Shown: positions 1 through 64,000 of the stretch, piece by piece | Layout of the letters: each line of letters opens with the position of its first letter | How positions within the stretch are numbered: the stretch's first letter is position 1 | From: an uncultured Nitrososphaerota archaeon | Lineage (GTDB): Archaea > Thermoproteota > Nitrososphaeria > Conexivisphaerales > DTJL01 | Assembly: GCA_963842885.1 (NCBI GenBank) | Contig: CAWJIE010000004.1 | Span: 96,001 to 160,000, forward strand | Direction of reading: 5' to 3' | Length of the DNA: 64,000 nt | Translations under genes and position numbers: made by a program | The notes under the pieces: model-generated | What the model saw: the letters and a program-made list of their open reading frames with translations, nothing else | Databases searched by the model: none | Told to the model about the DNA's origin: nothing

Positions 1-470
1 ACTTGAGTGTGCATATCCGAGGGGAACTGAGCAACTCCTTCGCGTGGCTCCTCTGGAGCCTTGACAGGGCGCAGTTCAACCGGAAGGTGGACGGCTGGCT
101 GGCGGTGGGCCCCAAGAACATCGTGCTTGCCAAAAGGTGGACGGAGAGCCATGCGGTGTATCAGCCGGAAGTGGGTGTCGACCGAGGCCGCGTAATCAGA
201 TTCGAGGGGAAGGTCGTCAAGCAAGACTTCACGGTGGTGCTCGACATCTCGCCTGCCCAGGCGCTTCTGAGGCTCAGGTCCAGGGCGGACAGGGACAACT
301 ACGAACATGCTTCGCTCATCGAGAGGGTGAGGCGCAGGTACCTCTCCTTGTCGGAGATCTACCCCTATGGCGAAGTATACCTCGTGGACGCGTCCAGGAG
401 CCTGGAGGACGTCAACGCGGACATCCTCTCTCTTGTAGACAGGATCCTCGAGGTCGATGGTAAGGAATAA
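1..470 (+). CDS. tmk: Thymidylate kinase (dTMP kinase), 5'-truncated by the window edge and probably error-containing
   Basis: LLWSLDRAQ, DFTVVLDISP, 'VYLVDASRSLEDV' C-terminus typical of TMPK; P-loop lies upstream of the window. Confidence 0.75.
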   Translation, partial: LSVHIRGELSNSFAWLLWSLDRAQFNRKVDGWLAVGPKNIVLAKRWTESHAVYQPEVGVDRGRVIRFEGKVVKQDFTVVLDISPAQALLRLRSRADRDNYEHASLIERVRRRYLSLSEIYPYGEVYLVDASRSLEDVNADILSLVDRILEVDGKE

Positions 471-494
471 AACCTCGTCCCAGCAAACATCTTC

Positions 495-1811
495 TTGAAG
501 CGGCATTTGAAACTCCCAACGGCGGCGGGCAGGCCCATAGAGATACGCGACCCGATTCATGGGTTCGTGAAAGTCCGGGCGGCCGAGATGAAGGTGGTCG
601 ACACTTCCTTCTTCCAACGTCTGAGGCGCATCAGGCAGCTGTCCTGCGCCTATATGGCGTATCCGGGGGCCAACCACACGAGGTTCGAGCATTCCCTGGG
701 CTCGATGCACGTGGCGGGTCTCGCCTCCGCAATCCTCGTCGACAAGGGTTACCTCGATGAAGATGCGGCATCCCAATTGCGGATGGCCGGCCTCCTCCAT
801 GACATCGGACATGGGCCGTTCTCGCACGTTTTCGAGGAGCTCCTCCACTCGAAGATCGGGATAACGCATGAAGACATGAGCTCGCGGATAGTGGCGGAGA
901 CCGAGGTGGGCGAAGCATTAGACAAGCAGGGCTTCAGTTCCAGGAAGATGGCGAGCTTGGCTGTGGGGAAGGCGCCCGGGAGCAGGAGGTTTCTAAACGA
1001 GGTGATCGCCGGGACGCTCAGCGCGGACCTGATGGACTACCTCCTTCGTGATTCGTACTACACAGGGGCAGGTTTCGGGTGCGTCGACATCACAAGGGTG
1101 ATCGACTCGTTCGAGGTCGTCGACAACCATCTAGCCATTGAGAGTGACGCCATTCATTCCTTCGAAGCCCTGACGGTGGCGCGCTATGAGATGTTCAAGG
1201 CGGTGTACTTCCACAAGACCTGCCGGGCGGCCGAGGCGATGGTCCTCAGGGCCATGGAGCTCGTCGACGACGATCTTGGGCTGACCGACGTCGGCGACCT
1301 TTCGAAGTACTCGGAGCTGGACGACGACGGCGTCATCTGCAGAATCCTCTCGTTGAAGGAGGGAAGGGGTGCGAAGAGGGCAAAGGAGTTGGTGAAGGAC
1401 TTCAGGGAGAGGAGGCTGCTCAAGTGCGTCTACGAGAAGATGGTGATTAGGAGGGAGGGGTTCGTCGAGAAGCTCCTGAACAAGGCGAGGGTCAGGGCGG
1501 ACGTCGTGGCTGAGATAGCCAACCTCGCTGGCGTTGATCCTGACAACGTATACATAGACGTCCCCACAGCGCCTTCGGTGCCATTCACGTCGGACAGGGA
1601 GAAGTTCACGGAGCTGACCATCGTCTCCCGGGGGGGACCCGGCGTCAAGAAGTCGAAGATCTCCCTCTCGGATATCCCCGCCATCGCCGCCATCAGCGGG
1701 TTCATGGACATATTGAGGGTCTACACGCCGGCATCTTGCAGGTCCAAGGTCGAAGGCGCGGTCTCCAAGGTCCTAGGCGAATCTGGGTTTTCGACCAAGA
1801 TATCAGTCTAG
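495..1811 (+). CDS. HD-domain phosphohydrolase (SAMHD1/dNTP triphosphohydrolase-like)
   Basis: IRDPIHG, FQRLRRIRQL, YPGANHTRFEHSLG, LLHDIGHGPFSH, DLMDYLLRDSY, VYFHK. Confidence 0.92.
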   Translation: MKRHLKLPTAAGRPIEIRDPIHGFVKVRAAEMKVVDTSFFQRLRRIRQLSCAYMAYPGANHTRFEHSLGSMHVAGLASAILVDKGYLDEDAASQLRMAGLLHDIGHGPFSHVFEELLHSKIGITHEDMSSRIVAETEVGEALDKQGFSSRKMASLAVGKAPGSRRFLNEVIAGTLSADLMDYLLRDSYYTGAGFGCVDITRVIDSFEVVDNHLAIESDAIHSFEALTVARYEMFKAVYFHKTCRAAEAMVLRAMELVDDDLGLTDVGDLSKYSELDDDGVICRILSLKEGRGAKRAKELVKDFRERRLLKCVYEKMVIRREGFVEKLLNKARVRADVVAEIANLAGVDPDNVYIDVPTAPSVPFTSDREKFTELTIVSRGGPGVKKSKISLSDIPAIAAISGFMDILRVYTPASCRSKVEGAVSKVLGESGFSTKISV

Positions 1812-2210
1812 GATTAGCCCGCCCTTTCCACCGTCAAGGACCACCCTTTTCCCGGCACAGGTCTTTAGCTGGCTCAACTGGAATCCATCGGCCAGAGGGA
1901 GACCGGCCAGGGCACATCCCGACACGAGCGTTATGTCGCCCTTGACGGCTACTCTTTTCCTGCGATGCTCCTCGGCGGGGCAAGAGGATGTGTCAGGAGC
2001 GATCATCGAAGCAGCGTTGAAGAGGGAGCGCGTGGCGATAGAAACGCCCAACGGCTTCGACAGACGACCGCCGCTCCCGGGGCCCTCGCCTTCCGTGTGA
2101 ACGAACGGGGCTTCTCCTGCATCTACGCCGTAAGGACCAAGAGGCCGATACTTCGGATGGCCGGACGCTCGCTCTTCTGCTTGTAGAGCTCCTCTGAAGG
2201 GGCTCGCCAT
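1803..2210 (-). pseudogene. Disrupted DUF126 / aconitase X swivel-domain small subunit (phosphomevalonate dehydratase small subunit-like)
   Basis: C-terminus 'DITLVSGCALAGLPLADG...KRVVLDGGKGGLIL' fits DUF126; HPL..SIAGK motif in another frame near 1955-1990; central GKGSTVGS motif missing. Confidence 0.5.
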
Positions 2211-2268
2211 TTGAAGGGGCCGACCCAAGGGCTCCCATTGTTTAATTACCCGTGGAGGCGGACAGAGT

Positions 2269-2775
2269 GTGACTTTGGCCGAGTTGAAACCAGCCGGGGT
2301 CCATCTCGTGGTCGTGCCATTCTCGGAAAGGCGCTCCCTCCTACGGCGGTGGGCCTCCGGCGTGGAGAGATACACGGCTGTCGACTTCGACGGCAGCCTC
2401 TACCCCCTCCTTCCGCCGGCGTCACTGGAGGGATGCCGGTTGCTGCTGGAGGGAGGCAGCCTCCTTTCGGCCCTGAAAGATGTGTATTCGCTGCAGCGCG
2501 GCGATGACCCCATCATCATAAACTCCCTCGGCACGCTGCAGGCGATGGCCAGGGCCTCCGGCGGCGAAAAGGACTGGGGCCGCAGGTTCTTCAAGTATGT
2601 GGTCTACATGGCGGTGGCGTGCCGGGCTAGGGCGAGCTCCTCTCTCTTCGTGTTGAACTCGGTCAGAGAGGGCGGCGTCAGGGGCATGCTCGGAGCTGGC
2701 TGGGTCAAGCTGTGTTCGGGTGCCTTCGACGGGACCTGGATCCTCTCTGAGGAGGGTCTCAGCCGCGTGTCTTGA
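2269..2775 (+). CDS. Hypothetical protein, possibly degenerate RecA/RadB-fold
   Basis: TATA-like TTTAATTA at ~2241; AVDFDGS and IIINSL resemble RadB strand and Walker B motifs; no Walker A. Confidence 0.5.
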   Translation: MTLAELKPAGVHLVVVPFSERRSLLRRWASGVERYTAVDFDGSLYPLLPPASLEGCRLLLEGGSLLSALKDVYSLQRGDDPIIINSLGTLQAMARASGGEKDWGRRFFKYVVYMAVACRARASSSLFVLNSVREGGVRGMLGAGWVKLCSGAFDGTWILSEEGLSRVS

Positions 2776-3142
2776 AGGTGTACATAGAGAAGATCAGGAA
2801 GAAGCCTATCATCAGTATGAGGATGCCAGTGATAAACACGAAGAATGACTCGCGGCCAACCTTCGAAGGCTGGCTCGACCTCGCGAGCATGTAGATCCCG
2901 GTGACCCCCGAGGCAGACGCGATGACGTAGGTGATGGTCTCCAGGATGCTCTGCGTCTGAAGAGAAGTGGTGACCACTGTCGAGGCAGGGACAGACGACC
3001 CCTCAAGGAGATAGTTGACGAGGCCTCCCGCAAGAAGGACGCCCACGAAGACGTAGATCACTTCCAAGGTGACGTACTTGGAGAGGGTCTTGACCCACTT
3101 GTTCCTGCGGAGGTTGTCCGTGTCCATCTTCAAGGCGCTCAT
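2759..3142 (-). CDS. Three-TM membrane protein, OSTC/DC2 (OST3/OST6 C-terminal)-like oligosaccharyltransferase accessory subunit
   Basis: LAGGLVNYLLE, QSILE, GVTGIYMLARS and C-terminal FKTRG follow the DC2/OST3 motif order; 11 bp downstream of pcn. Confidence 0.6.
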   Translation of the reverse strand: MSALKMDTDNLRRNKWVKTLSKYVTLEVIYVFVGVLLAGGLVNYLLEGSSVPASTVVTTSLQTQSILETITYVIASASGVTGIYMLARSSQPSKVGRESFFVFITGILILMIGFFLIFSMYTFKTRG

Positions 3143-3153
3143 CCTCGCCAGCT

Positions 3154-3900
3154 TCAGTCAACCCGAGGTGCGAGATAAAACTGTATCGTAGCTCCTTGCT
3201 CGCTGAGCGGGAACTCCATCTTGATCGGCATCTTCGCTGAGAACCCGATGTTCACCGTCTCTGCGTTCGAGACGGACTTCGCGAAGTTGCTGAGGTACTC
3301 GATGCTGTAGGTGGATTCGCCTCCCTCCTTGACGTCGAGCTGAAGGATGTCGGGATTGTCCTTCTTCAGCGTCACGGAAGCCTTGCCCACCTCGCTCTTC
3401 CCCAGAAAGACGAGCTTCTCCTCTTCGGCCTTAAGAGTGATGTGATCAGAAATGGTCTGGACGTCTGAGAGTACCTTGCGGAGTATCCGGGTCGTCAATT
3501 TGCACTGGACGTTGAAGTTGACCTTCGGGAGGGGGGTCTGGCTGTAGGTCGTCTCGACGAGGTGGACCTGAAACTCCCTCTCGTATCCGTCGAAAAGCCT
3601 GAACTCGAGCATGCTCTCCTCGCCCAATCTAAGCTCCACCTTGTCCTTGCCCTCGGCCCTCCTCATGACCTTGAGAAGGTCTTCTACCCTCACGGTGAGG
3701 GTGTGGTTCTGGTCGCAGGCATATTTCTCGAAAGAGGCCGCCGGCCACTTGAGATCCACTAGGGCTATGTGAGAGGGGTCCATTGCCCTCAGGTTGAGCC
3801 CTTCAGGGGTAGCCTCAAATGAGGCCTCTTCGATTAGGGTGGAGATCGCCTGTGAAACGGACTTCCATTCCTCGGCCGACTGGCTGACGGCCTGCAGCAT
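3154..3900 (-). CDS. pcn: DNA sliding clamp PCNA
   Basis: RAMDPSHIALVDL, YSIEYL, C-terminal FYLAPRVD; 248 aa. Confidence 0.97.
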   Translation of the reverse strand: MLQAVSQSAEEWKSVSQAISTLIEEASFEATPEGLNLRAMDPSHIALVDLKWPAASFEKYACDQNHTLTVRVEDLLKVMRRAEGKDKVELRLGEESMLEFRLFDGYEREFQVHLVETTYSQTPLPKVNFNVQCKLTTRILRKVLSDVQTISDHITLKAEEEKLVFLGKSEVGKASVTLKKDNPDILQLDVKEGGESTYSIEYLSNFAKSVSNAETVNIGFSAKMPIKMEFPLSEQGATIQFYLAPRVD

Positions 3901-4049
3901 ATCACCCCACCCTCCGTAAGAACAAACTAATTAACGTTCCCGACATCGAAAAGCGGAGACGCCAAGTTCCCTTAAAGACATTCGTCAGGTGATTTTCAGC
4001 GGGGATTATGCCGAAATGGCTTAAGAAGGTGGCTCGCCCGTGGGGAAGT

Positions 4050-4494
4050 ATGAAGCCGGACGAGCTGGACAGGGCGCTCACGTCGATGTCGCAAGAGGAC
4101 GGCCGCCTGTCATTCGCAGAAATCAAGTCCCTGAACCAGAGTGAGTACCGTCCGGTTCAGGTTCAAGAGGCTGGTCGACAGGGAGATGACAAGGGGCGCA
4201 GTCGCTCTCGTCAACCCTAAAGCGGCGGGACTGAACGAGTCGACCGCACTTTTCATGAAGGTCAGCGCCTTGAAGCTAGACGACGTCCTCCGAGGCCTCT
4301 GCTCTCTCAAGCAGGTGCCGCACGATATATCAGTTCACAGGGGACTACGATGCCATCGCGATAGTCATGGGACGCGATGTGGGTGACCTGAACATCAAGT
4401 CCGCCGCGTGAAAACCATCCCCTGGGTGGTGGAGGCCACGTCGATGCTCACACTTCGGGTCATGAAGGGCGACCTCAAGTATGCGGTCGCGTAA
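4050..4494 (+). CDS. Lrp/AsnC family transcriptional regulator (frameshifted in this sequence)
   Basis: DELDRAL..QEDGRLSFAEI in one frame, then ESTVRFRFKRLVD..VALVNPKAAG in a second frame; ends MKGDLKYAVA*. Confidence 0.75.
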
Positions 4495-4669
4495 AGGCGG
4501 AAGATCTCTGGCGACGAAGCTAGGGCTGAATTATTCGACGAACGGACCCTCGCTGTCGAAGTCTATTTAAGCTCAATCCGCGCCTATCATCCCGCCTAGG
4601 GGTGGAGAAGACGATGCGCTTCGCGGAGGATGGTTTCAGGTCGCACCTGTCGGGGCGCGCTGAAGCAGG

Positions 4670-5833
4670 GTGTGGAGAGAGGTACCCGTGACGGAGGGCA
4701 GGGCTTCCGCTGTCGAATTCCTCAGCAGGGCGTACAAAGCTTACTACTTCCGCCATGTGGAGTCCGTGGAGGTCCCCGAGGAAATAGAGAGGAGGGAGTT
4801 CGGCTACCTCAACTTCGAGGACGCCATGGTGCGCCATCTGACCTTCCCCAACGAAGGGGAGTTCAAGGCCATGATGGTCAGGGAGTCCCCGCGCTCCGCG
4901 TACTGCTCCGTGGCCTACTATGATTCGCCCGACCTGCCCATGGAGGAGAAGGGATACCGAAAGGCCGACCTCGCCTTCGACATAGATTCGGATGACTTGG
5001 AGCTTCCGTGCACGGCGGAGCATGATTTCTCCCTCTGTGGCAACTGTGGCAGGCCATTCAAGGCTGGAGGGGAGAAATGCGTGCTCTGCGGTTCCTCCAT
5101 CGTCTCCGCCATACACTGGGTGTGCGAGAAGTGTCTCAGCGGTGCTCATGAGGAGGCCACCAAACTCGTCGACTTCCTACAGCTGGATTTCGGGATATCG
5201 CCCAGCGAGATCAGGGTCTACTTCTCCGGGAACAGAGGCTATCACGTCTCTGTGGTGGGATCCAGATATGAGACCCTTGATCAGCGAGGAAGGTCTGAGA
5301 TGGTGGAGTATGTTGTTGGCAAGGGGTTCACGGCCAGGCAGATGGGTCTGCTCCCGAGGAGGGCTGCCTCAGAACTATATCCGCGGTTGCCCATCCCGGA
5401 AGAGCCGGGATGGAGGGGGCGCGTCGCCGCAGCACTTGCGAACATGGAGGGAGGCGCGTCGCGTGAAGAGCTGGCCAGGGCCTTCGGGGAGCAGCCCGAG
5501 AGAATCGAAGGCATGATTCAGAAGGCCGTAGACATGTCCGCGGCGAGGGTCGACGCTGGAGTGACCATCGACACGCACAGAGTCTTCAGGATGGGAGAGA
5601 CTCTCCATGACAAATCGGGTCTCCTCAAGAAGAGGTACGACCGGCTGGATGGGGCCGACCCTCTAGTCGACGCCGTCGCCTTCGGCTCCGATCCCGTGCG
5701 GGTCTCCGTGGGCTATTCGCCCAAGTTCTGGCTTCTCGGGTCGTCGTTCGGTCCGTACGACAAGGCTCGTGTCGAGCTTCCCACCTACGCCGCCGTCTAT
5801 CTGATGGCGAAAGGCCTCGCCGAGCCGGCCTAG
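4670..5833 (+). CDS. priS: DNA primase catalytic (small) subunit with Zn-ribbon insertion
   Basis: REFGY, ADLAFDIDSD, YFSGNRGYHV, VTIDTHRVFRM; CxxC pairs; true start may be GTG at ~4688. Confidence 0.95.
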   Translation: MWREVPVTEGRASAVEFLSRAYKAYYFRHVESVEVPEEIERREFGYLNFEDAMVRHLTFPNEGEFKAMMVRESPRSAYCSVAYYDSPDLPMEEKGYRKADLAFDIDSDDLELPCTAEHDFSLCGNCGRPFKAGGEKCVLCGSSIVSAIHWVCEKCLSGAHEEATKLVDFLQLDFGISPSEIRVYFSGNRGYHVSVVGSRYETLDQRGRSEMVEYVVGKGFTARQMGLLPRRAASELYPRLPIPEEPGWRGRVAAALANMEGGASREELARAFGEQPERIEGMIQKAVDMSAARVDAGVTIDTHRVFRMGETLHDKSGLLKKRYDRLDGADPLVDAVAFGSDPVRVSVGYSPKFWLLGSSFGPYDKARVELPTYAAVYLMAKGLAEPA

Positions 5834-5893
5834 GGAGGGCGGCTGCCGCAGAACCAACCCTTTAATATACTTGAGATGTAGGTGCGGGTAGTT

Positions 5894-6460
5894 ATGAGCG
5901 AAGAACTGCTGTCGACGCTGCAGCAGAACCTCGAGATGGAGCTGACGAGCGAGGAACTCTCCAAGATCGACCCTGGCCTGTACAAGGCCGTCGCCATACG
6001 CGTGAAGCAGATCAGAGGATTCATGGGGAACGGCGACTCTCAGGTTGTGAATGCGCTCCTTTCTAGGGAGATAGAGATGTTCTGCGAAATGTCCGACGAG
6101 CTGATGACCATCAGGCTGCACAAGTTCCTGGACAAGGCCTTGCGCGGCTCAAACGAGATCTCGCTTACGCCGGAGGAGAGGTACCTGGTGGAGCCTCTCT
6201 ATACGAGCGTGAAGAGGCTGGCGCGGATAAGGGACGCCGTGGACAGGGGCCGCCTTTCCGTGCTGGAGGAATCGTCGGACAGCTACTCAGTAAGGTATAT
6301 AGTCGTGCGATTTCTACAGGCAGCGTCTAGGATGGCGGGCGTGGACTTGAGACAATACGGACCATACAAACCAGAGGACATCGCCGTCCTTCCCATCGAT
6401 AACGCGAAGCCGCTGATAGAGAGGGGCGTCGTCTCGGAGACATGGGTGAGTGACCTTTGA
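5894..6460 (+). CDS. gins51: GINS complex subunit (Gins51/Gins15 type)
   Basis: LTPEE motif, C-terminal B domain 'VRFL..GVDLRQYGPYKPEDIAVLP..NA..LIERG'; conserved position after priS. Confidence 0.88.
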   Translation: MSEELLSTLQQNLEMELTSEELSKIDPGLYKAVAIRVKQIRGFMGNGDSQVVNALLSREIEMFCEMSDELMTIRLHKFLDKALRGSNEISLTPEERYLVEPLYTSVKRLARIRDAVDRGRLSVLEESSDSYSVRYIVVRFLQAASRMAGVDLRQYGPYKPEDIAVLPIDNAKPLIERGVVSETWVSDL

Positions 6461-6735
6461 AATACCCGAAGACCATCACTACCTTCTGCCCGAAGTGCAA
6501 GAAGCACACGGAGCACACGGTTTCGCTCTACAAGAAGGGAAAGGAGAGGGCAATGTCCAGGGGTGCCAGGAAGCACGCCGAGGAGAAGAAGGGTTACGGA
6601 GGCCAGAAGTACCCGGAGCTCATCAGGACCGCCAAGACCACCAAGAAGGCCACCATCAAACTCAAATGCAAGGAGTGCGGTTTCACCGTCATGAAGAAGG
6701 GGATGAGGCTGAGGAAGCTGGAAATCTTGGAGTGA
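6457..6735 (+). CDS. rpl44e: 50S ribosomal protein L44e
   Basis: TFCPKCKKHTEH, KGYGGQKYP, KCKECG. Confidence 0.97.
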   Translation: MKYPKTITTFCPKCKKHTEHTVSLYKKGKERAMSRGARKHAEEKKGYGGQKYPELIRTAKTTKKATIKLKCKECGFTVMKKGMRLRKLEILE

Positions 6736-6742
6736 GAGTATC

Positions 6743-6943
6743 TTGGTGAGAAAGGAGAGACAGCTGTTCGTCAGGCCAGGAAGCGCCTTCCTGCAGGTCA
6801 AATGCGCGAAGTGTGGCACGGAGAAGGCCATCTTCTCCAACGCCACGATTCCGATCAAGTGCGAAGTCTGTGAAGAGATACTTGCTCAGCCTTCGGGCGG
6901 CCGAACCATCATCAATGGTGTGATTACGCGCCGGCTGGACTGA
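6743..6943 (+). CDS. rps27e: 30S ribosomal protein S27e
   Basis: FLQVKCAKCG..IFS..CEVC...PSGG. Confidence 0.95.
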   Translation: MVRKERQLFVRPGSAFLQVKCAKCGTEKAIFSNATIPIKCEVCEEILAQPSGGRTIINGVITRRLD

Positions 6944-6950
6944 AGGGGCC

Positions 6951-7728
6951 TTGCCAGGACCGAACCTCCCTGATGTCGGTGAAGTGGTCCTAGTCTCCGT
7001 CATTCAGCTCACGCCTTACGGCGCCTACGTCACGCTGGACGAATACAACGGCCAGAGGGGTTTCCTTCACAACTCAGAGGTGACCACCGGCTGGGTGCGT
7101 CACATAGAGAGGTTCGTCAAGGAGGACACGAAGATGGTCCTCAAGGTAATCAGGATAGACAGGCAGAGGAACGAGGTCGACCTTTCGCTTCGCCAGGTCA
7201 CCAGCGAAGAGCACAAGGAGAAGCTCATCCAAGTCAAGAGAGAAGCCAAGGCCAGAGGCGTGCTTGACATCGTGAAGAAGGAGCTCGCGATGGCCACCGA
7301 CGCCGAAGTCCGGTTCAAGCTGGCCGACGAATTCGGCTCCCTCTACGACGCCTTGGAGGCCTGCATGCGCAAGGGCCCGGCTGTCCTGTCCAAGACTGAA
7401 CCTTGACCAGAAGTACGTCGACTCCCTGATGCGCGTCGCTGCGGAGAGGTTCAAGGTCCCCAGCGTCGAGATCAAGGGAGTCTTCGAGCTGAATTCGCTG
7501 AGGCCCGACGGGATATTGGTAATAAAGGACGCCTTCTCCAAGGCCATGGCGGCCGTGCCACCCGACGTGCGCGTGGAAGTCCTCTACGCGGGCGCATCTC
7601 GCTACAACCTGAGACTGTTTGCTGAGAACTTCAAGGTCGGAGAGCGGGTCCTTGCGGGGCTCGTGGACGCATTGAAGTCTGAAGTCGGCAGCAGGGGAAA
7701 CATCAGTTTCGTCCGTGAGAAGAGCTGA
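6951..7728 (+). CDS. eif2a: Translation initiation factor aIF-2 alpha (one frameshift near 7395)
   Basis: S1 domain YGAYVTLDEY..GFLHNSEV..VDLSLR; C-terminal PDGILVIK..YAGASRY in the next frame. Confidence 0.93.
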
Positions 7729-7747
7729 ACCTGTTTTGAAGGGTATC

Positions 7748-7906
7748 ATGCGTCGCTGTGAGAAGTGCGGCTCCTACACATTCAAGGAGGCCTGTGGCAA
7801 TTGCGGAGGCAGGACGGTTCTGGCCCATCCCCCGAAGTTCTCGCCGCAGGACAAGTACCTGAAGCTCAGGATGCAGGGCCTAATCAAACAAGGCTCAGAC
7901 GACTGA
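7748..7906 (+). CDS. nop10: H/ACA RNP protein Nop10
   Basis: MRRCEKCGSYTFKEACGNCG..HPPKFSPQDKY. Confidence 0.95.
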   Translation: MRRCEKCGSYTFKEACGNCGGRTVLAHPPKFSPQDKYLKLRMQGLIKQGSDD

Positions 7907-7946
7907 TTCGAACGTGGCAGCGCGACCTTCTAGCTAGCTGGCCGGA

Positions 7947-10103
7947 TCACGGATTTATCTTGTATATCAGCACCTGCGCGAAGAAGCCGGATGAGTCGGG
8001 CGTGCCAGCCGACTTGAACACCAGCTCGAACGGATGGGCTCCTGCGGGATACGTAATATTGTAAGTGTAGAAGGGCAACTGAATGATGGTCGAACCTGCG
8101 GTCGTGACGTAGGTGGGCGATATCGTGTTAATCGAGCCGGTGGTACTGTCGATCTGGGCATACCCGTCGAAGGCGAAGGGCAGGAGCTCGCCCATGAGCG
8201 TGGAGTTCCAGAAGGTGTAGGTGGGCATCTCCGTGTAGGGATCGAGGAAAGGCGTGAGAGATACGCCAGCAATGTTGGCCATCTGGTCGAACTTGCCGTC
8301 ATCTCCGCCAAGAGAATACACCCTGCCCAGGACGTCGTAGCCATTGCCGAGGTTGCGACCGGTGGCGAACACGACGATGTAATCGCCCCCGATGTCTTCG
8401 GCGATCTTCAGTGCGTCCGTGCTGTTGGACATGTACATAGAGCCGACCTGGGCTATCCTGGTCGTGTTGAGGGTACCGTTGTCAACGAACGTCGTGCGGT
8501 TGCCCATGACCGTTATCCAGTATCCGTAGTCCCACCACGAGATGATCTTGGCGTTGGCGGGGGTGTTCGTGCTGATCCAGGTCAACGCCTGCTGCCAGTC
8601 CGGGATGTCCTCGCGGCTGAGCAGGGTGCCAGAAGAGGAGATTTGCATGGCCCTGTCGGTCACTGGCTGCCACACCTCGACGGCGGCGAAGAACAGCAGG
8701 AAGATCATGGCGAACGCGAAGATGGCCTTCTTGGCGTTAATCGTGGGGTCTGGAGCCTTCTTCTTGGGGTCGGACTTCATCGCGATGTACCTTGAGGCCA
8801 GCTCGCTGAAGACCGCCCCCGCCGCCACGGCAGCCATTATGGAGAGGTAGACCTGCAGCCTCGCGAACGAAGATGCGACGTAAAGGGAGGAAAGGAACGC
8901 CAGGACGGCGAGGATCGAACCGGCGGTTCTCTTCTTGAGCAAGAGGTACCCTCCGAAGAGGGCAAGGATGAGGACTATGGAGTAAGAATCCAAGAGCTCG
9001 ACGCCGCTGGTCGACTGGTGCTCCGCCACGGACGAGACTATGGCGGCGTTCGCCCCGACGGTCCTGTAGAATGGGTCGATGACGGAAAGGTACCGGGCTG
9101 AAATGGTGTTAGGAAGAAGGAGGAAGACGACTATCGCCAGGACGCCCATTCCTACAAGCGTGCCCCACTTGCCGATCACCTTGTTCCTGTCGGGGAGCCT
9201 TCTGCCCACGTAGGTAATCAGGAGCCCACCAACGAGGCCGAGCTCAAAAACAAGCATGGAGGCGCTCCTGTACCAGTCGATGCCGGGGTTGGGGAAGGCA
9301 GACCCTACGATGATGTCGAAGATCAGGATTATGAAGCCGGAGTAGGACTTCCTGTAGTCCACCGAGGTAAGCAGTGGGACCACCAGGAACATCAGGCCGA
9401 AGAGTCCGTTGAAGTACTCGCCTCCGCCCCAGCAGACGTTGGTGTAGCCCAGGACGAGGCCCGCCAGGATGGAGTACATCCACATCTTCCTGAAAGAGGG
9501 GGACTCGTAGGCCACCAGCCCGAGATAGAGGGCCGTGACACCTAGGAAGAGCGCTAAGGGCTCGTGCTTGTACCAGCCGATGCTGGACCTGAGGAGGAAG
9601 CCTGGAGTAAGGACGGTGAACAGCGCCGCCGCGATGCCCGTCCCCGTCCCCCTAATCTTCCTTCCAAGCAGGAAGACGGGGATGATTATCAACGCACCAA
9701 AGTAAGCTGGCTGAATGACCGTATAATCGAAGAGGGAGATGCTGATGCCCAGAACCTTGGTGAAGAAGAGGTAAAGGAAGGCCGTCGTGTAGTAGAAGCC
9801 GGCGAAGGTCTCGGCGGCCATGTTGTACCCGACGGGATACCAGAAGTGGGTGTCGACGACGCTGAAGAAACTGAAGAGGCCGCCCAGCCCCTTCGTGGAG
9901 ATGTCGTTCACCACGATGTTGGTGCAGTAGTAGTGGAAGTAGGAGTCGAACTCGTCGAGCGTGTATCCGTACTGAGCAGGCGCCAGCCTGTAGAGGAGGG
10001 CGATGGCGAAGGTGAGAGCCATGGCCAGGAAAGCCGCCATCTTGGTAGCCTTGATGGTGGGCCTGTGAATCAGTGAGCGGATGCTCCCCAGAGGATTATC
10101 CAA
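7947..10103 (-). CDS. aglB: Oligosaccharyltransferase AglB (STT3 family)
   Basis: EFDSYFHY, SVAEHQ, WWDYGY, DNGT and DGKF motifs; multi-TM N-terminus. Confidence 0.96.
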   Translation of the reverse strand: MDNPLGSIRSLIHRPTIKATKMAAFLAMALTFAIALLYRLAPAQYGYTLDEFDSYFHYYCTNIVVNDISTKGLGGLFSFFSVVDTHFWYPVGYNMAAETFAGFYYTTAFLYLFFTKVLGISISLFDYTVIQPAYFGALIIIPVFLLGRKIRGTGTGIAAALFTVLTPGFLLRSSIGWYKHEPLALFLGVTALYLGLVAYESPSFRKMWMYSILAGLVLGYTNVCWGGGEYFNGLFGLMFLVVPLLTSVDYRKSYSGFIILIFDIIVGSAFPNPGIDWYRSASMLVFELGLVGGLLITYVGRRLPDRNKVIGKWGTLVGMGVLAIVVFLLLPNTISARYLSVIDPFYRTVGANAAIVSSVAEHQSTSGVELLDSYSIVLILALFGGYLLLKKRTAGSILAVLAFLSSLYVASSFARLQVYLSIMAAVAAGAVFSELASRYIAMKSDPKKKAPDPTINAKKAIFAFAMIFLLFFAAVEVWQPVTDRAMQISSSGTLLSREDIPDWQQALTWISTNTPANAKIISWWDYGYWITVMGNRTTFVDNGTLNTTRIAQVGSMYMSNSTDALKIAEDIGGDYIVVFATGRNLGNGYDVLGRVYSLGGDDGKFDQMANIAGVSLTPFLDPYTEMPTYTFWNSTLMGELLPFAFDGYAQIDSTTGSINTISPTYVTTAGSTIIQLPFYTYNITYPAGAHPFELVFKSAGTPDSSGFFAQVLIYKINP

Positions 10104-10141
10104 ATTCGGCTTCTCCTCCCCTAGTCTGAGCGTAGGTAATA

Positions 10142-10561
10142 TTAACCTTCTTGAGCCGCCAGCTGCTCCACGAGCTTCGCGTAGTCGGCGGGGGTCATGA
10201 GCCCCGCCTTCTCAGAATCGAAGGCGCTGGCTTCGATTCTGAAGAACCACCCTCTGCCGTAGGGATCCTGGTTGATCGTCTCAGGGTGCTGAGCCAGATC
10301 TTCGTTGACGGCAGTCACCTTCCCGCCGACGGGAGCCATCACGTCGGAGACGGATTTCACGGACTCCACGGTGGAGGCCGCCCTTCCGCCTTCGAGCCCC
10401 GTCCCGATGGAGGGAAGCGTGACAAACACAATGTCATGAAGCATCTCTGCAGCGTAGTGGGTTATGCCCACCTCCGCCTGATTGTCGCCGATGATCCTCA
10501 GCCATTCATGACCCTTAGTGTAAAGGAGATCCTCCGGGATGTCGTACTTCCCAACCTTCAA
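10142..10561 (-). CDS. gcvH: Glycine cleavage system H protein
   Basis: HEW, VESVKSVSDV lipoyl-lysine motif, INQDPYGRGW. Confidence 0.96.
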   Translation of the reverse strand: MKVGKYDIPEDLLYTKGHEWLRIIGDNQAEVGITHYAAEMLHDIVFVTLPSIGTGLEGGRAASTVESVKSVSDVMAPVGGKVTAVNEDLAQHPETINQDPYGRGWFFRIEASAFDSEKAGLMTPADYAKLVEQLAAQEG

Positions 10562-11685
10562 ACGGCCTTCCTCCTCCAGCCGTACAACTCCGTATCATAA
10601 AACGGAGGGGGGTGTATTTCAGCTTTGCATCTCGTTCCGCGCACATCCACAGAGAGTTCCGAACCGGCCTGCACCGAGCTCGCGACGTAGGCCAAGGCGA
10701 TGCCCCTCCTGACCAGAGGGGAGAAGGTCCCACTGGTCACAAAGCCGACGTCCTCGCTGCCGTGAAGGACGCGATAGTGACTGCGAGGTATGGCGTTGTC
10801 GACGCACATCAGACCCTTCAAGGTCTTCTCCGTCCCGCCGCTGAGCTGTCGTGAATGGGTCTCTTTTCCAAGATAGTCGTTCTTCTGGACGTCGATGAAT
10901 CTGGTGAGGCCGGCTTCGACCGGGGTCGTGTCCGCCGTCAGGTCGTTTCCGTAGAGGGGCAAGCCGGCCTCCAGCCGGAGGGTATCCCTGGCGCCAAGTC
11001 CACACGGTTTCGCTTCAAATGCCTTGGCCTTCCCCATCAGCTTCCTCCACATGAGGGCTGCCTCCACCGGGCGGTCCACCGTTACACCTCTCAGCATGAG
11101 CTCGAAGCCGTCCTCTCCCGTGTATCCCGTCCTCGATGCAATCAGCTCCAATCCCTCGAAGCTGAAGGAGGAGAATCGGAACCTCTTGACCCCAGAAAGG
11201 TCCAAGGAGAGCGCTCCTTTGACCAGCTCGGCGGCCCTAGGACCCTGGACCGAGATCAGGGACGACTCCGAAGTCAAGTCGGTCAGTGCGACGTCATATC
11301 GCTTTGACCACGTGACCAGCCATTCGAAGTCCTTAAGGTGATTCGACGCGTTGACGACCATTAGGAACTTCTCCGGAGAAACCTTGTACGTTATGAGGTC
11401 GTCGATCACTCCGCCGTTCTCGTAGCACATGAAGGTATACTGTGCCCTTCCCGGCTCCGCCTTAGCCACATCCACGGTCACCATCTTGTTGAGAAACGCC
11501 TGGGCATCCCTGCCCTCCACGAGGAAGCGACCCATATGAGAAACGTCGAAGAAACCCGCACCGTTCCTTACGGCCAGATGCTCAGCGATTATGGAGTCGA
11601 AGAGGAGGGGAAGATCGTAGCCTGCAAACTCGGTCATCTTTGCGTAGGGCTTGTATTCCTCGAAGAGCTGTGTCTTGGAAGCCAA
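10558..11685 (-). CDS. gcvT: Glycine cleavage system T protein (aminomethyltransferase)
   Basis: FDVSHMG, SRTGYTGEDGFE, GLGARDTLRLEAG, VTSGTFSP. Confidence 0.96.
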   Translation of the reverse strand: MASKTQLFEEYKPYAKMTEFAGYDLPLLFDSIIAEHLAVRNGAGFFDVSHMGRFLVEGRDAQAFLNKMVTVDVAKAEPGRAQYTFMCYENGGVIDDLITYKVSPEKFLMVVNASNHLKDFEWLVTWSKRYDVALTDLTSESSLISVQGPRAAELVKGALSLDLSGVKRFRFSSFSFEGLELIASRTGYTGEDGFELMLRGVTVDRPVEAALMWRKLMGKAKAFEAKPCGLGARDTLRLEAGLPLYGNDLTADTTPVEAGLTRFIDVQKNDYLGKETHSRQLSGGTEKTLKGLMCVDNAIPRSHYRVLHGSEDVGFVTSGTFSPLVRRGIALAYVASSVQAGSELSVDVRGTRCKAEIHPPPFYDTELYGWRRKAV

Positions 11686-11749
11686 ACAGACTCGTGGCGA
11701 GCTACCTCAGCAGACGTTATAAGGATAGCCCGACGGGAATCACCTCGGA

Positions 11750-12535
11750 ATGGGCACTGAAGTGGTGAAACTCATCGCCGTTATGTCAAGAACGAAGAGG
11801 AGGCCTTTCGAGCTGATGGAGGAGCTCAACAGGAGTCTTGAAGCGAACGGTCTGCAGCTGGCCGACGGCGATGTTCTCCTTATTTCGGGCAAGTACCTTG
11901 CAATGGCCGAGGGCCGGTTTGTCGACCTCGACAAGGTCGTGCCCTTTGACGACGCGCGGGAATACGCCTCTAGGTTCGGCATGAGCAGCGGGCTTGCGGA
12001 GACGGTGTTGAGGGAGTCGGACTTCGTGCTACGCGGCCTTCAAGGCTTCCTCCTGACGATAAAGGATGGCTTCTTCGCACCGAACGCGGGAGTTGACAAG
12101 TCCAACATACCAAAGGGAGAGGCCATCCTTCACCCGTCCTACAGCTCACAGCTGGCCGCCAGGATCAGGAGGGAGGTTCTGGTGGCCTTTGGCGTGCGGG
12201 TGGGTGTAGTCATCACGGATAGCAGGCTGCAGCCTCTTAGGAGAGGGACGGTAGGGATATCGATTGGGTTCTCTGGCTTCGACGCGGTGGTGGATGACAG
12301 GGGGAGAAAGGACCTCTTCGGGAACAGGCTCAAGGTGACGCGCAGGGCCGTGGCTGACGATCTCGCATGCGCCGCAGAGTTGCTCATGGGGGAGTCCGAC
12401 GAGGGCGTGCCCGTAGTGATCGCCCGGTCGACTGGCCTTCACCTCTCTGACACAGACAGCTACGACATCTCGGTTCCCCCTGACGAATGCATCTTCGTCA
12501 GAGGCCTCTCCGACCACTGGAAACCCAGGGCCTAG
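11750..12535 (+). CDS. cofE: Coenzyme F420-0:L-glutamate ligase
   Basis: PNAGVDKSN, GVVITDS..PLRRGTVG, DLFGNRLKVT, MGESDEGVPVV. Confidence 0.9.
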   Translation: MGTEVVKLIAVMSRTKRRPFELMEELNRSLEANGLQLADGDVLLISGKYLAMAEGRFVDLDKVVPFDDAREYASRFGMSSGLAETVLRESDFVLRGLQGFLLTIKDGFFAPNAGVDKSNIPKGEAILHPSYSSQLAARIRREVLVAFGVRVGVVITDSRLQPLRRGTVGISIGFSGFDAVVDDRGRKDLFGNRLKVTRRAVADDLACAAELLMGESDEGVPVVIARSTGLHLSDTDSYDISVPPDECIFVRGLSDHWKPRA

Positions 12536-12559
12536 TGCGGGGCCTGACTGGCCCCGACG

Positions 12560-12687
12560 CCGCGCTTGAACCTGAGAAGGTCGAGTTCACTTCGACGAAG
12601 TTGAGGACCCTGGAGAAGGCCCTTCAACCTGTCCGCAGTCGGTATGGGGAAATACTGCCGGCCCCCCGTTCCGATCCTGAACTCCAC
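12560..12687 (-). pseudogene. Truncated second DUF72 gene (N-terminal remnant)
   Basis: GTG start gives VEFRIGTGG.QYFP..DRLK, then after a 1-nt shift AFSRVLNFVEVNSTF (DUF72 signature); similarity then stops. Confidence 0.65.
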
Positions 12688-12724
12688 GACATGTTAAGTA
12701 ACCTCTCAGGGCATACAACGGGCG

Positions 12725-13544
12725 TTGCCTCTTCGGATGGGCACCTGCGGGTGGAGCTACGACGAATGGCTTGGGGTCTTCTATCCTAGCAAGGACACGC
12801 CGAAGCTCTCCTTCTACTCCAAGGTCTTCAAGACGGTAGAAGTGGACAGCACTTTCTACGATTACCCCAAAGAAAAGGTCGTCTTCGGGTGGTCCAAGTA
12901 CAGCCCCCTGGACTTCCAGTTCAGCCTCAAAATCCCCCAGCTTGATCACACACAAGAAACGACTCAGCCTCAGCCTGGGCGTTGAGAAGGACTTGGAAAG
13001 GTTCCTGGAACTCCTCAAGCCGCTTTCTGTCTTGAACAGGATCGGCGTCCTCCTGGTCCAGCTCCCGCCGAGCCTCACATCTGACCTGGACCTCCTGGAG
13101 TCATTCATCAAGGTCCTGCCTTCCGACGTGTTCAAGTTCGCTATAGAGTTCAGGCACGAATCATGGTGGAACGATGACACCTGGAGGTTGCTGAAGAAGT
13201 ACAGGGTCGCCAACACAGCCGTGGACGAACCCCTCCTTCCTCCTGACATCGTCCCGACGGCCGACTTCACATATGTCAGATGGCATGGGCTGGGCAAGCG
13301 CGTCTGGTACGACTACCGGTATTCGAAGGAGGAGGTATCGCAATGGGTGCCGAAGCTCAAGGAAGCCCTCTCCAAGTCCAAGGAGGTCTATGGGTATTGG
13401 AACAACCACTTCCATGGGTACGCTGTCCTCAACAGCCTGGAGACGTTGGGGCTCATGGGGATGCTGACCGACGAGCAGAAAGTGGTGCTGAAATCCGTCA
13501 CGGCGCAGGTGGACCACAAGCAGAAGGGGCTTCTGGACTTCTGA
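12725..13544 (+). CDS. DUF72 family protein (frameshift near 12940)
   Basis: GTCGWSY, VEVDSTFY, ITH, QLPPS, EFRHESW, YVRWHG, YWNNH; C-terminal QKGLLDF. Confidence 0.92.
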
Positions 13545-13589
13545 ACCGAGCCACGACCAGCGCGGATGTCTCATTAGCCATGGCTGGCG

Positions 13590-15302
13590 ATGAACACCCA
13601 AAGAATTATATCGTCGTTTCTCGGCGATTCAGATTCGTACCGGAAGGCCTCGCGTTTGACAAGGTGGATAGTCGGCTCGGCTTGGCCGTACATCAACGGG
13701 ACACCTCATCTAGGGACCTTCATGCATCTGCTATCCGCCGACGTCTATTCTCGCTATCTCAGGCTCAAAGGGGACGAAGTGGTCTCCGTTTCGGGCTCCG
13801 ATGAGCATGGGACGCCGATCGAGGTGGAGGCGACGAAGCTGGGCATCAGTCCGAAGGTGCTGACGGACAGGAACCATGCTGCCATCGTAGGGCTCCTCAA
13901 GCAGTATATGGTAGAGCTCGACAACTATACTAGGACCGAGTCGCCGGTTCACGTCAAGTTCTCCCAGGACTTCTATCTGAAGCTCTACCGTAATGGCTAC
14001 GTCTTCACCGAGTCCGTTCCCCTCCCTTACTGTCCCAGGGACGAGCGCTTCCTTCCTGACAGGTTCATCGAGGGCGTCTGCCCCTTCTGCGGCTTCGACG
14101 GCGCCAGGGGAGACCAATGCGACAACTGCGGCCACCTGCTCGAGCCCATAGAACTGAAGAGCCCGAGGTGCGTCATCTGTGGCGCGTCTCCCGTGATAAG
14201 GGATTCCGAGCATTGGATCTTCGACCTTCCGAAGCTGAGCGGACGGCTGAGGTCGTACATCGACTCGTGCCCTCAGTTTCCCGAGAACGCCAGGAACTTC
14301 TCCCACCGATGGCTCGAAGAGGGGCTGAGGCCCAGGCCGCTGACGAGAGACAACAAGTGGGGCATTCCTGCGCCCTTCCCTGGTTCCGAAGGGAAGACCA
14401 TCTATGTATGGATGGAGGCTGTGCTGGGCTACGTCTCTGCCACCAAGGAGTGGGCCGAGCGCGTTGGGGATGAGGAGGCCTTCGCCAGGTTCTGGAAGAG
14501 CAGTGACACTAAGACGGTCATATTCATGGGGAAGGATAACATCCCATTCCATACCATCATCTTTCCGGCCCTTCTGATGGCCGCGGAGGATGGCTATGTG
14601 CTTCCTTGGCAGGTGTCATCCACCGAGTTCATCCTCTTCGAGGGACAGAAGTTCTCGAAGAGCAAGAACGTCGGCATCTGGATGGACGACGCCGCCAAGA
14701 TCGCCGACCCGGAGTACTGGCGCTTCGTCCTCATGGCCATAAGGCCTCAGGGCAAGGACGCCAACTTCGGCTGGTCGGAGCTGGATAGGATCGTCAACAG
14801 CGACCTGAACGACGTGGTCGGCAACTACGTCCACAGGACCCTCACCTTCGTGAAGAGCAACTTCAGCTCTGCCGTTCCGGAGGCGGGACCTCTGGGGGAC
14901 GAAGAGAGGGCGCTGCTGGATTTCGCGAGGGAATCTGCGTCCGAATACGTCCGGCTCATGGACGCTTTCGATATCAAGGAGGCCCTGAAGCGGGTCGTGG
15001 ACCTCGCCAGGAAGGGCAACGAGTTCATCAGCGTCAGGGAGCCGTGGTCGCAGATCAAGAAGGACCGCGTCGCAGCCGCGACGACACTCTATGTGGCGTC
15101 TCAGGTCGTATACAGCATCGCTCTGATGCTCTACCCATTTATGCCAAGGTCATCGTCTCAATTGTGCGGCATGCTGGGCCTCCCTGAGGACCCTCTGAAG
15201 GTGGGCCTCAGCAAGCTGGGAACGGCCGCGCTTGAGCCAGGCCACAGGCTCAACCCACCTAGGCCGTTATTCGCCAAGATCAAGGTCCCGACGGGGAGCT
15301 GA
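13590..15302 (+). CDS. metG: Methionine--tRNA ligase
   Basis: AWPYING.PHLG, GSDEHG, Zn knuckles, YVWMEA, KFSKS. Confidence 0.97.
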   Translation: MNTQRIISSFLGDSDSYRKASRLTRWIVGSAWPYINGTPHLGTFMHLLSADVYSRYLRLKGDEVVSVSGSDEHGTPIEVEATKLGISPKVLTDRNHAAIVGLLKQYMVELDNYTRTESPVHVKFSQDFYLKLYRNGYVFTESVPLPYCPRDERFLPDRFIEGVCPFCGFDGARGDQCDNCGHLLEPIELKSPRCVICGASPVIRDSEHWIFDLPKLSGRLRSYIDSCPQFPENARNFSHRWLEEGLRPRPLTRDNKWGIPAPFPGSEGKTIYVWMEAVLGYVSATKEWAERVGDEEAFARFWKSSDTKTVIFMGKDNIPFHTIIFPALLMAAEDGYVLPWQVSSTEFILFEGQKFSKSKNVGIWMDDAAKIADPEYWRFVLMAIRPQGKDANFGWSELDRIVNSDLNDVVGNYVHRTLTFVKSNFSSAVPEAGPLGDEERALLDFARESASEYVRLMDAFDIKEALKRVVDLARKGNEFISVREPWSQIKKDRVAAATTLYVASQVVYSIALMLYPFMPRSSSQLCGMLGLPEDPLKVGLSKLGTAALEPGHRLNPPRPLFAKIKVPTGS

Positions 15303-15347
15303 CATTCCAGATACCTTTTTTAGAAGCTGGGCAGAAATCGACCTCTC

Positions 15348-16286
15348 ATGTCAGAGAAATTGCATCTCCCAATCCTAGTGATGGGGAGTGGCCCTGCTGG
15401 CCTTACGGCCGCCATCTATGCGGCCCGGGCAGGGTATGTGCCGGTTGTGATAGGAGGGTATGAGTTCGGTGGGCAGCTCATGCTGACGACTATCGTGGAG
15501 AATTTCACGGGATTCCCGGAAGGCGTCCAAGGGCCGGACCTCATGGCCAGCATGAGGAAACAGGCAGAGAAGGTTGGAGCCAAGATCGTGGACCGTAACG
15601 TGACCAAGGTGGACTTCTCTGTGAAGCCGTTCAGGGTCTTCGTGGAGGAGATCGAGTACACCGCTGACTCGGTGATTCTGGCCACCGGCGCCTCTGCCAA
15701 ATGGCTTGGGTTGGGATCGGAGAACAGGTTCAAGGGGAGGGGCGTCTCTTCCTGTGCAGTCTGCGACGGTTTCTTCTTCAAGGGTCAAGAGCTGGTCGTC
15801 GTGGGTGGGGGAGACACGGCTATGGAGGACGCCCTTTACCTGTCGAAGATTGCCAGTGGCGTGACGGTCATCCACAGAAGGGGCAAGTTGAGGGCTTCGG
15901 AGATAATGCAGCGGAGGGCTTTCGCCGAGCCGAAGATTCGATTCGTCTGGGACAGCGTCGTAGAGGAGGTCTTGGGCGACAGGAAGGTGGAAGGGGTCAG
16001 GGTGAAGAACCTGAAGACGGGAGAGGTCAGCACCTTGAAGTGCGGGGGCGTGTTCGTCTCCATCGGCCATCAGCCCAACACGGAGCTCTTCCGTGGCTTC
16101 ATCGATTTGGACAAGACTGGCTATGTAATCACAAAGGATGAGACGAGGTCCAGCATGGAGGGTGTCTTCGTCGCAGGGGACGTCGCCGACAAGGTGTACC
16201 GGCAGGCGATTACGGCGGCAGGGTCGGGGTGTAAGGCTGCACTTGACGCGGTGCGCTACCTCGAAGCCTTGAAGGAGCATCAGTAG
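15348..16286 (+). CDS. trxB: Thioredoxin reductase
   Basis: GSGPAG, CAVCDG, GGGDTAME, YRQAITAAG. Confidence 0.97.
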   Translation: MSEKLHLPILVMGSGPAGLTAAIYAARAGYVPVVIGGYEFGGQLMLTTIVENFTGFPEGVQGPDLMASMRKQAEKVGAKIVDRNVTKVDFSVKPFRVFVEEIEYTADSVILATGASAKWLGLGSENRFKGRGVSSCAVCDGFFFKGQELVVVGGGDTAMEDALYLSKIASGVTVIHRRGKLRASEIMQRRAFAEPKIRFVWDSVVEEVLGDRKVEGVRVKNLKTGEVSTLKCGGVFVSIGHQPNTELFRGFIDLDKTGYVITKDETRSSMEGVFVAGDVADKVYRQAITAAGSGCKAALDAVRYLEALKEHQ

Positions 16287-17408
16287 AAGCTCGAAAGGTC
16301 TGTCTGTCCAGCCGTGCTCTTGAGCGAAGCCACCCTGACGCTGAGCCGTCGGGCGACGATCCCGGGTTCGTCTTCGAAGAGCTCGTCAACCAGCTGCATT
16401 CCCACCCGGACGATGGAGTCGACGTTCCTCTCCTCGCTCTTCAGAGAGCGGCTCCTGCTGTGCCCCTTGAGAATCGTGTCGATGACGAGCACTCCCACGC
16501 TCCTGTAGGAAAGCCTTGCGGCGGCGAGCTCCTGGGCTATCTCCCTGGCCATGCCTTCGAGGGACTGCGAAATCATGCCGGGATCACGGGTGTCCTCCTT
16601 CAAGGTGACCATCCGTCCGACCTGCTCCCTCTTCCAGTCGGTCAAGGGTTCATCGTCGGTGCCCTTCGAAGCCAGATAGAAGTAGAGGCCGAGCCTGCGC
16701 CCGAACTCCTCCTGCAGCTGCATTGACGACAGCTGAGACATCTCTACGATGGTCCTCGCTCCCATCGCCTCGAGCTTGTCCGCGGTCTTCTTGCCCACGC
16801 CATAGAGTTTGTCCACTGGAAGCGGGCCGAAGTGTTCGAGGAACTCGCCCTCCCTGACGACGAGCAGCCCGTTGGGCTTCGATTTGTCGCAGGCCATCTT
16901 CGCCGTCAGCTTGTTGGGGCCCACACCGACGCTGCAGGTGAGGCCCGTGCTGGCCAGGACCGCCTCCTTGACCCTGCCTGCCAAGGCGGCGGCTTCCTCG
17001 TAGCTGCCGTGGGCCTTGAGGCTGACGTCGAGATACGCCTCGTCTATGCTCTCGGGCGAAATCCGATCTGACATTTCTTCGAGGAGGGCCATCACCTTGT
17101 TCGAAACGCTCTCGTAGAAACCGAAATCAGGGGGGAGGAAAGCGGCATGTACGACCCTTGAGCAGCTCCTTGGCCCTGAAGATGGGGATCCCCGACCTTA
17201 CACCGTAGCCCCTGGCGACGTAGTTGCATGTGGCCACGGCACCGCTCTCTTCAGTTCTTCCCGAGAACATGCACACCACCACAGGCTTGGCCTTGAGAGA
17301 GGGGTCCCTTGTCTCTTCGCACTGTGCGTAGAAGTAGTCCATGTCGACGGCGATTATGATCTTCCTGGCCCCGACTGCGGGTCCCGCTGACAATCCTGAT
17401 TGCGTCAT
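16280..17408 (-). CDS. dinB: Y-family DNA polymerase IV (Dpo4/DinB), frameshift at a C-run near 17130
   Basis: [39 protein letters not shown]-terminal PIP box QTDLSSFY. Confidence 0.95.
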
Positions 17409-17485
17409 AATGCGACTGGGTATTATAACGTTGGAGGTTCGAGTCGGTAGACTAAATAACTTCGCAAGTGAATCTCTGGCTCGCC

Positions 17486-17573
17486 GCGGGGGTCGCCCAG
17501 CCTGGCCAACGGCGTCGGGCTTAGGACCCGATCTCGTAGGAGTTCGTGGGTTCGAATCCCACCCCCCGCACCA
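17486..17573 (+). tRNA. tRNA-Leu(TAG), encoded CCA, no intron
   Basis: GCGGGGG/CCCCCGC acceptor stem, TCGGG-CTTAGGA-CCCGA anticodon arm, long variable arm, GGTTCGAATCC. Confidence 0.96.
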
Positions 17574-17806
17574 AGGCCAACGCGACTAGGCCAGCTCGTC
17601 CCTGTCGCGTCCGGTTGACCATTGGCAGCGGCCTCCATCCCCAAGGCTGATGCCGTCAAAGTCCCTAGGGCTGGACACTTCTCGCACATGGAGAACAAAT
17701 CCACGTTCAACGAATCGGTTTTGGCCTTCCTTTCGAAGTAAAACAGGGACACCATAGAGCTCCGTCTAGTGCTGGCACCAACGCGACGCTGGTCTGCAAG
17801 AAGAAC

Positions 17807-18979
17807 TCATTTACTTCGGTCCAAGGGCTTGGACACTGCATGACCAGCCACAGTCAGGAGGACCAAGGGTAGGAGGGGAAGGGTCCCCACCAGGCCCCAG
17901 CCGAAGCTCCAGGAAATCGTCGAGGCGAGGGACAGCATGGGCGCCACCCACATGCCGATTAGCATGTGGAATGTGTTGACGAGGGCGAGGGTCGCGATGG
18001 GGTCGCCGTCGGGGAGGTCCACAAGGAAGGCGTACAACATGGAGATGCTTAAGTCGTTGAAGAACCCCATGATTATCAGCGAGATGACGATGGCGTCGAC
18101 TCTCCCAGTGCCAATCGCCGCCGCTGGGAGGATTGACGGCACCGCTGCCAGGGCTAGGAGGAGCCTCTTCCTCCTGAACCTGCCATAGAAGACTCCCATG
18201 AAGCTGCCGACGATGCTGGGGAAGAGCAAGAGCGAGGACTGGAGACCAGATATGGAAACGGAGGCTCCGAGGGCAATCTGCTCATACGACGGAAGGAGCT
18301 GGCCGACGGCGAAGTAGCATCCCCATACCCCTGCGTATGCCAGACCGGCCGCCAGCACCGTCCGGTTCCTCAGCACGGGACCGATGCCAGTCAGGCGGGG
18401 AGCTGGCACAAAGCGCTCATTCCTTGTCGCCACGAAGTTCAGGACGGCCATAACCACAGCCAGGAGGCCACCGATTTCGGTAGCCAGCTCCCATCCGAGA
18501 GCTTGATCCAGGACCCCCCACACCAGCCCCAAGCCTCCACCCATGGCGAAAGCGGCGTTGTACAGCCCCATGACGGCGCCGGGCTTGGAAGGGTAAAGGC
18601 TTGAAAGGACGCCCCCCGCTGATGCGAAGAACAGGGCCGCACCGACGCCGGAAATCATGCGAGTGGTGAAGAGCCAGAACGTGGAGACGCTCAGGGGGAG
18701 GAAGACGTTCCCCGCCGCGAGGAGGAGCAGCCCAATCACGTACGTCCTCGAGGGGCCGAGCCTCTGAGAGATGTACACCGAGGGAATCTGCGCAATCCCC
18801 GCTGCCCCGAAGAAGGCCACGGGTATCAATCCGAGCAAGCTGGTGGCAACGTGACCTTGAGAGGCTATCTGGGGGAGTGCAGGGGAGAGAAGGAACCATT
18901 GAAGGCTATATGTCAGTCTCCCTACGAGGATGAGGGAGGCTTTCATCTCCCTTCCCGAAGTCAGCTCCTTGGTCTCCAA
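17807..18979 (-). CDS. MFS transporter
   Basis: ~12 hydrophobic segments, RMISGVGAA, GLYNAAFAMGG. Confidence 0.88.
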   Translation of the reverse strand: METKELTSGREMKASLILVGRLTYSLQWFLLSPALPQIASQGHVATSLLGLIPVAFFGAAGIAQIPSVYISQRLGPSRTYVIGLLLLAAGNVFLPLSVSTFWLFTTRMISGVGAALFFASAGGVLSSLYPSKPGAVMGLYNAAFAMGGGLGLVWGVLDQALGWELATEIGGLLAVVMAVLNFVATRNERFVPAPRLTGIGPVLRNRTVLAAGLAYAGVWGCYFAVGQLLPSYEQIALGASVSISGLQSSLLLFPSIVGSFMGVFYGRFRRKRLLLALAAVPSILPAAAIGTGRVDAIVISLIIMGFFNDLSISMLYAFLVDLPDGDPIATLALVNTFHMLIGMWVAPMLSLASTISWSFGWGLVGTLPLLPLVLLTVAGHAVSKPLDRSK

Positions 18980-19078
18980 GTGAGTCTTGAAGCTCGGTCT
19001 ATTGGGCCGTATTTAAGGAACGTGCGCGGCAGAAGGCCTTTATCTGCAGCGGGTGGAAAGCCTTTGTTTGACCAGAGC

Positions 19079-19258
19079 GAGGGCTGCGATAATCGGCGCT
19101 GGGTCAGCGTTCCTAGGTCCCACGCCGTGGGGGACGGTGCGGGTCAGACCTGGGGGCCCGTCCCCACGTTAATCACGGGGCTGTTCGCCGGAAGGGGCAT
19201 AGCAGGGAAGCTAAGGCACACTTGAGCGCGTTGATGCCGATGCCCTAGCGACGGCCTC
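19079..19258 (+). ncRNA. ffs: Probable SRP (7S) RNA, apparently shortened
   Basis: Terminal pairing GAGGGCTG/CGGCCTC; helix-6-like GGGGACGG/CCGTCCCC; helix-8-like GCCGGAAGGGGCA; TATA-like TTTAT at ~19039; only ~180 nt. Confidence 0.5.
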
Positions 19259-19389
19259 AGACCGCGTCAAGGCTCGGGCAAAAAGCCGCCCGAGCGTGTC
19301 CGGCGCGACAAATATGCCATTCTCACTAAGCAATGCTTTATGTGTTGGCGAATCGGATGATATGCTGCGGCGAAGGTTGAAGGCTGAGC

Positions 19390-20604
19390 ATGAATCGTCT
19401 CTTCAACAATGAATCCATCAACCGTAATGTCGCGGTGCTAGGGATAACGTCCGCCGTAACCACGTTCTCCATCAGCCTTTGGCAGGGCTACCTTTCGGTC
19501 TTCCTGCAGGGGCGCTTCCCCAGCGTCCTGTTCATCGGAGGCTCGTTTTCAATCTATGGGCTGGTGACGGCCGTGGCATACCTGATCTCGGGCCCCCTGG
19601 GGGACAGCTATGGCAGGAAGAAGGTCATAGTCCTGAGCTCCTACATGCTGGGCCTGTCGCCTCTGCTCCTGTTGTTCCCCAACAACCTCATACTGATCGG
19701 GGCCCCGATGATCTTCTACTGGGCGCAGACCTCCCTGCAGCCCAACTACAGAGCCATGATCATGGACGCTGTGAGGCCAGCGTTCAGAGGAAGGGCATTC
19801 GGCATTTTCAACTCCCTAGCGGTCAGCATCTCGGCGGTCGCCCTCCTCCTTTCCGGCTTCACGATTTCGTTGACAAGCTCCTCAAACGAGAGCGCGTTCA
19901 CTGTCCATACGCTGGCGCCGCTGTTCCTCTTCAGCGGCATCTCCATCCTGGTCATCTCCGTGGTGAGGTCCATGCTCCTGACCGAGACCTTCGGCTCCGG
20001 TGCCACCGGGAGGGCCGGATTCAAGGCCAACGTGGCCAAGAACATCGAGCCCCTGAAGAGGAAGTCGCTCAGGCTTCCCACTGCGGCATACATGCTCCAT
20101 GATGCCGCGCTGAGCCTTGTGCTGTTTCTGGTCCCCATCTATGCGGTGAGGCAGACTTCGATGGCGCCGTGGCTCCTGGGAGGGATGTATGCAGCTCAGG
20201 CCCTCCTCCTCTTCCTCCTGCAAATCCCCTTCGGACGCTTCGCAGACCTGAGGGGAAGGACCTGGGTCATCGCGGCGAGCTTTCTTCTAGAGGCCATCTT
20301 CGCGACGGCCTTCGTCCTCGACCGCAACGCCATCTACGCCGCGCTGATGTATGTAATCTGGATGGGGCTGGGCCAGATGGACGCACCTGCCCAGGTGGCC
20401 TTGCTGGCCGACCTCTCCAGCATAGAGGAGAGGGCCACGGTCATGGGCGGCTTCGGGGGCCTGACCACCCTGGCGGCCATACCGGCCCCTCTCGTCGGCG
20501 GGATCCTCTACAGCATATACCTACCCAGTCCGTTCTACCTCTGCTCGGCTCTCCTCCTCGTTTCGACATCGGTGATATTCTACTACAGGATCAAGAATCG
20601 TTAG
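19390..20604 (+). CDS. MFS transporter
   Basis: Motif A GPLGDSYGRKKVI and GRFADLRGR; 12 TM pattern. Confidence 0.92.
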   Translation: MNRLFNNESINRNVAVLGITSAVTTFSISLWQGYLSVFLQGRFPSVLFIGGSFSIYGLVTAVAYLISGPLGDSYGRKKVIVLSSYMLGLSPLLLLFPNNLILIGAPMIFYWAQTSLQPNYRAMIMDAVRPAFRGRAFGIFNSLAVSISAVALLLSGFTISLTSSSNESAFTVHTLAPLFLFSGISILVISVVRSMLLTETFGSGATGRAGFKANVAKNIEPLKRKSLRLPTAAYMLHDAALSLVLFLVPIYAVRQTSMAPWLLGGMYAAQALLLFLLQIPFGRFADLRGRTWVIAASFLLEAIFATAFVLDRNAIYAALMYVIWMGLGQMDAPAQVALLADLSSIEERATVMGGFGGLTTLAAIPAPLVGGILYSIYLPSPFYLCSALLLVSTSVIFYYRIKNR

Positions 20605-21162
20605 CTAGCCGGAGCCGGCTGCGGTGGAGGCGGCTTCGCGCAGGTCGCTTGAGAGCGCCTCCAGCCACCGGGGCCTTCCGTGAAGGGCCACTGCGGGGTG
20701 ATAGGTTGCGAAGAGTGAGGCTCCTCTATAGCGACCGGCTGGGCCCCTCTGTATCCTACCCTTCCGTCCGGTTATGGCGGCGCATGCCACCCTGCCCAAC
20801 AGCACGATGACCCGGGGCCTGAGGGCGTCGACCTGCCTCTCCAGATATCGCCGGCAGGCATCAATTTCATCTCCTTCGGGCTCCCGGTTCTCGGGAGGCT
20901 TGCACTTCACGACGCTGGTGATGAAGACCTCCTCTCTCCTCAAGCCAGCCCCCGAAAGCGCCTTGTCCAGCATGCGACCGGCCGGTCCGACGAAGGGCCT
21001 TCCCGTCCTGTCCTCGATCCTCCCCGGTGCTTCGCCCAGTAGCATCATGGAGGCGCCGTCAGGTCCCTCGCCCGGCACTGCGATGGTCCTCCCCTTGCAG
21101 AGGCGGCACTTCTTGCAGGCGGAGACCTCCTTCGCTACGGCCAGGAGCTCACCCTTCGGCAT
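20605..21162 (-). CDS. udg: Uracil-DNA glycosylase, family 4
   Basis: CKKCRLC, GEAPG..ED..GRPFVG, KCKPPENR, TYHPA. Confidence 0.95.
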   Translation of the reverse strand: MPKGELLAVAKEVSACKKCRLCKGRTIAVPGEGPDGASMMLLGEAPGRIEDRTGRPFVGPAGRMLDKALSGAGLRREEVFITSVVKCKPPENREPEGDEIDACRRYLERQVDALRPRVIVLLGRVACAAITGRKGRIQRGPAGRYRGASLFATYHPAVALHGRPRWLEALSSDLREAASTAAGSG

Positions 21163-21538
21163 CCACGAGATCCCAGCTCAACGGGTTCCCGCGCGCGTCG
21201 TAGACGGCGATGCAATCAGGGCCGACGAAGGGGTAGGAAATAATCATCATCACCGAGCCGTAGACGTGGAGGAGGTCCTGCAGGGAAGGGTGGTTGGAGC
21301 CCGACGGATGCGAATGGGCCGTCCCTATGATCGAAGAGTCGATGGGGACCTGATAAGGGTTGAAAGTGGAGGCTGCACGGCCCCCCATCATGAAAGGGGC
21401 GAATACTACCTCGTGGATGAGGATGACCTCCTTGGACTTCCTGGCGCGCAGGAGGACCAGCATTTCGTTGGGGTACTGGTCCTTGGAGAATGCCAGGAGT
21501 GACTCGGCCAGCTCCTTCGTCAGCTGTATGCGCGCCAC
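21149..21538 (-). CDS. JAMM/MPN+ metalloprotease
   Basis: E...HSHP..SNHPSLQDL JAMM motif. Confidence 0.9.
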   Translation of the reverse strand: MARIQLTKELAESLLAFSKDQYPNEMLVLLRARKSKEVILIHEVVFAPFMMGGRAASTFNPYQVPIDSSIIGTAHSHPSGSNHPSLQDLLHVYGSVMMIISYPFVGPDCIAVYDARGNPLSWDLVDAEG

Positions 21539-22140
21539 TACGTCGTTATCCCCATCATCTTGTAAGCTTCGGCGAGATTGGCCTTGGCCTTGGACCTCAC
21601 TTCGTCGTAGTAGTTGCGCCCCTCGGAGTCGATGATGACGGTGAGAGGTCCGAAGTCCTCCACCTCAAGGATCCAGAGAGCCTCGGGGGACCCCAAATCC
21701 AGCCATTCGACTCCCTTCACCTTTCTGATGGACTTGGCAGCCAGGGCGCCAGCACCGCCCGTGAATATCGTGTATGCCGTCCCCAGCTTCCTGCAGGCTT
21801 CGGCCGTCTTGGCGCCCATTCCCCCCTTGCCGATGACGAGCTTGGCGCCGGTCTTCTCGAGGAACTCGGCTTCGTACGTCTCGATCCTGGCCGAGGTCGT
21901 AGGGCCGGCGGAGATCACCTCCCACCCGTCGCCCACCTTGCGGACGACGGGGCCCATGTGATAGACTGCGAGGCCATGGAAGTCCACTGGGATCTTCTCT
22001 CCCCTGTTGAGGAGCTCGAGGGCACGCCTGTGAGCCGCGTCCCTCGCCGTGATGATGGTGCCGGTGACGTAGACGATGTCGCCGGTGCGCAGCTTCCTGG
22101 TTTCGTCGCCTAGGGGGGTCGTGAACCTGTACTCCGCCAA
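21538..22140 (-). CDS. Class I fumarate hydratase / tartrate dehydratase beta subunit
   Basis: TARDAAH, GPTTSAR, IGKGGM, DFGPLTV. Confidence 0.92.
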   Translation of the reverse strand: MAEYRFTTPLGDETRKLRTGDIVYVTGTIITARDAAHRRALELLNRGEKIPVDFHGLAVYHMGPVVRKVGDGWEVISAGPTTSARIETYEAEFLEKTGAKLVIGKGGMGAKTAEACRKLGTAYTIFTGGAGALAAKSIRKVKGVEWLDLGSPEALWILEVEDFGPLTVIIDSEGRNYYDEVRSKAKANLAEAYKMMGITT

Positions 22141-22141
22141 C

Positions 22142-23050
22142 TCAGACGCCTCCTTTGTTGAGGAATTGATGGGTAAGGAACTCCACCTTCCCTCCGGGAT
22201 GGATCCTCATCGTGCTCCTCCTGTCCTCCCAGCAGGCTGTGGCGACGCCTACCGCGAACGAAGCAGGATGGCGGTTGACCGCGTCGATGTGAACGTCGAG
22301 GGCTGTAGAGAACCCTCCCACGCCGTGAGGACCCCAGCCCAGCTTGTTGATCGCCTCCAACAGGGAGGTCTCGATCTTCGAAAACTCGGGGTCGGAGTTG
22401 CGTTGTCCGACTTCGCGCTGGAGGGACTTCTTTGCGAGCTTCATGGCGATGTCCGCCGTGGGCCCAAGGCCGATTCCGACTATTACGGGCGGACAGGGCT
22501 TGGGTCCCTGTTCGAAGATGTCGTCCAGTACCATCTTGAAGACCCCCTTCATTCCTTCGGCCGGGGGTATGACCTTGGCCATGCTGGGGGATTCGCTGCC
22601 GCCGCCCTTGAGAACCACGGTCACGTCGGCAGTCGAGGAGCCCGGGACTATCTCCCATTCTATCCACGGGATCCTGTCAGCGGTGTTGTTCCCCGAGTTC
22701 TTGCCGGTGAGGATGTTCACGGAGTTGGGCCTCAGTGGAGCCTCGGCGGTGGCCCTGATTGTAGCGGTCCTCAGCGCGCTCTCGAGTACTCCAAGGTGAG
22801 GGAACTGGTCCCCCGCCTTGATGTAGAAGATGACGGTGCCCGTGTCCTGGCATGAAGGCCTGCTTTCCGCTTCGGCGATGTCCAAGTTCTTCAGCATCGA
22901 CGCGATGACCTTCTTCGGCAGCTCGGAGACCTCGTCGTCCTGGGCCTTCTTCAGGGCCGCCTTGACGTCGGCGGGGAGATATATGGCCGCCGTAGTGATG
23001 AGTGTTGCTGCGGCGCCCGAGATCTGTTCTTCGACGCTCTGCTGGCTCAT
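22142..23050 (-). CDS. Class I fumarate hydratase / tartrate dehydratase alpha subunit
   Basis: CQDTG, KGGGSE, PCPP, GPHGVGG, ACW. Confidence 0.92.
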   Translation of the reverse strand: MSQQSVEEQISGAAATLITTAAIYLPADVKAALKKAQDDEVSELPKKVIASMLKNLDIAEAESRPSCQDTGTVIFYIKAGDQFPHLGVLESALRTATIRATAEAPLRPNSVNILTGKNSGNNTADRIPWIEWEIVPGSSTADVTVVLKGGGSESPSMAKVIPPAEGMKGVFKMVLDDIFEQGPKPCPPVIVGIGLGPTADIAMKLAKKSLQREVGQRNSDPEFSKIETSLLEAINKLGWGPHGVGGFSTALDVHIDAVNRHPASFAVGVATACWEDRRSTMRIHPGGKVEFLTHQFLNKGGV

Positions 23051-23295
23051 GATGTCGTCGGATGCGAGTCAGTCGGATATATCAGTTGCTCGCTGAGGAT
23101 CCCGTGAGCAGATTCGCTCGCGCATATGGCCGAAACCGAACTCTGGGGCCTGAATGTCAATGAGTTCGCAATTAGCAATCGTCCAGCCCAGGGCATGATA
23201 TGGTTCGGCGGCCTCGGAAGCTCGAACAGACAGAAAAATTAAATAGAGGTCTCTTCAACGCATTCCGCAATAGTACCTGTTTTAGGGTGAGTTTG

Positions 23296-24918
23296 ATGAC
23301 ATACCAATCCGGTGGGCAACCCGTAATAGTGTTGAAGGAAGGGGCCTCTGAGACGAAGGGAAGGGAGGCCCTCAGGAACAACATCAACGCCGCCAAGCTG
23401 ATCTCCGAGATAGTGGAGTCCTCTCTCGGGCCGAGGGGCATGGACAAGATGCTCGTCGACTCCTTGGGGGACGTAACCATCACGAACGACGGCGCTACCA
23501 TGTTGAAGCAGCTCGACGTCCAGCATCCTGGCGCCAAGATGATGGTCGAGATCGCCAAGGCGACGGACAGCGAAGTGGGGGACGGCACGACCAGCGCGGT
23601 CATTCTGGCTGGCTCGCTCCTCGAGAAGGCCGAAGAGCTTCTCGATAAGGACGTCCATCCCACCATCATCGTTGACGGCTACACCCTGGCTTCGGAGAAG
23701 GCGCTGGACGTCCTGGCCAAGATCGCCATCAAGGTGGACCCGACCAACAAGGAGTGGCTCGTCAAGATATCCAAGACGAGCCTGGCTTCGAAGCTGGTGT
23801 CTCAAGAGAGCACAGAGCTGTCGAACATCGTAGTGGACGCCGTCCTCCATGTGGTGGACAAGTCCGGAGAGAAGCTGAAGGTGGACATCGACAACGTCAA
23901 GGTGGAGAAGAAGCCTGGGAGGTCCCTCAGCGACACCTCTCTCATCAACGGAATCATCATAGACAAGGAGATCGTCCACGCTGGCATGCCGAAGAAGGTG
24001 GAGGGGGCGAAGATCGTGCTGCTCAACTCGCCTCTCGAGATCGAGAAGACTGAGATGAGCGCCGAAATCAGGATATCCGACCCCACCCAGATGAAGTCCT
24101 TCCTAGACGAAGAGGCAAGTATGCTGAAGGGGATGGTGGACAAGGTCACCGAGATCGGTGCTAACGTGGTATTCGTCCAGAAGGGCATCGACGACATAGC
24201 CCAGCATTATCTCGCCAAGGCTGGCATAGTGGCGGTCCGACGCGTGAAGGAGAGCGACATGACTCGCCTCGCCAAGGCGACGGGCGGAAGGCTCGTCACC
24301 AACCTGAGCGACATGACCCGCGACGACCTGGGCCACGCCGCGCTGGTGGAGGAGAGGAAGATAGAGCAGGACAAATGGGTCTTCGTCGAAGGCTGCAAGA
24401 ACCCCAAGGCCGTCAGCATCCTCCTGAGAGGAGGCTCCCAGAGGGTTGTGGACGAAGGTGAAAGGGCCGTTCACGATGCGATCATGGTGGTCAAGGACGT
24501 GATAGAGAAGCCCACCGTCGTATGCGGAGGAGGGGCCCCGGAGGCCGAAATCGCCCATCGCATAAGGGAGTGGACCCACACGCTGTCGGGAAGGGAGCAG
24601 TTGGCAGCGCAGGCCTTCGCCGACGCCTTGGAGGTCATCCCGCTGACCTTAGCGTCGAACGCGGGCATGGACCCCATCGACACGCAGGTGGACCTTCGTG
24701 CGGCGCACTCGAAGGACAAGACCTGGGCCGGGATCAACGTATCCGACGGCAAGGTCGGCGACATGGAGAAGGAGCAGGTCTTCGAGCCTGCGGTGGTGAA
24801 GTCCCAGATCATAAAGTCGGCGACTGAGGCCGCCGTGATGATCCTGAGAATCGACGACGTGATCGCTTCGAAGGGAATGGGTAAAGAGGGCGGAGCCCCG
24901 CCGCCCGGCGGAATGTAA
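23296..24918 (+). CDS. ths: Thermosome (group II chaperonin) subunit
   Basis: LGPRGMDKML, ITNDGAT, GDGTTS, ILRIDD; TATA AAATTAAATA at ~23237. Confidence 0.97.
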   Translation: MTYQSGGQPVIVLKEGASETKGREALRNNINAAKLISEIVESSLGPRGMDKMLVDSLGDVTITNDGATMLKQLDVQHPGAKMMVEIAKATDSEVGDGTTSAVILAGSLLEKAEELLDKDVHPTIIVDGYTLASEKALDVLAKIAIKVDPTNKEWLVKISKTSLASKLVSQESTELSNIVVDAVLHVVDKSGEKLKVDIDNVKVEKKPGRSLSDTSLINGIIIDKEIVHAGMPKKVEGAKIVLLNSPLEIEKTEMSAEIRISDPTQMKSFLDEEASMLKGMVDKVTEIGANVVFVQKGIDDIAQHYLAKAGIVAVRRVKESDMTRLAKATGGRLVTNLSDMTRDDLGHAALVEERKIEQDKWVFVEGCKNPKAVSILLRGGSQRVVDEGERAVHDAIMVVKDVIEKPTVVCGGGAPEAEIAHRIREWTHTLSGREQLAAQAFADALEVIPLTLASNAGMDPIDTQVDLRAAHSKDKTWAGINVSDGKVGDMEKEQVFEPAVVKSQIIKSATEAAVMILRIDDVIASKGMGKEGGAPPPGGM

Positions 24919-25002
24919 GAAGGTTCCATTTACGTTTCTCTTGATTTGAAAGCCCAGCGCAAGCTGGGCTGAAGGTCAGAGAGAAGGAGGATGCGTCCAC
25001 GT

Positions 25003-25338
25003 TCAGGCGAGGATCTGATCTATCTTCGATTTCAGGGGGCCCTTGGGCATGGCCCCGACGATCCTGTCGGCCAGCTTACCATCCCGGAAGACGAGCAGCG
25101 TGGGTATGGCCATGACGTCGAAGGCCTCGGCGGTGGCGGGGTTCTCGTCGACGTTGAGCTTGCCGAAGACGACCTTCCCCTTGTACTCTGAGGCGAGCTC
25201 CTCCACTATGGGGCCCACCATTTTGCAGGGATAGCACCATTCGGCCCAGAGGTCCACCACGAGGGCTGGATGGCTCTGGATGGCGCTCTTGAAATCGCCG
25301 TCGTTAAGGACGATCGGCTTACCTGAAGTTTCTTCCAA
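25003..25338 (-). CDS. trxA: Thioredoxin
   Basis: WAEWCYPC, KLNVDENP, IPTL. Confidence 0.93.
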   Translation of the reverse strand: MEETSGKPIVLNDGDFKSAIQSHPALVVDLWAEWCYPCKMVGPIVEELASEYKGKVVFGKLNVDENPATAEAFDVMAIPTLLVFRDGKLADRIVGAMPKGPLKSKIDQILA

Positions 25339-25454
25339 ACTTGGGAGTCACCAGGGTCAAAACCGATCGCCGCCTCCCAGACTCTTAACGGTTCCTCATT
25401 TAACGCCGCCGGTGGGGAGGCTTGAAAGAGAAAGGCCGTTCCCGATGGAGAGGC

Positions 25455-26429
25455 CTACTGGGGCCGGGGGGCCCTGGCCCTCATGGCCTGTAGAATTCTG
25501 ATCCTCTTCACGATGTTGGGGTGCGTCGAGAAGATCTCGAACACCTTCTCTCCAGTTGAAATCCTCCTGTTGGCCACCTGCTCGATGAGCTGTTCGTCGC
25601 TGTAGCGGTACTGGGTGCTGGCCTTCTGGGTCGTGTCAGGGTCGATGATCAGTAGGGCCTTGAAGCCCATGGTCTGGGAGGGGCGACCCTTCTGGGACAT
25701 TCCGCGTCTCCCATAGAGGTCGAGCTTCGCCAGGGCCGAAGACAGCTTCTCCGCGCCGTCTTCGACGACCTGGGCGCCGTGCCTGTCCGCGTACAGCTCC
25801 CTTTCGCGGCTGAGGCCCATCACGAGGAGGTTCAATATGAAGTAGGCTACCATGGCCAAGGCCCCGATGGCGGCGGCCGAAGCGCCGCTGTTCTTGGAAT
25901 TCCCGACAGAGCCGCCGAAAAATAGCGAAAAGCCGAGGTAGTAGAAGATGGCCGGAAGGACCGAGACGAACATCATTATCTGAACGTCCCTGTGCCTGAG
26001 ATGTCCCAGCTCGTGTCCCAGGACGGCCTCCACCTCCCCGGGCTCCAGCGTGCTTAGGAGGCCCTGGGTGACGCAGACCCTGCTCCCCGTAAGGGGCGAG
26101 CCATAGGCGAAGGCGTTGGGCGCCGGCATAGGCGAAAGCATGAGCCTGGGGACCTTGAGGCCGGCCTTCTGGGCTATCCTTTCCAGCATCCCGTGGATCG
26201 CCGTCTGCTGGTTGGTTGGCACCTCCTTCACATGGTACATGGCGCCGACCAGGTACGGCCCCACGAGCCATTGGATCAGGCTGAAGGCGACGACGAGTAC
26301 CAGCATCGTGATGATGTCGAAGGCGCCCAGGTACGACAGCACTATGGCAAGGAATAGTGTCGAAGCTCCGATGACCAGGGTCAGCGTCCCCAGCATCGTA
26401 AGCCTGAGCCTCCAAAGGCTGTAGTCCAC
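25455..26429 (-). CDS. htpX: Zinc metalloprotease HtpX (M48)
   Basis: PNAFAYG, HELGH, SRERELYAD, FSTHP. Confidence 0.95.
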   Translation of the reverse strand: MDYSLWRLRLTMLGTLTLVIGASTLFLAIVLSYLGAFDIITMLVLVVAFSLIQWLVGPYLVGAMYHVKEVPTNQQTAIHGMLERIAQKAGLKVPRLMLSPMPAPNAFAYGSPLTGSRVCVTQGLLSTLEPGEVEAVLGHELGHLRHRDVQIMMFVSVLPAIFYYLGFSLFFGGSVGNSKNSGASAAAIGALAMVAYFILNLLVMGLSRERELYADRHGAQVVEDGAEKLSSALAKLDLYGRRGMSQKGRPSQTMGFKALLIIDPDTTQKASTQYRYSDEQLIEQVANRRISTGEKVFEIFSTHPNIVKRIRILQAMRARAPRPQ

Positions 26430-26618
26430 CTGTATCACTCTCCTGAACGACCGAGATAATGAGTGATTTAAAGTTAGTGCATAAGCAGGCTTCATGCGAG
26501 GCGGCCGGGACGAGGGGATGGCCGACCTGGGGGCGTCCCCTCTCAGGCAGAGGGGAAGGCGCATCGAGCGCCTAGTTTAAGAGAACCACGGGAAGGAAGA
26601 GGTCAGAGCGAAGCATCT

Positions 26619-28022
26619 TTGACAGAGCAATTCAGGGTAGAGAAGGATTATCTGGGTCCGGTTAACGTTCCTTCTGACGCGTACTACGGGGTCCAGACTG
26701 CGAGGGCCATGGACAACTTCAAGATCAGCGGACTGAGGGCCCACCCTCTCTTCATCAAGAGTTCAGCTCTGGTGAAATGGGCGGCTGCGGTGGGGAACAT
26801 CAAGGCGGGGACGCTGGACAGGCAGAAGGGTGACGCCATCTGCAGGGCCGCCGAAGAGGTGTATTCGGGGAAGCTCCTCGATCAATTTGTCGTGGATGTC
26901 TTCCAGGCGGGTGCGGGTACCTCCCATAACATGAACGTCAACGAGGTGATCGCCAACAGGGCCATTGAACTCCTGGGAGGGCAGAAGGGACAGTACTCTC
27001 TGGTGCACCCCAACGACGACGTCAACATGGGACAGTCCACCAACGATTTCATCCCCACCGTCATCAGGGTCACGACCCTCCTCCTGCTGAAGGGTCTTTT
27101 TGAAGAATTGGATTCGCTCACGCTGGCCCTGGGTGACCTGGCCACGAAGTACGGTTCGGTCGTCAAGCCCGGCCGGACCCATCTGATGGACGCCGCCCCC
27201 ATCAGGTACGGACAGGTCTTCGAAGGCTGGAGGAGGACGTTGTCCAAAGACGGAGATAGGCTTCGAAAGGCATCTGACATGCTCACCGAGCTGAACCTTG
27301 GTGCGTCGGCGGTCGGCACGGGGGTGAACGCCGAGCCAAAGTACGTCGACGAGGCGCTGCGCTTCCTTTCTATGAAGACGGAGTTCCAGTTCAGAAGCCC
27401 GGCCTCCTTCGTCGACGTAACGCATTCGATGACTGACCTCCTATGGATGTCCTCTTCCTTGAAGGCCCTGGCTGTGGATGTTTCGAAGATCTGCAACGAC
27501 CTTCGCCTTATGAACTCGGGGCCGGTGACCGGCTTTGGCGAAGTGACCCTTCCAGCCGTACAGCCTGGCTCCTCCATAATGCCCGGCAAGGTGAACCCGG
27601 TCATCGCGGAATGCATGAACATGATATGTTTCCATGTCATGGGAAGCGAGAGGGCGGTGGAGGAGGCGGCTCACGCAGGGCAGATGGAGCTCAACGTCAT
27701 GATGCCGCTGATAGCCTACGAGCTGAGCATGTCAATGGAGATAATGAAGAACGGCCTGAGGATGCTCAGGGAGAAGCTGCTCACGGGGCTCGTCATCGAC
27801 GTCGCCAGGGAGAGGCGTTACCTTGAAACCAGCTCTGGAATCGCCTTGGCCCTCAACCCCTACCTTGGCTTCGACAGGACGGCCGAGATAGTGAAGGAGG
27901 CCATGAAACGGGGGATCTCCGTGCGGCAGGTGATCAGCGAAAAGAAGTTGATGACTGAGGAGGAGCTCGACAAGGTCTTGGACCCCTACAGGATAACCCA
28001 GAGAGGGGTCGTCAAGGACTAG
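26619..28022 (+). CDS. aspA: Aspartate ammonia-lyase / class II fumarase family
   Basis: YYGVQTARA, GAGTSHNMNVNEV, QSTND, GRTHLMDA, GSSIMPGKVNP. Confidence 0.85.
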   Translation: MTEQFRVEKDYLGPVNVPSDAYYGVQTARAMDNFKISGLRAHPLFIKSSALVKWAAAVGNIKAGTLDRQKGDAICRAAEEVYSGKLLDQFVVDVFQAGAGTSHNMNVNEVIANRAIELLGGQKGQYSLVHPNDDVNMGQSTNDFIPTVIRVTTLLLLKGLFEELDSLTLALGDLATKYGSVVKPGRTHLMDAAPIRYGQVFEGWRRTLSKDGDRLRKASDMLTELNLGASAVGTGVNAEPKYVDEALRFLSMKTEFQFRSPASFVDVTHSMTDLLWMSSSLKALAVDVSKICNDLRLMNSGPVTGFGEVTLPAVQPGSSIMPGKVNPVIAECMNMICFHVMGSERAVEEAAHAGQMELNVMMPLIAYELSMSMEIMKNGLRMLREKLLTGLVIDVARERRYLETSSGIALALNPYLGFDRTAEIVKEAMKRGISVRQVISEKKLMTEEELDKVLDPYRITQRGVVKD

Positions 28023-28026
28023 AAGC

Positions 28027-29170
28027 TCAGACCTTCCAGTCGATGGAGACCGTCTCTTTCCGCACGAAGACCGTGACCAGCCCCCAGATCATGGCGATCG
28101 AGCCAGACGGGAGAGTAGACCAGATAGTAGAGCAAGAAGTAGTGCGGTCTGAACTTGTAGCCCAGCACGTGGCTGAACATGATGTAGATGGCAGAGTAGC
28201 CCACGAAGCCCACCAGCATCGGCCAACCCCACCCCGAAGAAGTTCGGGAGGGCGTCGTAAGGGATGAGAGTGGGATGATGATGGGGAAGGACCTTGTGGA
28301 GAGCGGATAGCATGGCCAGCGCGAATGATGTCGATCTCGGCCACGTTCTTGAACGCCAGGCTGAAGAACGCGCTGAGGATAGTCGGGAAGATCATGATGA
28401 GGGCCGTGAGGAAGATGCCTGGGTGTTGCTTGAGCGCCGACAGGAGGGGCCTGTAGTTGTCATGGAACCAGAGAGCAGTGCCGTATGACCACCTCTTCCT
28501 CTGCGTCCACCAACCTCTCAGCGTCGAAGGGCGCGAAGGTGTCCACCTGTATGTCGTCGGCGTACTTGAAGCTTCAAGTCTTTAAGGTAAGCCCTGAGGC
28601 CCAGGTCGAGGTCTTCGGAGACGACGGTCCTGAAACCACCGACCTTCTCATAGGCCTCCCTGGTCATGGCGAAGCCCGCCCCGTTGACGCCCAGGGTCTT
28701 CTTCATCCTCTTCGCCATCATCCAGTTGGCGGCGTTGAAACCGACGTATTCGTAGTAGACGATGTTCGAAAGCAGGCCCTTCGACGACGACGCTCTTCTT
28801 CATTTCGAGCATGTCGTAACCCTCGATCTCGGCGGCCGTCTTGGAGACGATGTCCTGGTCCTTGATCACAATGTCCGAGTCCAGGAAGATGAGGACATCT
28901 CCGGTGCAAGAAGCAAAGGCTTCCTCGATGGCCTTGACCTTGCCACGTCGGTGCTCGCTGAGCATGAAGCGGATATCTCTGCCGTACCTCTGGACAAGCT
29001 CTAGACGACGCAGGGGAAGGCTCGTCGATGGCCACGATGATCTCCTTGTCCGGGTATGAATCGGCGATGAGCTTCTGCAGGGTGTCCTCTAGTGTCCTAG
29101 CCCATCTAAGGACTGGTACTATTACAGAGACCCTTCGCGGGGGAGAGGGCTCAGAATCGGCGAGAAGCAT
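28027..29170 (-). CDS. Glycosyltransferase family 2, membrane-bound (several frameshifts)
   Basis: VSVIVP, GKVKA, FLDSD, NGAGFAM, SEDLDLG spread over several frames; C-terminal TM segments. Confidence 0.8.
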
Positions 29171-29271
29171 GACCCTATGTGACCGACGTGCTCCCACCGA
29201 CTTTAAAAGGTTAGTGTCCTCGAATCGTTCTGAACGCTTAAATCGCCTCCCCAGAAGTGATTGGGAGACGT

Positions 29272-30294
29272 ATGCCCAGCATCGAAGGCAGGAAGCCGAA
29301 GGCCATGGTCCTCCTATCGGGAGGTCTCGACAGCACGCTGGCGCTCACGATGATGAAGGAGATGGGGATGGACGTCATAGCCGTCAGCTTCAAGACGCCG
29401 TTCTGCAACTTCGACTGCGGCAGCGGGGCCTGCGGCGGCAAGATAGGCGACACAACCCTGAAGTACGGCGTAGAATGGAAGCCGGTGAGTCTGGGAGAAG
29501 AGTATCTGGAGATTGTGAAGAAGCCTCGTCACGGTTACGGGAGCGCGATGAACCCTTGCGTCGATTGCCGTGTGATGATGTACCGTAGGGCCAAAGGGAT
29601 GATGAAGGAGCTGGGTGCCGATTTCATAGTCACCGGGGAGGTCGTCGGCCAGAGACCCATGAGCCAGAACCCCAGGGCCCTGGACATGATCGAGAGGGAG
29701 TCAGGCTTGGAGGGTCTCATCTTGAGGCCCCTGTCGGCCCAGCTGATGGAGCCCACCATTCCCGAGAAGGAGGGGTGGGTGGACCGAAGCAAGCTGCTGG
29801 CGGTGGAAGGGAGGAGCCGGCGCACACAGATTCAGATGGCGAAGGCCATAGGGTGGAAGGAGTACCCCAACCCGTCGGGGGGGTGCATGCTCACCGAGAA
29901 GGGGTTCGCACGTCGGTTGAAGGACCTGTTTCAACACGAAGACCATCCCGACCAGAACGACATCGACCTTCTGAAGCTAGGACGCCACCTGAGGTTGAAC
30001 CAGGGATCGAAGCTCGTCGTCGGCCGGGACGTGTTGGAGAACAGCGAAATCCCCGCTTTGGCGAGAGGGGACGACGCCCTCCTTGAGGTCGAGAGGATAC
30101 CCGGGCCCGTGGGCCTGCTGCGGGGCCTGTACGGGGAGGCCGAGCTGAATCTCGCCGCTTCCGTCGTCGCAAGATACAGCGACGCGCCCAAGGAAGCCGC
30201 GGCCAAGGTCCTTTTCAAGATCTTGTCGGGGGCCTCGGGCTCTGTGTCCGTGACGCCGATGGTCACTACAGAGGTTGCGAAGTACATACTCTAG
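29272..30294 (+). CDS. PP-loop tRNA thiouridine synthase-like protein (ThiI/MnmA-related) with C-terminal DUF814-like domain
   Basis: LLSGGLDS, NPCVDCR, TGEVVGQRPMSQ, GGCMLT, GRHLR. Confidence 0.85.
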   Translation: MPSIEGRKPKAMVLLSGGLDSTLALTMMKEMGMDVIAVSFKTPFCNFDCGSGACGGKIGDTTLKYGVEWKPVSLGEEYLEIVKKPRHGYGSAMNPCVDCRVMMYRRAKGMMKELGADFIVTGEVVGQRPMSQNPRALDMIERESGLEGLILRPLSAQLMEPTIPEKEGWVDRSKLLAVEGRSRRTQIQMAKAIGWKEYPNPSGGCMLTEKGFARRLKDLFQHEDHPDQNDIDLLKLGRHLRLNQGSKLVVGRDVLENSEIPALARGDDALLEVERIPGPVGLLRGLYGEAELNLAASVVARYSDAPKEAAAKVLFKILSGASGSVSVTPMVTTEVAKYIL

Positions 30295-30364
30295 CGCCTT
30301 TCCCCATTCGTGCCACATTGTCTCACAAATCTTATATCACCCCATTGCCACATCAATGTTCAGC

Positions 30365-30595
30365 ATGCCAATAGCTTTCGTGTTGCTAAACGTAGAGCCC
30401 GGGGGGGAGGACGAGGTTTTGCAGTCCCTCAAGAGCATCCCTGAGGTCAGAGAAGCCTATCGTGTTTACGGCGTCTACGACACAGTAGTCAAGATCGAAG
30501 CAAGCACCGCCGAGAAGCTGAAGGAGCTCATAACGTGGAAGGTGCGACGTCTGAACAAGGTGCGTTCGACGCTGACGATGCTAGCCGTGGAATGA
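30365..30595 (+). CDS. Stand-alone Lrp/AsnC ligand-binding (RAM) domain protein
   Basis: AFVLLNVEPG, VYGVYDTVVKIE, VRSTLTM. Confidence 0.9.
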   Translation: MPIAFVLLNVEPGGEDEVLQSLKSIPEVREAYRVYGVYDTVVKIEASTAEKLKELITWKVRRLNKVRSTLTMLAVE

Positions 30596-30693
30596 GCCAA
30601 GTCCCTCTGCCTGCGTAAGGGCTTCTGGATGCCGCCGGGTAGATGGCGAAATCTTTAAGCCACGTGACCAAAACACCCACTGGGTAGTAGAAC

Positions 30694-33369
<2,676 letters not shown>

Positions 33370-33424
33370 AGGGCCGGGCGCCTGCCAACATTTAATAAAC
33401 AAGCTACAACGACTCGTCCGATGC

Positions 33425-33540
33425 GGGCCCGTAGCGCAGTCCTGCCTGCGAAGGCGGGGCGAAATATGGATAGCGCGACTGCCTCCTATCCCGTCGGGGA
33501 CGAAAGCAGTAGGCCGTGAGTCCGAATCTCACCGGGCCCG
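33425..33540 (+). tRNA. tRNA-Arg(CCT) with two introns (D-loop ~15/16 and canonical 37/38)
   Basis: GGGCCCG/CGGGCCC acceptor, GCGC D-stem, ACTGC/GCAGT anticodon stem around CTCCTA; inserts at ~33440-33464 and 33489-33504; TATA TTTAATAA at 33391. Confidence 0.88.
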
Positions 33541-33663
33541 CTCCATCAACCAGCGCAGGCTGCCCCCTTGTCTTGCTGTCGACATCTCGGATGTCCGGTG
33601 ATCGGCCCGAAGAAGCTATTTTAATGCGTCCACGATAGGGACATCGTCGGAAGTCAGTCACCC

Positions 33664-34809
33664 TTGAGCAAAGTCGACTACATCAACCGCATCTTCGAGA
33701 ACCTGAGCATGGTGGACGCTGCCCAGGTCGAGCCGTTCTACCATGACCTGACGAACGCAGGCGTGATCATACCCAGCGGCGAGGGGAGGTCCAAGGGAGC
33801 GATAAGCATAGCCTGCAGCGAGCTGGCCAAGATGAGCTACGGGAAGAGGGTCCTCGACAGGGGAGACATCGGCTTCCCGGCCACCGACATGGCTTTGGCG
33901 GCACCCATACTCAGGCGGAAGTACGGTCAGGTCTGCCTGCTCATCAACTCCAGCAGCGGGAAGTCGCTGACGCCGCTTCTTGACGCGCAGAAGCTCGGCA
34001 TCTACCTGGAGAACACCGGGCAATCCCGGGACTTCAGGATAGACCTGATCACATCGGACGCCGAGTCACCGATGGGGAAGCTCTCGGCGAAGTATGGTAA
34101 CATGATCGTCCTCAAGAGCAGAGAGGAGGCCGAGACCCTCGTTGAATCGAAGGAGTTCAAGAGCTACGGCATACTTGAGGACATGTTCTCACTTGCTAGC
34201 GGGCTCCTGGCCCACAGCATGGTGGAGGCCATATGGCAGGAGGCTCCCGCCATCAAGATCCTTTCGATTGTGAAGGACATGTCCGCGGACATATCGAACA
34301 TGATGGACGACTTTGTGGGTTCGGAATACTTTGAATCCCTGATCAATTCTCTGGAACAGAGGAACACGTGCTTCTTCGCCGGCCTGGGGAGCAGCAAGGA
34401 GGTCGTGAGGATGGCGGCCGTCAGAGTGGGCCACGTTAAACGGGCGCTCGGGGACCTGGTCTACGTCTCAGGGGACTCTAACATCCCGCCGCCGAGGGCA
34501 GGAGACACGATAATAGTCGTCTCGATGAGCGGCGAGACGGAGATCGTCGCCGGCTGGTGCAGGAACTTCAAGAAGATGGGCGGGCAGATCGCCTCCATCG
34601 TCGGCACGCCCGACAGCACCATCGGCTCGCTCTCGGACCACTCCTACATCCTCAAGGGAGACTGGAAGCCTGGCACGCCCAGCAGCTTCTACATGAAGTC
34701 GGCCTTCCTCCTCAGCCCTCTCCCCATCTTCCTAGTGGAGCGCGTCGAGCAGAGGGGCCTCAAGCTGCCCGAGAACATCCTCCGGTGGCACAGGTCAGTT
34801 ATTTCGTAA
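33664..34809 (+). CDS. Double SIS-domain sugar-phosphate isomerase (two 6-phospho-3-hexuloisomerase-like halves)
   Basis: SGEGRS/SSSGKS in the N-half; AGLGSS, VYVSGD..PP..AGD..VVSMSGET in the C-half. Confidence 0.75.
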   Translation: MSKVDYINRIFENLSMVDAAQVEPFYHDLTNAGVIIPSGEGRSKGAISIACSELAKMSYGKRVLDRGDIGFPATDMALAAPILRRKYGQVCLLINSSSGKSLTPLLDAQKLGIYLENTGQSRDFRIDLITSDAESPMGKLSAKYGNMIVLKSREEAETLVESKEFKSYGILEDMFSLASGLLAHSMVEAIWQEAPAIKILSIVKDMSADISNMMDDFVGSEYFESLINSLEQRNTCFFAGLGSSKEVVRMAAVRVGHVKRALGDLVYVSGDSNIPPPRAGDTIIVVSMSGETEIVAGWCRNFKKMGGQIASIVGTPDSTIGSLSDHSYILKGDWKPGTPSSFYMKSAFLLSPLPIFLVERVEQRGLKLPENILRWHRSVIS

Positions 34810-34810
34810 C

Positions 34811-35912
34811 CTAGTCGAGGGAAGTCCGCAGGGGGAGAGTCATCTTCTCCACGTCGGTGAGGCCCTCGTAGTACTCCTTCATCCACGGGAGTATGTCCCT
34901 GCCGACGAGGTGGAGGAACCTGTGCTCGTTGGGGCTGGCGCTGTGGATGTACACGCGGTTGAATCCCATCTTTAGGAACTCGCCCAGCCTCTTGATTATG
35001 TCATCGGAATCGTCGGTGATGAGCCAGGTCTTCTTTATCCCCTCAAGCTCGGCGGGCCCCACGTTGGCCTCGAGCTCCCTTGGATCGGATATGCTCTCGC
35101 GGATCTCCTTCGGGATGGTCGGTGGGGGCCCAGTAGGAGGCGGACTTGAACGCCCTTTCATAGTCGATGTCGTAGGACACCTTGAACTCCAGACAGGTGC
35201 CCAGTTTCGATGGGTCCTTGCCAGCAGCGACGGCGGCGTCCTGCATGGCCTTCAGGATCGCGATGTGGTTCTCCAGTCCCCTGGGATTGGTGAGTATCCC
35301 GTCGCCCAGCCTGCCTGCCAGGGCGGCGACCCTCGCGTTGGCCGTGGCGATGTAGATGGGTATCTTCTTCTTCGGGGGCGTGTAGAGCTTGGCGTTGACG
35401 AGCTTGAAGTGCTTGCCGTCGTAGTTGACGAAGTCGCCCTTCCAGAGGAGTTGGATGATCTCGACTGCCTCCTCCAACCTGGCGATCCTTTCACTGGCCT
35501 TGGGCCAATCGAAGCCCAGCGGTACCTCGTTCATCTTGTGACCGGTGCCCAACGTAATGAATATCCTGCCGGGGAAGAGGCAGTCGAGGGTGGCGAACGC
35601 CTGGGCCACGATGGCCGGGTGATAGCGGCCGGTGGGAGTGGTGACGGCCGTCCCCACTTCCGTGCTGCGCGTCTGGCTCGCCGCAGCCGCCAGCCACACC
35701 CATGGGAAGACGGCCTGACCGTCCTTGTCGCGCCAGGGGGAGAAGTGGTCGCTGACGGCAATCATGTCAAAGCCCACGACTTCCGCCTCCTTCGCGTATT
35801 GGATTAGAAGCTCGGGGTTGTGCTGCTCAGCCGCTGCCCAGTATCCCACCCTTAGCTTGGGCACGAGTTTTGGAGGTGTGATGGTGGGTAGATATGCTTT
35901 TGGCCACGCCAT
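34811..35912 (-). CDS. F420-dependent LLM oxidoreductase, F420-glucose-6-phosphate dehydrogenase (FGD)-like; frameshift near 35120
   Basis: AEQ, SDHFSPW, TPTGRYHPAIVAQAFATL, EFKVSYD, WAP, ISDPRELE. Confidence 0.85.
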
Positions 35913-36099
35913 CGCGGCAGGCGTCTCGAAGTTCTCCCCCACCCACGGGGAAGCCTAGTGTCTCTCCGAAGTAAACGCGACTCCATCCAACCGCCTCCGT
36001 CGGCGACGTAGAAGTGTCATCTACGTGGCGGGAGGCAAAGCATATCCAGCGGCATCGCTGGGGGCTGTTCGGAAGAGGCGGGAGGTTGATGGTATTGAA

Positions 36100-36127
36100 T
36101 TCTTTTCCAGCAGCAATAGATATCCAA
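36100..36127 (+). repeat. Left 28-bp direct repeat (attL-like)
   Basis: TTCTTTTCCAGCAGCAATAGATATCCAA, identical to 41468-41495; imperfect match extends over 36087-36132. Confidence 0.93.
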
Positions 36128-36204
36128 GATTATGTGTCCAAGCCTGAAATAATATCCTGAAAGAACAGTCGGCGCCGTCTTGGTGCTCGAGCTAGCTAGC
36201 CGTC

Positions 36205-37662
36205 TTAGAGTTTGAGGCCTTTGGCTACGGATTTACCCAACTTCGAATCAGCTTTAGTCAGATTCGCAACCACTCGCAGTCGAATCTGTTTGTCTATGGG
36301 TGTAAGGTCTGCAACGAGGTTGTCTATCACATGTTCTTGGTCCATCTTGTCTAAGGAACGATACTTCTCTCCGGCTTGTTGGAAGTCGTTTGTTCTGCTG
36401 ATCTTCTTCTTGGTAACATCTCCATCAACGCGAAATGTGGACGCTGTTCCTGACGGAGCCTCCACGGGTGAGCCTCCGGCAATGGTTGCTGGTTCATAAT
36501 TCACAGGACCACTGTATTCTCCCATTTGCATTGACCCATCGCGCTGGCTGTTGTTGACCTCCGCCACGGGACGGTTTACTGGAATCTGTAGATAGTTTGG
36601 TCCTAATCTATGGCGCTGGGTGTCCGCGTATGAGAATGTTCTGCCCTGGAGCAACTTATCGGCGGAGAATTCTATGCCTGGAACGATGCTTGCTGGACAG
36701 AAGGCTGCTTGCTCGGTTTCAGCGAAGAAGTTCTTGGGATTGCGATTCAATACCATCTTCCCGACTGGCATCAGCGGGAACTTGTCTTCAGGCCAAGTCT
36801 TCGTTGGATCAAGCGGGTCAAAGTCTTGTTTTAGTTCATCCTCAATCTTCATCAGCTGCACAAAGAGCCCATACTCGACCTCTTCACCCTTGGCTATCGC
36901 GTTCCAGAGATCGCGGGTGAGATAGTCTGGGTCGGTGCCAGCCAGCCGGGTTGCTTCATGACGGTCAAGATTGTGAACTCCCAATCTTGGCTTCCAGTGG
37001 TATTTCACGTACTGACGTTTTCCAGCCGAGTTCACCCAGACATACGTGTTGACTCCAAAGCCCTCAGTCATCCTATAGCTCTTCGGCGTCCCGCGGTCTG
37101 AGAAGAGCCACATGATCATGTGCGTTGATTCAGGGGTCAAGGATATGAAATCCCAGAAGCTGTTGTGTGATGAAGAAGCCGCAGGTATGTTGTTGTCAGG
37201 TGCGCCCTTGAATGCATGAACCATGTCCGGGAACTTGATAGCGTCTCGGATGAAGAATACGGGAAGGTCGTTTCCAACCAGGTCGTAGTTGCCTTCTTCG
37301 GTGTAGAACTTTACGGCAAATCCGCGTGGGTCCCGCACTGTGTCAGCAGACCCCCTTCCACCAGTTACAGTCGAGAACCTTACGAATACAGGAGTTTCCT
37401 TATCTGGGTCCTGAAGGAATTTCGCCTTTGTGTAGGGCGCCATGCTCTTGTAAACTCGGAAGTAACCGTGGGCTGCTGCCCCCTTTGCGTGGACAACTCT
37501 TTCTGGGATACGCTCTCTGTCGAAGTGTGCCATCTTCTCAATGAACTGGACATCTTGAAGCAAAACCGGACCTCGTTCGCCAACGGTCAATGAGTTCTGA
37601 TTGTCAGCTATTGGCACGCCTTGATTTGTTGTCAGATGTTTCTTTTCTTTCATTCTAGGCAT
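36205..37662 (-). CDS. katA: Monofunctional small-subunit heme catalase
   Basis: HFDRERIPERVVHAKG, VRFSTV, RDPRGFAVKFY, RTFSYADTQRHRLG. Confidence 0.96.
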   Translation of the reverse strand: MPRMKEKKHLTTNQGVPIADNQNSLTVGERGPVLLQDVQFIEKMAHFDRERIPERVVHAKGAAAHGYFRVYKSMAPYTKAKFLQDPDKETPVFVRFSTVTGGRGSADTVRDPRGFAVKFYTEEGNYDLVGNDLPVFFIRDAIKFPDMVHAFKGAPDNNIPAASSSHNSFWDFISLTPESTHMIMWLFSDRGTPKSYRMTEGFGVNTYVWVNSAGKRQYVKYHWKPRLGVHNLDRHEATRLAGTDPDYLTRDLWNAIAKGEEVEYGLFVQLMKIEDELKQDFDPLDPTKTWPEDKFPLMPVGKMVLNRNPKNFFAETEQAAFCPASIVPGIEFSADKLLQGRTFSYADTQRHRLGPNYLQIPVNRPVAEVNNSQRDGSMQMGEYSGPVNYEPATIAGGSPVEAPSGTASTFRVDGDVTKKKISRTNDFQQAGEKYRSLDKMDQEHVIDNLVADLTPIDKQIRLRVVANLTKADSKLGKSVAKGLKL

Positions 37663-37766
37663 TTCGATTCAATAGCAGATGTCCGAATCCCCTATAAATT
37701 TCTATCGTCATCGCGTAGCTAGCTAGGCCGGCCAAGTGGGCATCGTACGATTGCCATAAGTGTTGG

Positions 37767-38240
37767 GTGGCTCCTGGATCAACTCCCTGGATTCCGTTAC
37801 CGGATTCCCCCAGGGTTTTACAGGCTTTTTCGGCCATTAAGCACTTCGAGGAATTCCTTGTTTCCGAAGTCAAAACGGGAGAGGTGTCGCTCTGCGATCC
37901 CTACGTGTCCCCTTCTACACTATATCCCTTCTCCGCGTTGAAGGGTGACCTTAAGATTCTTCGTATCCTTACTTCCAACATCTACGATTCTGACAAGTTC
38001 GTTGACTACCGCAGGAAGTTCGAGAAGGAGATGAAACTGGTCGTCGAAGTCAGGAAGAGTAGGCAGATTCATGACAGATATCTCCTTGCTCAGGGCCGGT
38101 GCTGGTCAATTGGGTCAAGCATCAAGGACCTGGGTAACAAGGATACGATAGTCAAGGAGATTACAGAAGTCGCTGAATCCCTGACAGACCTGTTCGCAAA
38201 GAGGTGGGCTGAAGCAGAGGCGGAGGGAGTATCGGTATGA
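37767..38240 (+). CDS. Phospholipase D-like (HDR-type) nuclease-fold protein, possibly N-terminally truncated
   Basis: LCDPY, ILTS, IHDRYLL, SIGSSIKDLG. Confidence 0.7.
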   Translation: MAPGSTPWIPLPDSPRVLQAFSAIKHFEEFLVSEVKTGEVSLCDPYVSPSTLYPFSALKGDLKILRILTSNIYDSDKFVDYRRKFEKEMKLVVEVRKSRQIHDRYLLAQGRCWSIGSSIKDLGNKDTIVKEITEVAESLTDLFAKRWAEAEAEGVSV

Positions 38241-38839
38241 CCGATCAGGACAAAGGCCTCCCACCTAGGGTTGAGATTGCATTGGAGGCCGACTATGGTA
38301 CCTTTAGGGCGAGCGTCTCAGGGTTTCTCGACCGTGACGGTGATGCCAAATCCCTGGTCGCGGCATTGGCAAGGGCATTGGCAGAAGTCAACGAGTCCAG
38401 GAAGGACATCGACGAGGCTCTCAAAGGGGTGCACCGTGCCAAAGCCCAAGCACCGGAGCCACGACAGGCTCAACCATCTCAGTCGGGACCACCAAAGGAG
38501 TCAGCGTTGCCTGCGAGAGGCAAGGCCGGAATCCTCGAGTTCTCAGAAAACGACGTTAGATACCCACCGTCAGCTTTCAAGATACTGGGGTTCCCAGAAG
38601 CAATCGCCCTACTGATGTACGAGATAGACTTACCCTTGATGCCGGCCCGGATATCCTTCCTGATAAACAGAGGCTTCAAACACATTGACCCTAAGAACAT
38701 AAGTTCGTGTCTGACGAACAAGACCAGATACAAATTGCCCAACTATGTGATAAGAGAGAGCGCGGGTTGGAGGCTCACCGGGTCAGGTAGAGTTTGGGTG
38801 GAGAATGAAATCATCCCCAGTCTGAAGGCTGGACCTTAG
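38237..38839 (+). CDS. Hypothetical protein with probable C-terminal winged helix
   Basis: ATGA overlap with the upstream gene; helix-helix-wing pattern ending GWRLTGSGRVWV. Confidence 0.65.
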   Translation: MTDQDKGLPPRVEIALEADYGTFRASVSGFLDRDGDAKSLVAALARALAEVNESRKDIDEALKGVHRAKAQAPEPRQAQPSQSGPPKESALPARGKAGILEFSENDVRYPPSAFKILGFPEAIALLMYEIDLPLMPARISFLINRGFKHIDPKNISSCLTNKTRYKLPNYVIRESAGWRLTGSGRVWVENEIIPSLKAGP

Positions 38840-38860
38840 TCGCGACTGGCCGCGCAGAGG

Positions 38861-39218
38861 ATGGAGAGGAAAGCGTTGGGCTATTCTTCAGCTGTGGACG
38901 TGGTACTGGAGGTTATCGTCTCAGGGGTGACTGGGCTTGTCTCAGGTGTAATGATAAACGCAATGGCTGTGGCCTTGTCCAACGTGGAGCCGAGCTACTC
39001 TTGGCTAGTGGGCTTGGTCCTGCCTAGTGATTATCCCCATAATAGGCGCGTTCTCTGACACAGAACAGATGATTGTGAGAGGAGCATTTTACTGCCTGGC
39101 GGTGATGATGACATCGCTGTTCATCTTCAACGATGTGGCTGAAGCAGGCTTGGCTGTTGTGGCTTTGGTTCTCACACTGATTCTGTCATACTACAAGAAC
39201 AATGACAGCGGATGGTAG
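38861..39218 (+). CDS. Small multi-TM membrane protein (frameshift near 39025)
   Basis: Two overlapping hydrophobic ORFs that join into ~4 TM helices. Confidence 0.55.
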
Positions 39219-39319
39219 TCCGGCTTGCGTAGATGACATCGCGGCTCTTCCCACCAGCGGATGAACCCATCTGGAAAGCACTCATCAATCCCCACCCATT
39301 GTGAGCTATTGGTCGAGAG

Positions 39320-39733
39320 ATGTCAATCTGGGGAGGGACGCCTCGGCGCAGAAGAACCAAGAGGAATAGAGGGAAGACCGCCTACAGGAAGGGGAAGATT
39401 GGAGAAACCAAAGTGAGGAAGCTCCTCGGGCGGCGAGGCATTAAACCCGTAACGAACCGGCTGCGGACGGCGAGCGGCGAGCATGACATAATTGTGCAGA
39501 CGAGAACAGGGAAGGCCTCCGTTGAGGTCAAGAATCTCAAGAGCCCTGTCTCCGCTGCAATGGTGGAGAAATTCGCAAAGAAGGTCAGCAAAGACAAGAA
39601 CATCGTAAAGAGGGGCATCTTCGTCTCAAAAAGCGGCTACACATCAGCAGCACGTAAAGCAGCAAGAGAACGGCACGTCAAACTGATGGACTACAAGCCT
39701 CCAAGAAGGAAAAAGTCCGGCTGGCTCTTCTGA
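39320..39733 (+). CDS. Stand-alone Mrr-like PD-(D/E)XK restriction endonuclease domain
   Basis: GE..., GEHDIIV, VEVKN, GIFVSKSGYTSAA, VKLMD; very basic N-terminus. Confidence 0.85.
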   Translation: MSIWGGTPRRRRTKRNRGKTAYRKGKIGETKVRKLLGRRGIKPVTNRLRTASGEHDIIVQTRTGKASVEVKNLKSPVSAAMVEKFAKKVSKDKNIVKRGIFVSKSGYTSAARKAARERHVKLMDYKPPRRKKSGWLF

Positions 39734-39798
39734 CCACTGAATTCGGATCCTCACCACTTGCAAAAGTTATTAATTGAGGGAGTAATGGAATGCAATGG

Positions 39799-39882
39799 AT
39801 GAAGTTAGTCAAATTTCGAACCAAGAAGGGCAAGAAAGTGTCTTTCCTCGGCCAGAGAACACAAAAAGAAAAAGGAGGATAG
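39799..39882 (+). CDS. Basic microprotein MKLVKFRTKKGKKVSFLGQRTQKEKGG (27 aa)
   Basis: Read manually; TATA-like TTATTAA at ~39766; shares a KVSF motif with the next ORF. Confidence 0.5.
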   Translation: MKLVKFRTKKGKKVSFLGQRTQKEKGG

Positions 39883-39886
39883 GTAG

Positions 39887-40024
39887 ATGCGCCAAGCCAG
39901 TTTCCTCGCGAAGTCGAAGGTGACGAAGAAAGTATCGTTTGAAACTAAGGAAGGAAAAGTGTCTTTAAAGGCCAAGGTACCTTCCAAACGAAGGAAGAAA
40001 GTAACATTCTATCACTCCAACTGA
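39887..40024 (+). CDS. Basic microprotein with repeated KV(S/T)(F/L) motif (45 aa)
   Basis: MRQASFLAKSKVTKKVSFETKEGKVSLKAKVPSKRRKKVTFYHSN; GGAGG upstream. Confidence 0.6.
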   Translation: MRQASFLAKSKVTKKVSFETKEGKVSLKAKVPSKRRKKVTFYHSN

Positions 40025-40074
40025 GAAGGGCAAAGATAATATCCACCGGTTCGTACTTACCAAGCGAGGAATAT

Positions 40075-40224
40075 ATGCCTAAGAAGATGAAGAACCCGAT
40101 TGATAGAATGGCTAAGGACGCAAAGGCTATGGGGAAATCAATCGAGAAGACGATGACCAAGGATGGAAAAGCTATGGAGAAGTCATTCGACAAGATGTTC
40201 GGTACTAAGAAGCACCGGAAATAG
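40075..40224 (+). CDS. Lys/Met-rich microprotein with a 15-aa tandem repeat (49 aa)
   Basis: MAKDAKAMGKSIEKT / MTKDGKAMEKSFDKM; GAGGA upstream. Confidence 0.6.
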   Translation: MPKKMKNPIDRMAKDAKAMGKSIEKTMTKDGKAMEKSFDKMFGTKKHRK

Positions 40225-40496
40225 ACTCGCTGCAAAATGAAAGCATAATCTCTGTTTGTCCAACCTACAGGCGGGGCAAACCCAGAGACTGAGTCAGTCC
40301 CATTTTCGCAGGTCCAAGCCTACGTCCTTAGCTCGACCCCGATCTTGACGCTGTAGCTAAAGTTTCTCCGTCGACAGCTCAAATTCATCCTAACTCACTA
40401 CAAGCATGATTAGGACGAACAGATTGAGAATAATTCCGGCGATGATTTCGCCAAGAGTACCGCTTATAACCAAGCTACCACGATTACACCTTCATC

Positions 40497-40766
40497 TTGC
40501 CAATCCTGAAACTGCTCGACGGGACGGAAAGGAACGTCGATATCATCATTACGCTCACAGAAACGCCTACGCGAGGAGGCAAAGTCAAGCACATGAGGAT
40601 TGACCTCGAAAAATCAGAAGATTGGCTCCAAGTCGGCGCCTCAATGGTCGAGTATTCCAAGGACGGGTACATCTTCTACGTACCGATACGCCTTGTCAGC
40701 TTCATAGGAACTCGGGCGCTTGAAGTGGACGAATTTGCCCGCGACGTGCAAAGGGAATTGCGTTAA
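40497..40766 (+). CDS. Hypothetical protein (89 aa)
   Basis: TTATAA at ~40464 upstream; natural beta-rich composition. Confidence 0.55.
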   Translation: MPILKLLDGTERNVDIIITLTETPTRGGKVKHMRIDLEKSEDWLQVGASMVEYSKDGYIFYVPIRLVSFIGTRALEVDEFARDVQRELR

Positions 40767-40937
40767 GTTCTTCGAATCAGGGGCAACACCACGACTTAGG
40801 CACAAACCCCGATTACCCAAGCGGATTGAACTACCTTATGTTACGCTCCTATCCCGGTTGGAACCTAGAGGGTAGGTCAACTGAAAGGGATGATCTAACC
40901 ATCAAGTATAGCAAACGACACCGAAAAGTATTAGATT

Positions 40938-41192
40938 GTGCCTCAGCCAGTTATCCCCATGCCTATTTGTCCAAACTGTAGCAGGGCTATCGAGTTTAAT
41001 CCGCAACTCAATGAGCGCCTTGGCTATCTCGCTTATCAGCACAAGGAATCTGGAATCTACGATCAGAATGGACGCAATCAAGGAAACGAGACATTGGAGT
41101 TCTTTTGTCCCTTGTGCGGTGCTCTGGTTGCCACGAGAGAAGCTGATGCATTAGACTTCATCAAGAAAAGAATGAGCCAAATCACACCATGA
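40938..41192 (+). CDS. Small zinc-ribbon protein
   Basis: CPNC...CPLCG pairs. Confidence 0.65.
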   Translation: MPQPVIPMPICPNCSRAIEFNPQLNERLGYLAYQHKESGIYDQNGRNQGNETLEFFCPLCGALVATREADALDFIKKRMSQITP

Positions 41193-41467
41193 GAGGATTC
41201 TGCTATCATTGGGTAATTTCGTTCCCTGTTCCACTTTGGGTGACGGCTTTCTCAAGTAGCTCCATCCACTTGTTCTTTCCGTTCACCCCGATTCCCGCCA
41301 CGAAAGGGCTGATTCTGTCTGTCTAAGCTACAGGTTGGGCGGACTTAAAAACCACCAACGGCAGTGGGCCAGCCTCCCGCCCTCATTCAGTTATTCTATT
41401 GTTTTCAATAACATAAAGATGATTAAGCTATTGAGTCGTCATCGTCGGTCAGACTGATGATATTGAC

Positions 41468-41495
41468 TTCTTTTCCAGCAGCAATAGATATCCAA
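41468..41495 (+). repeat. Right 28-bp direct repeat (attR-like)
   Basis: Identical to 36100-36127; imperfect match extends over 41455-41500. Confidence 0.93.
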
Positions 41496-41524
41496 AAATA
41501 CCATGAGAGCTAAACAAAGACGGC

Positions 41525-42181
41525 TTGTGGGTTGTTCTTTCGCACAAACTGGGCGCGAAGACCCCCTCCTTCGGCGCGGGTCCTTCCCTCACTATAGCAC
41601 CGATCAAGGAGATGAAGACCGGCGGCTCGAGCAACAGTTACACGCTCTCCTTCCCCAATCATCTTGGCACGCACATCGACGCTCCCAAGCACGTCGACGA
41701 CGGGGGAAAGGCCGTTTCTGACTACCCCCTTGACGCCTTCGTCTTCCTTCATCCTCTTGTCCTGGAGATTCCAAAAGGCGAATCTGAGCTGGTCACCCTG
41801 GAGGAGTTGAAGGAGCACAAGGGCGAGATTGGGAAGGCGGACCTCCTTCTGCTGCGCACAGGTTTTCAGGTCTACCGAGACAGGGACCCGGCCAAGTACA
41901 TGAACATGAATCCTGGCGTGTCGGCGGAGGCAGCCAGCTATCTTGCGTCCGATTTCCCGCGCCTGAGGGCCCTGGGCTTCGACTTCATTTCGCTGTCGGC
42001 AGTTCAGAAGAGAGAGGAGGGGCGGAAGGCACACAGAGCCCTCCTCAGTGGCCGGGACTTCTTCATCATTGAAGACATGGACCTGTCAAGATGCCCGAAG
42101 AGGGCCCGCCGTGTCTTCGTCATTCCGCTCTTCGTCGAAGGGATCGACAGCGCTCCCTGCACGGTCGCAGCCGAGACATGA
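41525..42181 (+). CDS. Cyclase-family metallohydrolase (kynurenine formamidase-like)
   Basis: HLGTHIDAPKH, LLLRTG, GFDFIS, AHRALL, IIEDM, DSAPC. Confidence 0.9.
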   Translation: MWVVLSHKLGAKTPSFGAGPSLTIAPIKEMKTGGSSNSYTLSFPNHLGTHIDAPKHVDDGGKAVSDYPLDAFVFLHPLVLEIPKGESELVTLEELKEHKGEIGKADLLLLRTGFQVYRDRDPAKYMNMNPGVSAEAASYLASDFPRLRALGFDFISLSAVQKREEGRKAHRALLSGRDFFIIEDMDLSRCPKRARRVFVIPLFVEGIDSAPCTVAAET

Positions 42182-42238
42182 CCTGGTTAGAGACTTCTCG
42201 TCGCAACACAGAAAAGCACACATCGGCCAGACAGTAGG

Positions 42239-43657
42239 ATGGAGCGGACTTTGCCCAAAGCTCAGATCGGCGTGCTCGGCCTAGGCACCATGGGCGAAAG
42301 CTTGGCCCTCAACATGGCTGGAAAGGGCTTCCCTGTGGCCGTCTACAACCGCACGGCAGAGAAGACCAAGGAATTCATGCGGCGGGTCGACAAGTCGATG
42401 ACGGTCGTGCCTGCATACAGCCTTCCCGAGTTCTCCGGAGCCATTGAGACGCCAAGAAAAGTGCTGCTGATGGTGACAGCCGGTCAGGCAGTCGACCAGA
42501 TGATTCGGCAAATCTCACCTTTGCTCTCGAAAGGGGACATCCTCATCGACGCTGGTAACTCCTTCTTCAGGGACACCGAGCGTCGCGGGAGGGAGACCTG
42601 CGAAGTCGGGCTGCGCTTCCTTGGCGTTGGGGTGAGCGGGGGGGAGGAAGGCGCTTTGAAGGGACCTTGCGTGATGGTGGGAGGTCCAAAGGAGGCTTAC
42701 GCGCAGGTTGAAGCCATACTCGGGAAGATAGCCGCGCGGACTCCGTCCGGCGTGTGCTCGGCATACCTCGGCCCGGGCGGAGCAGGGCATTTCACGAAGA
42801 TGGTCCACAACGGCATCGAGTATGCGCTCATGGAGCTCATCGCCGAGGCCTACGACCTCCAGGTTACTGGGCTGGACCTAGAGGCGGGCGCCGTCAGAGA
42901 TAACTTCTCAGGCTGGAACGACCACGAACTTCAGTCGTATCTAATGGAGATCACGGTCCAGGCCCTGTCCAAGACGGATGAGGATACGGGGAGGCCTCTC
43001 GTGGAGATGATACTCGATCAGGCAAAGCAGAAGGGAACTGGCAAATGGACTTCCCAGACGGCGCTGGACCTAGGCGTGCCCATCCCGACGATCGATGCCG
43101 GAGTGTCTGCCAGGAACCTCTCAGCATACAAGGACGAACGCGTCAGAGCCTCGAAGTTGCACCCTTCTGTCAGAGTAGCCTACAGAGGCGACACATCCGA
43201 CATATGCGACGAGCTGGGAGACGCCCTCTACTGCTCTTTCATAGCCTCCTTCGCACAGGGATTCACTCTGTTGAAGGCGGGTTCGAAGGAGTACGGTTAT
43301 GCGCTTCCTCTCGACGAGATAGCCCGTATTTGGAAGGGCGGCTGCATCATCAGAGCGAAACTGCTGGACAGGGTTCAGGCGGCTTTCGCAGCTGAACCCT
43401 CCCTGGACAACCTTATGGTCGACAGCAGCCTGGAACCGATCCTGCGGAGATTTGAAGGCAGCTGGCGGCACGTCGTCCAGGTGATGAAGTCCCTGTCAAT
43501 CCCGGCGCCCGCCATGGACTCGGCCCTCGACTACTACGACTCCTATCGCAGGGAGAAGCTGCCGGCGAACTTGATTCAGGCCCTCAGGGACATCTTCGGC
43601 GCCCACACATATGAAAGGATCGACAAGGCGGGCTCGTACCACACCGACTGGGCCTAG
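42239..43657 (+). CDS. gnd: 6-phosphogluconate dehydrogenase, decarboxylating (long, NADP-type)
   Basis: GLGTMG, VYNRT, VSGGEEGA, KMVHNGIEY, QKGTGKWT, GGCIIRA, RDIFGAHTY. Confidence 0.96.
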   Translation: MERTLPKAQIGVLGLGTMGESLALNMAGKGFPVAVYNRTAEKTKEFMRRVDKSMTVVPAYSLPEFSGAIETPRKVLLMVTAGQAVDQMIRQISPLLSKGDILIDAGNSFFRDTERRGRETCEVGLRFLGVGVSGGEEGALKGPCVMVGGPKEAYAQVEAILGKIAARTPSGVCSAYLGPGGAGHFTKMVHNGIEYALMELIAEAYDLQVTGLDLEAGAVRDNFSGWNDHELQSYLMEITVQALSKTDEDTGRPLVEMILDQAKQKGTGKWTSQTALDLGVPIPTIDAGVSARNLSAYKDERVRASKLHPSVRVAYRGDTSDICDELGDALYCSFIASFAQGFTLLKAGSKEYGYALPLDEIARIWKGGCIIRAKLLDRVQAAFAAEPSLDNLMVDSSLEPILRRFEGSWRHVVQVMKSLSIPAPAMDSALDYYDSYRREKLPANLIQALRDIFGAHTYERIDKAGSYHTDWA

Positions 43658-43789
43658 CAGCGGGTCCCTACGCTTTACTTCGGCTGACCTCGTTGGACGC
43701 ATGTCGAATCGATGGCGCATTTCATAGACTGGAGGTTACGGTAGAAAGAAGACGGCGGACACCTCGAGTGTGGAGGCGAGTCGCCCGAT

Positions 43790-44092
43790 CTATCCAATGG
43801 CCTTCTTGACGTCTTCGCGAATCTGGTCGTCCGTCTTGCCTTCGGTCGAAATCCCCAGTTCCCACGCGGCCTTCACGAGCTTGTCATGCTCGGAGGGCTG
43901 AGGACTTGACGAGCCTTCCTTGAGCTTCTTAAGCTCCAGCTCGGACTCGACCTTCGCCTTCTGAAACTCGCCCTGGGCGCGTCCGAGCGACTTCGCCAAG
44001 TCGGGGATCTTGCCGGCGCCGAAGATCAGAACGACTACTATGACGATCACTATCAGCCATTCCGAACCTTGCAGCAGCAGTGGTGCGAACAT
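43790..44092 (-). CDS. tatA: Twin-arginine translocase TatA/E
   Basis: EWLIVIVIVVVLIFGAGKIPDLAKSLGRAQGEF. Confidence 0.92.
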   Translation of the reverse strand: MFAPLLLQGSEWLIVIVIVVVLIFGAGKIPDLAKSLGRAQGEFQKAKVESELELKKLKEGSSSPQPSEHDKLVKAAWELGISTEGKTDDQIREDVKKAIG

Positions 44093-44193
44093 ATCTTCGT
44101 CGCAAAGGGTCGCGATTCCGTCTGGTTTAAGGATACCGTTAGCCATGAGACAGGTTTTTAGGCGGAGGCGCCAGACGGAAGCGCATCGACGCC

Positions 44194-44634
44194 TTGTCCA
44201 TCAAGATTAGAGAATGCCGCCACGGCGACCTCCCCGAGGTCTACGACATAGAGAAGACTTCCTTCCCCCACCCCTACGACCTCGACGTCCTCCAGGCCTA
44301 TCTGATGCGGGTGGAGTACTCTCATTTTGACGGCTTCCTCGTCGCCATTCAAGGGAACACGCTGGTCGGATACATGCTCTTCGAATACGGCCACAAGGGC
44401 CTCATAGTCTCAATGGCCGTCAGGACCGACTCGCGTCGCAAGAAAGTGGGAACCCTTCTTCTCCGTGAAGCCTTGCTGCGCCTCTCCAAGAGGTGCAAGG
44501 AGGTGACCCTTCAGGTTGGAGTATCGAACGTGGGAGCACAGGATCTCTATCGCAGCTTCGGCTTCTCCATCGAAAAGGTCCTGCCCGGATATTACCCCGA
44601 CGGAGAGGACGCGTATCTGATGGAAAGGCGCTAA
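44194..44634 (+). CDS. rimI: RimI/Ard1-like GNAT N-acetyltransferase
   Basis: IEKTSFPHP, SMAV..SRRKKVG, SN..AQDLY..FGF, YYPDGEDAYLM. Confidence 0.9.
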   Translation: MSIKIRECRHGDLPEVYDIEKTSFPHPYDLDVLQAYLMRVEYSHFDGFLVAIQGNTLVGYMLFEYGHKGLIVSMAVRTDSRRKKVGTLLLREALLRLSKRCKEVTLQVGVSNVGAQDLYRSFGFSIEKVLPGYYPDGEDAYLMERR

Positions 44635-45651
44635 GGCTTGAGCATCAAGCGGCCGAGGGTGGCCCTGTCCGACATCAGCTTGTGACCGCGAGATGCCTCC
44701 TCCAACGGGAGGGTGTCGTGGACGACGGGCTTGATCTTCCCTTCGGCGGTGAGCTTCAGGGCGTCCTCGACATCCTTCTTCACAGAGCTGATGCTCCCCA
44801 CGATGGAGAGCTCTTTCAGGATCAGGACCCCCAGCTGGAACTGGACGGACGAGGGGAGGACGTTCCCGACAACGACGAGCCTGCCTCCGGGTGCGAGGCT
44901 CTTCATGCTCTCACCAAAGGTCGGACCTCCCACGGACTCCAGGACGACGTCGACACCCCTGCCGTCGGTCAGCTTCTTCACTTCGTCGCCGAAACCCTCG
45001 GTCCAGACCACCACATCAGAGGCGCCTGCCTCTTTGACGCTCTGCGCCTTCCACTCTGAGGAAGTGGCGGCGATAGCTCTCGCGCCGAGGGCCTTGGCGA
45101 TCTGCACAGCGTGGATACCCACACCGCCGCCAGCTCCAGTGACCAGGACGGTTTCGCCGGGCTGGAGGGCGGCCCGCTTCCTGAACGCGTGCATCAGCAT
45201 CCCGGTGACGCAGGCAGAGATGGCAAGCCCGGCCGACGACACGCCATCAGGGGCCTTTACGAGAGACCGGCTGTTAATCTTCACGAAGTCGGCGTAGGAG
45301 CCGTCGATGTCTTCGCCGAAGGTCCTCTTCGAGCGGCAGAGGTTCTCTCTCCCCGACAGGCAGTATTCGCACTTGCCGCACGGCTCGTAGATCAAGGAGG
45401 TTACCCTGTCCCCCTCCCTGAAGCCGGTCACTCCAGAGCCGAGTTTGGCGACCCTTCCTGCAATCTCATGTCCCAAGACCACCGGGAGCTTGGTCCTCGG
45501 GAAGAAGCCCTTGGTCGTGAGGATGTCACGGTAGCAAATCCCAGTGAGTTCCGTCTTCACCAGCACCTCGTCCGGGAGCTAGGGGGGACGGGACAGGGAC
45601 GTCCTTCAGCATTAACTCCTTGCCGATGCCTTCTAGGTACAGCGCTTTCAA
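44631..45651 (-). CDS. Zn-dependent MDR dehydrogenase, acryloyl-CoA reductase-like (frameshift near 45585)
   Basis: CYRD, GHE, CGKCEYC..C, CVTGM, TGAGGGVGIHAVQ, VGNV. Confidence 0.85.
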
Positions 45652-45702
45652 CGCGAATCTGTGCGCGGGATCGGCATTAATGGGTTGCTCAGTTAGCTCG
45701 CG

Positions 45703-48574
45703 CTACTCTAGGACGATGGAGGGCTTGAGCGGGAGCGGATTGAGAGCCTTCCTGCTTGATGCCGCGGATGGAATGTCTTTCAGGACCTCCACGGCCTTCA
45801 AGCCGGTCTCGGAGGCGATGAAGGGGGCTGCATCGCGGAGGACCTCCCATTCATCGAAGGCGTCCGCGGCGAGGAGCTGGCCCAGGACTTCGTCTCCTAG
45901 GCCGCGGCATAGCTTTATGACGGACTGAATGAGAGACACGACAGCCTGCCGGTCGGCAGGGGCGGCCGAGCTGAGGCCTTCCTTGATTATGTCTCCCTCC
46001 TTCCTTCCCTTCAGGAGGTTGTCAGCCACCTTCCTGAACGATCTGCAACCGCTCCGCAGAGGCGACGAAGATGGAGGCCTTCGTGGGTTGCTGCTTGACG
46101 ACCGCCAGTATGCCCTTGACGTCGCCGATGGTATTTTCCACGTCCCACTCACCCAGCAAGGCGTTGGCGTCCACCATCCTTCCCTCCGGCTCAGGCCAGC
46201 GACCGATGGAGACGAGGCCCTTCCCCCCCAGCCTCTCATTGAGCTCCTCCGCCACAAACGGGACAAAAGGAGAGAGGATGAGCGACCAAGTGCGTGCGTA
46301 CGCCCGGAGAGTCTCCTTCCTCGGAGACATCCTCTTCAGGTACCATCTCAGGTCGTTCCACACGTCAAAGAACGCTGCCTGAAATGCGGTCCTGGTCTTC
46401 AGGCCTTCCACAGCCTGCGAAACGGCCAAGACTCGAAGCTGGAGCTTGGACATTAGCCACCTGTCGATGGGGAGCTCTTCACGGTCGATGGAAGACGCGA
46501 TGGACTTCTCGATGAAGGCGGGAAGGGCCGCGATCCTGCTGCGCATGTCCTCCGCGTTCTTCAACCGCCAATCCGGGTCGTCCATCCCTTCGGCGCTGGA
46601 CAGAAGGGTGCCCCGAACGGCGTCGGCTCCCATGTCCCCGATGGCCACGGAGATTGGGATGACGTTTCCCTTCGACTTGGACATCTTGACGCCTTCAAGC
46701 TGCATCATCCCGTTGACCCCCAGCCCCCTAGGCCACTGGGGTGGCTTGAACATGGCGACATGCTGCATGATGAAGAAGGTGAGATGGTTCGGGACGAGCT
46801 CCTTGGCGCTGTTCCTCAGGTCGACGGGGTACCAGTAGAGGAACTCAGACCTCATGGCGTCGAGAGCCTTCGCAGGGATGCCGGAGCTGGCAGAGACGCC
46901 TGAGGAGTCGCCAGCGCCGAGGAAGATAAAGTTGAACGCTTCGGGGGTTAGCGATTCAGCAGTTATCCCCCGAGAGCGGATGAGATGCGCGACTGTGTAA
47001 AACGCCATGTAAATGGTTGAGTCGCTGAGCGTCTCGACTATCCAATCCTTGTCCCAAGGGAGGGGAGTGCCCAAGCCTACCTTCCGAGCGCAAGGCCATT
47101 CCCTTATCCAGTTCACGCTTTCGACGAACCACTGCCGCGCCTCTTCGGGGAAGACCTCAGCGGCGGCGACGCATTTGAGAGAGTTCTCCTTCCAGACGGG
47201 GTCACTGTAGCGGATGAACCACTGGTCCTGGAGGACCTTCACAATGCATTTGGTCATGCAACGACAGATGACCTTCTGCGGCAGCTCGAACATCTTGTCG
47301 GCCAGCCGCATCTTGATCAGCTCGCCGACGATGGCCTCCTTGGCGTCGGAAACCTTCATGCCCGAATAAGCGAGGCAGTTCTCCTTCATGGTCCCATTGT
47401 GGAACTCTTTGCTGTAGATCTCCTTGGTGGCCTCCTCGCCCTTGGGATCCAGCTGGTCGACGGCCTGGAGGGCGTTTACGGCGTCCACGGCGGGGTAGGG
47501 GCCGTACCCTGCCAAGTTGATTATCGAGATGGGGGACGTCTCTTCGATGATTTCAGGCTTCACCTTGTAGGCACGCAGTTTCTCGTTGCCGGTCTTGAGG
47601 TCCCTCAGGGCCAGCCAGTCGTAAGGCGCATGGGCGGGGACGCTGTAGACCACGCCCGTCGCGTTGTCGGTGTCGACAAAGAGCGCCGGCAGTACGGGGA
47701 TCGTCCTCTCCACGATGGGCACCACACACCTGAGGCCCAGAAGCGAGAGGGCGTCGAGCTTCCGAATGATGTTGACCGCCCTTCCCTGTTCCGTGAGCTT
47801 GGTGACGGCCTCGCTGCTGATAATCCAGTTCTCACCGTCGACCACGACGTCGGAGTAGAAACCTTCGGGGTTGACCCAGACGTTGGTGGCGCCGAAGATG
47901 GTCTCGGGCCTGAACGTCGCCGCCACCAGGAACTTGTTCTCCTGTGTGAGCCTGAACTTGACTAGGGTGAATTCCTCGGGGGCTACACCCTCGCCCTCGA
48001 GCCTGTCATGGTCGCCAGTGGGGGACTTGTCGTGAGGGCACCAAACTACAGGGTGGGTCCCTTGGACAACGTACCCCAGCTCCTTCAGCTTCTCATACTG
48101 CCATTCGACGAACTTGCTGAACGCGGGCTCGTGGCTGGAGGTGTGGAACTCCCTGCGCCAGTCAATGGACAGGCCAAGGAGCTTGACGGCGTTACGGTTG
48201 TGCTCCGTGTAGTACTCCGCCATGCGGAGGGGGTCTTTGAAACTAGCAAGCACCGAGTCAGGTATGTGGTCGATGTCCCGGAACTCGTGGACCATCAGCG
48301 GGTCTCCTCTTGACAGCCGCTCGGCCGCCGAAACTATAGGCTGGCCGGTCCAGTGCCAGGCCCAAGGGAAGAGCACGTTGAGGCCCTTCATCCTCTTGTA
48401 ACGTGCGAAGACGTCCACCCTGAGGGCCGTATACGCGTGACCCAGGTGGAGGGGCCCGTTCATGTACGGGTAAGGGAAGGTGACGAAAACCTTCTGGCGC
48501 CCCGGGTCAGGGTCAGCCTGGAAGACCCCACTGTCCTCCCATCTCTTCACCCACTTCGTCTCAACCTCGCCCAA
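45703..48574 (-). CDS. leuS: Leucine--tRNA ligase (frameshift near 46040)
   Basis: FPYPYMNGPLHLGH, ATFRPET, ETLSDSTIY, KMSKSKGN; C-terminal KALNPLPLKPSIVLE in the next frame. Confidence 0.96.
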
Positions 48575-48580
48575 GCCGGA

Positions 48581-51302
48581 TCACTGTTTGTTTGCTTCTT
48601 TGATGAGGCGAGTTATAAGGTCTCTCAGGGGCTGAGTAGTGGAGGGTATCTCGCCACCTCCCTGGGCCATCTTCGCCGAGCCGCCGCCGGAGCCGCCCAA
48701 GAGCTTGGAGGACTCCTTCACCAGCGTCGAGGCGTCCACGCCGGAAGCCCGGGCCTTCTCGCCGGCGAAGATGATGATCCGGCACCTCCCGTTGAGCCTG
48801 GCCACCCCTACGTAGACGACCTCAGGCCTCTTCTCGACGATCTGCTCTCCCATGGCGATGTGCGCCTGGTCATCGTAATAGTCCGCGTCCAGGAAGAGGA
48901 GCCTGATTCCTCCGATGTCCTCGGACAGATGGGCGATGTTGGCGGCCATCTGGGCGGAGAGCTCCTTCGAGATGCTCTTGTACCTCTTCTTGAGCTGGTC
49001 GTTTCCCTCCCTAAGCGAGCCCACAACGGAGACGATCTGCTCGGGCTGCGTCTGGAACTGCTCGGCGACGCCAAGGACCCTGGATTCCTGCTCCGCCATG
49101 TACTTCACGGCCGGCCCTCCGGCCACGAATTCGAGGCGCTCGACGCCGTCCTGCAGCCTCTCAGCCTTGAGAAGTTTGATGTAGCCCACGTCGCCCGTCC
49201 TGCTGCAGTGGGTCCCTCCGCACGCTTCGACGTCGAAGTCTCCTATCTTCTGAACACGAAGGTCCTTCGCTGGGATCACCCCTCCCTGGTAGAGCCTGAA
49301 GCCATACTTCTGCTCCGCCACGCTGCGTGGCAGGACCTGCAGGTCCACCAGGATGTTCTCGCGGACGACCTGGTTGGCGACTTCTTCGATCTTGAGCATC
49401 TCCTCTCGGGTGAGGTGGCTATGGTGGGTAATGTCAAGCCTTGCCTTGTCGATGTCCTTGTAGGCGGAATGCTGCCAGACCCATGGGCCGAGGACCTGCC
49501 GGGCGGCCCCGTTCACGATGTGTGTGGCGGTGTGGTGGCGCATCAGGATGCCCCTCCTCACCTGGTCGACCCTTCCGTGAACCATCTCGCCTTCTGCCGG
49601 GGCCTTCCCCTCGAGGACGTGGACGATGACGTCGCCGTATTTGATAACGTCGACAACCGGTATCCCGTCGATGGTGCCGAGGTCAGGCTCCTGCCCTCCC
49701 GATCGCGGGTAGAACGCCGTCTGGTCCAGCACGATGGCGTCGTCCCTCAAAGGCCCGGAGGACCTTTGCGTCGAAGTCGAAGAGTGACCTCTCTTCGTAG
49801 AAGAGGGGCCTGGTCCTGGGCAACCCTGTAGTGTCATAGAGGGGCTTCTCCTCCGCCTGCTTCTGGACGATGTGCCTCTCCGTGACCTTCATGTAGAAGT
49901 CGGAGGGGACCGTTATGGAGAGGCCGTTCTCCTTAAGGAGCTCGGGCGTGACCCCCTCGCTGTCGTAGAGGCGGATGAGATCTTCCAGCGACGGCGATTT
50001 CTTTGACTTCTGCAGCTGCTGAACAATGGAGGCGACGCGGGCCTTGCTGGCATCGTACCTCCTCTCTTCGACGCCGAATATCTGTTCCACTGAGCCGATG
50101 CCCTCGGCCAACTCCGGATACATGGGCTTCAAGAACTCGGCATGAAGCGAAGCCAGCTCCGCCAGCGTTATGTCCCAGCCGTACTCTTCGATGAAGTTCT
50201 GGGCCCTTCGGAACAGGACCCGGAGGTTGTACCCGCCGGCCACGTTGCTGGGGAGCGCTCCGTCGACTATGGCGAATAGCAGTGTCCTGCTGTGGTCCAA
50301 GAGCGAGAAGGCCGCCTCCAGTGGAGCGATCTGCGCTTCAAGTCCCTCGCCCGTAAGGCCCAGCTTCCTAGCGACGGCCTCCTTGGCGGCGATGGGGTTC
50401 TGCACCTCGGTGATGTCCAATGAGCCAGCGAGGGAATAGTACTCCGTCAATAGCTTCTGGTCTGGGCGTAGCCCCAGCCGCTTGATGAGATGGTCGTAGA
50501 CTGGGCCGAATACGGCTTCGTAGCTGGTGGGCGTCCCCCGGGTCATCCAGGTGAAACGATTCAGGCCCGCGCCCATGTCGACTATGGGGTGGGGCATCGT
50601 GACGTAGCTCTCGGGCGAGCCTTCGAATTCGGTGAAAACGGCGTTCCCGATTTCAAGGCCTCTCACGTAGTATTCCAGAGAATAGCCGAAGGCCCCATAG
50701 CCCAGCCAGACGTCCTCTACGAAGGTTATCTCCTTCTTGGGGACGCCGAAGGGTCCCGTGAGAAGCCCGTAGTCCAGCTCGATGGTCTTGTCCTTCCAGT
50801 ATCCCTGGGCGTTGTTCACGGCGTGCTGGCCCACCATGCAGAAGGAGGTGTAGTGGCGCCCGGTCACGCCCACATTCTCGATGTCGTTGAACCTCAGGCA
50901 CATCTGGGGGACGACGAGAGGGTTGGCGGGGAAGTCAAAGATTATCTTTCCGTTCTCGACCCTCTGGAAGTCGATTATGGAGGCGACTGTGAAGTAGAGG
51001 TCGGGCCTCCAGCGGGCCACGACGGGATACCTCTTCACGCTTGTGTGGCCACGATCGACGAAGTACTTCTCGATGGAAGCCCAGGCGGTGGTGTAGTCCT
51101 TTCTGACGCTAGTGGGCGGCCTGCCTATGAAAGTGTACCCTTCGCATTCGGGGCACAGAGAGGCGTCGCTGGCCGTCCAGATGAACTTGCCACAGTTGGT
51201 GCATTGTCTGCGAACGAAGCCCTCCTGGCCGAACAGGGCGACCTTGTAGTACCGGGCGTAGTCCTCGGAGAACTTGCGGCGGAGCACGTCCTTGGATGCC
51301 AA
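48581..51302 (-). CDS. alaS: Alanine--tRNA ligase (frameshift near 49750)
   Basis: RYPVVARWR, TGRHYTSF, DMGAGL, GGYNLR; editing HTATH..CGGTH, GSGGG. Confidence 0.96.
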
Positions 51303-51376
51303 TGAGACGCTGAACTCCTGTTACGGGAGGCATGTGGAAGATGTGTTTTTAAAAGGTTTGATGAATCGGGACTAGA

Positions 51377-51542
51377 AACCGGGCCTCTCCCTGTTTGCAC
51401 AGGTTCTCGCGAACCGAAGGTGAGGAGCGTTGGCTGGCCGCCGCAGGCAGTCAAGACTTATTACTGCGGGAGGGGGATGTTCGGCTCTGGCGGGTGGTGG
51501 GGCCTCCCACCGTTCCGCTGAAGAAATCCCGGTTGGGAGGAG
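51377..51542 (+). promoter_or_regulatory. Structured 5' leader, riboswitch candidate, upstream of queT
   Basis: Closed multibranch fold (AACCGGG/CCCGGTT) ending at the SD; anti-SD CCTCCCA at 51503-51509; TATA TTTTAAAA at ~51347. Confidence 0.6.
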
Positions 51543-51550
51543 AATTGAGT

Positions 51551-52066
51551 GTGGACACTAAGATAGCGATGGGGGAACTCAGCAAGAGTCGTGCGGAGCT
51601 GCTGGCGCAGACCGCGCTTATTGCTGCCGTCTATGGCATTGGGACCTACGCGATCGCGCCGATCGCCTACGGCCCCATTCAGGTGCGCATTACGGACGCA
51701 TTGCTGCCAATCTCATGGAATAGAAGGGTAGGCTTTGCTGGAGTGCTGGGGGTGACATTGGGAGTGGTGATATCCAACCTCATATCGCCGTATGGATTGC
51801 CCGACATAGTCATCGGGACCGCCGCCAATCTCTTCGTGGGCCTCATTGCCTACTTGCTGGGGAGGTGGCAGTCCAAGGGTTCCCTGGTCGTGGCCGCCCT
51901 CCAGGCGAGCGTGATAGTGGCGTTTTTCATAGGCGTCCTGTTGATGGCTTTGGTTTATTCCTCCAACCCTATCACAAGTTTCGCCACAATGTTGGTGGGC
52001 GAACTGGTGGCCTGCGTGGGATTGGGGGTGCCCGTCATGCTGGCTATCAAGACCCGCTATCGTTGA
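51551..52066 (+). CDS. queT: QueT-family transporter (ECF S-component for 7-deazaguanine precursors)
   Basis: ALIAAVY, PIAYGPIQVRITDAL, GVTLGVVISNLISPYGLPDIVIG; SD GGGAGGAG 8 nt before GTG. Confidence 0.88.
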   Translation: MDTKIAMGELSKSRAELLAQTALIAAVYGIGTYAIAPIAYGPIQVRITDALLPISWNRRVGFAGVLGVTLGVVISNLISPYGLPDIVIGTAANLFVGLIAYLLGRWQSKGSLVVAALQASVIVAFFIGVLLMALVYSSNPITSFATMLVGELVACVGLGVPVMLAIKTRYR

Positions 52067-52074
52067 CCCGCTCG

Positions 52075-52133
52075 TCAGTCGGGAGGTGCCGCCACTAGCT
52101 TCCTATAGTTACCGTTCCGCGGAATTTCATCAC
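52075..52133 (-). ncRNA. Candidate box C/D sRNA
   Basis: GTGATGA...CTGA spanning 59 nt in the intergenic gap after nre; internal C'/D' boxes weak. Confidence 0.35.
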
Positions 52134-52165
52134 AAATGAGATGTGGGGCTCTCATAATAGGCCTT

Positions 52166-53452
52166 TCAGCTCGCGGACCTGAAGAAGTCTTCAAGCCTCG
52201 TCTGGTGAAGGAAGTGCGGGATGAGCCGAGATGCTTCGACCCATCTCTGGATAGGTATCGAGAGTTCAGCGGAGGCCAGACGAAGCGCTTGGCCGAGGTC
52301 GTCCGCCTCGGTGGGAGGCCGCCGCAGGGCTTTGCGCGCGATTTCGCGGAACCGCCAGACGCCCAGGGGAATCCATTCGGGATGCACCTCCATGAGAACC
52401 AGCGCGCCGGCCTGTCTCCTTGTGCTCGCGAGGTATTCCAAGACCGGCAGCCTTGCCGCATGATATGCTCCCGCCAGATTGGTTGGGTAGGTCTTCCTTC
52501 CCGACGTCAGCTCGTAGTCAGAGTACACCTTCGAGTCGGCCGTCAGCCAACCCTCAAGGCCTTCGAACATCCAAGGGGATGGCAGGAGCACCACGCACAC
52601 GGTATTCCCCAAGGCCCTGTGGCTGAAGAAGCTGTAACCGCTGACCTCCGCGAAGTCAAGGACCTTGTCGATGAGCCCCCTTCCGAGGATGTCATCGACG
52701 GCCGTAATGCTCCATTCCGTCGGGACCAGCCTCCTGTGCTTCTTGACGCCGAGCAGGCCTATGCTGAGCAGCTTCGTGATCTGGCTCTGCCTCACGCCCC
52801 CAAAGAAGAGGTCCGGGATGGCTTCGGCCGCCCTGAAATCGGTGTCTCCTACCACCTTCTCCACCCTTAGCGAGACGGAGGGGTTCTCGGCCACTCTGAC
52901 GCTGACGAGCGGCGCTGAAGGCCCGTTGGGGGGGCTCCTCGAATTGAACACCTCGCTGAGGACCGGCCTCTTCCCCAAGACGGCCTCCACATCGGTGGGC
53001 TTCGAGGCCATGATGATCTCCTGGGTTGCAGAGAGGATGCGGGAGGGGTCGACGGCCTCCCCGACGTCCATTGTGTACTTGCCTCTCACGAGGCTCAGGC
53101 GGTAACGCAGAATCTCATCAAATCCCTTGTCCACCCATCTCTCCGGCATGTCCATCAGCGTGGTGTCCTCGTGCGGGAGAGGGGGGACAAGGGGACCAGC
53201 CAGCACCTTGGGATAGCCATGCTCTCCTACGAAGACCGAAGGTGGCGACGCGCCGAAGACCCTGTCGATGTTCTCGAGGCGGGCCGCCGATCTGAAGGCC
53301 TTGAGCTTGGCAATGTAGGGACATCGTTCTTCTCGACACAGGGAGGAGAACCCATGGCAGACCGGGCATCTTGCCTCCCTGCGCCGCTCCCCCCTCTGCA
53401 CCTCTACGAAACGAAGCTGTCTCATGTTATCCCCAGTAACGGACCCTGCCAC
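52166..53452 (-). CDS. nreA: Nre family DNA repair protein
   Basis: N-terminal Cys cluster, SPPSVFVG..GYPKV, LVPTEWSITAVD, PLGVWRFRE; PIP box QTRLEDFF. Confidence 0.93.
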   Translation of the reverse strand: MAGSVTGDNMRQLRFVEVQRGERRREARCPVCHGFSSLCREERCPYIAKLKAFRSAARLENIDRVFGASPPSVFVGEHGYPKVLAGPLVPPLPHEDTTLMDMPERWVDKGFDEILRYRLSLVRGKYTMDVGEAVDPSRILSATQEIIMASKPTDVEAVLGKRPVLSEVFNSRSPPNGPSAPLVSVRVAENPSVSLRVEKVVGDTDFRAAEAIPDLFFGGVRQSQITKLLSIGLLGVKKHRRLVPTEWSITAVDDILGRGLIDKVLDFAEVSGYSFFSHRALGNTVCVVLLPSPWMFEGLEGWLTADSKVYSDYELTSGRKTYPTNLAGAYHAARLPVLEYLASTRRQAGALVLMEVHPEWIPLGVWRFREIARKALRRPPTEADDLGQALRLASAELSIPIQRWVEASRLIPHFLHQTRLEDFFRSAS

Positions 53453-53465
53453 AGACGAACGGCGT

Positions 53466-54458
53466 CTAGGAAAGCAGTCTGATTACGGCCTTCTTAACCT
53501 TCTCTTTGTACTGTTCCAGCTCTAGCGCCGACATCTTCCCCCTTTCCGTAGGGAAGCCAGCCGCAAAGTCGTGACCTCCCCCACCGAAAAGCTCTGCGAT
53601 CTTCCTGCAGCTGACATCCTCCACGGTCCTCCTGACACTTCCTTCGCCTGAGTCGCTGAGGCCTATGGAGACGTCGGCCTTGAATTGATCCAGCACGATC
53701 AGCGAGGCCTGCGTCCCCGAGAAGATGGCGGGGAACCGGAATAGGACGACGGAGTGCTTGCCGGCCTGGAAGACTTCGGAATCGGCCAGAATCTTCTTCC
53801 TCTCCTTCGTCTTCAGTGCCTCATACTCCTCGATGAAACCGTTCTGATAGGGCTCCACGATTCCGTCTTCGTCCGCTTCGATCCGTGGGAAGGCCAGCTG
53901 TAGGACTATTTGGAGGAGCCTCGGGGCGATTATCGTGCGCTTGTCCAAGTAGTTGGAGTAGTCTATCATGGCCATCAGCTTGGAGGTGACGCCGTATTTC
54001 AGCTCGAGGAGGTCCGAATCGCGTCCGAGCTTGGAGAGCAGGAGGGCGTGAGCGTCGTCGAGCCCGTTTCGGACGAACAGGTTCTGGTAGGTGATTTCCG
54101 ACGCCACAGTGGAGCTGGCACGGAGGTCGAGGAAGTCCACGACGCCCGAAAGGGAAGACCTGATCGCCTCGGTGGAAGGGTGGTGGTCGAACCACGATAT
54201 TTCATTGTTCCAAGACTTCAACGTCCGGAATTTCTCGAGTATGGGTTCGAGGTTGGGGAGATTGGTCGAAAGGTCGGTTATGAGGAACTTGCTATTCTGA
54301 AGCTCCAGGAACTTCTCCTCGACGACGGGGTCTTCGTCGGTGTAGTCTTTGAGCGAGATGACGTACGGCTGACGCTTGTGCTTGGCGACGAACCGAAGAG
54401 ACAGCGCGGCCGACGCAAGGCCGTCCAGGTCCTTCCGATGCGAAATGATGACGTACAT
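53466..54458 (-). CDS. DHH/DHHA1 family phosphoesterase
   Basis: DLDG, TDL, FDHH, GGGGHDFAAG. Confidence 0.9.
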   Translation of the reverse strand: MYVIISHRKDLDGLASAALSLRFVAKHKRQPYVISLKDYTDEDPVVEEKFLELQNSKFLITDLSTNLPNLEPILEKFRTLKSWNNEISWFDHHPSTEAIRSSLSGVVDFLDLRASSTVASEITYQNLFVRNGLDDAHALLLSKLGRDSDLLELKYGVTSKLMAMIDYSNYLDKRTIIAPRLLQIVLQLAFPRIEADEDGIVEPYQNGFIEEYEALKTKERKKILADSEVFQAGKHSVVLFRFPAIFSGTQASLIVLDQFKADVSIGLSDSGEGSVRRTVEDVSCRKIAELFGGGGHDFAAGFPTERGKMSALELEQYKEKVKKAVIRLLS

Positions 54459-54591
54459 TGTTCAGCAGAAGGTGTTAGCCAATAACCTCAGATAAACATA
54501 ATCTCTAAACGGAAAACCTAGCTGACGGAAAGGGCATCCTCCCGTCTCTAAACCTTATATCGTCCACGGAGAAGAAAGAGAGAGTAGCTCG

Positions 54592-55623
54592 ATGAGTTCG
54601 TCCGTTTCTAGGGAGGCCGAGTTCGTGAGGTATCCGTTCATTCCGGGAGTCGAATCGTACCTCAGGGACTCGGGCTTCTCCATCGACGACATCGCGGACC
54701 CCAAGACCATCAGCAGGGCACAGGATATCCTTTCCAGGGCCGAGGAGAGGATCCTGGAGGCCCTGGAGAAGAAGCCTAGCGAGATTCGGTACGAAGACAG
54801 GTTCGTCGAAATCTTCAGTTTCATTGTTGCCATGATCATGGTGAAAGCCACCTCGAGCACCTTCCTGGAGAGGGTCTTCGCCCGATCGGAGGGGACCAGG
54901 TCCAGGGAGGCCTTCAGAGAGGAGGAGGTGGGCGCGATGTGCAACCTGATGAACGGGCTCTTCGACCTAAGGATGGAGACCGTGGAGAAGCTTCCGTGGA
55001 GGGCAACGGAAGAGGCGAGGATGAAGCTGCAGATGAGGGTGCCCGCCGAGAGGTACCTCAGTGTCATGGCCACCCTGCAGCTCTTGGACAATCCTCGGTT
55101 CGCCTTGGTGAACAACACGCTGTACTTAGGGTACATCTATCTGTCCAAGGAGAGGCTCGTCGACATCGTTCAGGACCAGTTCTCGCTCTTCATCTTCCAG
55201 CGCTTCAAGAAGATGGAGAAGCCGGTGAGGCTTCCACCGGCGATGCAGGAGATCGTGGAGAGGTTGTCTCTTAGGCTCCCCAAGCCCAGACCCTACCAGG
55301 ACTCCGGACAGTACAGGTACATCGAGAAGATCCTCGAGAGCCCGATCATGGATGGCAGGCACCGCATCCTCTGGCTCATCCTTCCTCCCTATCTCATCAA
55401 CGTGAAGAAGGTCTCGGACGAAGAGGCCTTCGATACAATCATGAAGTACATGCAGAAGTGCGGCTGGCACGAGACCAACGCCGAAAGGCTCGTGAGGTAC
55501 AACATCAACAGGGCGAAGAGGATCGGCTTGAAGCCCCCTAGGTTGGAGAGGCTGGCTGAGACGAACCCAGGCCTCTACAAGACCATCTTGGACGCCATCG
55601 CCAAGACCGAGAAGACCATCTGA
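54592..55623 (+). CDS. priL: Primase large-subunit N-terminal domain fused to a PriX-type C-terminal domain
   Basis: RYPF, EIFSF, LVNN.L..GYIYL (PriL-NTD); YIEKILE.PI.DGRHR.LWLILPPYLINVK..SDEEA (PriX); only two Cys. Confidence 0.8.
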   Translation: MSSSVSREAEFVRYPFIPGVESYLRDSGFSIDDIADPKTISRAQDILSRAEERILEALEKKPSEIRYEDRFVEIFSFIVAMIMVKATSSTFLERVFARSEGTRSREAFREEEVGAMCNLMNGLFDLRMETVEKLPWRATEEARMKLQMRVPAERYLSVMATLQLLDNPRFALVNNTLYLGYIYLSKERLVDIVQDQFSLFIFQRFKKMEKPVRLPPAMQEIVERLSLRLPKPRPYQDSGQYRYIEKILESPIMDGRHRILWLILPPYLINVKKVSDEEAFDTIMKYMQKCGWHETNAERLVRYNINRAKRIGLKPPRLERLAETNPGLYKTILDAIAKTEKTI

Positions 55624-55696
55624 TACCTCAGGGCATCCTTTACGAAGCGACCCCAACTTTATATCAATAGGAGGGAAGCCCAATGGCTGAGAGTCC

Positions 55697-56062
55697 TTGG
55701 CGGAGGAGTTCGAATTCAAACAGGTGATGGCGGTGAGGACGGACATCTCCATGGGCAAGGGTAAGTTGGCTGCACAGGTGGCCCATGCGGCCGTCGCCGC
55801 GTCGAGAGACACCGAACGGAAGAAGCCGAAGTGGTTCAAGGGGTGGTGGGCTGAGGGGCAGGCGAAGATCGTGGTCAAGGTGGGGAGCGAATCTGAACTG
55901 GAAGACCTTCGGCGGACGGCCGAGGAGCTGGGCCTTCCCACGGCCATGGTGGTGGATCGCGGTCTGACTCAAATCGCGCCCAACACGACCACCTGCCTGG
56001 GCATCGGCCCAGGTCCAGCCGAGCTCATCGACCGCGTTACGGGCGACCTCAAGCTGCTCTAG
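55697..56062 (+). CDS. pth2: Peptidyl-tRNA hydrolase Pth2
   Basis: MGKGKLAAQVAHA, DRGLTQI, GIGPGP, TGDLKLL. Confidence 0.96.
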   Translation: MAEEFEFKQVMAVRTDISMGKGKLAAQVAHAAVAASRDTERKKPKWFKGWWAEGQAKIVVKVGSESELEDLRRTAEELGLPTAMVVDRGLTQIAPNTTTCLGIGPGPAELIDRVTGDLKLL

Positions 56063-56068
56063 GCCGGC

Positions 56069-57218
56069 GTGAAAGCCATGAAGACCACAGTCCTAGAGGA
56101 ATTGGACATTGGCATCGGGGAATACGCCACCTCTGGGAAGGGGCTCGGAGGGAGGACAAAGACTGTCCCCGAAGACTTCGTGGTATCAGAGGTCCTCATG
56201 GATGATTCGAAGAAGCTCATAGTGAAGAAAGGGTCGGAGGGATACCCCCTCTACGTGCTCTGCAAGTGGAACTCAGGCACCATCGAAGCCCGTGAGAGGG
56301 TGCAGTGGACCACCGGCATCGCGATGAACTCCCTCGGCCTGAAGGACAAGAGGGCCCTGACGTATCAGTTCCTTTCAGGCAGGAAGAAAGCGGAGGCCCC
56401 GCCCGGACTTGTCGAGGAGGCGGCGTTCAGGGCTCTCACTGGTGGCCGAGACTGTCAGACCGCTGAAGAAGGTGGACCTGCTGGGCAACTTCTTCAGGAT
56501 CAGGGTCCACTCGTTCGGCGGGGACCCGTCGGACGTGAAGGAGATTGGATCGCTTCTCGACGCGTGCAGACTCCCCAACTTCTTCGGCTCGCAGCGGTTC
56601 GGAAGGGACAAGCCGAACCAGAAGGTCGGAGGAGCCATCGTGAAGAGGAGGTTCTCGGAGGCGGCGGAGATTCTGCTAGAGAAGGGGATGCCCGAAGCAG
56701 ACGCGGTTCTCGCACTGCGAAAGGTCCCCTTGAGCCTGAGGCGTCTACTGGTCCAGTCATACCAGTCCTACCTCTACAACAGGATGCTCAGCAAGGTCTT
56801 GGAACGGAGCGGCTCGCTTTCCGAGGAATCCGCGATGTACATCCTGAAGGGCAGAGACGTCCCCGTCGTTCTCGAAAGGTATCTCAGGGATCCGTCGGAA
56901 GCGATGGCTGGTTTCATCCCTGTGCCGCTCGGCCAGCTTCCCGGCTTCGCATTCAGGAACAGGCATGACCCGTACTCCATCGCCATGGCCGACGTTCTGG
57001 AGGAGGAGGGGCTCACGCCCAGGGACTTCTTCATCAAGGAGATGCAGGAGCTCAGCTTGGAGGGTGGATACCGGCCTGCCCCCATCGTAGGGTGGTTCAA
57101 GGGCTGCCGCGTTGAGGACTACGCCGAAATCCGGTTCGGGCTGTACAGCGGTTGCTACGCCACCGTCTTCCTGCGGGAGCTGATGAAGCCCCAGGACCCG
57201 ACGTCGTCAGGCCTTTGA
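56069..57218 (+). CDS. truD: tRNA pseudouridine(13) synthase (frameshift near 56435)
   Basis: PEDFVVSE, GLKDKRALTYQ, GNFFRI, PNFFGSQRFG, SYQSYLYN, GCYATVFLRE. Confidence 0.93.
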
Positions 57219-58594
57219 ACTTTTATCCAAGCCTGCCCGCTCGACCAGGGAGGAGGCCCTCCTTCTCGCTTCGCCGATGACCTTCTCTTCGTCCAAAGTT
57301 GTGACCTTCCTGTTCAGCATCAGGGCTCGTCCGTCCACGAAGACGTGGGAGACGTCCTGCCCGGTGGCTGAATACACGACGTTCGACAAGGGATTTAGCG
57401 ACGGTGTTAGATGAGGGCTGTCCAGGTCCAGGATGATGAAGTCCGCCCTGTACCCCGACTCGACACGGCCCACGACGCCTTCAAGACCCATCGACCTGTA
57501 TCCGTTAGTGACGGCCATCCTGAGGGCATCGCTGTAGCCCAAGGCCCTCGGGTCTCGCATAGCCACCTTCTGGAGGAGGGCGGCCAACTTGCATTCCCTC
57601 AGCATGTCGTAGGTGTCGTTGCTGGGCCCTCCGTCTGTGCCAAGGGCTACGTTGGCGCCTGCCTTGAGCATCTTCACCACAGGAGCGATCCCCGAGCCCA
57701 GCTTCATGTTCGAGGAGGGGTTGTGGGATATCGTGCTCCCTCTTTTTGCGAACTCCTTGATGTCGGCGTCGGAAAGCCAGACGCAGTGCACGTATACCGT
57801 CTTGTTCCTCAGAAGCCCCATCTTCCCGAGGAACTTGGCAGGCGTCGTGCCCCTCTCTTTGAAGTAGGCCACGTCGTCCTGGATCTCCGCGAGATGCATG
57901 GTCAGGCCGGAGTCGTATTCATCGAGGACTGAAGCCATCTCCTTGAACAGGGAGTCGCTGCAGGCGCCAGGAGTCCGAGGGGAAAGCCAAATCCAGAGCC
58001 TTCCGTCTTTGCCGTCCCAACGCCTGACGGAGCCCCCTGAAAGATTTGAGAGAAGCCTCCTTGCCCTCCTGCAGGCTGGCCGGGAGGGCCTCCTTCTTGG
58101 AAGCGTAGCCTGGGATGTCCATAATCTGCCTTCCCAGGGCGGCCCTGACGCCCGAAGCGTGGACGGCTTCGGCCACCTTTTCTGGCCCGTACCTACCGTT
58201 GACGGAGGTGGCGATGAAAGCAGTGGTGCCGGCCTTTATCATCTCGAGCAATGTAAGCTCGGCGCTGACGCGGCCGTCCTCTCCTTCGAAGCTCCCCTGC
58301 AGAGGCCAGACCCATCGCGTCAGCCAGTCAAGAAGGGTGACATCATCCGGGACTGAGCTCCTGAGAAGAGATTGTGCCAGATGGACGTGCGTGTTGACGA
58401 GGCCGGGCATGACGAGCTTGTTGTGGCCGTCGATGGTGACGTCAGGATGCACGGCGAGAGGCCTGACCTCTTCGGGCTTTCCGACCTTTATGAAACGACC
58501 GTCCTCGACGTAGACCGAGGCGGACTTGAAAAGGCGGAACCTGCTGATCGAAGGTGGCGACGGAGGCGTCTCTTACGAAGATACTCCCAGTCAA
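57207..58594 (-). CDS. Amidohydrolase-family deaminase (MTA/SAH or purine deaminase-like), frameshifted
   Basis: MPGLVNTHVH, HLAE, HCVWL, HNPSSNMKLGSG, LGTDG..SND. Confidence 0.88.
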
Positions 58595-58646
58595 ATCATC
58601 AGTCGCAGGAGTGACCACACGCCCCTGTCGGTATTAAGACCTTCTT

Positions 58647-59699
58647 TCACCACGTCATCTTCAGGATCCCCTGGAGCCTTAGAGAGTCCAGGAGGCCCTC
58701 TGCGTAGCCGGCCTCCACCAGGGCAAGCTCGGGCTTCCCCTCCAGGATGAACCGGTCGGCGTCCGAAAGGTAGGCCTCCACGTTGTCGAAGACGCTTCGA
58801 AGGTCGGGCATCGAAGGCTGGGCAGCCAGCTCCTTGGCCACCTTCAGGGCCGCCTTGGTCTTTGCGACGGTCCTGTCTACGATGGTCTTGCTAGGAGGGA
58901 CCAGCGTCGTCTTGGATGACGCGAGCATGGTGGGGTCAGCCTTCGCCAGGGCGACGAGCGCCTCCGACTCGGTGTAGTGGAGGCTTCCGGGGACCAATAT
59001 GCTGTGAGGAGGAGGGCCGAACTCCATCATCTGGAGATCATGGAGCCTGCCCGCGACGACGGACTGGTCCGGCCATCCGAGCCTGGAGACGACGATCAGG
59101 AGGCGGTCGTCGGGGAAGACCCCCAGCCTGTAAGAGCTCTCGACCTCGCTGAGCATCTTCATGCCGTCAGTGGGCTTCAGGTCGAAGTTCTCGTCGTAGC
59201 TGTACTCCAGGAGGAGGAGCGTATGAAGCCCCAGGCCGAGCGTCTCCTTGACGGCGGAGTAGACGGAGCCGAGAGCGGAAGGCGTCGACCTGACCAGGGT
59301 GATGACCCGGCCCAGCTTATAGGGATGGAGACCCGTCTCGCCGAAGACGGCGTTGAGGATCCCTGAAGAGTAGAAGACCTTCACCGGGATGCCCAACTCC
59401 AAGGCACGAAGTCGTAGGGTCATGTGCGTCGTGGCGATCAGCGAGTCCCCCATGCAGAAGACGGCCGTCTCTCCCTTGGAGCTCTCCTCCAGTATCCTCC
59501 TCCCGTCCTCCAGGAGGGTGCGGGTAGCCGGAGCGAGCTCTCTGCCCACGAGTTTCCCCATCCGCGCCAGGAGGCCGTCCGGCCAGGGGCTCGTGTAGAC
59601 GTCGGCGTACAGATGATCGCATTTGCGGGCGAACTCCAGAGCCCCCATGGGGATGCCGTCGGTCCCCTGAATGCCGAGGCCTATGAGAGAGAGTGTCAA
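58647..59699 (-). CDS. dph5: Diphthine synthase with C-terminal DUF357 fusion
   Basis: LIGLG, YTS, GDSLIATTH, YKLGR, GLHTLLLL, PPHS; DUF357 'AYLSDA..F..G..ELAL..GYAEGLLDSL'. Confidence 0.93.
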   Translation of the reverse strand: MTLSLIGLGIQGTDGIPMGALEFARKCDHLYADVYTSPWPDGLLARMGKLVGRELAPATRTLLEDGRRILEESSKGETAVFCMGDSLIATTHMTLRLRALELGIPVKVFYSSGILNAVFGETGLHPYKLGRVITLVRSTPSALGSVYSAVKETLGLGLHTLLLLEYSYDENFDLKPTDGMKMLSEVESSYRLGVFPDDRLLIVVSRLGWPDQSVVAGRLHDLQMMEFGPPPHSILVPGSLHYTESEALVALAKADPTMLASSKTTLVPPSKTIVDRTVAKTKAALKVAKELAAQPSMPDLRSVFDNVEAYLSDADRFILEGKPELALVEAGYAEGLLDSLRLQGILKMTW

Positions 59700-59868
59700 C
59701 GGATGACTCAGTCAACCGCCAGCCCGCAGGTGCTATTATGGTTTGCCCGGATGAGTTTCCGGAAGGACTGGCGGACGATTGGCTTCTTGAACCGTCATGA
59801 CGAGTTTGCCAGGTGAGTTGTGGCATGAATGAAAAGCCTTATCTTAGTCAACAAGGCTCTCAGCACGG

Positions 59869-61067
59869 TTGCCAAAGGCTCGACGAGACCTCTCGGTCGA
59901 TGTCGAGAGGTACTTCAGGACCGACGCCGGAGTCGCAAAGAGCATCGCTCAGACCATTGGACAGATTGCCAGTGAGCTCAAGGGGAGGAAGGGAGGGGAC
60001 CAGAATCCGCATCATGAACTTCTGCGGCACGCATGAATGGACCACGACGCACTACGGCATCAGAAGCCTCCTGCCCAGCAACGTGGAGATGATCTCCGGG
60101 CCTGGATGCCCTGTATGCGTGACGCCCGCGAACTACGTCGACATCTGCATCCGGCTCGCCTTGGAAGGCGTGCGTGTGTATTCATATGGCGACGCCTTCA
60201 GGCTGCCCAACACAAATGCGGTCTCAAATGCCAGGAGTCTAGAGGAGGCGAAGGCTCTGGGCGGCGATGTGAAGGTCGTCTACAGCTTCCTTGATGCCAT
60301 CAAGGACGCCAAGGAATACGGGAAGGATTGCGTCTTCCTCGGGATAGGATTCGAGACCACCACTCCCAGCTACTCCGAACCGCTAGCTCACGACATGGTC
60401 CCCGAGAACCTGTATTTTCTGAGCGCCTTGCGCCTGACTCCGCCCGCGGCCTCCTTTGCGCTGGAGAAGGTGGGCGGGGTGGACGGCATCATCGCGCCAG
60501 GCCATGTTTCAGTGATAACCGGTGCGTCAGCTTGGGCGCCGATAGCTGAGAGGTTCAAGACCCCGGCGGTCGTCTCCGGTTTCGAGCCCCTAGATCTACT
60601 CATTTCGATAGCAGGCTTGCTCAATCAGATAAGCCGTGGGGAGCACAAGGTGGAAATAGAGTACAGGAGGGCTGTCGGCTGGGAAGGCAACGCGCGGGCG
60701 AAGGCCTCCATCGCAAAGGTCTTTGAAGAGGCGGACGCCGCCTGGAGAGGGATAGGCGTGATACCGGCCAGCGGCCTGGAACCTCGCAAGAAGTATGCGT
60801 CACACGACGCGAAGTTGACGATTTGACATACGGGATCCCACGAAGAAGACCTGGACCGAGGACCTCCCGGAAGGATGTCGCTGTGGCGAGGTCACCCTTG
60901 GCCTCATCAAGCCGACAGATTGCCCTCTCTTCCTGGTCGCCTGCACGGCGGAGAAGCCTTATGGGCCGTGCATGGTCTCTTCGGAGGGGACCTGCGCCGT
61001 GTGGGCAAGATATGGGGGCGGAGGGCTTGCCGACAAGGTGGCCGCCGAAACGGAGGCGAAGCGGTAG
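59869..61067 (+). CDS. hypD: Hydrogenase maturation protein HypD (frameshifts near 60000 and 60820)
   Basis: [35 protein letters not shown]-terminal [11 protein letters not shown] in a shifted frame. Confidence 0.93.
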
Positions 61068-61376
61068 TTGTGCTGGGCCGTGCCAGCTAGGGTTATCGAA
61101 ATCAACGACCTGATTGCCAAGGTAGACTTCGGAGGCGGAACGGTCAGGGAGATCCTTGCCGCCACGCCCGAGGAGCTCTCCGTGGGAGACTACGTCTTGG
61201 TGCACGCGGGGACCGCGATAACGAAGCTTAGCGAGCAGGAGTTCCTCGAGAGCTTCAGCTACTATAGAGACATCGCCGTACAGCTGGAGGTCGACGCCGG
61301 CGTCTCCAAGAAGAGGGCGGAAAGGGAAGTGGACAGATCTCTTAGGGACCTGCTGGGCGATAGGGTCAGAGGCTGA
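61068..61376 (+). CDS. hypC: Hydrogenase chaperone HypC
   Basis: MCWAVP, VDFGG, VGDYVLVHAG. Confidence 0.95.
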   Translation: MCWAVPARVIEINDLIAKVDFGGGTVREILAATPEELSVGDYVLVHAGTAITKLSEQEFLESFSYYRDIAVQLEVDAGVSKKRAEREVDRSLRDLLGDRVRG

Positions 61377-61378
61377 TT

Positions 61379-62422
61379 GTGCGGATGGGACGGCGTTTCG
61401 TCACCCTCGCTCACGGAGCCGGCGGAAAGGAGACTCAGGAGCTCCTGGAGGGGATGCTGTTCAGCAGGCTGGAGAGGAAACTGAAGACCGTGAAGGGGGG
61501 AGTGGGGTTGGATTCCCCCGACGACGCCGCGGCCATCCCAATCGGCGACGAATTCCTGGTGGTGACGGTGGACTCATACACGGTAAGCCCGCTAATCTTT
61601 CCCGGAGGGGACATCGGGAGCCTAGCGGCTTCCGGTAGCATCAACGACGTGCTGATGATGGGCGGGAGACCCATCGCACTCCTCGATGCCATCGTGGTCG
61701 AGGAGGGTTTCGACCTGGACCTGCTCACCCAGCTCATGGATTCGCTTACTGCCACGCTTCGTCAGGAGTCCATACCCCTTATTGGGGGGGACTTCAAGAC
61801 GATGCCCAAAGGCCAGCTGGACAAGATCGTCATAACGACGGTGGGCCTTGGGCTGACAAGGAGGCCCATTGTGGACGCGGAGTTGAAGCCGGGGGACAAA
61901 ATCATAGTCACCGGCACCATGGGAGACCACGGCGCGACGATACTGGCCCTGCAGCAGGGGGTCGACGTGATGAAGTCGGGCCTGAAGAGCGACGCTCGAC
62001 CTTTGACGTCGTACATGCTACCCTTGTTGGAGCGCTTCGGTGAAGGCATCCATGCAGCGCGCGACCCCACCAGAGGAGGGCTGGCCATGACGCTTAACGA
62101 TTGGGCGAAGGGAAGCGGCGCGGTCGTGGCCGTCGAAGAGTCGGCAATCCCCGTGAAGGAGAGCGTTCGCCTCTACCTTGGCATGCTCGGCATCGACCCC
62201 CTGTATCTGGCGAATGAAGGCGCGGCCGTCTTGGGCGTCGACCCTCGAGTGGCTGACGGGGTGCTCAGGACGCTGAAGAAGGCGGGGGCGACGGAAGCCA
62301 CCATTATCGGCGAAGCTAGGAAGCCCAAGGAGCACAAGGGGATAGTCCTGCTCAAGAGTGGCATTGGAGGATACAGGATCCTCGAGGCGCCGGCGGGCAA
62401 CCTAGTCCCCAGGATCTGCTAG
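61379..62422 (+). CDS. hypE: Carbamoyl dehydratase HypE
   Basis: HGAGG, FPGGDIG, RDPTRGG, ANEG, C-terminal PRIC. Confidence 0.96.
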   Translation: MRMGRRFVTLAHGAGGKETQELLEGMLFSRLERKLKTVKGGVGLDSPDDAAAIPIGDEFLVVTVDSYTVSPLIFPGGDIGSLAASGSINDVLMMGGRPIALLDAIVVEEGFDLDLLTQLMDSLTATLRQESIPLIGGDFKTMPKGQLDKIVITTVGLGLTRRPIVDAELKPGDKIIVTGTMGDHGATILALQQGVDVMKSGLKSDARPLTSYMLPLLERFGEGIHAARDPTRGGLAMTLNDWAKGSGAVVAVEESAIPVKESVRLYLGMLGIDPLYLANEGAAVLGVDPRVADGVLRTLKKAGATEATIIGEARKPKEHKGIVLLKSGIGGYRILEAPAGNLVPRIC

Positions 62423-64000
62423 AAAGCACTGGCCCAGAGCAATCCCGCCGTCGCCGGGCGGCACCTTGACATTCGTGATGACCCTCAGACGGCCTCGGAC
62501 TGCCTCGCGGATGCCCTCCATGAGGTAGGTGTTCACCGCAGCTCCACCCGATACGGCCAACACCACGTCGCTTCTTCTCGATTTCGCAAGGGCAATCGAA
62601 GCCAGGCCTATTCCCACGGCGTGCTGCACGCTGTACGCCAAAAGGCCGGTGTCATTCGGGCGATCGAGCTCGAGCAGCTGCTCGAACAGGGAGGTCGTGT
62701 CGAAGACGTCGACCTCGCCCTTCCTGATCCGTGGCGTGAGCTGGTCTACCCCGCGCTTGGAAGAGGCCTCCAGCCTTATGGCGGGCTCTCCTTCGTAGCT
62801 GCGGAAGAGGCTCAGCCCCAGGAGGGCCGACGCAGCGTCCAACACCCGGCCTGTGCTCGAAGTAGATATCCCGGCGCTGCGCGATTGTTGCAGTATCACG
62901 TCGAGCTCCTGGCGACCGTGAGGGAGGCCACCAAGGAGGCCCTTGGCCGAATAGAGCTTGAAGACCTCACCGTCGCTGAGGAACCGGGACAGGATAGAGG
63001 CCAGCATCCTCGCGGGGTAGGTCGAGGCGAGGTCGCCGCCTGAGAGCGCTTGGTATTCGAGATGTCCCAGCCGGTGGTAGCCCTTCGTTCCGAAGCGCAG
63101 CACTTCGCCTCCCCAGATGTTGCCGTCGTCCCCGTACCCCGTGCCGTCGATGGCGATGCCGAGTACTTCACCTTCGATGTGATGCTCTGCGGCGACGGAC
63201 GCAAGGTGTGCCCAGTGGTGCTGCACCCTCCTGAGAGGGGAGCGGTATCGCTCGCTCCACCTTTCGGCCATTGCCGTGCTGGGGTAGCTGGGGTGGAGGT
63301 CACAGACCGTGGTCGAATCCTCGGGGCGCAACCTGTAGTTCTTGAGGAGGAGCTGGATGTACCTCTCCAGCTCCAACGACGTGGAGTATTCGTCAGTGTC
63401 ACCGATGTACTGCGTCAGGACGGCCTTGTCGCCGAAGCCGACTCCCCCTGCGTTCTGGAGCATGGCACCGAAGCAGACCGCTGGAGATCGCAACTTTGTC
63501 GGCAGCTCGATCCACTTGGGAGCGTAGCCGCGTCCTCTTCGCAGAAGCGCCGGGCGGCCCGCCGTCAGTCGCACGACGCTGTCATCCACCCTGTTGACTA
63601 TGCGCCTGTTGTGAAGCAGGAAGAAGTCCACATACGGCGAAAGCTTCTCCCTGGCTTCGCGCTCGTCCACGCACATGGGCTCTCCAGGAGGGTTCCCGCT
63701 AGTCATAATGGCGAAGTGGTCCCTCAACCGTCTCAGGAGGAGGTGATGGAGGGGGGTGTACGGGAGGAAGAGGCCCACCTGGCGCAGGCCCGGGGCCACC
63801 TCGGGAGACAACGGGGAACCCTTCTTGGCGTCTACCAACAATATGGGCTTCTCCGGCGAATCCAGGAGCCTCCCCTGGGCTGCAGAGACGACGCCGAGCC
63901 CTCCCAGCACATCCAAGTCCAGCCCCATCACGGCGAATGGTTTGGACGGCCGCCGTTTGCGGCGGCGCAGCTCTCTGACCACTTGGTCATCGCTTGCACT
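62402..64000 (-). CDS. hypF: Carbamoyltransferase HypF (5' part beyond the window)
   Basis: KPFAVM, LPYTPLH, MTSGN, DDSV, DLHP, QHHWAH, DGTGYG, GDGGIALGQ. Confidence 0.96.
   Translation of the reverse strand, partial: SASDDQVVRELRRRKRRPSKPFAVMGLDLDVLGGLGVVSAAQGRLLDSPEKPILLVDAKKGSPLSPEVAPGLRQVGLFLPYTPLHHLLLRRLRDHFAIMTSGNPPGEPMCVDEREAREKLSPYVDFFLLHNRRIVNRVDDSVVRLTAGRPALLRRGRGYAPKWIELPTKLRSPAVCFGAMLQNAGGVGFGDKAVLTQYIGDTDEYSTSLELERYIQLLLKNYRLRPEDSTTVCDLHPSYPSTAMAERWSERYRSPLRRVQHHWAHLASVAAEHHIEGEVLGIAIDGTGYGDDGNIWGGEVLRFGTKGYHRLGHLEYQALSGGDLASTYPARMLASILSRFLSDGEVFKLYSAKGLLGGLPHGRQELDVILQQSRSAGISTSSTGRVLDAASALLGLSLFRSYEGEPAIRLEASSKRGVDQLTPRIRKGEVDVFDTTSLFEQLLELDRPNDTGLLAYSVQHAVGIGLASIALAKSRRSDVVLAVSGGAAVNTYLMEGIREAVRGRLRVITNVKVPPGDGGIALGQCFLADPGD

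Follow-up and report, generated by a model that had tools for sequence, protein, structure and literature searches.

A cyclase-family hydrolase paired with an FGD-like dehydrogenase in a candidate F420-type oxidative pentose phosphate module of Nitrososphaeria archaea

Gene layout and the repeat-bounded island

The window analysed here is a 64,000-nucleotide stretch of DNA from an uncultured Nitrososphaerota archaeon (genome G000), numbered from its first letter. The host is a soil archaeon. When a 5.4-kb island is set aside, four genes follow one another: a double-SIS protein, an FGD-like LLM oxidoreductase on the opposite strand, a cyclase-family hydrolase and gnd (Table 1). This is the layout that the initial annotation had read from the window, with the SIS gene abutting the LLM gene and the latter head-to-head with the cyclase and gnd genes, and every element of it is in place. 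The cofE gene that it placed in the same window is also there, and its TIGR01916 match (G000:C4:107846-108460) lies above the cut-off of 180.65 bits.

Table 1. Features of the locus in window coordinates
Feature	Position	Strand	Details
CofE-like F420:gamma-glutamyl ligase, genome's second copy	11750..12535	+	PF01996 203 bits; TIGR01916 189 bits
Double-SIS sugar-phosphate isomerase-like protein, 381 aa	33664..34809	+	PF01380 25.7 bits, C-terminal half
FGD-like F420-type LLM oxidoreductase	34811..35942	-	PF00296 179 bits; best NCBIfam match TIGR03554
Left copy of 46-nt direct repeat (family D1)	36087..36132	.	91% identity to right copy
Inserted lower-GC island	36133..41454	.	Between the two 46-nt repeat copies
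Island catalase	37662-36205	-	
Two island ORFs without family	37767-38240, 38237-38839		
Island Mrr-like nuclease	39320-39733		
Right copy of 46-nt direct repeat (family D1)	41455..41500	.	91% identity to left copy
Cyclase-family metal hydrolase, 218 aa	41525..42181	+	PF04199 84.8 bits
gnd, NADP-type decarboxylating 6-phosphogluconate dehydrogenase, 472 aa	42239..43657	+	NF006765, TIGR00873

The island splits the divergent LLM/cyclase promoter region in the host genome. Its GC content is 0.46-0.54, compared with ~0.59 outside, and no integrase was seen within it. The sequences flanking the two repeat copies are unrelated to each other, and in the congener G002 the 46-nt sequence occurs only once, upstream of the cyclase gene; the right copy is the native upstream region of that gene. 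Congeners carry other, different inserts at the same site, and one relative (G067) has the identical gene order with the island absent.

The LLM gene is split into two overlapping reading frames (35942-35043 and 35161-34811) by a single base inserted near 35119-35121, as compared with the congeners G002, G003 and G004. Because the extra base is absent from all four public contigs that cover the spot (three runs from two studies), the apparent frameshift most likely arose in assembly. The true start is probably the GTG at 35864.

Family assignments of the four proteins

The gnd product passes both equivalog cut-offs (NF006765, 621 bits against 413; TIGR00873, 595.8 bits against 426.7). The LLM protein is FGD-like. 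It belongs to PF00296, and intact orthologues (343-360 aa) score 230-245 bits against TIGR03557, the F420_G6P_family subfamily of LLMs (cut-off 210.4), with 208.7 bits for the window's N-terminal piece, which is shortened by the frameshift. The nearest solved structures are the FGDs 5lxe and 3b4y (E ~1e-87). However, seven intact orthologues reach only 266-318 bits against TIGR03554, below the FGD equivalog cut-off of 420, and the two pieces in the window give 233.4 and 46 bits. The FMN-type model TIGR03885 gives 234-250 bits with intact orthologues, near the TIGR03557 score, its own cut-off being 398.7.

The archaeal proteins share with characterised FGDs the LLM TIM-barrel family and the catalytic residues Glu13 (31 of 31 orthologues), His40 and Trp44 (30 of 31 each), all three of which are found in the window protein too. 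In FGD the phosphate pocket is formed by Lys198, Lys259 and Arg283, all three important, and the substitution R282Q almost abolishes the activity of Rh-FGD1 (PMC5352752). Basic residues are kept at the first two positions (Arg in 31/31 and 30/31 orthologues, respectively), whereas the Arg283 position is Thr or Ser in 30/31 and position 282 is variable. Glu109, the proposed acid that donates a proton to N1 of F420, has given way to His in the window protein (GTGHKMNE) as well as in 30/31 orthologues, and Ser73 to Ala. The archaeal enzyme differs further from characterised FGDs in being paired with a cyclase-family hydrolase and in belonging, in the window, to a host family in which no FO synthase was found.

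The cyclase matches PF04199 well above the gathering score of 23.1 bits, and its HxGTHxDxPxH motif, together with His170 and Glu183, is invariant in 19 homologues (H46, H50, D52, H56, H170, E183). A Foldseek search with its AF2 model (pLDDT 96.7) returned the cyclase-phosphotriesterase 8f9x as the top match, with KynB and isatin hydrolases also matched (probability 1.00, TM ~0.8). The Ruegeria enzyme of structure 8F9X degrades lactones efficiently. Although the cyclase shares the fold and the metal-ligand motif of these PF04199 members, it is only 20-25% identical to them and has a different, conserved genomic context. Close homologues are automatically annotated as arylformamidase or kynurenine formamidase, and a true kynurenine formamidase was the identity that the initial annotation had named as fatal to its proposal. 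This identity is ruled against by a TIGR03035 score of 50.3 bits, compared with an equivalog cut-off of 223, and by tryptophan 2,3-dioxygenase (PF03301), detected in none of five genomes (G000 and four relatives).

The SIS protein is PHI-like in sequence: TIGR03127 matches its C-terminal half only (76.3 bits; cut-off 160), and its sequence matches in the PDB are HPS-PHI 9lj9, AF1796 and YckF. It was rejected as 6-phospho-3-hexuloisomerase (PHI), given the score below the cut-off and the lack of a match to the partner enzyme HPS (TIGR03128) in all five genomes. Its AF2 model (pLDDT 85.7) has two tandem SIS domains and fits the double-SIS fold of the GlmS isomerase domain, GlmD and AgaS; Foldseek aligned ~390 columns with GlmS isomerase domains, PH0510 and GlmD (TMq 0.5-0.62). 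The protein probably acts in hexose-phosphate interconversion. Classical PGI was not found in the host genome, and a separate PGI/PMI-like gene is present in all five genomes searched, which makes the SIS protein dispensable as a PGI.

Co-inheritance and gene neighbourhoods

The initial annotation had staked its proposal on these genes clustering in other genomes, and they do. In 401 genomes of the phylum, with LLM orthologues defined by at least 60% identity, 41 genomes encode the LLM enzyme and 40 the cyclase; both are found in 40 and the LLM alone in one, with 360 lacking both. In 36 of the 40 genomes the pair shares a contig, and it is head-to-head in all 36, mostly with a gap of ~120 bp (no more than 1.2 kb in 32 same-contig pairs), and it spans at least seven GTDB families. 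This arrangement far exceeds chance. Orthologues of the cyclase, LLM and SIS proteins also occur in exactly the same six genomes among 41 relatives.

Of 32 loci with the pair, 23 have the SIS gene beside it and 14 have gnd adjacent, the latter in four different gene orders; in G037 gnd, cyclase and LLM form a co-directional run with spacers of 15-17 nt. Of 38 cyclase-bearing genomes, 33 encode 6PGD at some position, and gnd occurs in the absence of the LLM-cyclase-SIS trio in four sister genomes.

A wider set of 80 loci with cyclase homologues includes 45, mostly bacterial, in which neither an LLM orthologue nor a long gnd is seen. Among them, L048 and L090, from two other genomes, place the cyclase orthologue next to a canonical zwf and a short gnd; in L048 its neighbour is an operon of tkt / tal-pgi / gnd / zwf. 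Cohnella, which accounts for one of these two loci, has a full YbhE-type lactonase elsewhere in its genome (351 bits).

A candidate pentose phosphate route and its alternatives

The canonical enzymes, which the initial annotation had described as lacking from the window, were not found elsewhere in the genome by the searches made. Neither zwf (TIGR00871) nor DevB-type pgl (PF01182) was detected in G000 and four relatives, SMP-30/SGL-type and other lactonase families lying outside this search. Among the 38 cyclase-bearing genomes zwf is found in two, and PF01182 in two where both matches are NagB.

With modest confidence, we favour the reading that the four genes make up an oxidative pentose phosphate shunt assembled from non-canonical parts. 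The FGD-like enzyme would act on C1 of a hexose-6-phosphate, glucose-6-phosphate being the likeliest, and oxidise it to the lactone with reduction of a deazaflavin (F420); the cyclase would hydrolyse 6-phosphogluconolactone to 6-phosphogluconate; and Gnd would decarboxylate this to ribulose-5-phosphate, yielding NAD(P)H. The double-SIS protein would stand at the entry, probably interconverting fructose-6-P and glucose-6-P. The pathway first proposed from the window is thus supported in part: co-clustering, a cyclase distinct from KynB and the absence of zwf and pgl bear it out, and the lactonase activity, the LLM substrate and the SIS role are carried forward as predictions. Since 6-phosphogluconolactone also hydrolyses spontaneously, a lactonase is not strictly required. 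Genomic context and the lactone precedent in its family make the cyclase the best candidate 6-phosphogluconolactonase. It would catalyse the same reaction at the same pathway position as the canonical enzymes (DevB/Pgl, PF01182/TIGR01198; YbhE, PF10282), but it is not homologous to them and has a metal-dependent fold of the swivelling beta/beta/alpha type. We found no paper that names it as that lactonase. With HPS, transketolase and transaldolase not found in the host genome by the queries used, ribulose-5-phosphate may come from this module alone.

Whether and how an oxidative pentose phosphate pathway operates in archaea has long been unsettled. The F420-type pathway is not new as such, having been published for these archaea before. 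In its pathway passage, the study of Calditenuis aerorheumensis (Beam et al. 2016, PMC4681859) describes an F420-using oxidative pathway, gluconolactonase excepted, and the corresponding passage on Caldarchaeales MAGs (PMC10547907) an incomplete one. These reconstructions treat the same lineages and have the F420-type G6PDH and gnd in common with the present module, but their pathway passages contain neither a lactonase candidate nor the conserved LLM-cyclase-SIS cluster. In such passages the lactonase step is empty for both Aigarchaeota and Thaumarchaeota, and the conserved, easily cloned 218-residue cyclase makes this gap directly testable. Haloarchaea are described as using an SDR-type NAD G6PDH, Azf (Pickl and Schonheit 2015, as cited in a passage of PMC8506132); there too a first enzyme non-orthologous to Zwf is followed by Gnd, whereas the dehydrogenase family and the lineage differ.

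The strongest alternative, which we consider rather unlikely, keeps the LLM enzyme and the cyclase as true partners on a different substrate. This could be another sugar phosphate (the product of a PHI-like SIS protein, or mannose- or fructose-6-P as in FSD), or the cyclase could act upstream and release the LLM substrate by ester or amide hydrolysis. The sub-threshold FGD score, the loss of Glu109 and Arg283, a SIS protein nearest in sequence to 6-phospho-3-hexuloisomerase rather than PGI, and the limited adjacency of gnd all fit such a scheme, and FSD relatives accept several sugar-6-phosphates (PMC12384609). However, the recurrent fourth neighbour is gnd, for whose product no substrate other than 6-phosphogluconate is known, zwf and gnd lie next to the cyclase gene in two genomes, and the HPS needed to make or use hexulose-6-P is missing from the five genomes searched.

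Far less probable is an ordinary formamidase or amidohydrolase outside sugar metabolism whose only tie to the LLM gene is a divergent promoter, the lactone hydrolysing by itself. The automatic annotations and a metal-binding motif identical to that of KynB agree with it, and many carriers are hot-spring archaea, where spontaneous hydrolysis would be fast at high temperature. Against it stand the KynB score, the missing tryptophan dioxygenase and the low identity to KynB, the retention of the pair across families, and the recurrence of the cyclase beside non-homologous G6P dehydrogenases. Slightly less credible still is an amino-sugar route, in which the cyclase deacetylates N-acetylglucosamine-6-P, the double-SIS protein works as a glucosamine-6-P deaminase of the GlmD type yielding fructose-6-P, and LLM and gnd have downstream or independent roles: the characterised native PF04199 activities are all amide or lactam hydrolysis (KynB, isatin hydrolase) and the top structural matches of the SIS model include PH0510 and Pyrococcus/Thermotoga glucosamine-6-P deaminases, but the near-obligate cyclase-LLM pairing is left unexplained, given that the SIS gene is the member of the trio most often missing, as are the zwf-gnd neighbours, and no NCBIfam deaminase model matches the SIS protein at E<=0.01.

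Returning to the pentose phosphate shunt, a broader proposal is more tentative, with the balance somewhat against it: the LLM-paired PF04199 clade would represent a third kind of 6-phosphogluconolactonase, one that is metal-dependent and of independent origin. This clade and a divergent FGD subtype (His for Glu109, an Arg-Arg phosphate pocket) would jointly provide the only pentose-phosphate route in archaeal lineages that lack RuMP and apparently also transketolase and transaldolase, run in the window's family on F420 from scavenged FO. If the cyclase is confirmed as the lactonase, PF04199 would gain a new central-metabolic function, the widespread arylformamidase and kynurenine formamidase annotations would be corrected, and the distinct FGD subtype would be of interest for F420 regeneration in biocatalysis.

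As for the supply of F420, FO synthase genes were not found in the window's family (cofG in 0/9 and cofH in 0/4 genomes), and F420 would therefore need scavenged FO. cofE was found in five of five genomes and cofD in eight of nine at E<=0.001 (six of nine above the cut-off). cofH is present in G037, the genome with the co-directional run.

Organization of the LLM–cyclase locus

The genes on which the initial annotation built a candidate F420-dependent oxidative pentose-phosphate module could all be located, confirming its observation. A double-SIS protein (SIS), an FGD-like F420-type luciferase-like oxidoreductase (LLM), a cyclase-family hydrolase and gnd, together with a repeat-bounded island, lie within 33664-43657, and a CofE-like gene is found elsewhere in the window. 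The genome (G000) is a 2.03-Mb MAG in 11 contigs, estimated to be 87% complete; the window covers positions 96001-160000 of its contig C4.

Features of the window discussed in the text (window coordinates)
Feature	Position	Strand	Basis or remark
CofE-like gene	11750-12535		inside window
SIS protein, 381 aa	33664-34809	+	ORF listing, family scans
LLM oxidoreductase	34811-35942	-	ORF listing, family scans
46-nt direct repeat, first copy	36087-36132		island end; copies 91% identical
46-nt direct repeat, second copy	41455-41500		island end
PF04199 cyclase-family hydrolase	41525-42181	+	ORF listing, family scans
gnd, NADP-type, full-length	42239-43657	+	621 bits vs cut-off 413
Alanyl-tRNA synthetase	48581-51302	-	split over two frames: overlapping ORFs 49683-51302 and 48581-49837, matching consecutive parts of PF01411

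The island fills the 5.4-kb spacer between LLM and cyclase, has a GC content of 0.46-0.54 against about 0.59 outside, and encodes a catalase, an Mrr-like nuclease and two ORFs without a family; family scans revealed no integrase or transposase in it. The sequences flanking the two repeat copies are unrelated, and the repeated segment is the native upstream region of the cyclase gene, present there in single copy in the congener G002. The gene order predicted for the locus once the island is removed, SIS(+) LLM(-) cyclase(+) gnd(+), occurs without an island in another genome (G067). The spacer is an insertion hot spot in the genus of the window, with inserts of about 3 kb, 9.4 kb and 10.7 kb in the congeners G001, G004 and G002; in G003 the contig is interrupted there. 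Across the window and three other loci (L033, L034 and L035) the inserts range from 3 to 10.7 kb and differ in content, the catalase belonging to that of the window. Homologues of a 200-aa ORF (42%) and of the Mrr-like nuclease (62%) are common to the inserts of G002 and the window.

The LLM gene of the window is split into two overlapping ORFs in different frames, and alignment with three congeners places one extra base near 35119-35121. This base is missing from all four public contigs that cover the site, which derive from three runs in two studies; the site falls outside the coverage of run X6. One of the four contigs aligns over the full 1.5 kb and shows 9 further differences. The run with the best DNA match may be the source sample itself, so the three runs are not fully independent. 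The essential alanyl-tRNA synthetase gene is likewise split, and this second apparent frameshift suggests indel errors in the assembly. Given the congeners, the public contigs and this second split gene, the likeliest cause of the LLM break is an assembly error or a rare variant, with the gene intact in the population.

Conservation of the gene cluster

The LLM and cyclase genes are inherited together. Among 41 relatives, orthologues of cyclase, LLM and SIS are found in exactly the same six genomes (G000, its four congeners G001-G004, and G037), and gnd in these six plus four sister genomes without the trio. LLM orthologues were defined at ≥60% identity, clearly separated from paralogues (≤46%). 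Across 401 genomes sampled evenly from the phylum, where related genomes are non-independent samples, the LLM orthologue was detected in 41 and the cyclase orthologue in 40; both are present in 40 and neither in 360. The single LLM without a cyclase lies near a contig end. The two genes share a contig in 36 of the 40 genomes and are head-to-head in every one of these, separated by ≤1.2 kb in 32 of the 36 (typically about 120 bp). Genomes with the pair belong to at least seven GTDB families (f1, f6, f9, f21, f27, f40 and f62).

We also searched 80 loci with cyclase relatives (one genome scanned per species) using the proteins of the window. An LLM orthologue adjoins the cyclase in 32; SIS is present in 23 of these and a long gnd in 14, so that LLM, cyclase and gnd do cluster elsewhere, as the module proposal called for. 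Three further loci, all from the genus of the window, have cyclase with gnd, LLM lying outside the flank covered or past the end of the contig. Without LLM are the remaining 45, mostly bacterial homologues (36-49% identity). The gnd gene is attached in four distinct orders: gnd(-) SIS(+) LLM(-) cyclase(+); LLM(-) cyclase(+) gnd(+); gnd(-) ... LLM(-) cyclase(+); and, in G037, gnd, cyclase and LLM in one direction with 15-17 nt between them.

In family f4, paralogues of LLM (44-46%) and of the cyclase (28-31%) are separated by 1.3-1.4 kb in three loci (L118, G011:C5; L119, G014:C4; L120, G024:C22), which may represent a second, looser association of the two families. This pair, whose neighbors include a sugar transporter, an M24 peptidase-like gene and KARI, is given no weight as independent support.

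Protein features and cofactor supply

Intact LLM orthologues (343-360 aa) score 266-318 bits on the FGD family model TIGR03554 (cut-off 420) and 230-245 bits on the TIGR03557 subfamily (cut-off 210), and their best matches are solved FGDs. Among 31 orthologues compared at FGD positions with catalytic or phosphate-binding roles on record (PMC5352752 among the sources), Glu13, His40 and Trp44 are retained, Lys198 and Lys259 are replaced by Arg, Glu109 by His, and Arg283 by Thr or Ser. LLM is thus a relative of FGD, though not an equivalog, and likely binds an anionic (phosphorylated) substrate.

The cyclase retains every metal ligand of its family and has an invariant Arg118, a candidate residue for a phosphate site. 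Its predicted fold (pLDDT 96.7) matches kynurenine formamidases, isatin hydrolases and a Ruegeria cyclase-phosphotriesterase at 20-25% identity. Lactone chemistry has a precedent in this fold, since the Ruegeria enzyme is reported to hydrolyze lactones efficiently (PMC9371700). The possibility that the cyclase is a true kynurenine formamidase is disfavored by a score far below the KynB cut-off and by the lack of tryptophan dioxygenase in five genomes searched (G000, G002, G004, G006 and G037). The SIS protein is PHI-like by sequence in its C-terminal half, and its predicted model is a two-SIS protein resembling GlmS isomerase domains and GlmD deaminases.

For F420 synthesis, cofE is present in five of five genomes (two copies in G000) and cofD in eight of nine. 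Genome searches of the family of the window recovered the FO synthase genes cofG in none of nine and cofH in none of four genomes; G037 does have cofH. The pattern favors FO scavenging over de novo F420 synthesis in G000 and its family, and an F420-using LLM in the window would have to obtain its deazaflavin core by scavenging.

The oxidative branch and the proposed pathway

The expectation that canonical zwf and pgl are missing beyond the window was borne out as far as the search reached: neither zwf nor PF01182 was detected in the same five genomes, nor were HPS and classical PGI. Hits to PF10282 were short propeller-repeat matches only, and those in G000 and G002 are not YbhE. A PGI/PMI-like protein, below its cut-off, occurs in all five. 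Across 38 cyclase-bearing genomes, 6PGD is found in 33, zwf in two and PF01182 in two. Bacterial-type transketolase and the tal-pgi fusion gave no tblastn match in G000, an 87%-complete MAG in which absence is not proven by such a search; if these absences and that of HPS are real, gnd would be the sole route to ribulose-5-phosphate in G000.

Two cyclase homologues lie near zwf. In L048, a canonical zwf is convergent with a cyclase orthologue (55% identical) 8 nt away and closes an operon in which transketolase, a transaldolase-PGI fusion and short gnd precede it. In Cohnella (L090), the homologue lies by a thioredoxin-reductase-like gene, short gnd and zwf. The PF01182 genes of both genomes were ruled out as Pgl; both are NagB. 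A full YbhE-type lactonase encoded at another place in the Cohnella genome weakens that case, and the L048 genome (G158) has weak partial matches, so this link to the oxidative branch is suggestive but not decisive.

An F420-type oxidative pathway in archaea is already known, with the lactonase listed as its missing step (Beam et al., PMC4681859). A 2023 study describes the oxidative pathway of Caldarchaeales as 'incomplete' and the non-oxidative branch as absent (PMC10547907), and thaumarchaeal FGD homologues otherwise appear as annotations only (PMC10640624, PMC8498797). Searches of openly available full-text articles returned no cyclase-family protein tied to 6-phosphogluconolactonase. As far as this literature is searchable, the LLM-cyclase(-SIS-gnd) cluster and the lactonase assignment are apparently unpublished. 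The conserved cluster, and the cyclase as a candidate lactonase, are strongly supported by context; the pathway idea itself is not new. The full mechanism, in which LLM would oxidize glucose-6-phosphate, the cyclase would open the lactone, Gnd would yield ribulose-5-phosphate and SIS would act at the entry, we place just on the probable side. Most of the remaining probability goes to LLM and cyclase being true partners acting on a different substrate or in a different step order.

G158, a MAG labelled Nitrososphaerales, carries its bacterial-style tkt / tal-pgi / gnd / zwf operon beside the cyclase orthologue on one contig (G158:C38), and ParB/Noc-like and NagB genes on a second (L125, G158:C29). 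This may reflect a mixed bin or horizontal acquisition of the bacterial-style genes. Sister genera without the trio have gnd in a conserved run (L123, G005:C1, 2040-7488; L121, G006:C10) with a PNP-family phosphorylase, an aldo/keto reductase and a GFO/IDH/MocA oxidoreductase, which may be alternative suppliers of 6-phosphogluconate. Finally, cyclase homologues of Pasteurellaceae (about 40% identity; L089, L093-L095, L098, L107, L111 and L113) have a GntP-family (gluconate-type) permease and alpha/beta-hydrolase esterases within a few kb, a context suggestive of sugar-acid or lactone metabolism among bacteria as well.

Follow-up and report, generated by a model that had tools for sequence, protein, structure and literature searches.

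A compact conserved queT leader, probably a 7-deazaguanine riboswitch of archaea

The 64,000-nt stretch of DNA analysed here (the window), from contig CAWJIE010000004.1 of an uncultured Nitrososphaerota archaeon, raises the question of which part of the sequence upstream of its queT gene controls that gene, and in response to what. An initial annotation had proposed a closed multibranch aptamer of ~165 nt, beginning at 51377 and transcribed from a TATA box at ~51347, that would expose or hide the Shine-Dalgarno (SD) sequence of a QueT-family transporter gene. Based on comparisons of the locus with sequences from other archaea, we propose instead that a shorter element at 51489-51550, predicted to be the whole queT 5' UTR, is probably a member of a widespread, undescribed class of archaeal translational OFF riboswitches for a free 7-deazaguanine, most probably preQ0.

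The queT gene and the anatomy of its leader

The gene itself had been correctly recognised. The coding sequence at 51551-52066 on the forward (+) strand starts with a GTG that is kept in 5/5 same-genus genomes, and its product matches the QueT family (Pfam PF06177) at E 1.6e-26 to 3.7e-26, scoring 92.6-93.8 bits (cut-off 33.7) along profile positions 1-140 of 141. As described initially, a spacing of 8 nt separates the SD, GGGAGGAG at 51535-51542 (+), from the in-frame GTG start codon (51551). Translation of the leader as an N-terminal extension, which had been considered as an alternative, is excluded for the reading frame of queT: one same-genus genome (G002) carries a TAG in this frame, two codons upstream of the conserved start.

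The conserved element is the ~62-nt leader at 51489-51550 (the motif measures about 55-60 nt overall), with three helices, all on the + strand. P1 pairs GCGGG (51490-51494) with UCCGC (51514-51518); it differs from the helix initially called P1 and lies within the 3' third (51489-51550) of the leader as then drawn. Directly after the 5' strand of P1 comes a U (51495), an invariant column in a MAFFT alignment of 137 sequences (A8), and then P2, the hairpin GGUGGG-GCCU-CCCACC at 51496-51511 (strands 51496-51501 and 51506-51511), which had already been noticed in the window and which covaries across the motif. The anti-SD CCUCCCA (51503-51509, +) occupies the loop and 3' strand of P2. An invariant G and a second base, mostly U (107 of the 137 sequences) and otherwise A (29) or G (1), at 51512-51513 lead into the 3' strand of P1, which is followed at 51519-51529 by a linker, AAA and Y-C-C; the AAA and two C's are invariant in the alignment, and the penultimate linker base is A in 132/137 sequences. 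The 3' strand of P3, CGG-U-UGGGAGG (51530-51540), contains the SD and pairs with CCUCCCA-CCG (51503-51512).

Formation of P3, a pseudoknot helix of 10-12 bp, excludes P2 and buries the SD, and the topology of P1 and P3 is that of an H-type pseudoknot with one nucleotide between the helices, in which the A-rich/CCC strand would cross P1. By analogy with H-type pseudoknot riboswitches and their A-rich tails, this strand (51519-51529) would form loop 3 and is a putative site of binding or tertiary contacts. Covariation links junction base 51513 with tail base 51529, as U-C, A-C or A-A. Positions 51490-51541 hardly vary among the same-genus genomes (5/5), whose flanks diverge and whose QueT proteins are 67-74% identical.

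We note that a partner for the CCC tail, sought among the helices of the motif, was not found. Pairing of the CCCC tail with the 5' strand of P2 was rejected, as the tail remains CCCC or UCCC against a variable strand (GAGCCG, GAGAGG, GGUCAG and others), with a partial fit in one clade only (GAGUGA with UCAC). Pairing with the G's of P1 was likewise dismissed, seven sequences with GCGCG/UGCGC keeping the tail unchanged. CCGG does not behave as an essential palindrome, eight members carrying CCCCAAA, and, judged by eye, the P1/P2 junction is no K-turn, as tandem G.A pairs are absent.

The predicted queT promoter (51449-51464, +) combines a purine-rich stretch with a downstream TATA-like box, CTTATTA (51457-51463), which is kept in 5/5 same-genus genomes. 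It sits at the same distance as the box of 108 other loci, where positions -33 to -27 from the motif are 70-92% A/T against a background of ~55%. From this distance and the base bias of the 108 loci (A/T at -3/-2, G/C in 80% at -1, and G in nearly all rows listed), transcription is predicted to start at 51488-51489 (+), 1-2 nt before P1. The upstream TTTTTAAAA box (51346-51354), which had been taken as the queT promoter, is kept in the genus, but lies 44 nt from the start of the divergent alaS (TTG at 51302 on the - strand, with AGGAG 13 nt before it). It is more likely the promoter of alaS than of queT, although it may serve a long queT leader. A single RNA run contained part of the stretch, and a small share of it only, as one RNA-library contig (199 nt, depth 2.8, 20 differences) from a relative of ~90% identity; the parts outside this contig are no evidence either way. 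The contig spans 51408-51606 and reaches 81 nt upstream of the predicted queT start. It shows neither start nor strand, and argues weakly against a transcription start at 51488-51489.

Covariation, distribution and associated genes

Across 137 distinct sequences, counted per sequence rather than per evolutionary event and many of them related, P1, P2 and P3 all covary above shuffled and slid controls. Of three sequence sets, two were gathered by patterns fixing P1, the junction and the tail, and invariance within these two is partly by construction. Among 132 distinct rows, the fourth P1 pair is mostly GC (124), with seven CG and one unpaired case, the second is CG in 126, UA in 1 and UG in 1, and P2 is seen with GC, UA, GU, CG and AU pairs. 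Changes on both sides of P1 and P2 amount to 44 cells against 10.4 +/- 2.7 in shuffles, a value reached by 0/500 shuffles. When the five lower pairs of P3 are taken together with P1, 94.2% are paired (89.1 +/- 0.4 in shuffles) and 51 cells are changed on both sides (12.5 +/- 2.9; 0/500 shuffles), and in P3 the junction G 51512 forms a GC pair with the final tail C in 132/132 rows.

The mutually exclusive pairing of the anti-SD, initially recognised in the window as a means of hiding the SD, is also conserved in other archaea, with covariation. Complementarity of true anti-SD/SD partners is 16.2 compared with 14.59 +/- 0.18 for permuted ones (0/300), and the base at position 22 of P2 matches its partner in P2 in 119/137 sequences and that in P3 in 109/137, against 26-51 at neighbouring offsets. 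RNAalifold detected no covariation among five genus sequences, because the block is invariant within the genus. In the window, P1 and P2 (-19.5 kcal/mol) and P3 alone (-15.8 kcal/mol) represent two states close in energy. In most sequences P3 is computed to be far stronger than P2, with mean duplex energies of -15.1 and -4.6 kcal/mol that exclude the loop cost of the pseudoknot; the element might therefore be OFF most of the time, or rely on folding kinetics or a factor.

A covariance model (R1) built from 6 sequences finds the motif in 54/151 genomes of a sister order at E <= 0.001 (one of them, G452, unpublished), in 27/151 sampled Thermoproteota genomes and in 10/121 genomes of a second, Asgard-labelled phylum (that of G601, with records titled Hodarchaeota or Promethearchaeota), and the genome sets scanned for Thermoproteota and for the Asgard-labelled phylum have one copy per genome. 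Exact-pattern scans retrieve at least 118 genome stretches and at least 120 metagenome stretches, and phyla beyond the two sampled with the model are reached by these patterns alone. All 73 archaeal-titled loci score 28-84 bits, compared with at most 18 bits or nothing for 7 bacterial-titled ones; four loci of 16-19 bits (L207-L210) and the bacterial pattern matches were left out as non-members before all counts.

The genes behind the motif point to one pathway, in agreement with the link to 7-deazaguanine metabolism suggested at the outset. Among 209 ORFs scanned against Pfam there are 160 QueT, 19 QueE-like radical SAM proteins, 6 ArcS-like DUF5591 proteins and 1 QueC. The subsets are 107 ORFs (QueT 87, radical SAM 12, QueC 1), 27 ORFs (QueT 13, DUF5591 6, radical SAM 5) and 75 ORFs (QueT 60, radical SAM 2), the last retaining metagenome pattern matches of which, by eye, ~14/80 look like products of chance. 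When three of the radical SAM proteins were compared with NCBIfam, the top five models for each were QueE (E 1e-11 to 1e-33); QueC passes its cut-off, the DUF5591 proteins match the core of the archaeosine synthase ArcS, and in Asgard archaea and Methanomethylicota the ORF is QueT in 9/9 cases. The window's own genome is 87% complete and hence uninformative on this point: one QueE protein query did not find QueE there, and TIGR03365 gave weak radical-SAM matches only (21.8 and 19.6 bits). The motif thus combines features by which riboswitches are generally recognised, i.e. a structured 5' UTR with covarying helices and an alternative pairing of the SD, and association with the genes of one pathway across distant lineages (two phyla).

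Proposed mechanism and competing explanations

The sequence comparisons show P1 closing the element at the predicted 5' end of the transcript, with P2 inside P1 holding the anti-SD. We propose that the element operates as follows. During transcription, P1 and P2 would form first, leaving the SD free. The ligand may then bind at the P1/P3 junction, with its invariant U, G-N, AAA and CCC, and stabilise the pseudoknot, so that P3 would bury the SD and leave queT untranslated whenever the base is plentiful. The same OFF control would apply elsewhere to queE, queC and ArcS-like genes. preQ0 is the precursor of archaeosine and, judged from the neighbouring genes, most probably the ligand.

The structure and the gene context would fit any pathway-specific regulator, and the effector of a cis-acting switch could be macromolecular, such as an archaeosine-pathway protein (ArcTGT, ArcS) or a tRNA without the modification. 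A factor might indeed be needed to hold the SD open where P3 so greatly exceeds P2, and the specificity C of canonical class I preQ1 riboswitches is absent. Yet ~20 invariant unpaired nucleotides in an RNA of 55 nt, kept across two phyla, are typical of a small-molecule aptamer, no conserved partner gene is seen beside the motif, and all known preQ1-type queT leaders sense directly according to the accessible text of a review (PMC11625349); we therefore consider such an effector unlikely. Hairpins that mask the SD are common, and the strength of P3 would suit a leader that works independently of any ligand, as a constitutive mask or a temperature-sensitive structure. This is the least probable of the explanations considered, as it leaves the invariant single-stranded nucleotides, the single copy per genome before genes of one pathway and the selection for two exclusive helices unexplained.

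The remaining alternatives concern the identity of the aptamer. The ~165-nt multibranch structure transcribed from 51347 draws on strings that are all present in the window (with one slip, CCGCAG being at 51441-51446), and the RNA contig at 51408-51606 as well as a GAAAAC located 20-25 nt after the TTTTTAAAA box and conserved in the genus are compatible with a long transcript. Its overall pairing, 74.8% against 68.4 +/- 2.1 in shuffles, was obtained with a test structure taken from one of the five sequences compared. However, the region 51370-51560 folds at -79.8 kcal/mol, within the range of its shuffles (-74 +/- 4.67; z -1.24; 29/200 fold as well), and its minimum-energy structure lacks the proposed P1 and P2. 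The AACC/GGUU part of the outer AACCGGG/CCCGGTT helix is kept in 5/5 genus genomes, but the other three of its seven pairs (GGG/CCC) break in 1-3/5, and the CCTCTC/GAGGGG helix and three 5' hairpins are paired in 50-72% of cells among the five genus sequences. These 5' helices (51377-51475, +) lie outside the motif conserved in other genera, where the same space holds the promoter box and unrelated sequence and the box lies 27-33 nt before GCGGG; the first TATA box, in turn, suits the alaS start. A structured regulatory leader is retained for 51489-51550, the 5' two-thirds are weakly conserved, and only within one genus, and we regard the larger aptamer as very improbable. A preQ1-I riboswitch that has diverged strongly, gaining a hairpin in loop 2 and a longer pseudoknot helix, would account for the similar order of elements (5-bp P1, U, A-rich strand and an SD segment pairing into the P1 loop, as far as the consulted descriptions go) and for the gene families in common. 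It appears unlikely, since the class I model RF00522 has no match, at E <= 10 in the window leader and at E <= 1 in 20 loci, since G-U/A replaces the AC/UC given in the available text on class I, since the 10-12 bp helix competes with a covarying hairpin foreign to class I, and since the accessible part of the review (PMC11625349) gives the classes from bacterial phyla only. Taken together, the data favour the small-molecule riboswitch at 51489-51550.

Significance and relation to known preQ1 riboswitches

According to the part of a survey available to us (McCown et al. 2017, PMC5473149), archaea "sparingly use very few" riboswitch classes, mainly TPP and fluoride, both common to archaea and bacteria. 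The three preQ1 classes are described from bacterial phyla in PMC11625349, and the word archaea is absent from its accessible text. In the literature within reach, which includes few subscription journals, we found no description of an archaeal preQ-type riboswitch or motif, and survey supplements might list it. We see about an even chance that the element is the first archaea-specific riboswitch class and a fourth 7-deazaguanine sensor of distinct structure, adapted to preQ0 and starting at mRNA +1, in Bathyarchaeia, non-ammonia-oxidising Nitrososphaerota, Methanomethylicota and Asgard archaea, that its A-A-for-U-C junction variants may differ in specificity, and that it marks unannotated membrane proteins of ~240 aa as new 7-deazapurine transporters. 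If so, this compact, abundant class would represent a fourth, independent RNA solution to 7-deazaguanine recognition, a naturally occurring, ligand-responsive translation switch for use in archaeal genetics, a handle on the regulation of SD-dependent initiation in TACK and Asgard archaea, and a genomic marker by which genes of preQ0 salvage and of archaeosine, unannotated transporters among them, might be recognised in uncultured lineages.

In agreement with the initial expectation for the leader, no Rfam family matches it. The preQ1-I, -II and -III models have no match at the gathering threshold in the window, none at E <= 10 in 51250-51650 and, across 20 diverse loci of the motif, none at E <= 1. 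preQ1-I riboswitches measure ~34 nt, compared with about 55-60 nt for the archaeal motif. Still, the closest likeness is to preQ1-I (RF00522; especially type III, E. coli), in the consulted accounts also a small 5'-UTR element before 7-deazaguanine genes, with an H-type pseudoknot topology and full SD occlusion, which in the archaeal motif are predicted from sequence. The order of parts is shared as well, i.e. a 5-bp P1, a U, a loop pairing with a 3' SD segment and an A-rich strand, as outlined in the available text of PMC11625349. In contrast, preQ1-I is without a local hairpin, whereas the archaeal motif has a covarying P2 that competes with the pseudoknot helix of 10-12 bp. The same text places AC/UC before the 3' strand of P1 in preQ1-I, with C as the specificity base, whereas the archaeal motif has G followed by U or A (rarely G) at these two positions, hence no class I specificity C, and, unlike preQ1-I, an invariant CCC. 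preQ1-II (RF01054, the COG4708/queT motif) is likewise a dedicated queT leader with the SD within a pseudoknot helix, but in the sources at hand it adopts an HLout fold of P1-P4 with U-rich triplexes and is confined to Bacillota, in contrast to the three helices of the archaeal motif. preQ1-III (RF02680), built from 86 representatives that are mostly metagenomic and otherwise Ruminococcaceae (PMC11625349, accessible text), also precedes queT and pairs an anti-SD in a hairpin loop with the SD in its 3' tail. However, its ~100 nt, five helices, HLout pseudoknot and aptamer far from the SD, as given there, leave the placement of the anti-SD in a loop as the only idea in common with the archaeal motif.

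Conserved core of the queT leader

The gene behind the leader starts at GTG 51551, in frame and 8 nt downstream of the SD GGGAGGAG (51535-42), and encodes QueT (PF06177, E 3.7e-26), as the initial annotation had proposed. Its upstream neighbour alaS (PF01411) lies on the opposite strand with a TTG start at 51302, so that 51303-51550 constitutes a divergent intergenic region. The alaS locus itself (48581-51302, minus strand) comprises two overlapping ORFs in different frames, 49683-51302 (539 aa) with the catalytic domain and 48581-49837 (418 aa) with, by eye, an HTATH-type editing part, explained by a frameshift, by misassembly or by AlaRS being split. Translation of the leader as an N-terminal extension of QueT is excluded in the start-codon frame, since genome G002 carries an in-frame TAG two codons upstream of GTG; the open frame there is 172 aa for a 171-aa QueT match.

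The element was originally drawn as a multibranch fold of about 165 nt from 51377, and the strings named for it are all in place, except that CCGCAG lies at 51441-46. Taken alone, the sequence does not stand out from shuffled controls: 51370-51560 folds at -79.8 kcal/mol vs -74 +/- 4.67 for 200 shuffles (z -1.24), 29 of which fold as well, and both the P1 (AACCGGG/CCCGGTT) and the P2 (CCTCTC/GAGGGG) of that model are absent from the minimum free energy structure. A QueT search in 61 relatives located the gene in 19 genomes, and leaders could be aligned in five genomes of the window's genus. Their 5' part is variable, and the block 51490-51541 is almost invariant though the QueT proteins are just 67-74% identical; the GTG start is conserved in all five. 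Across these sequences the originally drawn structure pairs in 74.8% of cells vs 68.4 +/- 2.1 shuffled, figures that are inflated because one of the five was its source. In its P1, the AACC/GGUU part is retained in 5/5 genomes, but the three G-C pairs are broken in one to three; 50-72% of cells are paired in the remaining 5' helices, and GGUGGG/CCCACC is the sole perfect helix. The SD-hiding alternative pairing covaries across 137 distinct sequences (P3, below). The element was recognized as real and important, but with its borders wrongly drawn; we place the motif at 51489-51550. In one same-genus genome (G001:C26:110699-111126; L014, L020, L023) the match to queT falls into three segments and includes a TAG and a TGA, which makes it a pseudogene or an assembly error; the motif is intact.

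The two A/T boxes conserved in the genus are TTTTTAAAA (51346-54) and a CTTATTA-like box (51457-63). The former, initially assigned to queT, is conserved as an A/T box but is 44 nt away from the start of alaS, whose TTG has AGGAG 13 nt upstream on the minus strand; CTTATTA is the predicted queT box. Between the two promoter boxes sits a small hairpin, CCUGU-UUGC-ACAGG (51390-51403), and some of the five genomes retain its pairing, two changes being compensatory. Archaeal TATA boxes are centred near -26/-27. In the 108 loci whose upstream sequence extends to 70 nt or more, positions -33 to -27 (counted from the first G of P1) are 70-92% A/T against a background of about 55%; A/T is 77% at -3 and 73% at -2, and position -1 is G or C in 80% of loci (G in nearly all listed rows). 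Judged from base composition, this is how an archaeal TATA box and transcription start are spaced, and RNA start is therefore predicted 1-3 nt before P1. Against the predicted queT start counts an RNA-library contig, about 90% identical to the window, that covers 51408-51606; it may reflect carried-over DNA, or the relative may make a longer transcript, and a long leader is conceivable in the window's genus.

Covariation of P1, P2 and P3

From 153 model hits, 137 distinct sequences were retained and aligned with MAFFT. P1 consists of five pairs, the last a G.U retained in 128/132 rows; the fourth is GC in 124, CG in 7 and other in 1, and the second CG in 126, UA in 1 and UG in 1. P2 pairs occur as GC, UA, GU, CG and AU, with one conserved mismatch position that is unpaired in 98/132 rows. 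Together P1 and P2 pair in 87.4% of cells vs 82.3 +/- 0.3 shuffled, with both-side changes in 44 cells vs 10.4 +/- 2.7 (0/500 shuffles), and slid controls pair in 40-59%. In P3, the window version of which was already noted in the initial annotation, one side is made of the loop and 3' strand of P2, two C's and the junction G that follows them, and the other of the last C of the tail, GG and the SD. The five P3 pairs that could be aligned, taken with P1, are 94.2% paired vs 89.1 +/- 0.4 shuffled, with 51 both-side changes vs 12.5 +/- 2.9 (0/500) and slid controls at 40-52%; one pair is CG 79/UA 14/AU 8/UG 8 and another AU 82/CG 18. Upper P3, where the anti-SD meets the SD, has no single alignable register, and complementarity was scored instead, at 16.2 for true partners vs 14.59 +/- 0.18 for permuted ones (0/300), as in CCUCC/GGAGG, CACCUCC/GGAGGUG, CCUCGAC/GUUGGGG, ACAUCUC/GAGAUGU, ACCUCG/CGAGGU and UUCCCU/AGGGAA. 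One shared base is P2-paired in 119/137 sequences and P3-paired in 109/137, vs 26-51 at neighbouring offsets.

The U that follows P1, the junction G, the first U of the P1 3' strand, and two A's and two C's in the tail are invariant columns; several of these are fixed by the parsing pattern and by two search patterns among those used, and all are unbroken in every model-derived hit retained as a member. The junction base co-varies with the third base of the tail (U-C 107, A-C 17, A-A 12). Energies in the window are -19.5 kcal/mol for P1+P2 and -15.8 for P3 alone; the means over all sequences are -15.1 for the P3 duplex and -4.6 for P2. In a sub-family (L196, L198, L200-L202, L204, L206) P1 is GCGCG/UGCGC, a compensatory flip, and the masked segment is not the canonical GGAGG (e.g. 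GUUGG, GUGGUA).

Distribution and associated genes

A 29-base pattern with at most three mismatches matched, among 401 genomes of the class, the five members of the genus plus G318, which belongs to a different family and has its copy in front of a QueE-like gene. In G318's order (151 genomes) the covariance model R1, built from these six sequences, has matches in 54 at E <= 0.001 and in 59 at E < 0.01, including the unpublished G452, which was counted only. Matches fill some families of that order (13/15, 23/24, 12/13), and the search of its largest family, f7, yielded noise only. R1 also matches leaders of queT homologues from another family, found in the 61-relative search. In evenly sampled phyla, 27/151 genomes match in that of the window and 10/121 in that of genome G601 (four on contigs >1 Mb), with one copy per matching genome, as in the window's genome. 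An exact-pattern scan with one genome per species gave at least 118 stretches. Among the matches listed (80 loci), 73 have archaeal titles (Bathyarchaeia/Bathyarchaeota, Nitrososphaerota/-ales, Methanomethylicota, Promethearchaeota, Hodarchaeota), all scoring 28-84 bits with R1; the seven bacterial-titled loci, at 18.2, 17.8 or 13.4 bits or nothing, are chance. A metagenome scan gave at least 120 stretches. In a DNA run containing the window, a second contig matches 51490-51543 only, with unrelated flanks; on this alignment, these are the motif boundaries in another organism.

For each motif, the longest ORF with a start between -15 and +200 nt relative to the motif end was taken. Among the matches listed for the first model and pattern sets, the 107 ORFs encode QueT (87), radical SAM with Fer4_12 (12) and QueC (1), never DUF5591, with seven fragments, miscalls or unknowns. 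The 27 behind more divergent model hits comprise QueT (13), radical SAM with Fer4_12 (5), DUF5591 (6), no QueC and three without family; among the metagenome matches listed (75 ORFs), 60 are QueT and two radical SAM with Fer4_12, none DUF5591 or QueC, the rest being mostly chance pattern hits. All nine from Asgard/Methanomethylicota are QueT, three of them (L123, L139, L075) also counted in the 107. Three radical SAM proteins were tested, and the five top-scoring NCBIfam models for each are QueE models (E 1e-11 to 1e-33 across the full length), the scores falling short of the clade-specific cut-offs. The QueC scores 195 bits against a cut-off of 150 (NCBIfam), and the DUF5591 proteins match the archaeosine synthase ArcS core, with a PC...KPY...S motif that is reportedly the one of ArcS (Phillips et al. 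2010). The presence of QueT, QueE-like, QueC and ArcS-like genes thus points to a regulon of preQ0 transport, synthesis and use.

Several loci deserve separate mention. The window's genome has adjacent queD and queC and also arcTGT; a model search of this genome found no motif copy at queD-queC (G000:C2:236621-237680), where queC is matched in three pieces in different open frames. Membrane-like proteins of about 240 aa directly behind the motif (L184:71-799(-), L188:216-932(+), L189:207-938(+), L054:1544-2278(+)) have no Pfam or NCBIfam family and represent a candidate 7-deazapurine transporter that is so far unannotated. Stand-alone DUF5591 proteins of about 225 aa, ArcS core only (L190-L192, L194, L197, L205), follow a variant with a tail ending CCCCAAA and UCCCU/AGGGA as anti-SD/SD. 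In family f8 (L010, L011, L012, L015) a short ORF lies behind the motif, with an intact queT paralogue 100-190 nt further on; the short ORF resembles the N-terminus of a truncated QueT, or else the start is a codon other than ATG, GTG or TTG. At L037, L041 and L078 queE/queT seems frameshifted or to start at such a non-ATG/GTG/TTG codon.

Proposed switch and relation to known riboswitches

The strands follow the order 5'P1 - 5'P3 - 3'P1 - 3'P3 with one base between helices, which is the topology of an H-type pseudoknot, and the competition of P2 and P3 for one strand, with both under selection, makes the motif switch-like. In the proposed mechanism the displaced P2 5' strand would form loop 1 and the A-rich/CCC strand loop 3, and the P2 mismatch beside two C's could serve as a toehold for the downstream CGG. 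Ligand binding at the P1/P3 junction would then lock the pseudoknot and block initiation; such a ligand-locked OFF state is expected from the preQ1 riboswitch analogy and because the genes supply the base. The masked segment of one A/T-rich clade includes AUG itself. That the motif senses a metabolite directly we consider probable, and the ligand is most likely preQ0, the free base with which that part of the archaeal pathway ends and which QueT presumably transports; a passage of PMC5372724 presents preQ0 salvage as likely in archaea.

The initial judgement, by eye, that the leader does not match preQ1-I/II, TPP, FMN, ZTP or guanidine-I agrees with Rfam, the models of which match neither the window leader nor 20 diverse members. 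With Rfam 15 over the whole window at gathering thresholds there was no leader match, the sole hit being a tRNA (17486-17570), and at E <= 10 in 51250-51650 only two chance-level matches to animal RNA families appeared. A literature search, confined largely to non-subscription journals, found no archaeal, preQ0/7-deazaguanine or class IV preQ1 riboswitch. Excerpts of PMC11625349 describe three preQ1 classes from bacterial phyla only and do not mention archaea. We file the motif, from its sequence features, as a putative new class-level variant of 7-deazaguanine riboswitch acting by SD sequestration. As far as the known classes are portrayed in those excerpts, it would resemble class I in topology and A-rich strand but does not have the AC/UC specificity motif of that class, and it shares the anti-SD-in-loop idea with class III and a dedicated queT leader with class II.
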